Positions 1 to 24,757 of a DNA stretch of 24,757 nt are shown here, one piece after another. The notes under the pieces were generated by a model. That model was not told where the DNA came from, searched no databases, and saw only the letters and a list, made by a program, of their open reading frames with translations. This stretch comes from a virus (taxonomy: Duplodnaviria > Caudoviricetes): positions 1 to 24,757 of the IMG/VR virus record IMGVR_UViG_3300030095_002321; one strand, 5' to 3'. Positions within the stretch are counted from its first letter, which is position 1. Each line of letters opens with the position of its first letter. The translations under genes were made by a program, and so were the position numbers.

Positions 1-1218
1 AGCACTTCAAATGCTTTAGATAAAGGTGGAGACAACTTCAAAAAATTATACCATGCTTCTGACGTTGCTAAAAGAAATAGAAACGGACAAACATCTTCTG
101 GGCTCTATAGCCTGTTCATTCCTATGGAATGGAACTACGAGGGATTCATCAATACTTATGGATTACCTGTCTTCATTGGAAGCAAAACTCCAATCAAAGG
201 AATTGATGGTTATGAAATTACAACAGGAGTTATTGAACACTGGGAAAACGAAGTCGACGGTTTAAAATCTGATCAAGATAGTTTAAACGAATATTATAGA
301 CAATTTCCTCGTACTGAACAACACGCTTTTAGAGATGAGACAAAAGCATCTTTATTTAACTTAACTAAAATCTACCAACAAATAGATTATAATGAAGAAT
401 TAAACAATAAAGCTTCTGTTACTCAAGGTAGTTTTCAATGGATTAATGGGGTAAAAGATACTAAAGTAGAATTCTACCCTAGTAAAGAAGGTAGATTTCA
501 AATAAGCTGGGTGCCACCTAAAAATCTACAAAATAGGGTAATTATAAAAAATGGATCTAAATATCCTGGTAATGAACACATTGGAGCTTTTGGTTGCGAT
601 AGCTATGATATATCAGGAACTGTTGATGGCAAAGGATCTAATGGAGCATTGCATGGTTTGACAAAGTTTTCTATGGAAGATGCACCGCCAAACCATTTCT
701 TTTTAGAATACATATCAAGGCCACAAACAGCTGAAATATTTTTTGAAGATATATTAATGGCTTGTGCTTTTTATGGTATGCCAATACTAGCTGAAAATAA
801 TAAACCTAGATTATTATATTATTTTAAGCGAAGAGGTTATAGAGGTTTTTCAATAAATCGTCCTGATAAAATTTGGAATAAACTTTCTACAACTGAAAAA
901 GAAATAGGTGGAATACCTAATTCAAGTGAAGACATTAAACAAGCACATGCTGCTGCTATTGAGCATTATATAGAAAACTACATAGGATTGGTAAATGACA
1001 CTTATGGAGACATGTACCATCAAAAAACATTAGAAGACTGGGCTAAGTTTAATATTAACAATAGAACAAAGCACGATGCTTCAATTAGCTCAGGTTTAGC
1101 TATAATGGCTTGTAATAAAAATAAATATAGACCAGTAGCTACAAGAACTAAAAAAGATTTTAATTTAGGTTTTAAAAGATATGATAACAAGGGAAATATT
1201 TCACAAATAATAAAATAA
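1..1218 (+). CDS. terL: Terminase large subunit, C-terminal part (5'-truncated by window edge)
   Basis: Frame is open from base 1 (STSNALDKGGDNFKKLY...GLYSLFIPMEW), so ATG 124 is internal. STSN resembles the ATPase coupling motif. RNase H-like nuclease motifs FGCDSYD, LAENN and HDASISSGLA. Directly upstream of the portal. Confidence 0.88.
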   Translation, partial: STSNALDKGGDNFKKLYHASDVAKRNRNGQTSSGLYSLFIPMEWNYEGFINTYGLPVFIGSKTPIKGIDGYEITTGVIEHWENEVDGLKSDQDSLNEYYRQFPRTEQHAFRDETKASLFNLTKIYQQIDYNEELNNKASVTQGSFQWINGVKDTKVEFYPSKEGRFQISWVPPKNLQNRVIIKNGSKYPGNEHIGAFGCDSYDISGTVDGKGSNGALHGLTKFSMEDAPPNHFFLEYISRPQTAEIFFEDILMACAFYGMPILAENNKPRLLYYFKRRGYRGFSINRPDKIWNKLSTTEKEIGGIPNSSEDIKQAHAAAIEHYIENYIGLVNDTYGDMYHQKTLEDWAKFNINNRTKHDASISSGLAIMACNKNKYRPVATRTKKDFNLGFKRYDNKGNISQIIK

Positions 1219-3624
1219 ATGCAGATAAACAGTAATCCTAATAGCATATTCCCGGATCAGGTAGTACCTGATGCAGAAAAAGCAACTATGGAATATGGCT
1301 TGCAAGTAGGTAGAGCTGTAGAAGGTGAATGGTTTTCAGGATCTAGATACGGGGTTTACAGATTTTCAAGTAACTATAATAACTTTCACAACTTAAGATT
1401 ATATGCTAGAGGTGAACAACCTGTACAAAAGTATAAAGATGAACTAGCTATAAATGGTGATTTATCTTATTTAAATTTAGACTGGAAACCCGTGCCAGTT
1501 ATATCTAAGTTCGTAGACATAGTGGTAAATGGTATGTCTCAAAAATCTTATGAAGTAAAAGCATTTGCTCAAGATCCTGAATCTTTAAAAGCAAGAACTA
1601 AATATGCTGAAGAGTTAAACATGGATATTCAGCAAAAAGAATTGCAGCAGTCTATATTGCAAAGTACTGGTATTGATTTAAGTAGTACTCAAGGAAGGAA
1701 TTTAAATATTGAAAACGAGCAAGAGTTAGAAGTTCACATGCAAATGGACTATAAGCAGTCTGTAGAAGTAGCAGAAGAAGAAGTTATTAACAATATACTT
1801 GATTTTAATAAATATGAACTAACTAAAAGAAGATTTAATTATGATTTAACCGTATTGGGAATTGCAGCTGTCAAAACTGATTTTAACCTGTCTGAAGGAG
1901 TTACTATAGATTATGTAGATCCAGCTAATTTAGTTTATTCATACACTGAAGATCCAAATTTTGAAGATATATATTATGTGGGTGAAGTTAAGTCTATTAG
2001 CTTGCCAGAACTTAAAAAAGAGTTTTCTTATTTAACAGATTCTGAATTAGAAGAAATACAAAAATACACAGGTAACGAAAATTACTTACGTAATTGGAAT
2101 GGTAGAAATGATAATCAAACTATTCAAGTTTTATATTTTGAATACAAAACATACGCAAATCAAGTATTTAAAATAAAGAAAAATGAAAACGGCTTTGAAA
2201 AAGCTTTAGAAAAATCTGATACATTTGATCCGCCTAAAAACGATAACTTTAAAAAAGTATTTAGATCAATTGAAGTTTTATATTCAGGAGCTAAAATATT
2301 AGGTCATAACAAAATGCTTAAGTGGGAACTAGCAAAAAGTATGACTAGACCAGAAGCAGATACTACTAAAGTTAATATGAATTACAATATTGTTGCTCCT
2401 AGGATGTACAAAGGACGTATACAATCACTAGTATCTCGTATTACTGGTTTTGCCGATATGATACAGCTAACACATTTAAAACTACAACAAGTTATGTCTA
2501 GAATAGTACCTGACGGTGTTTATTTAGATATGGATGGTTTAGCGGAAGTTGACCTTGGTAATGGTACTAACTATAATCCAGCCGAAGCTTTAAATATGTA
2601 TTTCCAAACAGGTTCTATTGTTGGTAGGTCACTTACTCAAGATGGTGATCCAAATATGGGTAAAGTTCCTATTCAAGAACTGCAATCATCTTCAGGTCAA
2701 GGTAAAATTGGGGCTTTAATTAATACTTATCAGTATTACTTACAAATGATTAGGGATGTAACTGGGTTAAATGAAGCAAGAGACGGTAGCCAACCAGATA
2801 GAGACGCTTTAGTAGGATTACAAAAAATGGCGGCTAATGCCTCAAACACAGCTACTAAACATTTAATGCAAGCAAGTTTATATTTAACTCTTAGAACATG
2901 TGAAAACATATCTCTTAGAGTTGCTGATGCTTTAGCTTTTCCTTTAACTAAAAACGCTTTAGAAGGAAGTATATCTAGTTACAACGTAGGAACATTAGAA
3001 GAATTAAGCAAATTAAACCTTCATGATTTTGGAATATTTATAGAACTAGAACCAGATGAAGAAGATAAGCAAGTATTAGAACAAAATATTCAAATAGCTT
3101 TAAAAGGTGGTCAAATAAACTTAGAAGATGCTATAGACATTAGGGAAGTTAATAATTTAAAATTAGCTAATCAAATGTTAAAACAAAGAAGAAAGCAAAA
3201 GCAAAAGCAGGATCAAGCTGCCGCTCAAGCTAATATTCAAGCTCAAGCTGCTGCTAATGCTCAAACTGCTGAAAAAGCAGCTATGAATGAAGTTCAAAAA
3301 CAGCAAGCGGTTGCTGAAACTAAAATACAGATAGAACAATCTAAAATTCAATTAGAAATACAAAAAATGCAAGAAGAAGCCCAAATTAAAAGACAGTTAA
3401 TGGAAGTTGAATTTGGTTATAATATGCAACTTGCGCAAGCTACAGCTCAAAGAGAAACCATGAGAGAAGCTGAAATTGAAGATAGAAAAGATAAAAGAAC
3501 TAGAATACAGGCTACACAACAAAGCCAAATGATAGATCAAAGAAAAAATGATTTATTACCAACAGATTTTGAGTCCTCAAATAATACATTAGGAGGACTT
3601 GGATTAGGGGAGATTACTCCTTAA
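1219..3624 (+). CDS. Portal protein (801 aa) with long C-terminal Q/A/E/K-rich coiled coil (P22-like barrel)
   Basis: Starts directly after the terL stop (TAA ATG). Motifs LDWKPVPVISKFVDIVVNG and IRDVTGLNEARDG, size, and a helical C-terminal tail are typical of podovirus/crAss-like portals. Confidence 0.85.
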   Translation: MQINSNPNSIFPDQVVPDAEKATMEYGLQVGRAVEGEWFSGSRYGVYRFSSNYNNFHNLRLYARGEQPVQKYKDELAINGDLSYLNLDWKPVPVISKFVDIVVNGMSQKSYEVKAFAQDPESLKARTKYAEELNMDIQQKELQQSILQSTGIDLSSTQGRNLNIENEQELEVHMQMDYKQSVEVAEEEVINNILDFNKYELTKRRFNYDLTVLGIAAVKTDFNLSEGVTIDYVDPANLVYSYTEDPNFEDIYYVGEVKSISLPELKKEFSYLTDSELEEIQKYTGNENYLRNWNGRNDNQTIQVLYFEYKTYANQVFKIKKNENGFEKALEKSDTFDPPKNDNFKKVFRSIEVLYSGAKILGHNKMLKWELAKSMTRPEADTTKVNMNYNIVAPRMYKGRIQSLVSRITGFADMIQLTHLKLQQVMSRIVPDGVYLDMDGLAEVDLGNGTNYNPAEALNMYFQTGSIVGRSLTQDGDPNMGKVPIQELQSSSGQGKIGALINTYQYYLQMIRDVTGLNEARDGSQPDRDALVGLQKMAANASNTATKHLMQASLYLTLRTCENISLRVADALAFPLTKNALEGSISSYNVGTLEELSKLNLHDFGIFIELEPDEEDKQVLEQNIQIALKGGQINLEDAIDIREVNNLKLANQMLKQRRKQKQKQDQAAAQANIQAQAAANAQTAEKAAMNEVQKQQAVAETKIQIEQSKIQLEIQKMQEEAQIKRQLMEVEFGYNMQLAQATAQRETMREAEIEDRKDKRTRIQATQQSQMIDQRKNDLLPTDFESSNNTLGGLGLGEITP

Positions 3625-3632
3625 TATTTTTA

Positions 3633-3654
3633 TTAATTATTATATTATATTATG
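3633..3654 (+). promoter_or_regulatory. TTAATTATT(ATATT)2ATG leader motif, copy 1
   Basis: Near-identical to 6830-6856. Both copies end at a start codon. Confidence 0.5.
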
Positions 3655-4815
3655 TCAGAAACAATTCAAGATAAAGAAAAAAAGCCTTTAAAAGTAAAGG
3701 TTAAAAAACCAACTTTAAAAACAAAAGAAAACAAATTACACAAAGTTGATTTAACAAAAAAAGAAGAAGAAAAAAAAGACGCCGTTCAAGAACAAAAGCC
3801 AGATGATAGCAATGCTACTATCGAAAGACCAGAAAACAAAACAAGTAGCGAAAAAGTGGTTGAAGAAGTACGGTCCACCGAAAAAGAAAAAGTAACTTCT
3901 CCAATATCTGAAATAACAGAAGAAGATATTAAAGAAGAAGTAAAAGAAACAACTAAAGAGTTAAAAGAAGCAGTTAGGGATGAAAAAGTATTAGGTAAAC
4001 AACTACCTGAAAACATCGAGAAACTAGTTTCATTTATGGAAGAAACAGGTGGTACAATAGAAGATTATACAAGGTTAAATGCAGATTACTCTAATATAGA
4101 TAACACTGCTTTGCTTAAAGAATATTATAAAAAAACTAAACCACATCTCAATCAAGAGGAAATTAACTTTGTTTTAGAAGATAATTTTTCATATGATGAA
4201 GATTTGGATGAAGAGCGAGACATAAAGAAAAAGAAACTTGCTCACAAAGAAGAAATTGCCAAAGCCCGAAAGTTTTTGGAAGAAACGAAGAGTAAATACT
4301 ACGATGAAATCAAGTTGAGGCCAGGAGTAACTCAGGAACAACAAAAAGCGATGGACTTTTTCAATAGATATAACGAAGAACAAAAAGTAGTTAGTCAACA
4401 ACACGATGCATTTAAGCAGAATACTAATAAATTTTTTACTGAAGAATTCAAAGGTTTTGATTTTAGTCTTGGTGAAAAAAAATTTAGATATGGAGTTTCA
4501 GATGCTAATGAAGTTGCTGATAAGCAGTCTAATTTATCAAATTTCGTAGGGAAGTTCCTTGACGATAACGGTAATGTTAAAGATTATAAAGGTTATCATA
4601 AAGCTATTTTTACAGCTCAGAACGCTGATACAATTGCTAATCATTTTTACGAGCAAGGCAAGGCCGATGCTGTTAAAGATGTAATGGCTAAATCTAAAAA
4701 TATAAGTAATGAAGCTAGAAGTGCTGCTTCTGGTGATATTTTTATTGGTGGATTTAAAGTAAAAGCTATATCTGGTGCTGATAATTCTAAGTTAAAAATA
4801 AAAAGTAAAAAATAA
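3652..4815 (+). CDS. Probable capsid scaffolding protein (387 aa)
   Basis: Lies between portal and MCP. Highly charged E/K-rich low-complexity N-terminus, helical core, basic C-terminus (KLKIKSKK). Confidence 0.65.
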   Translation: MSETIQDKEKKPLKVKVKKPTLKTKENKLHKVDLTKKEEEKKDAVQEQKPDDSNATIERPENKTSSEKVVEEVRSTEKEKVTSPISEITEEDIKEEVKETTKELKEAVRDEKVLGKQLPENIEKLVSFMEETGGTIEDYTRLNADYSNIDNTALLKEYYKKTKPHLNQEEINFVLEDNFSYDEDLDEERDIKKKKLAHKEEIAKARKFLEETKSKYYDEIKLRPGVTQEQQKAMDFFNRYNEEQKVVSQQHDAFKQNTNKFFTEEFKGFDFSLGEKKFRYGVSDANEVADKQSNLSNFVGKFLDDNGNVKDYKGYHKAIFTAQNADTIANHFYEQGKADAVKDVMAKSKNISNEARSAASGDIFIGGFKVKAISGADNSKLKIKSKK

Positions 4816-4837
4816 AAAATAAATAAAAATATAAACT

Positions 4838-6361
4838 ATGAGTTTTGTAACTGGTGGGAGTTTTCCTGCCTCAATTAAACCTGCTCAGTCAAAAATGGCC
4901 CTTAACGAAAATTACCTGGATTTTACAGGTGCAGCTGGGGGTAATTTTGCACAGCAGTACTTACCTGAGCTTTATGAAGCAGAGGTAGAAAGATACGGAA
5001 ACCGAACTATTGGAGGTTTCTTGAGAATGGTTGGCGCTGAAATGCCAATGACATCTGACCAAGTTGTTTGGTCTGAACAAAATAGATTAAACATCGCTTA
5101 TAAAGCTGTAACACTTACTAATGCTGGAGCTGGTGCAAATATCACAGGTACTATTACTTTAACTGATATTGGTACTGCTGGTCAAGCTGCTAAAGGAGCT
5201 TTAAGAGTTGGTCAAACAGTTTTAATTTCTGATGCTGCTACTGGTTTAGTAACTAGAAAAGCATTAATTCAAACTGCTACTAACCCTGCTACTACTAACG
5301 ATGTGTTTACAATAATCTTTTACGGTGGTGGTGCTATTCCAACAGCTTTAACTGGAGCTGGTGCTTGTAATCTATTTGTATATGGTTCTGATTTTGCTAA
5401 AGGATCTGTTGGTATGGATGGTTCTATTGAGCCTTCTTTTACTCAGTTTTCAAATTCACCTTTAATCTTAAAAGACAGCTACACTATTAATGGTTCTGAT
5501 GCTGCTCAAATTGGTTGGGTTGAAGTTGCTACTGAAGACGGTCAAGCTGGATACTTATGGTATTTAAAAGCTGAATCTGAAACTAGACTTAGATTTGAAG
5601 ATTCATTAGAAATGTCTATGGTTGAAGCTCAATTTATGGATCCTACAGATGTTTATAACGCTGCTAACCCTGATTACCAATTTGGTGGTTCAGGAGCTGC
5701 TCCTGGAGCTGCTATAGCTAACAACGGTATAAAAGGTTCTGAAGGTTTATTTGCTGCTATCGAAGCAAGAGGTAATGTATACTCTGGATTTGCTGGTGCT
5801 GCTGCTGCTGGTTCAGGTGCAATGGGAGATTTTGATGAAATACTCAAAAACTTAGACAAGCAAGGTGCTATTGAAGAAAACATGTTATTTTTATCTAGAG
5901 CTACTGCTCTTGATTTTGATGATATGGTTGCTGCAATGAACGGATCTTACGCTTCTACAGCTGCTGCTTCTTACGGTCTTTTTGATAATGACGGTGATAT
6001 GGCATTAAACTTTGGATTTTCTGGTTTTAGAAGAGGTTCTTATGACTTCTATAAAACTGACTGGAAATACTTAAATGATGCTACTACTAGAGGATTAGAC
6101 AAAGAGATTGATGGTGTATTGGTTCCTGCTGGAACAACTACAGTATACGATCAAATGTTAGGTTCTAATATTAGACGTCCTTTCTTACACGTGAGATATA
6201 GAGCTTCTGAAACTGAAGATAGAAGAATGAAATCTTGGATCACTGGATCTGTAGGTGGAGCTTATACTTCTGACTTAGATGCAATGACTGTAAACTTCTT
6301 ATCTGAAAGATGTTTAGTAACTCAAGCTGCTAATAACTTCGTGTTATTCAAAGGAGCATAA
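4838..6361 (+). CDS. Major capsid protein (507 aa)
   Basis: Position after the scaffold. Motifs QQYLPELYEAEVERYGNRT, GSEGLFAAIEARGN, FGFSGFRRGSYDFYKTDWKYLND and FLSERCLVTQAANNF recalled from Bacteroidota-phage MCPs. Strong GCT/GGT/ACT codon bias typical of high expression. Terminator one gene downstream. Confidence 0.85.
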   Translation: MSFVTGGSFPASIKPAQSKMALNENYLDFTGAAGGNFAQQYLPELYEAEVERYGNRTIGGFLRMVGAEMPMTSDQVVWSEQNRLNIAYKAVTLTNAGAGANITGTITLTDIGTAGQAAKGALRVGQTVLISDAATGLVTRKALIQTATNPATTNDVFTIIFYGGGAIPTALTGAGACNLFVYGSDFAKGSVGMDGSIEPSFTQFSNSPLILKDSYTINGSDAAQIGWVEVATEDGQAGYLWYLKAESETRLRFEDSLEMSMVEAQFMDPTDVYNAANPDYQFGGSGAAPGAAIANNGIKGSEGLFAAIEARGNVYSGFAGAAAAGSGAMGDFDEILKNLDKQGAIEENMLFLSRATALDFDDMVAAMNGSYASTAAASYGLFDNDGDMALNFGFSGFRRGSYDFYKTDWKYLNDATTRGLDKEIDGVLVPAGTTTVYDQMLGSNIRRPFLHVRYRASETEDRRMKSWITGSVGGAYTSDLDAMTVNFLSERCLVTQAANNFVLFKGA

Positions 6362-6392
6362 TTAATTATTAACATTTAAAAGAATAGAAATT

Positions 6393-6791
6393 ATGGGATA
6401 TTTAAAATTATCTAACGGTGCAAGTAACAAAGTTCTTGTAAACTGTGACAACATGGTAGAAGTAGTTGCTGTTATTACAGGCAGTGGTGCTACAGCTGCA
6501 GCGACAGTAGATATTACTTACGGTATTGTTGCCGGATCAGGTGGCGCTGCTGATGAAGCAGTGTTACTTAAAACAGCTGTTACTTATGCTGTTCCTGGAA
6601 CAAGCAACGAGTATTCTTTTACTGAAGCTGAACTTGAGTCTGCGTGGCTCGATGCTTTAGTAAAGATGTCCGGAGCTTCTGGATCAATAGTAGAAGGACC
6701 TCAGTTTTTTCACAAAGTTACAGCAACTGGCGCTGATTTAGGCGCTGTTGTTCCAACTATTGTTATTAAACATGGTGCTCAATTAGCATAA
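6393..6791 (+). CDS. Small Ala/Val/Gly/Thr-rich protein (132 aa), possible capsid decoration/auxiliary protein
   Basis: Between MCP and the strong terminator. Beta-rich composition and an A-rich leader. Function inferred from position only. Confidence 0.5.
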   Translation: MGYLKLSNGASNKVLVNCDNMVEVVAVITGSGATAAATVDITYGIVAGSGGAADEAVLLKTAVTYAVPGTSNEYSFTEAELESAWLDALVKMSGASGSIVEGPQFFHKVTATGADLGAVVPTIVIKHGAQLA

Positions 6792-6803
6792 CATGCTTAT
6801 AAT

Positions 6804-6831
6804 AAGATCCCGCTTCGGCGGGGTCTTTTTT
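6804..6831 (+). terminator. Rho-independent terminator with C(UUCG)G tetraloop
   Basis: AAGATCCCGC-TTCG-GCGGGGTCTT forms a 10-bp stem (one G-U), followed by a T run at 6826-6831. Ends the capsid operon. Confidence 0.9.
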
Positions 6832-6856
6832 AATTATTATATTATATTATATTATG
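6830..6856 (+). promoter_or_regulatory. TTAATTATT(ATATT)3ATG leader motif, copy 2
   Basis: Same as 3633-3654 with one extra ATATT unit. Spans from the terminator U-tract to ATG 6854. Confidence 0.5.
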
Positions 6857-7651
6857 GAAACAAAAGAAAAGAAAAAGCCTGCGGCTAAAGCCACAGCAAC
6901 TCCTGAAGTAAAAAAAGATACTTGGGAGTATAAAGATAGAAATTATTATTTACTGCACGGTAAAGAACCTTTAACGTACACTTTAATTAGTAGGCATTCT
7001 AAAAGATACCCTTGTGTTTGGTTTGACAAAGATAAAGGTTATGAAAGAGAGTTAAGATACGCTACAAATCAAAAGTCAATATTTGTAGATGAACAAAAAG
7101 GTAATGTTACTCTAGCTCATGTAGTATTTGAAAAGGGTCATTTATTTGTACCTAAAGAAAAAAGAAATTTACAAGAATTTTTAGCGCATCATCCTCATTT
7201 TAATTTATTATTTACAGAACACGATGCTGTTGTAGAAGCTGCAGATGATTATGATTTATTAAAACTAGAAATGGAAGCGATGAACGCTGCGGTTGGAATA
7301 GATGTAGATCAAGCAGAAGCTATAATGAGAGTTGAATTAGGAACTCAAGTGAATAAATTAAGTTCTAAAGAGCTAAAAAGAGATGTTTTAATATTTGCTA
7401 AAAGAAATCCTAAATTATTTTTAGATTTAGTAAATGATGAAAACGTTGTATTAAGAAACTTTGCTATTACAGCAAGAGAAGCTAATATAATAAGTTTATC
7501 TCAAGATCAAAGAACATTTACTTGGGCTAGCAATGGTCGAAAGCTAATGAATGTACCTTTTGATGAAAACCCATATTCAGCTATGGCTGCATGGTTTAAA
7601 ACAGATGAAGGACTTGATGTTTATAAATCTATCGAGAAAAAATTTAAATAA
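6854..7651 (+). CDS. Conserved phage hypothetical protein, probably virion-associated (265 aa)
   Basis: Clean ORF flanked by two terminators inside the structural module. No catalytic motif recognised. Confidence 0.6.
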   Translation: METKEKKKPAAKATATPEVKKDTWEYKDRNYYLLHGKEPLTYTLISRHSKRYPCVWFDKDKGYERELRYATNQKSIFVDEQKGNVTLAHVVFEKGHLFVPKEKRNLQEFLAHHPHFNLLFTEHDAVVEAADDYDLLKLEMEAMNAAVGIDVDQAEAIMRVELGTQVNKLSSKELKRDVLIFAKRNPKLFLDLVNDENVVLRNFAITAREANIISLSQDQRTFTWASNGRKLMNVPFDENPYSAMAAWFKTDEGLDVYKSIEKKFK

Positions 7652-7665
7652 CAAGTGACTATAAT
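7647..7665 (+). promoter_or_regulatory. AATAACAAGTGA motif copy 1 followed by CTATAAT (candidate phage promoter)
   Basis: Identical 12-mer at 13015-13026. Both copies overlap a TAA stop and extend into an intergenic gap. Confidence 0.4.
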
Positions 7666-7666
7666 T

Positions 7667-7697
7667 AAGGGTGGTTTTATCGCCACCCTTTTTTTTT
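7667..7697 (+). terminator. Rho-independent terminator
   Basis: AAGGGTGG-TTTTATCG-CCACCCTT forms an 8-bp stem, followed by T9 (7689-7697). Confidence 0.8.
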
Positions 7698-7709
7698 AAA
7701 AAAATTAAA

Positions 7710-8459
7710 ATGGCAATAAACGTAAATACGGTATATACCACAGTTTTAAATATTCTTAATAAAGAACAAAGAGGATATTTAACACCTGATGAGTTTAATA
7801 AAATAGCTACTCAAGTTCAATTAGAGATATTTGAAAAGTTTTTTGAGGATTATAATCAATATATACGTATGCCAAAAACAGATGTAGAGTTTGCATCTAG
7901 GATGGATCATATAATGGAAGAGTTTCAAGTGTTTGAAAAAACTGAGTTTGCAGATAACACAACTCCTCCAACATCTAATGTTTATGACCAACCAACAGAT
8001 TTACATAGATTTGGATCTGCTTCTTGGAACAAAGGCACAAATTCACCTCCAATAGAAATATTAAGTAATAGAGATTACAATAAAGTAAAACTTTCTCCTT
8101 TAACTCGACCTACAAATAACTTTCCTGTCGCTAAATATCAACAAGACAAATTAACCGTATTTCCAAGTCCAACTATTTTTGTTAATACAGATGTTACTTT
8201 TAACTATATTAGAAAACCACTAGACGTAGTTTGGGCATATAGTGTAGGGTCATTAGGACAATATGTATATGAACCTACTAGTACAGGCGCTGGTATTATT
8301 CCAACTACTGGATCTGTTAATTTTGAAATAAGCGAAAGTCAACAAACTGAAGTTGTATTAGAAATATTAAAATATTCTGGTATAGTTATAAGAGATCCAC
8401 AAATAATTCAAGCAGCATCACAAGAGCTAGCTCAAGAAGAAGTAAATTCAAAAAGATAA
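7710..8459 (+). CDS. Probable head-tail adaptor/ring (gatekeeper-like) protein (249 aa)
   Basis: Start reassigned to ATG 7710 (MAINVNTVY...) because the track's GTG 7671 lies inside the terminator hairpin. LNKEQRGYLTPDEFN and YIRKP motifs and position resemble crAss-like ring proteins. Confidence 0.6.
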   Translation: MAINVNTVYTTVLNILNKEQRGYLTPDEFNKIATQVQLEIFEKFFEDYNQYIRMPKTDVEFASRMDHIMEEFQVFEKTEFADNTTPPTSNVYDQPTDLHRFGSASWNKGTNSPPIEILSNRDYNKVKLSPLTRPTNNFPVAKYQQDKLTVFPSPTIFVNTDVTFNYIRKPLDVVWAYSVGSLGQYVYEPTSTGAGIIPTTGSVNFEISESQQTEVVLEILKYSGIVIRDPQIIQAASQELAQEEVNSKR

Positions 8460-8462
8460 AAA

Positions 8463-9584
8463 ATGGGATTAATAAACGAAACTAACGCTCAATACTATGC
8501 TGGTCAGCAAGCTTTTACTAATTCTGTAAACACTTTATACACTTGGACGGGTAATACTTCATTGGTTACTTCTCCAAAGCTTAATTTTAAAGTTTTAAAA
8601 AACGGCGTTGAATTAACATTGACTACAGATTATAAGGTCACTGGAAACGAAGTAACTTTAATAGTTACCCCGGTTTTAACCGATGTGATAGTTATACAGT
8701 TGTTAGAGCAGTCCATTTGGGATAACTATGGAAGTTACGCGTATATTGATTTAACAGACATAGTAAATAACTTTATGGTTGCTTATGTAGGTATGGATAA
8801 ATTAATACCAAGAGCTAAGAGGTCTGATGTTATATTCCACGCTAAAAGAGGTTTACAAGAATTTAGCTATGACACTTTAAAATCTGTTAAATCACAGGAA
8901 CTTACTATTCCACCAAGTTTATCTTTAGCAATTCCACAAGACTATGTTAACTATGTTCAATTGTCTTGGGTTGACTCATCTGGTGTTAAACATATTATAT
9001 ATCCAACAAGATTAACTAGTAACCCAACACAGCCTTTATTACAAAACGTAGACGGAACACCAGAGCAAGATAACGATGGAGAAAACTTAGAATCTCAACA
9101 AGCTGTTACTAACGAAAGATGGGCTGGAAATGATAATTTAAATATCACAGGACAACTAACTGATCAATTATTTCAAAACGCGGATGTATATGATCTTTCT
9201 TTTGCTAAAATAGCTTATGGGCAAAGATATGGATTAGAACCTGAAGTTTCTCAAAAAAATGGTTGGTTTACTATAGATGAAAGAGAAGGTAAGTTTAGTT
9301 TTTCAAGTAGCTTAGCTAATGAATTAATAATATTAGAATACATATCAGACGGTCTTGCTTATGACATGGATAGCAAAATACCTAAAATGGCTGAGCAAGC
9401 TATATATATGCATATAGCGTATAGCATATTATCTAGTAAAATTAACATACCAGAATACATTGTTCAAAGGTTTAAAAAAGATAGAAGAGCTCAATTAAGA
9501 AACGCTAAAATAAGATTAAGTAATATAAAGCTAGAAGAATTTACACAAGTAATGAGAGGTAAATCTAAGTGGATTAAACATTAA
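8463..9584 (+). CDS. Probable second ring/tail-tube adaptor protein (373 aa)
   Basis: Motifs VIFHAKRGLQEFSYD, IPQDYVNYV and ILEYISDGL are of the tubular protein A/P22 gp4-like type. Located just before the nozzle gene. Confidence 0.55.
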   Translation: MGLINETNAQYYAGQQAFTNSVNTLYTWTGNTSLVTSPKLNFKVLKNGVELTLTTDYKVTGNEVTLIVTPVLTDVIVIQLLEQSIWDNYGSYAYIDLTDIVNNFMVAYVGMDKLIPRAKRSDVIFHAKRGLQEFSYDTLKSVKSQELTIPPSLSLAIPQDYVNYVQLSWVDSSGVKHIIYPTRLTSNPTQPLLQNVDGTPEQDNDGENLESQQAVTNERWAGNDNLNITGQLTDQLFQNADVYDLSFAKIAYGQRYGLEPEVSQKNGWFTIDEREGKFSFSSSLANELIILEYISDGLAYDMDSKIPKMAEQAIYMHIAYSILSSKINIPEYIVQRFKKDRRAQLRNAKIRLSNIKLEEFTQVMRGKSKWIKH

Positions 9585-9587
9585 TAC

Positions 9588-12500
9588 ATGGCTGAAATAA
9601 AAAATACTTTTCTCAAGTCTAAAATGAATAAAGACTTAGACGCTAGGCTTTTACCTAATGGTGAGTATAGAGATGCTCAAAATATCAATATAAGCAGATC
9701 AGAAGGACCAGACGTTGGTGCTATTGAAAATGTTTTAGGTAATATAATAAAAGGTGTTAATGTAAGTTTAAAAGAAGATATAGCAGCTTTAGAAAGACAA
9801 AAAGTAACAGAAAAGTATGGCACTGTAATAAGACCAACTGAATTAACTTTGCCTAATCTAGAGGTAATAGGTTATTATATGGATATATTTAACGATAAAA
9901 TATATTTATTTCTAACTGATTACACTGATGGTTCTAATAATCAATTAAGCAATTTTGCACCTGCAGATTACATAGATACATCTAGTGGTTTCCCAGGTGT
10001 TTTTATTTACAAGGGAGCTGGGTGTTATATAGCTGAATACAATGTCAACACAAACACTTATAGGATTTTAGTTGCTGGAAACTTTCTTAATTTTTCTAAA
10101 ACACAACCTATTTTAAACGTAAACTTATTAGAGGATTTATTATTTTGGACTGATAATAGGAATCAGCCAAGGAAAATAAATATACAAAGAGCATTTGACG
10201 ACAGCTATGAATTTTCAGGAACTAATAATCCTTATTATTTTAATGAAGACCAAGTATCTGTTTCTAAGTTTGCTCCATATGAAGCTTTTAGCTTTTTAGA
10301 CGCATCTAATAATCCTACTTTAATTTCAAATTCAGAAGAATACTTGCCTGCTCATATTATTACTACAGCTGTGTATACTAGAGCTACGGGTTTGTTTACA
10401 TTTTCAAGCCCTGCTTATTCTACAATAACTCAAGATGCCAACAACCCTGATTTAAAAGCTCAAGCAACTGGTGTTATTGGAGATAAAATTACTGTAAATG
10501 ATGAAGACGAGTATATTGTAACAAGCGTGACTACTTTGACCGCTACAGCAACTTCAGCTATAAATCAGTATACAGACGGCATAACTGTTAAGGTTATGAT
10601 ACAAAGAGCAAATCCAGAATATAATAGTAGTTATAAAGGAGACACTAATTTACTAAAAGATGAGTTTGCTAAATTTAGCTATAGATTTAAATATGAAGAT
10701 GATGAATATTCTTTGATAGCTCCGTTTACACAATCTGCTTTTGTTCCACAACAATTCGGCTATTTTATAAATGACGATGAGCAAGTAACTTTAGAAAGTG
10801 GTAATGTTAGCTTTATGGAAAATAGAGTTGACCAAGTTAAATTAAACCTAATACTACCAGACTTAGGATCTAATATAAAAAATAATTTAAAAATATCAGA
10901 ACTACAAATATTAGTAAAAAACTCTGATGAATTAGCAGTTAGAGTTATAGAAGATGTGCCAGTAAGCGTTTTAACAGCTTTAGGAGCAACCAATAAGTAT
11001 CAATATAACTATTTATCATCTAAGCCTTTTAAAGTGCTTCCTGAAGCAGAATTAATAAGGGTATTTGATAAAGTCCCTATAAGAGCATTAACGCAAGAAG
11101 TAGTTTCTAATAGAGTTGTTTATGGTAATTTTTTAGATAAACATAGTTCTCCAAATAACTTGCATTATGATTTAAATTATAATCAAAAAACTTACCCGTC
11201 TGGAAGCAGTGATCAAGATCAAGCAAATAGGAATTTAAGCAATGAGTTTCCTTTACATACTTTAAAGCAAAACAGAAGTTATCAAGTTGGTATAGTGTTA
11301 GTCGATAGATATGGTAGGGCTTCAAACGTATTATTAAATGATGAAAATAATGTAACTGCAGGTAGTAAAAATTCTACTATATATACTTCATATGAAAACT
11401 TTGGAGCTAACAGTGTTAACTTTACTGGTAATTATTTAGATTTAACTTTAAGATCTGAAGTTCCTTTAACACTATCTAAGAAAGGTTATCCAGGTTTATA
11501 TTCAGAAACAAACCCATTAGGATATTATAGTTATAGAATTGTTGTAAAACAACAGGATCAAGATTACTATAATGTTTACACACCTGGTGCTTTAGCTGGG
11601 GAAATATATTGGGATACTATTGGTTACACTGAAAACAACACTGATTTTCCCGTGGCTAATGGGGCAGGTAATTCTGAATTTTTGCCATCTTTCATTTCAA
11701 CTAATAAATTATCTACATTAACTTTAAGTGGAGACAATATAAATAAAGTTCCAAGAGAGTTAAATACTATTAGTGGTAATCAAGATACTTTTGGCAGTGA
11801 AACTTTATTGTTTAATAGAGTAAATCCTATTTATAATAGCACTTCTAGCGTTTCTTATAATACACAATCTTCTATTGGGGCTCAAGGATCTAAAGTCGCT
11901 TCTATTCAGTCTTTTAGAGACTTAGGAAGATGGACAACTACTAAAGGTGAATTGTATCCAGGTGGAATTAATGATGCTGCTGATAGTACAACGCAAAATC
12001 CTATACCTTGGTATCCGTATTTTGTTAGTGGTAGCGCTGCTGCAGATTTTAAATTTAACTTTCATGATATACTTTTTGATGCGCAAGCAAATCCTTTTGT
12101 TGCAGTTATAGAGACTGTTGGTTTTAAAATTGGATCAACCCCAACGTATACAGATAAATCAACTATTGAACGAGCATGGCAAGATTTAGGGGTTTTTGAA
12201 ACAAGACCTACTAAATCTGTTTTAGATATTTTTTGGGAAAGTTCAAGTTCAGGTTTAATATCTGATTTTAATAATGAAGTAGTCAATCTCGTTCCTAAAG
12301 GAATTGAAGATTCAGCTGGCAATAATACTTCATTAGGGCAAAATGTACAATATATACATACAGAAGCCACCGCTAGTGGTGCAGATGCTACATTGTTCTT
12401 TGAATTAGTAGATGCTGCTGGAGTTAAACTTACAACAAATTCTACTTTAGCAATAGATTTAGTAACCGATGGAACTGGTGCTGATAGATCTGCAGAGTTT

Positions 12501-13019
12501 CAAATATTAACGGATAACACTGGAAGTGTAACTAAGTATAAAATACAAACAAACGCTTTATTTGTGTTTAACTCAAATGCTAACGTAAACGAAAACTACA
12601 CATTTAATTTACTAGCTACTGATACTTCTGCTTCACCAACTCCTTTATATACTAATGCTCCTATAAGAATAAGCAGTTGCCAGTTACTGGATATAGCACC
12701 TATATTTAATAGTAATCCACCTACTGTTGTTACAAAACCTATAGGTAATTTATTTACCATGACAGGTGATAGTTTTTTAAACGGTTCAATTGACACTAGT
12801 AGAAATAAAGAGCAATTGTTTTTAGCAGTTGTAGACGCAACTACCGAAGCTTTGTATCCAGAAATATACGTAGTGCCTAACACCGGGTCTAATCAAGATA
12901 GAACAATTATAGCAAGCAATTTAGCAGTTGATGGATCATATAAGTTAAAACTAGTTGACGCTAATGGTACAGGTTTAAGTAGCCTGTCTAGTCAATTTGA
13001 TGTAATAATTACTCAATAA
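9588..13019 (+). CDS. Tail nozzle/muzzle (stabilization) protein, N-terminal part (1143 aa)
   Basis: N-terminus FLKSKMNKDLDARLLPNGEYRDAQNI, plus LLFWTDNRNQPRKINI, FSYRFKYEDDEYS and YQVGIVLVDRYGR, recalled from crAss-like muzzle/P22 gp10-like proteins. Beta-rich C-terminal extension. Confidence 0.7.
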   Translation: MAEIKNTFLKSKMNKDLDARLLPNGEYRDAQNINISRSEGPDVGAIENVLGNIIKGVNVSLKEDIAALERQKVTEKYGTVIRPTELTLPNLEVIGYYMDIFNDKIYLFLTDYTDGSNNQLSNFAPADYIDTSSGFPGVFIYKGAGCYIAEYNVNTNTYRILVAGNFLNFSKTQPILNVNLLEDLLFWTDNRNQPRKINIQRAFDDSYEFSGTNNPYYFNEDQVSVSKFAPYEAFSFLDASNNPTLISNSEEYLPAHIITTAVYTRATGLFTFSSPAYSTITQDANNPDLKAQATGVIGDKITVNDEDEYIVTSVTTLTATATSAINQYTDGITVKVMIQRANPEYNSSYKGDTNLLKDEFAKFSYRFKYEDDEYSLIAPFTQSAFVPQQFGYFINDDEQVTLESGNVSFMENRVDQVKLNLILPDLGSNIKNNLKISELQILVKNSDELAVRVIEDVPVSVLTALGATNKYQYNYLSSKPFKVLPEAELIRVFDKVPIRALTQEVVSNRVVYGNFLDKHSSPNNLHYDLNYNQKTYPSGSSDQDQANRNLSNEFPLHTLKQNRSYQVGIVLVDRYGRASNVLLNDENNVTAGSKNSTIYTSYENFGANSVNFTGNYLDLTLRSEVPLTLSKKGYPGLYSETNPLGYYSYRIVVKQQDQDYYNVYTPGALAGEIYWDTIGYTENNTDFPVANGAGNSEFLPSFISTNKLSTLTLSGDNINKVPRELNTISGNQDTFGSETLLFNRVNPIYNSTSSVSYNTQSSIGAQGSKVASIQSFRDLGRWTTTKGELYPGGINDAADSTTQNPIPWYPYFVSGSAAADFKFNFHDILFDAQANPFVAVIETVGFKIGSTPTYTDKSTIERAWQDLGVFETRPTKSVLDIFWESSSSGLISDFNNEVVNLVPKGIEDSAGNNTSLGQNVQYIHTEATASGADATLFFELVDAAGVKLTTNSTLAIDLVTDGTGADRSAEFQILTDNTGSVTKYKIQTNALFVFNSNANVNENYTFNLLATDTSASPTPLYTNAPIRISSCQLLDIAPIFNSNPPTVVTKPIGNLFTMTGDSFLNGSIDTSRNKEQLFLAVVDATTEALYPEIYVVPNTGSNQDRTIIASNLAVDGSYKLKLVDANGTGLSSLSSQFDVIITQ

Positions 13020-13026
13020 CAAGTGA
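13015..13026 (+). promoter_or_regulatory. AATAACAAGTGA motif copy 2
   Basis: Identical to 7647-7658 and ends 9 nt upstream of ATG 13036. Confidence 0.4.
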
Positions 13027-13035
13027 TAGTATATT

Positions 13036-14727
13036 ATGGCTAAAATAAAGTTTTTCAACGCTTTTGTATTAAAAAAGAATATAAATAATACTACTGGTAC
13101 TGGGGAAGCTGCATATCAACCTGTTTTCCCTGGGCTACCTAGTAACCCTCAAAACTATCCTTTATATCCTACTTCTGCTAGCTCACCTTTAGGAAGAACA
13201 AAACCTATAACAACACTTAGCGATAACGATAGAAACTGGATTATTGAAGAAGCTAGAATTACTGGTGGTTTTAACAACGTTAATGGTGGCTACGGCGTTA
13301 GAGCTTATTTAATAGAAGATACTAATGAGCAAGTAAGAAGACTAAACGCTTTGATTTACTCTGGGCTGTACAACTCTATAACTAATGTTAACGATACTAA
13401 TGTTTTTTCAGTTGGTGAACAAATAACAAAAGCAGTTGATCCAATGTATGGTTCTATACAAAAACTAAATGCTTTAGATAGTAATTTAGCTATATTCCAA
13501 GAAAATAAAGTAAGTAGGGCTTTAATAGATAAAGATGCTATTTATTCAGCTGAAGGAGAGTCTGCGTTAACTTCTACAGACAATGTCATTGGTCAGATAA
13601 CACCTTATGTAGGTGAGTATGGAATAAGTAAAAACCCAGAAACATTTGCTGTTTATGGATATAGAAGATATTTTGTAGATAAATATAGGAATGCTGTAAT
13701 GAGGTTGTCAAGAGACGGTATGACACCAATATCTCAATATGGCATGTCAGATTATTTTAGAGATGAATTTAGTAAAATAGAAGATCAATTTAAAGAGTTT
13801 ACTTTTACGTGTGTTTTTAATACTGCTCAAACAATAGCACCTTTTAAAATAAATGTAACTGGTTCTAATGTTAATTTTATAGAAAAAGGCATGCAAGTTA
13901 CTATACCGCAGTCTACTGGAAGTATAATAGCAAATGTTGTTGGCGTGTTTGATGAAAATAACATATACTTAGACAGAAGCCCTGGCGCACCTATAGCCGG
14001 TAATATAACTTTTACTAAATATATTAAAGACAGGATTGTAGCTGGTTATGATGTGCACAATCAAAACTATGTTGTATCTACTCAAGACAAAGATGTAGTT
14101 CCAAATGGTACTGACGTTTTTAATACAGTTGCTTTTGAAGATGCAATAAATGGTTGGGTAAGTTTTTACACTTACGAGCCTAAATTTATGGCTAGTTTAA
14201 AAAATAAATATTATAGCTTTTTTGGTTCTGATATTTATGAGCATTATGACAATACAACTGCAAATAACGCTGGACTATTTTACGGAGTTAGAAGCAACTC
14301 AAATATAACTTTCATATTTAACCCTATTGTGTCTGTAACAAAAAACTTTAATACAGTTTCTTATGAAGGAAGTAACGGTTGGCAAATAGATTCTTATGAA
14401 TCAGATTTCCAAGGATTTGATTTAGTTAATAGTAATTATATAGAAAATCAAGATGTTACAAACTCTGTTAAAAGTTATGATGAAGGTTTATATACTGAAA
14501 ACGGTATACCTTTAAGAGCTGGTTTTAATAGAAAAGAAAATAGATACGTATCCAACTTGGTTAGTAATAGCACAGTAAGAGCAGGTGAAGTTATATTTGG
14601 AAATGCTATGTCAGGAATAAAAGGTTATTTTGCTACTGTAAAAATATCTACAGACAATACCACTCAATTAGGTGGACCAAAAGAATTATTTAGCGTATCA
14701 TCAAATTACGTATTATCATCTTATTAA
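13036..14727 (+). CDS. Tail nozzle/muzzle protein, C-terminal part (563 aa, beta-propeller-like)
   Basis: YGSIQKL, IFQENKVSR, YVGEYGISKNPETFA, RLSRDGMTPISQYGM, GWVSFYTY and GIKGYFATV resemble the C-terminal half of crAss-like muzzle proteins. Confidence 0.65.
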   Translation: MAKIKFFNAFVLKKNINNTTGTGEAAYQPVFPGLPSNPQNYPLYPTSASSPLGRTKPITTLSDNDRNWIIEEARITGGFNNVNGGYGVRAYLIEDTNEQVRRLNALIYSGLYNSITNVNDTNVFSVGEQITKAVDPMYGSIQKLNALDSNLAIFQENKVSRALIDKDAIYSAEGESALTSTDNVIGQITPYVGEYGISKNPETFAVYGYRRYFVDKYRNAVMRLSRDGMTPISQYGMSDYFRDEFSKIEDQFKEFTFTCVFNTAQTIAPFKINVTGSNVNFIEKGMQVTIPQSTGSIIANVVGVFDENNIYLDRSPGAPIAGNITFTKYIKDRIVAGYDVHNQNYVVSTQDKDVVPNGTDVFNTVAFEDAINGWVSFYTYEPKFMASLKNKYYSFFGSDIYEHYDNTTANNAGLFYGVRSNSNITFIFNPIVSVTKNFNTVSYEGSNGWQIDSYESDFQGFDLVNSNYIENQDVTNSVKSYDEGLYTENGIPLRAGFNRKENRYVSNLVSNSTVRAGEVIFGNAMSGIKGYFATVKISTDNTTQLGGPKELFSVSSNYVLSSY

Positions 14728-14737
14728 AATTTAAAAT

Positions 14738-15379
14738 ATGACAGAATCAGAAATAGGGTTAGCAATAGCAGGTACTAAAGCATTAGCCGGCATGTTTGCG
14801 TCGTTCCAAGCTAATAAAGCAAAAGGAGATGCTGAAGATCAAAAAACAATAATAAAAAATTTAGAAGAATCTAGACAAGCTATTATAAATCCATATACAG
14901 GTATAACAAATCCCTATGCTAATTTAAGCGTTGCTACACAAGCAGCTGAAATGCAAGCAGAGCAATCGGACCTAGCTTTAGCAACCACATTGGATAATTT
15001 AAGACAAACTGGAGCAGGTGGAGCAACTGCTTTAGCTCAAGCAGCTTTAAAATCTAAGCAAGGAGTTTCTGCTACTTTAGAAACACAAGAAGCAAACAAT
15101 GAGAAATTAAGAGCTCAAGGAGAATTACAAGCACAAAGAATGGAAGCTGCAGGTAAACAGTTTGTTTTTGGACAGCAAGAAACAAGAGAAATGGGGCAAT
15201 TAAACAGGGCTCAAGCTTTACTAGAAAACGCACAAGCACAACAAATGGCATCAAAAGGACAAGGTTTGGGCGCTTTTACAAGTGCTTTAGGTACTTTAGC
15301 AACCACTGAAGATCTTGGATCTGTTTTTGGTGGTGGAGACGGCGGTTATAACCCACCAAGATCAAAACCTTATAGTTAA
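14738..15379 (+). CDS. Putative small ejection/internal virion protein (213 aa)
   Basis: Hydrophobic Gly/Ala N-terminus (IGLAIAGTKALAGMFA), Q/A-rich helical middle and Gly/Ala C-terminus. Position after the nozzle matches T7 gp14/P22 gp7-type proteins. Confidence 0.6.
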   Translation: MTESEIGLAIAGTKALAGMFASFQANKAKGDAEDQKTIIKNLEESRQAIINPYTGITNPYANLSVATQAAEMQAEQSDLALATTLDNLRQTGAGGATALAQAALKSKQGVSATLETQEANNEKLRAQGELQAQRMEAAGKQFVFGQQETREMGQLNRAQALLENAQAQQMASKGQGLGAFTSALGTLATTEDLGSVFGGGDGGYNPPRSKPYS

Positions 15380-15389
15380 ATAATAAATC

Positions 15390-17642
15390 ATGGCAGGAAC
15401 ATATTACAACCCAGGAAGGGTGATAGATACAAGCGTTGGTCAATTTACCAAAGGCGTTGAAGATATTGAAAAGTCTTTAGCTAAACAAGCTGAGCTAAGA
15501 GAAAATGAAGAGAAAAATAGGATTAAACTTCAGAATAAACTTAATGAAGATTTATTAGGTTTATCATCTAGTGTTAATGAATTTCCTGAATATGCTGAAA
15601 TAACTATAGATGATCAAGTTAAATCAACTCTACAAGATAAATACGAAGAAGTTTATAGATTAGGTGTAGATTCCATTGGTAAAGATAATTCTGCTTACTT
15701 AAAAGCTAAAAGAGAGTTAGAAGTTGCAGCTAAAGAAGCTGGTTTATTTTTAGCAGCTTTTAATAGTGAAGGTCAAAAATTTGAAGATTCTGAGTCATTA
15801 GAATTAGATCAAGTTGGAGCAGCTTTATTAGCTCAAGATACTAATAGGATTGATTTTATAAGAGACTATAATAAAGGTGGTTCTAATATAAAACCAGAAT
15901 TAGTAAATGGCGTTTGGGTATTTAAAATGAAAGATGAAGATGGTAAGGATTTTATAGTAAATAGTAGAGCTTATTTAAACGAAAAGCAACCATTTTTAAA
16001 TTACCTAGAAGATGACACTGAAAAACTTGATTTAATTTATGAAAACTATGCTGATAATTATAAAAATTTAGAACAGAAAATTAAAAATAAAACATTAAAC
16101 GGAGAAAAAATTACACAAACAGAAATAAAAAGTATGGAAGAAGCAAATGCTTTTTTAGTGGATGCTTTAAAAAATGACAAAAACTTAGTTGATAGCTTTA
16201 ATAGAGTTAATTGGCAAAGAGTTGTTTTAAGGGATGAAGAAGGTAATATTGTAGAAAAACCTAAGTTTGATGAAAATAGTGAAGATCAAAAAAACATATA
16301 TCTTAATTTTCAAATTAATAGAATTCAAAAAAGAAAAGGATTACCAGATTTAACGACAGTTAGTGTATATGAAGATAAAGCTACAATTCCACTAGATAAA
16401 AAACGACAAGCACAGAAACAAAAAACTAGTAATGTTAATTTAAGTAGGCTAGATGAAAATAAACAAACAATACAAGATATAATAGAAGTTGTTAATGAAT
16501 CAAAGAACCAACCAGAGGGATTACCTCAAGACGCTTTAAGGATAAAAGCTGTAGATATGTTTACAAAAGCTTTAAAGAAAAACGATTCTAAATCTGGAAG
16601 CACCTACGTTACTGGTGCTGGCATAACAGACGACATAGCAAAAGAGATTATAGAAAGTAAAGAAGAAGAAGGTGAAAAGTTAACAGAGGTTGAAAAAGAT
16701 ACTATTAAAAGTAGAGTTTTAGATGAAAAAATGTTTACTATATATGTTAAAAAAGGTACTGGGAAATGGAGTGAATACCCATTTGATTTAGAAAATCCTA
16801 GAAATATGTTTGAAAAATTAAGTTTAACAGTTCCAGGATTAACACCAAGTATAGTTGGAGACTATGACTTTAGTATAGATATAAAAGACGTTAAAACACC
16901 TGAAAAGTTTGATCCTAATAACTTTAAAAAAAAAAATAACACAGAGCAAATAGACGTAAAGGTTAAAGAAGAAATAAACAGTGATAACGTAAATATAAAA
17001 GTTGAAGAAAAAATTGACTTACCTCAAACAGCAGGAGAAAAAGTTGCAAGTAGAGATTTAAAATCTGAAAACAAAAAGCAAGAGGATATAATGAGAAACT
17101 CTGAGGTTACTTATGGTGGTAGATCAGGTGATAATACTTATGGTTTAACAAATTATAAAGATTATGATTTTCAATATTACTTAAATAGTAAAGACCAAGT
17201 ACAAGAAGGAGTTAATAAAGACGGTAAAAAGGCTACGTATTGGGGAGGTGATCAACCTAAAAAAGGTTTGAAAACAGATTTAGATGGAAAAGTTTATGAT
17301 GGATTATCTGATGGACAGCAAGCAATGATGAGAATGCAGCATGTTAATATAGGCTGGGATCCTAGAGTTACTATGCTATTAGCGTCTGGAGCAATCAAGC
17401 CTAGTGAAAGAGGAGAATATCTTAGAGATTACAACAAAACAACTACTAAATACAACGATAATAAAGCTAAGTTTAAAAATATAGATGATCAAAAAATGTT
17501 TGATCAATGGGTGGATTTATATGCGAATAGTGAACCAAATGAAAAAGGGTTACAAAAACAATATAAAAGAAGAGTAGAAGATATGGCTAAAGCTTATGGG
17601 TATAAATTAACTAAAGAACAACTTGATAAGTTTAAAGTATAA
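15390..17642 (+). CDS. Putative ejection protein (750 aa) with C-terminal lysozyme-like (GH108-like) domain
   Basis: Charged helical N-terminal two-thirds. The last ~185 aa contain MRNSE...GDNTYGLT, YDGLSDGQQAMMRMQHVNIG and YKRRV. Confidence 0.55.
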   Translation: MAGTYYNPGRVIDTSVGQFTKGVEDIEKSLAKQAELRENEEKNRIKLQNKLNEDLLGLSSSVNEFPEYAEITIDDQVKSTLQDKYEEVYRLGVDSIGKDNSAYLKAKRELEVAAKEAGLFLAAFNSEGQKFEDSESLELDQVGAALLAQDTNRIDFIRDYNKGGSNIKPELVNGVWVFKMKDEDGKDFIVNSRAYLNEKQPFLNYLEDDTEKLDLIYENYADNYKNLEQKIKNKTLNGEKITQTEIKSMEEANAFLVDALKNDKNLVDSFNRVNWQRVVLRDEEGNIVEKPKFDENSEDQKNIYLNFQINRIQKRKGLPDLTTVSVYEDKATIPLDKKRQAQKQKTSNVNLSRLDENKQTIQDIIEVVNESKNQPEGLPQDALRIKAVDMFTKALKKNDSKSGSTYVTGAGITDDIAKEIIESKEEEGEKLTEVEKDTIKSRVLDEKMFTIYVKKGTGKWSEYPFDLENPRNMFEKLSLTVPGLTPSIVGDYDFSIDIKDVKTPEKFDPNNFKKKNNTEQIDVKVKEEINSDNVNIKVEEKIDLPQTAGEKVASRDLKSENKKQEDIMRNSEVTYGGRSGDNTYGLTNYKDYDFQYYLNSKDQVQEGVNKDGKKATYWGGDQPKKGLKTDLDGKVYDGLSDGQQAMMRMQHVNIGWDPRVTMLLASGAIKPSERGEYLRDYNKTTTKYNDNKAKFKNIDDQKMFDQWVDLYANSEPNEKGLQKQYKRRVEDMAKAYGYKLTKEQLDKFKV
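16926..16936 (+). repeat. A11 homopolymer within CDS, followed by TAA in the -1 frame
   Basis: Sequence TTT AAA AAA AAA AAT AAC. One extra A gives TTT AAA AAA AAA AAA TAA. Confidence 0.85.
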
Positions 17643-17648
17643 TATAAT

Positions 17649-20600
17649 ATGAACGAAGAATATTTACAAGACTTACATAAATATTTAAATATAGAAGCGG
17701 ATTACAATGAATGGAAAGATTCTATTGTAAATGATGAAGAATATTTAAAAGGTCTTCATGGCTATTTAAAAGTAGAAGCTGACTATAATGACTGGGCTGG
17801 TGAAGTTTTTGGAACTGAAACAATTACTGAGACTACAGAAGCTCCAGCAGTGGAAGATACGGAGTTAGTTTCGGAAGATATTTCTTTGGATGGACAACCT
17901 GAGTGGGAACCAAAAGTATTTACAAGTGAGGGAGAAGTAGATACAGCTTATTATGAGGATTTAGGTATGATGGAGGTTGAAAAACAAAATTATAATACCT
18001 GGAAAGAAAATCAATATAACAAAGCTGAACAAGATTTTTACACAACTGGAACAGAAGTAGCATTTACAAAGCCGTCTGACATAGCTAATAAATTAGAAAA
18101 CATAAAACAAATTAATTTAGAAGTTGAAAATAAACTTAAAAGTTTGGATTTCTCTAAAGCTAAAGATGAAAAAGATGTTATTGCAGATGTTGATCTAGCA
18201 AAACAAGATTTAATATTAAAAGACCCTGTACTAAAAGAACAAATAACTAAAACTTCTGAGATATTAAATAAACAACTTGAAAGAGATGTTAAAAAAATAA
18301 CAGATAAGTTTAATCTTGATATGAATACTGTTGCTCAAGATCTTTCTACTAAATATGATCTATCTAACGCAGATCAAGTTGAATTAGCTAATAAAGAGCT
18401 TGATAAAATTAGAAATGAAAGATTAGCTAAAGCACAACCAGAGTTAGATGAATTAAATAAACAATACGAATCATTTAGAGCTGGAGCTTTAGATAGAATG
18501 CAAGAGTCTCCTATATTTAAAAATAGAGTACAATTAATTAACGAAAGTTTAAACGAACAAGCTACACCTTACTTGAGAGAGTGGAAAATAAATAATTTAG
18601 AAGGTTTTGGAAGTTTATTAAAATATGTTGACAATACACCCCTAGCTCAATTTATAGCGGGTAGTGAACAAATAGGTCAATCTTTTGAAGCTGCTAAAAT
18701 ATCTTTAAAACAGTTAGGTGTAAATAAAATAAAACAACAAATAGATGAAGCTAACGCTTCTAATAGTGGGTTAGGTATAAAAGATGATCAAACTGTTTAT
18801 GTTTACCCTGATGGAGCTATAGATTTTGATAAAAGTGGTATTAAACGACCTGCATTTATGACACAAGCACCTTCAACTCCTAGAGAAGGTAAATTTGATA
18901 TTACCGGCAAGTTGATAACGGAAAGACAAGGAGTTTTTGGCGAAGTTTCTAGTAAGCCTATGACCTTTGCTGATTATAAAAAAATGCAAAAAACTAAAAA
19001 ACAAGAGTTTTCTGAAGGTATAAAAGTAAACTTAGAAGAGATAAAAGCTTTTGATGATGTATTAAGCTTAGTTGAGCAGCCGGAGTTTTTAGATGAAGAT
19101 GGTGCCACTACTATGGATGTTATTAATACTGTTTTTAGAATGTCTCCTCAATTAGGTATTAGTATTGGTGGTGGTTTACTAACTCCAGCTACTGGAGGTT
19201 CTTCATTAGTAGCTTCTACTGTTTTAATGTTTGGTCAAGAATATGGTAGTAATTATTGGGAAGCTTTAAAAACAGGTTTAAGAGAAGAAATAAAAGAAAA
19301 AGAAGGAGTAGAAAGAGAACCAACTAATGACGAAATAGTAGATGCTTTAATTAATAATAAATACCAAGCGCAAGGCGAAGCCGCTGGGTGGAGTGCTGTT
19401 TCTTCATTGTTAGAGCAAGGTACAGCTTTAAGAGGTGCAAAATCCCTAAAAGGATTAAATAATTCTATGCTTAATCTTTCTAAAAAATTAGGTTACAAAG
19501 ATATAAAAGACATGTTAATTAAAACTGGTAAAAGCGATTTTAACGACATGTTAAAAGGAGGAGGCCAGTTATTAATAAAATATGGTAAAGGCGGTATAAA
19601 TGAATTTTTTACAGAAGGCGCTCAAGCTTTAACCAATCAAGCAGCCGTATCTCAAGCATTAGGTGGTACTGCTGTAGACAGAATAGATGTTAAAAATACT
19701 TTAGAAGAAGGTATAGCTGGTGGGGTTATGGGTATAGTGCTACCTGGTATCCCAGGAATGGTAAAAGGAGGAGCTAATTTTATAAGACAAACAGCTTACA
19801 AAGCTTCAATAGGAAATGTTGAAGCTAAAAAGTTTGATAAATTTTTTAAAGATGCTGCTTTATCTTTGCAAGATTTGTATGATAATGGTAAAATAACTCA
19901 AGAACAATACCAACAACAATCACAAGAAGTAGCTAATTTAAAAAATTCTGCATTAAAAATACCTAAAAACTTTGGACCTAAAGCTAGGCAAAAATCTTTA
20001 GATTTAATGTTAGAAAGACAAAAGCTTCAAACAAAGATAAAAAATGAAGATGAAGCTTTTACTGGTCCAGCTAAACAAAGGGTTGTAGAAATAAACAAAG
20101 AACTTGGTAATATACAGTCTGTAGAAAGCGCTACTAGAGCAGCTGTTAAAGCTGTTGAAAAAGCTGATATTGATTTAAATGTAATAGAGCTAGATACTGA
20201 AGCCGATGTAGAAAATTATCTTAAAGAAAATACAAATATGGCGGCTTCTAAAGCTAAAGAAGCTGGTAAGCAAAGAGGATTTATACTTGAAGATGGTAAA
20301 ACTATTATTATAAATAAAGATGTAGCTTCTAAAGAAGGTGCTGTAACTACAGCTGGCCATGAAATACTACATGGTATTTTGTTTAATACACTTAACAAAG
20401 GTGATGAAAGTGCTTTTGCTTTAGCTAATGCTATTAAAATGCAATTAAGTAATATTAGCACTGAAGACTTTAAAAACTCAGATCTTGCTGCTAGAATAGA
20501 ACAATATAAAGCAGATCCTGATATTAATGAAGCTACAAAAGCTGAAGAAGTATTAACATTATTTTCTGAGGCAATAGCCACTGGTGATATTAAATTTGAA

Positions 20601-23600
20601 GAAGGAGTATTTACTAAATTAAAAGACTTTGTTAGACGTATATTACAAAATGCTGGTTTTAGTAATATAGATTTTAATGATAGTAAAGATGTATATAACT
20701 TTATAAAAGACTATAATAAATCTGTAAGTAAAGGTAAATTTACTAAAGCTCAAGTTAAAGCAGCTAAAGAAGGAGTTGTTGTAAGTGAAAGATTAAAAGA
20801 TAGAGTTAAAGATGTAGCTGAAAAAGGAGTTGACGAGACTATACTTAAGTTTTCTAAATCTGAAGTAACAGACTTAGCTAAGCAATATAAGAAAGATCCA
20901 GCTAATACAGACGTAGAGGAATTAATAAAGCAATATGATAATGTAGCTTTAAAAGCTTTAGGATATGATATATCTAAAGGAACTATCGCTCCAGAAGAAG
21001 CTATATCATTTGTTAATAAAGAGTTTGATAGTATATTAAGAAGGTATGATGGATCAACAGAATTTTCTACTTGGGTTAATTCTAATATAAGACCTAAACG
21101 TCAAGCGTTTTATGATGAACAAATAGGTAAACAAGCAGAGACAACTAGTATTGACTCAGAGCAAGCTAGACAAGTTGTAGGTGATTCAGATATTACAACT
21201 GATGATAGGACTGAAAAAGAAATAAGACAAGCAGAAAGAAAGATTAAGGTAGCTAAAAGATTAAACTTAGAAGATAAAGCTGTAAAAGAAGTAAGTGATA
21301 AAGTAAAAGATATTGATTTATCTAAAGTTAATTATAAAACTCTTAAAAACTTAGCTAATGAAACTATTGGTGAAGCATTTGGTATATCACCTAAGAAAAT
21401 ATTAAGTAATGCTAATTTAACTAAAAGTGAAATAGCTAGCGCTCAAAGATATATAAAAAATAATATTGATTTATTAAAAGCTTTATTACCTGATGGCTAT
21501 AACAAAGATTTTAAATCTACTGGTGTTCCTAAAGTATTACTTGATAAGTTTTATAACAAGCGTAGTGTAAGAGCTAAGACAGGTGCTGGATTAAATGTAC
21601 AAATAAAAAAACCTAATATTACAGATAAAGAATTTCTAGAAGTATTTGGATTTGTAGATGGTAAACCAACTAGAGATGATAGAAATATATCTGCTAGAAT
21701 AATTGCTTTAGCTAATCAAACTGGTAAAGCTATAACTAATCAAACTGTTAGAGAGCAATTACAAAAAGAAGGTATGCCTGAATCTGCTTTACAAGATATT
21801 AAAAGTGGTACGCCAACTGCTATGTTTAGTTTATCTAAGGTAAAAAACGAACTTGACAAAATTAATAAATCTAAAAATAAAGACAAAAAATCTGGTAAAG
21901 AAGAGCTAGATCTAATTGTCGATGCTCAAGGTTTAGCAAACGTACGTGGTGATGTTAACACTTTAAGATCTGTAATGTTAATGGTTGCTGATAAAGCTAA
22001 AAAATTTGGATTAGATGGTATTAATAAAATTTTAATGCCTGGTAATTTAACTTCTGGTAATAGAGTCGATTTATTAAGAAGGTTTGGTTTTAATGTAATA
22101 TCTAATCCAGAAAAAATTAAAGATACAAAATTAAAAAAAGAAGCTTATGAAGCTATAGAAAAAGGAGAGTTTTTAAATTTAAGTTCAGTATTAAAAGAAG
22201 TTACTAAAGGCGTTGATAAAATTAAAAATGAAAATGTAGATGCAATTAAAGTTGCACTAGCAGCTAAAAGTGGTGAAGCTGCTAGAAGAAATGCAAGTAG
22301 AAAAAAACAACACGACAAAGGAGTTAAGTTAAATACTAATTTAGAATTAGATATATTTTTAGAAAGTGCAGAAGGAGAAGCTTTTATAAGATTGATTGGT
22401 CATAATGATAAGTTAAATAAAAACGCAAGTAGAAATCAAGCTTTACCTAATTCTGTTGAAGTAGGTGCTACAGTAAATGGTAAAAGAAGATCTGAAACTA
22501 CCGACGAACATCAATGGCAAGCTAATGAGTGGGTTAAAGGTAAGCTAAAATTGTTTAAAAATATAAAAAATAACATAGGAACTAAGCAAGAAAAAATAGC
22601 TAGAAAAGCTCTTGATTTATACTTAGATTTTAGTAAAGATAACTATACTCAATTTTTATTAAAAAACGAAACAGATATTATAAAAGGCGATTTAGTTAAT
22701 GATAAAGGTAAAGTATGGAAAAGATCTGATCGTACTTTACATCCAGTTTTTAAAGAAAAACTAAATAATTTTATAGAATTAGCTAGCAAAAAAGAAACAA
22801 CAGAAGAACAATTACAAAAAGCTTTTAATGAAATACCTTCAGCTGATATAAGATATTTTAGTGATTATGGATATGTTAATCCTAACTTTATTAGAACTTA
22901 TAAAGCTGATGGTAGCTACACAACTAAAGCTGAAGAGTATAACGTTGTTGTTCCTAATAAATTTAAAAATGATCCTAATGTTATTATACAACAAGGTAAA
23001 ATAATAGAATCAATTATACTTACTGAAGCTGGTATATTAACAGGTGCTAATGCTGTAACTAAAGCTGATGCAAAACAGTTAATTAATGAAAATTTAAAAA
23101 TAGCTTCAAGTCAATTAAAAGCTAGTAAAAGTACTAATAAAATTCTTGCAGACTCTAAAGTATTAGATGTAAAAGGAAATTTAAGTATGCAGGATTTGTT
23201 AAATAAAGCTGCTAGTATAGATGAAGCTTTAAATATTGCTAGAGATTTTAACGCTCCTGTTAAAAAAATTAGAGTATTTGATTTTGATGATACATTAGCA
23301 ACTACTAAATCTAATGTTTTATTTACAGCGCCTGATGGAACAGAAGGTAGCTTAACTGCAGAAGAGTTTGCTACTAAAGGTAAAGACTTACTAGATCAAG
23401 GTTATGTATTTGATTTTACTGAATTTGATAAAGTAACTAAAGGTAAACCTGGTCCACTATTAGAAGTAGCCAAAAAAATACAAGCAGCAAGAGGTACTGA
23501 AGACGTATTTGTATTAACAGCAAGAGCACCTGAAGCTGCTATAGCTATTAAAGAATTTTTAGATAGTCAAGGATTAAATATACCATTAAAAAATATAACT

Positions 23601-24757
23601 GGTTTAGGTAACTCTACAGGTGAAGCTAAAGCTAATTGGATGATAGATAAAGCGGCTGAGGGCTATAATGATTTTTATTTTGCTGATGATGCATATCAAA
23701 ATGTTAAATCAGTTAGAGATGTAATGTCTGTAATAGATGTTAAGTCTAAAACACAGCAAGCTAAATTTTCTTTATCTAAAGATTTATCTAAAGATTTTAA
23801 CAACTTAATAGAAGAATCTACAGGCATTGGTGCAGAAAAAGTTTTTTCAGATGTTAAAGCAAAATTAAGAGGAGGAAAAAAGAAAGGTCAAAGATTTTTT
23901 ATACCACCATCCGCTGAAGATATGTTAGGTTTAGTATATACGACTTTAGGTAAAGGTAAAAAAGGTGAAGCTCATATGAGATTTTATCAAGAAAATTTAT
24001 TTGACCCTTACACTAGAGCTATGGAAAATTTATCAACTGATAGAGTGAATTTAATGGCTGATTTTAAAGCTCTTAAAAAAGAATTAGACGTACCTAAAGA
24101 TTTACAAAAAACTACTGAATCAGGATTTACTAACGAACAAGCAGTGAGAGTTTACCTTTGGAACAAGGCAGGAGAAAAAATACCTGGGTTATCAAAAACC
24201 GATTTAAAAGAGTTAAGTGATATAGTAGAGAACAACCCCAAGTTAAAAATATTTGCTGAACAAATAATGTCTATAACTAAAGGTGATGGTTATTCAAAAC
24301 CTAAAGATGCTTGGGCTATAGGAACTATAACAACGGATCTAGTAGATATATTAAACACTACTAAACGTGGGAAGTATTTAGAAACATGGAATCAAAATGT
24401 AGATCAAATATATTCTAAAGACAACTTAAACAAGCTAGAAGCTGCTTACGGTAGAAAATATAGAGATGCTGTTGAAAACAGTTTAGAACGTATGAAATCT
24501 GGTAGTAACAGACTTAAAGGTGGTAATAAACTTAGTAACGACGTTTTAGATTATATAAATAATTCTACCGCTGTAACTATGTTTGTTAATGTTAGATCAG
24601 CATTACTTCAGACTATATCATCAGCTAACTTTATTAACTGGAGCTTTAATAATCCATTTAAAGCAGGTAAAGCTTTTGCGAACCAACCTCAGTATTGGAA
24701 AGATTTTACTAAATTAATGAACTCAGATTATTTAGTAGATAGACGTAATGGACTTAA
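17649..24757 (+). CDS. Giant multidomain (polyvalent) virion/ejection protein, over 2369 aa, 3'-truncated; absent from the supplied ORF track
   Basis: ATG at 17649, 6 nt after the previous stop, with A at -3. Hand translation gives no stop up to the window end (...MNSDYLVDRRNGL). Contains HEILH, FSTW, an HTH-like segment and HAD motifs I-IV. Confidence 0.93.
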   Translation, partial: MNEEYLQDLHKYLNIEADYNEWKDSIVNDEEYLKGLHGYLKVEADYNDWAGEVFGTETITETTEAPAVEDTELVSEDISLDGQPEWEPKVFTSEGEVDTAYYEDLGMMEVEKQNYNTWKENQYNKAEQDFYTTGTEVAFTKPSDIANKLENIKQINLEVENKLKSLDFSKAKDEKDVIADVDLAKQDLILKDPVLKEQITKTSEILNKQLERDVKKITDKFNLDMNTVAQDLSTKYDLSNADQVELANKELDKIRNERLAKAQPELDELNKQYESFRAGALDRMQESPIFKNRVQLINESLNEQATPYLREWKINNLEGFGSLLKYVDNTPLAQFIAGSEQIGQSFEAAKISLKQLGVNKIKQQIDEANASNSGLGIKDDQTVYVYPDGAIDFDKSGIKRPAFMTQAPSTPREGKFDITGKLITERQGVFGEVSSKPMTFADYKKMQKTKKQEFSEGIKVNLEEIKAFDDVLSLVEQPEFLDEDGATTMDVINTVFRMSPQLGISIGGGLLTPATGGSSLVASTVLMFGQEYGSNYWEALKTGLREEIKEKEGVEREPTNDEIVDALINNKYQAQGEAAGWSAVSSLLEQGTALRGAKSLKGLNNSMLNLSKKLGYKDIKDMLIKTGKSDFNDMLKGGGQLLIKYGKGGINEFFTEGAQALTNQAAVSQALGGTAVDRIDVKNTLEEGIAGGVMGIVLPGIPGMVKGGANFIRQTAYKASIGNVEAKKFDKFFKDAALSLQDLYDNGKITQEQYQQQSQEVANLKNSALKIPKNFGPKARQKSLDLMLERQKLQTKIKNEDEAFTGPAKQRVVEINKELGNIQSVESATRAAVKAVEKADIDLNVIELDTEADVENYLKENTNMAASKAKEAGKQRGFILEDGKTIIINKDVASKEGAVTTAGHEILHGILFNTLNKGDESAFALANAIKMQLSNISTEDFKNSDLAARIEQYKADPDINEATKAEEVLTLFSEAIATGDIKFEEGVFTKLKDFVRRILQNAGFSNIDFNDSKDVYNFIKDYNKSVSKGKFTKAQVKAAKEGVVVSERLKDRVKDVAEKGVDETILKFSKSEVTDLAKQYKKDPANTDVEELIKQYDNVALKALGYDISKGTIAPEEAISFVNKEFDSILRRYDGSTEFSTWVNSNIRPKRQAFYDEQIGKQAETTSIDSEQARQVVGDSDITTDDRTEKEIRQAERKIKVAKRLNLEDKAVKEVSDKVKDIDLSKVNYKTLKNLANETIGEAFGISPKKILSNANLTKSEIASAQRYIKNNIDLLKALLPDGYNKDFKSTGVPKVLLDKFYNKRSVRAKTGAGLNVQIKKPNITDKEFLEVFGFVDGKPTRDDRNISARIIALANQTGKAITNQTVREQLQKEGMPESALQDIKSGTPTAMFSLSKVKNELDKINKSKNKDKKSGKEELDLIVDAQGLANVRGDVNTLRSVMLMVADKAKKFGLDGINKILMPGNLTSGNRVDLLRRFGFNVISNPEKIKDTKLKKEAYEAIEKGEFLNLSSVLKEVTKGVDKIKNENVDAIKVALAAKSGEAARRNASRKKQHDKGVKLNTNLELDIFLESAEGEAFIRLIGHNDKLNKNASRNQALPNSVEVGATVNGKRRSETTDEHQWQANEWVKGKLKLFKNIKNNIGTKQEKIARKALDLYLDFSKDNYTQFLLKNETDIIKGDLVNDKGKVWKRSDRTLHPVFKEKLNNFIELASKKETTEEQLQKAFNEIPSADIRYFSDYGYVNPNFIRTYKADGSYTTKAEEYNVVVPNKFKNDPNVIIQQGKIIESIILTEAGILTGANAVTKADAKQLINENLKIASSQLKASKSTNKILADSKVLDVKGNLSMQDLLNKAASIDEALNIARDFNAPVKKIRVFDFDDTLATTKSNVLFTAPDGTEGSLTAEEFATKGKDLLDQGYVFDFTEFDKVTKGKPGPLLEVAKKIQAARGTEDVFVLTARAPEAAIAIKEFLDSQGLNIPLKNITGLGNSTGEAKANWMIDKAAEGYNDFYFADDAYQNVKSVRDVMSVIDVKSKTQQAKFSLSKDLSKDFNNLIEESTGIGAEKVFSDVKAKLRGGKKKGQRFFIPPSAEDMLGLVYTTLGKGKKGEAHMRFYQENLFDPYTRAMENLSTDRVNLMADFKALKKELDVPKDLQKTTESGFTNEQAVRVYLWNKAGEKIPGLSKTDLKELSDIVENNPKLKIFAEQIMSITKGDGYSKPKDAWAIGTITTDLVDILNTTKRGKYLETWNQNVDQIYSKDNLNKLEAAYGRKYRDAVENSLERMKSGSNRLKGGNKLSNDVLDYINNSTAVTMFVNVRSALLQTISSANFINWSFNNPFKAGKAFANQPQYWKDFTKLMNSDYLVDRRNGL
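17652..17813 (+). repeat. Two tandem 27-aa (81-nt) repeats at the N-terminus of the giant protein
   Basis: NEEYLQDLHKYLNIEADYNEWKDSIVN / DEEYLKGLHGYLKVEADYNDWAGEVFG. Confidence 0.85.
20160..20720 (+). other. Zincin-like metallopeptidase domain within the giant protein
   Basis: QRGFILEDGKTIIINKD strand pair, TAGHEILHGIL (HExxH at 20358-20372, H904-H908) and downstream KAEEVLTLFSE helix (20544) as candidate third ligand. Boundaries approximate. Confidence 0.78.
20910..21410 (+). other. Sigma70-family-like module within the giant protein
   Basis: ILRRYDGSTEFSTWVNSNIRPKR resembles region 2.3-2.4 (FSTW at 21063-21074). LANETIGEAFGISPKKILSN resembles the region 4.2 HTH (21351-21410). Confidence 0.5.
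23262..23730 (+). other. HAD-superfamily phosphatase domain within the giant protein
   Basis: Motif I IRVFDFDDTL (23268-23297), motif II VFVLTAR (23505-23525), motif III K in EAKANW (23628), motif IV FYFADDAYQN (23673-23702). Confidence 0.85.

Follow-up and report, generated by a model that had tools for sequence, protein, structure and literature searches.

The 24,757-nt window analysed here ends in a giant open reading frame (ORF) that encodes, within one polypeptide, a zincin-like metallopeptidase (MPTase) domain, a predicted sigma-70 family region 2 domain (sigma-2), a compact domain that we call X, a polymorphic cassette (V), a predicted HAD-superfamily phosphatase and a helical tail (Table 1). 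Our best explanation, to which we assign a probability of roughly 0.45, is that the gene encodes an injected polyprotein that is cut by its zincin at recurring joints, with a sigma-2/X piece that starts early transcription. A protein of ~2700 residues would be carried inside the particle, leave it together with the DNA and be cut by its own zincin at joints of the K/M-F-S-K type. The freed sigma-2 and X piece would then dock on the host RNA polymerase and switch on the early genes of the phage at a GATAAT-type promoter foreign to the host. The EH cassette, the HAD phosphatase and, where present, a P-loop kinase would do their work during the first minutes of infection, with the ends of nucleic acids as the most plausible targets. 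What would seem to weigh this explanation down is that the cultured relatives share only the zincin with the giant protein and that a separate sigma factor is also encoded.

A giant gene that closes the virion block

The giant gene is a single open frame with no stop before the end of the window, in agreement with the sequence-only reading, which had pointed to an unannotated 7.1-kb frame running off the end. In 168 full-length relatives the tail that follows the last matched block has a median length of 357 aa (range 217–482), which places the missing end at ~350 aa. Terminase, portal, capsid and tail genes lie upstream, and the muzzle is of the crassvirus type, matching PF25729 (crAss_MUZ_C) above the cut-off (E 7e-8). 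Both muzzle ORFs also match phrog_14478, at opposite ends of one family of 1474 positions. The order of muzzle, two genes and giant gene recurs in the cultured podophages phi38:1, phi19:3 and elemoF, and the 213-aa ORF matches phi38:1 gp99 (E 2e-5); by analogy with this arrangement, the 213- and 750-aa products are likely smaller ejected proteins. The giant gene is the final and largest gene of the virion block and thus occupies the podovirus-like slot after the nozzle that had been claimed for it. Its equivalents in cultured podophages carry the annotation "structural", assigned by similarity, and from its position we consider it likely that the giant protein is packaged and ejected.

The window comprises the late arm only, and no early motif lies in it. 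Its source is an uncultured marine crAss-related podophage, a placement that rests on similarity ranks, and its host and morphology are read from its closest cultured phages. By capsid and portal these infect Flavobacterium, Cellulophaga, Maribacter and Tenacibaculum, so that the host probably belongs to the Flavobacteriia, and those among them that are dealt with in the relevant part of PMC8776804 are podoviral. The whole giant protein gave nothing significant in Pfam, PHROG or PDB sequence searches, and neither it nor its tail matched a cultured phage by tblastn; the giant of phi38:1 goes unmentioned in the pertinent text of PMC13288928.

Table 1 Features of the giant gene and its neighbours (positions in the window; residues of the giant protein)
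Feature	Position	Strand	Remarks
Muzzle (tail nozzle) gene	9588..14727	+	two ORFs, 1143 + 563 aa
Two genes, 213 and 750 aa	14738..17642	+	between muzzle and giant gene
Giant ORF	17649..24755	+	2369 aa, 3' open; full size about 2700 aa by relatives
Two-copy 27-aa repeat at N-terminus	17649..17816	+	profile in 9/202 proteins
Gly-rich, moderately hydrophobic segments	19137..19763	+	residues ~497-530 and 687-705, variable N-terminal part
Zincin-like metallopeptidase domain (putative protease)	20235..20765	+	residues 863-1039; H904, E905, H908, E967
Joint J1 (KFSK)	20847..20858	+	joint motif before sigma-2
Sigma-70 family region 2 domain (predicted)	20859..21143	+	residues 1071-1165, includes FSTW
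Domain X	21246..21821	+	residues ~1200-1391, compact alpha/beta, basic beta-hairpin
Joint J2 (MFSL)	21822..21833	+	joint motif after X
Polymorphic cassette V	22188..23027	+	invariant Glu-His (E1620, H1621)
Joint J3 (KASK), probable	23118..23129	+	before HAD; weak (11/61 at p<0.05)
HAD-superfamily phosphatase domain (predicted)	23241..23756	+	D1878, D1880, T1882, T1957, K1994, D2013, D2014
Joint J4 (KFSL)	23763..23774	+	joint motif after HAD
C-terminal tail, first half	23799..24755	+	most conserved module, ~650 aa in relatives; helical

Modules of the giant protein and the motif at their joints

Relatives were searched for with residues 850–2369, taking the best 120 of 2048 clusters together with 79 viral loci, and the family counts given here rest on 202 sequences that are biased towards close relatives. 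These giants share a common frame of variable N-terminus, zincin, sigma-2, X, cassette V, HAD and tail, within which blocks have been exchanged freely, and they thereby unite an MPTase hub and a changing set of enzyme domains on a single chain, as polyvalent proteins do. The features listed in the sequence-only reading all occur along the giant ORF in the order given there, with the exception of one helix-turn-helix (HTH)-like detail discussed below, and the comparison of domain order in homologues that it had called for shows the order from zincin to tail to be shared. Among other variants of the frame, the giant gene is divided into two ORFs in L018 and L021, with the break inside the tail module, and an unnamed cassette of ~110 aa (P0012 residues 1846–1955, and 16 other proteins) varies in position between giants. 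Optional cassettes carry their own copy of the joint motif described below, as does the ~110-aa cassette when it follows HAD.

The tandem repeat that had been noticed at the N-terminus is present in two copies of 27 residues, with 14 identities among 28 residues when offset by 27 and at most three at other offsets from 20 to 34; at the DNA level it went undetected by TRF. The Gly-rich hydrophobic helices of the same reading are present as segments but make weak membrane helices, the Kyte-Doolittle peaks of stretches 510–528 and 687–705 reaching just 1.3–1.4, and a membrane role for them is conceivable from their composition.

The HExxH motif that had been taken for a zincin is well supported. 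HEILH occupies residues 904–908, and H904, E905, H908 and the downstream E967 are invariant in all 45 aligned sequences; in the model, two strands precede the HExxH helix, and E967 lies on a second helix (107–124 of the model). An [HE]ExxH motif is found in 166 of the 168 full-length relatives, with EExxH in place of HExxH in P0024 and P0061, both of which keep the joint motif. HExxH followed by a downstream Glu is the pattern that the section of PMC5512222 on polyvalent MPTases gives for them, and residues 863–1039 thus resemble a zincin-like MPTase, putatively a protease. The zincin fold appeared in none of the fold-search lists, which were filled by sigma-2, the zincin having been modelled only alongside it.

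For the sigma-2 domain three methods agree. The best VIA match (Z 8.3, rmsd 3.1) aligned 91 residues to SigI6, the top 15 VIA rows were all sigma or sigma-like, and a second fold search gave a similar result; matches included T4 gp55 (7d7d_F, Z 6.3) and AR9 (7s01_A, Z 5.8). Atlas, which uses language-model features, assigned Sigma70_r2 (0.95, 23 of 30 matches), and the PDB profile search returned three matches only, all of them sigma factors (E 0.16–0.56). We therefore predict that residues 1071–1165, modelled with pLDDT 53–75, adopt a sigma-2 fold. The sigma-2 profile was found in 157 of 171 relatives, and a sigma-2-like stretch was visible by eye in 7 of 8 misses inspected. The Pfam cut-off for PF04542 (Sigma70_r2) was not reached, with no match in the window and one of 45 segments at E 0.037. 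Foldseek found no PDB match for the 560-residue model at E<=0.001, and a BFVD search returned one match, a member of the family. A predicted complex of sigma-2 with a clamp piece of Flavobacterium RpoC (score 0.01, mark 0.32) weighs neither way.

It is very unlikely, in our view, that the giant has a structural role in ejection or as a tunnel, that its middle domains are carried as passengers or as cargo against host defence with no part in transcription, and that its likeness to sigma-2 reflects a common helical arrangement. A Z of 8.3 lies in the tool's middling range for helical domains, the PDB profile values are as modest as given above, and none of the giant's modules occurs in the proteins at the equivalent position of phi38:1 and phi19:3, all of which would suit such a protein; against it, the three methods name sigma-2 only, at least 157 of 171 relatives retain the sigma-2 slot, and the giant ORFs of three relatives do match PF04542 (genome E 4e-4 to 7e-3).

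The sigma-like factor of the earlier reading thus stands as a predicted sigma-2 fold joined to the unnamed domain X. The HTH-like segment that had been placed after FSTW belongs to this separate domain, which folded alone with a pTM of 0.77 and whose profile was found in 106 of 171 relatives. No PDB match to X exceeded Z 4.2, and sigma-4 was not among the 50 rows returned, an absence that does not amount to exclusion. As X matches no solved fold, we refer to sigma-2 + X rather than to a full sigma factor.

Downstream of X, the profile of cassette V was found in 134 of 171 relatives with its Glu-His invariant, and neither Pfam, the PDB profile nor Atlas gave it a name. We take the Glu-His to resemble the HNH or His-Me nuclease motif, and V may on that motif be nuclease-like. 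Further relatives of V numbered none in one scan and four in a search of short proteins; a look-alike (L038:12038-12607) belongs to stand-alone viral proteins of ~159 aa that have no Pfam family (Atlas 0.96, 75 members). HAD motifs I–IV had also been read from the sequence, and they hold: the elements DFDxT, T, K and DD (DFDDT / LTAR / K / DD in the window) are invariant in all 34 sequences, and DFDDT occurs in 138 of 168 full-length relatives. At E<=0.1, 14 of 34 members matched Pfam HAD, below its cut-off, and 30 of 34 matched DUF2608, which together with the motifs points to a HAD-superfamily phosphatase. Neither HAD nor the tail had a PDB profile match.

A short peptide of the K/M-F-S-K type marks the module joints before sigma-2, after X and on either side of HAD. 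We evaluated these joints in 66 proteins below 55% identity, training a matrix on one joint and trying it on the other: the J2-trained matrix found J4 in 47 of 66, and the J4-trained matrix found J2 in 30 of 38. J1 (14/65) and J3 (11/61) were weaker. The motif was found in none of 37 sigma-2-to-X linkers and in none of 66 stretches preceding the zincin. The linker is long and modelled with low confidence, and the lack of a joint motif within it suggests that sigma-2 and X stay tied as a piece of ~325 residues.

Joint variants (FSE, xSE, ASK, ESK, FSL) tend to agree inside one protein, with 19 of 38 proteins carrying one trimer at both J2 and J4, compared to 8.6 when shuffled; across independent pairs in a tree-aware analysis this covariation was not significant (4.3 same and 0.1 opposite of 6; median p 0.125). 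Between the window and P0106 the tails are near-identical, but the zincins differ, and so do the joints at both sites. In 18 of 23 cases a single gene uses both TCN and AGY serine codons at its joints, and an origin of the motif as a DNA repeat is ruled out for this reason.

The motif fits self-processing, and cleavage at the joints would give five pieces; cutting at the motif appears somewhat more probable than an even chance. The motif might alternatively be a signal for packaging, unfolding or translocation, with the protein staying whole and tethered at the entry site. The virion polymerase of N4 stays uncut, and other points that fit this alternative are the retention of the joint motif by the EExxH variants, a correspondence between motif classes and zincin clusters that is not one-to-one, and the MPTase-bearing proteins that are packaged or transferred whole according to the relevant text of PMC5512222. 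We nonetheless hold it to be unlikely, as the motif occurs only downstream of the zincin and at module ends, with none in the sigma-2-to-X linker, and the zinc ligands are invariant.

Early-arm motifs and the two sigma factors of the relatives

The proposal that this phage delivers a sigma factor instead of its own polymerase finds some support in its relatives. The catalytic polymerase motif DFDxD was found in none of the 202 giants, and phi14:2 gp66, Rpb2_6 and DFDxD were absent from all five near-complete relatives (97–100% complete), in searches whose positive controls for Rpb2_6 and DFDxD worked. The virion RNA polymerase with DxDxD within a transcription block, as in Crassvirales, was likewise found in 0/202 giants and 0/5 genomes, with a positive phi14:2 control. 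A polymerase in the missing C-terminus is also ruled out, since the ends of the relatives have no polymerase motif and ~350 residues are too few for a polymerase. The crAss Epsilon group similarly has no transcription block, according to the relevant passages of 10.1101/2020.03.07.982082 and PMC7886860.

All early-arm data come from relatives, and no early arm was found for the window's own sigma-2 type. Their early arms have repeated two-part motifs that end in GATAAT and lie shortly upstream of small genes, on the sense strand only, with one to seven copies per genome in 18 of the 20 genomes examined and shuffle means of at most 0.08. The motif patterns were set on these same genomes, except L049 and L031, both of which were added after the classes were set and in which classes C and D recurred. 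A de novo search found no motif in 11 of 15 sets, several of those being structural regions. The host promoter consensus is TANNTTTG according to the relevant part of PMC6847099. Between the start of the arm and the stand-alone sigma gene we counted, over the 17,212 intergenic bases of 15 genomes (some with incomplete early arms), 69 GATAATA[TA] sites compared to 4 of the host type (TAHHTTTG), and 12 of the 15 had no host-type site upstream of that gene. The early arm of elemoF, in contrast to those of the window's relatives, has host-type promoter-like sites (6 host-type and 0 GATAAT; its giant has the zincin and no sigma-2), and the Manatee Spring phage has 1 host-type and 0 GATAAT sites. 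Neither sigma-2 nor a stand-alone sigma was found in the parts examined of these two phages (for elemoF, all but 22–30 kb), so that this control cannot separate the two sigmas. Judging from its position and shape, the GATAAT motif looks like a non-host promoter.

The second sigma candidate is a separate gene. A Sigma70_r2 match was obtained in 5/5 near-complete relatives and 8/9 further near-complete records, mostly to a separate sigma gene of ~253 aa. In the early arm of L085 (18434-19192) and at equivalent positions in other relatives, this stand-alone sigma-70, with regions 2 and 4, is flanked by an HTH gene and an ERF recombinase; L085 also shows, at 234-1787, the GroEL-type chaperonin found in relatives. 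Motif class follows sigma-2 (AUC 0.90, nearest neighbour 11/12) slightly better than the stand-alone sigma (0.80, 9/12), and no better than a lineage marker (0.87–0.90). No early sites were found in L028.

We consider it somewhat unlikely that the giant is injected and cut while sigma-2/X serves as a decoy or appropriator that grips the core polymerase and displaces the host sigma, with GATAAT read by an alternative sigma of the host or by the stand-alone sigma, itself packaged or made through leaky transcription. The GATAAT core does not vary, and conservation of the stand-alone sigma reaches 52–84%, whereas sigma-2 domains are just 10–25% identical between classes, as would be expected if the stand-alone sigma read the motif. 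The lack of a detected sigma-4 in X points the same way, as do L007 and L010, whose sigma-2 domains are 90% identical and whose sites differ, and a late-arm element of the AAGTGAT type that has part of the early core. The stand-alone sigma gene, however, sits downstream of the GATAAT motifs, which argues against its product making the first round, and lacks a preceding host-type site in the 12 genomes mentioned. In L061, moreover, the stand-alone sigma is 75–79% identical to those of the class A phages L022 and L026, yet both the sites and the sigma-2 are of class C. We retain the reading in which sigma-2/X starts early transcription, giving an even chance to the step at which it reads the early motif.

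Further repeated elements accompany these motifs. A conserved AAGTGAT-type element lies 4–7 bases before the start of the second muzzle ORF in the window and recurs ahead of genes at 11 sites in related loci. The window also has a pair of similar intergenic AACAAGTGA elements, at 7640-7670 and 13005-13035, each directly after a stop codon; they are candidate late promoters for the stand-alone sigma. The early arms also hold a second group of repeated motifs (L092:413-9969; L093:1887 and 3741; L114 near 16200; L088:13560-18762), including a TGCTATACACG type in both orientations and others, possibly operators or origin repeats.

Comparison with known systems

To our knowledge, phage transcription starts either from host promoters with the host sigma or with a whole polymerase carried in the particle, as in N4 and crAss phages. 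Bringing in a ready-made sigma domain together with the DNA would add a third and cheaper route, in a family of giants that spans over 2000 sequence clusters. More broadly, and a shade more tentatively than our best explanation, we propose that an abundant marine crAss-related lineage may have replaced its virion polymerase with a virion-delivered sigma, in which a zincin would cut lineage-specific joints and a sigma-2/X factor, in which a new fold stands in for sigma-4, would read a private early promoter as part of a two-sigma cascade. Since the joint motif predicts exact cut sites, the idea that polyvalent proteins process themselves can be put to a direct test, and each relative offers a matched factor and promoter that can be tested in vitro without a cultured phage. 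In the literature surveyed, which covers subscription papers thinly, no account emerged of a giant virion-block protein with a sigma domain; this feature seems to be undescribed, and the polyvalent-type architecture appears to be known already.

The sigma-2-centred specificity factors of phages, T4 gp55 among them, are free proteins made during infection for late genes. They resemble the giant's factor in their divergent sigma-2, in having no recognisable sigma-4 and in redirecting a multisubunit polymerase, as we propose for the giant; the difference is that the sigma-2 of the giant lies inside a virion-block protein, fused to X, and would act before phage gene expression. T4 polynucleotide kinase-phosphatase combines a kinase with a phosphatase, and in two relatives of the window a P-loop kinase (AAA_33 / zeta-like) likewise lies inside HAD, but such a kinase occurs in just 3 of 202 giants and is absent from the window.

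Elemovirus gp18 and the terminal structural proteins of Pervagoviridae and Pachyviridae, from podophages of Flavobacteriia, share gene order with the giant, and the portals are 30–42% identical. The zincin is common to the giant and gp18, which in contrast has no match to sigma-2, X, V, HAD or the tail.

Polyvalent proteins built on a zincin-like MPTase hub are described in the relevant text of Iyer et al. 2017 (PMC5512222) as giant, multidomain proteins with swappable enzyme cassettes and proposed self-processing at or after injection, and the giant shares their size, multidomain layout, HExxH with a downstream Glu and swappable cassettes. The giant had no match to the LPD or MPTase-PolyVal Pfam families, and it differs in that the word "sigma" does not occur in the main text of PMC5512222, the relevant portions of which likewise contain no repeated joint motif. 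The gp65–67 block of crAss phage phi14:2, in the pertinent accounts (Drobysheva preprint 10.1101/2020.03.07.982082; Yutin 2021, PMC7886860), shares with our phages a crassvirus-type muzzle, one or more large genes closing the virion block, a zincin and, on our reading, early genes that need a virion-borne factor; unlike that block, the giants have no DFDxD or gp66 match, and sigma-2 occupies the slot. By analogy with both systems, the giant would work like a phage polyvalent protein placed in the slot of the crAss virion polymerase.
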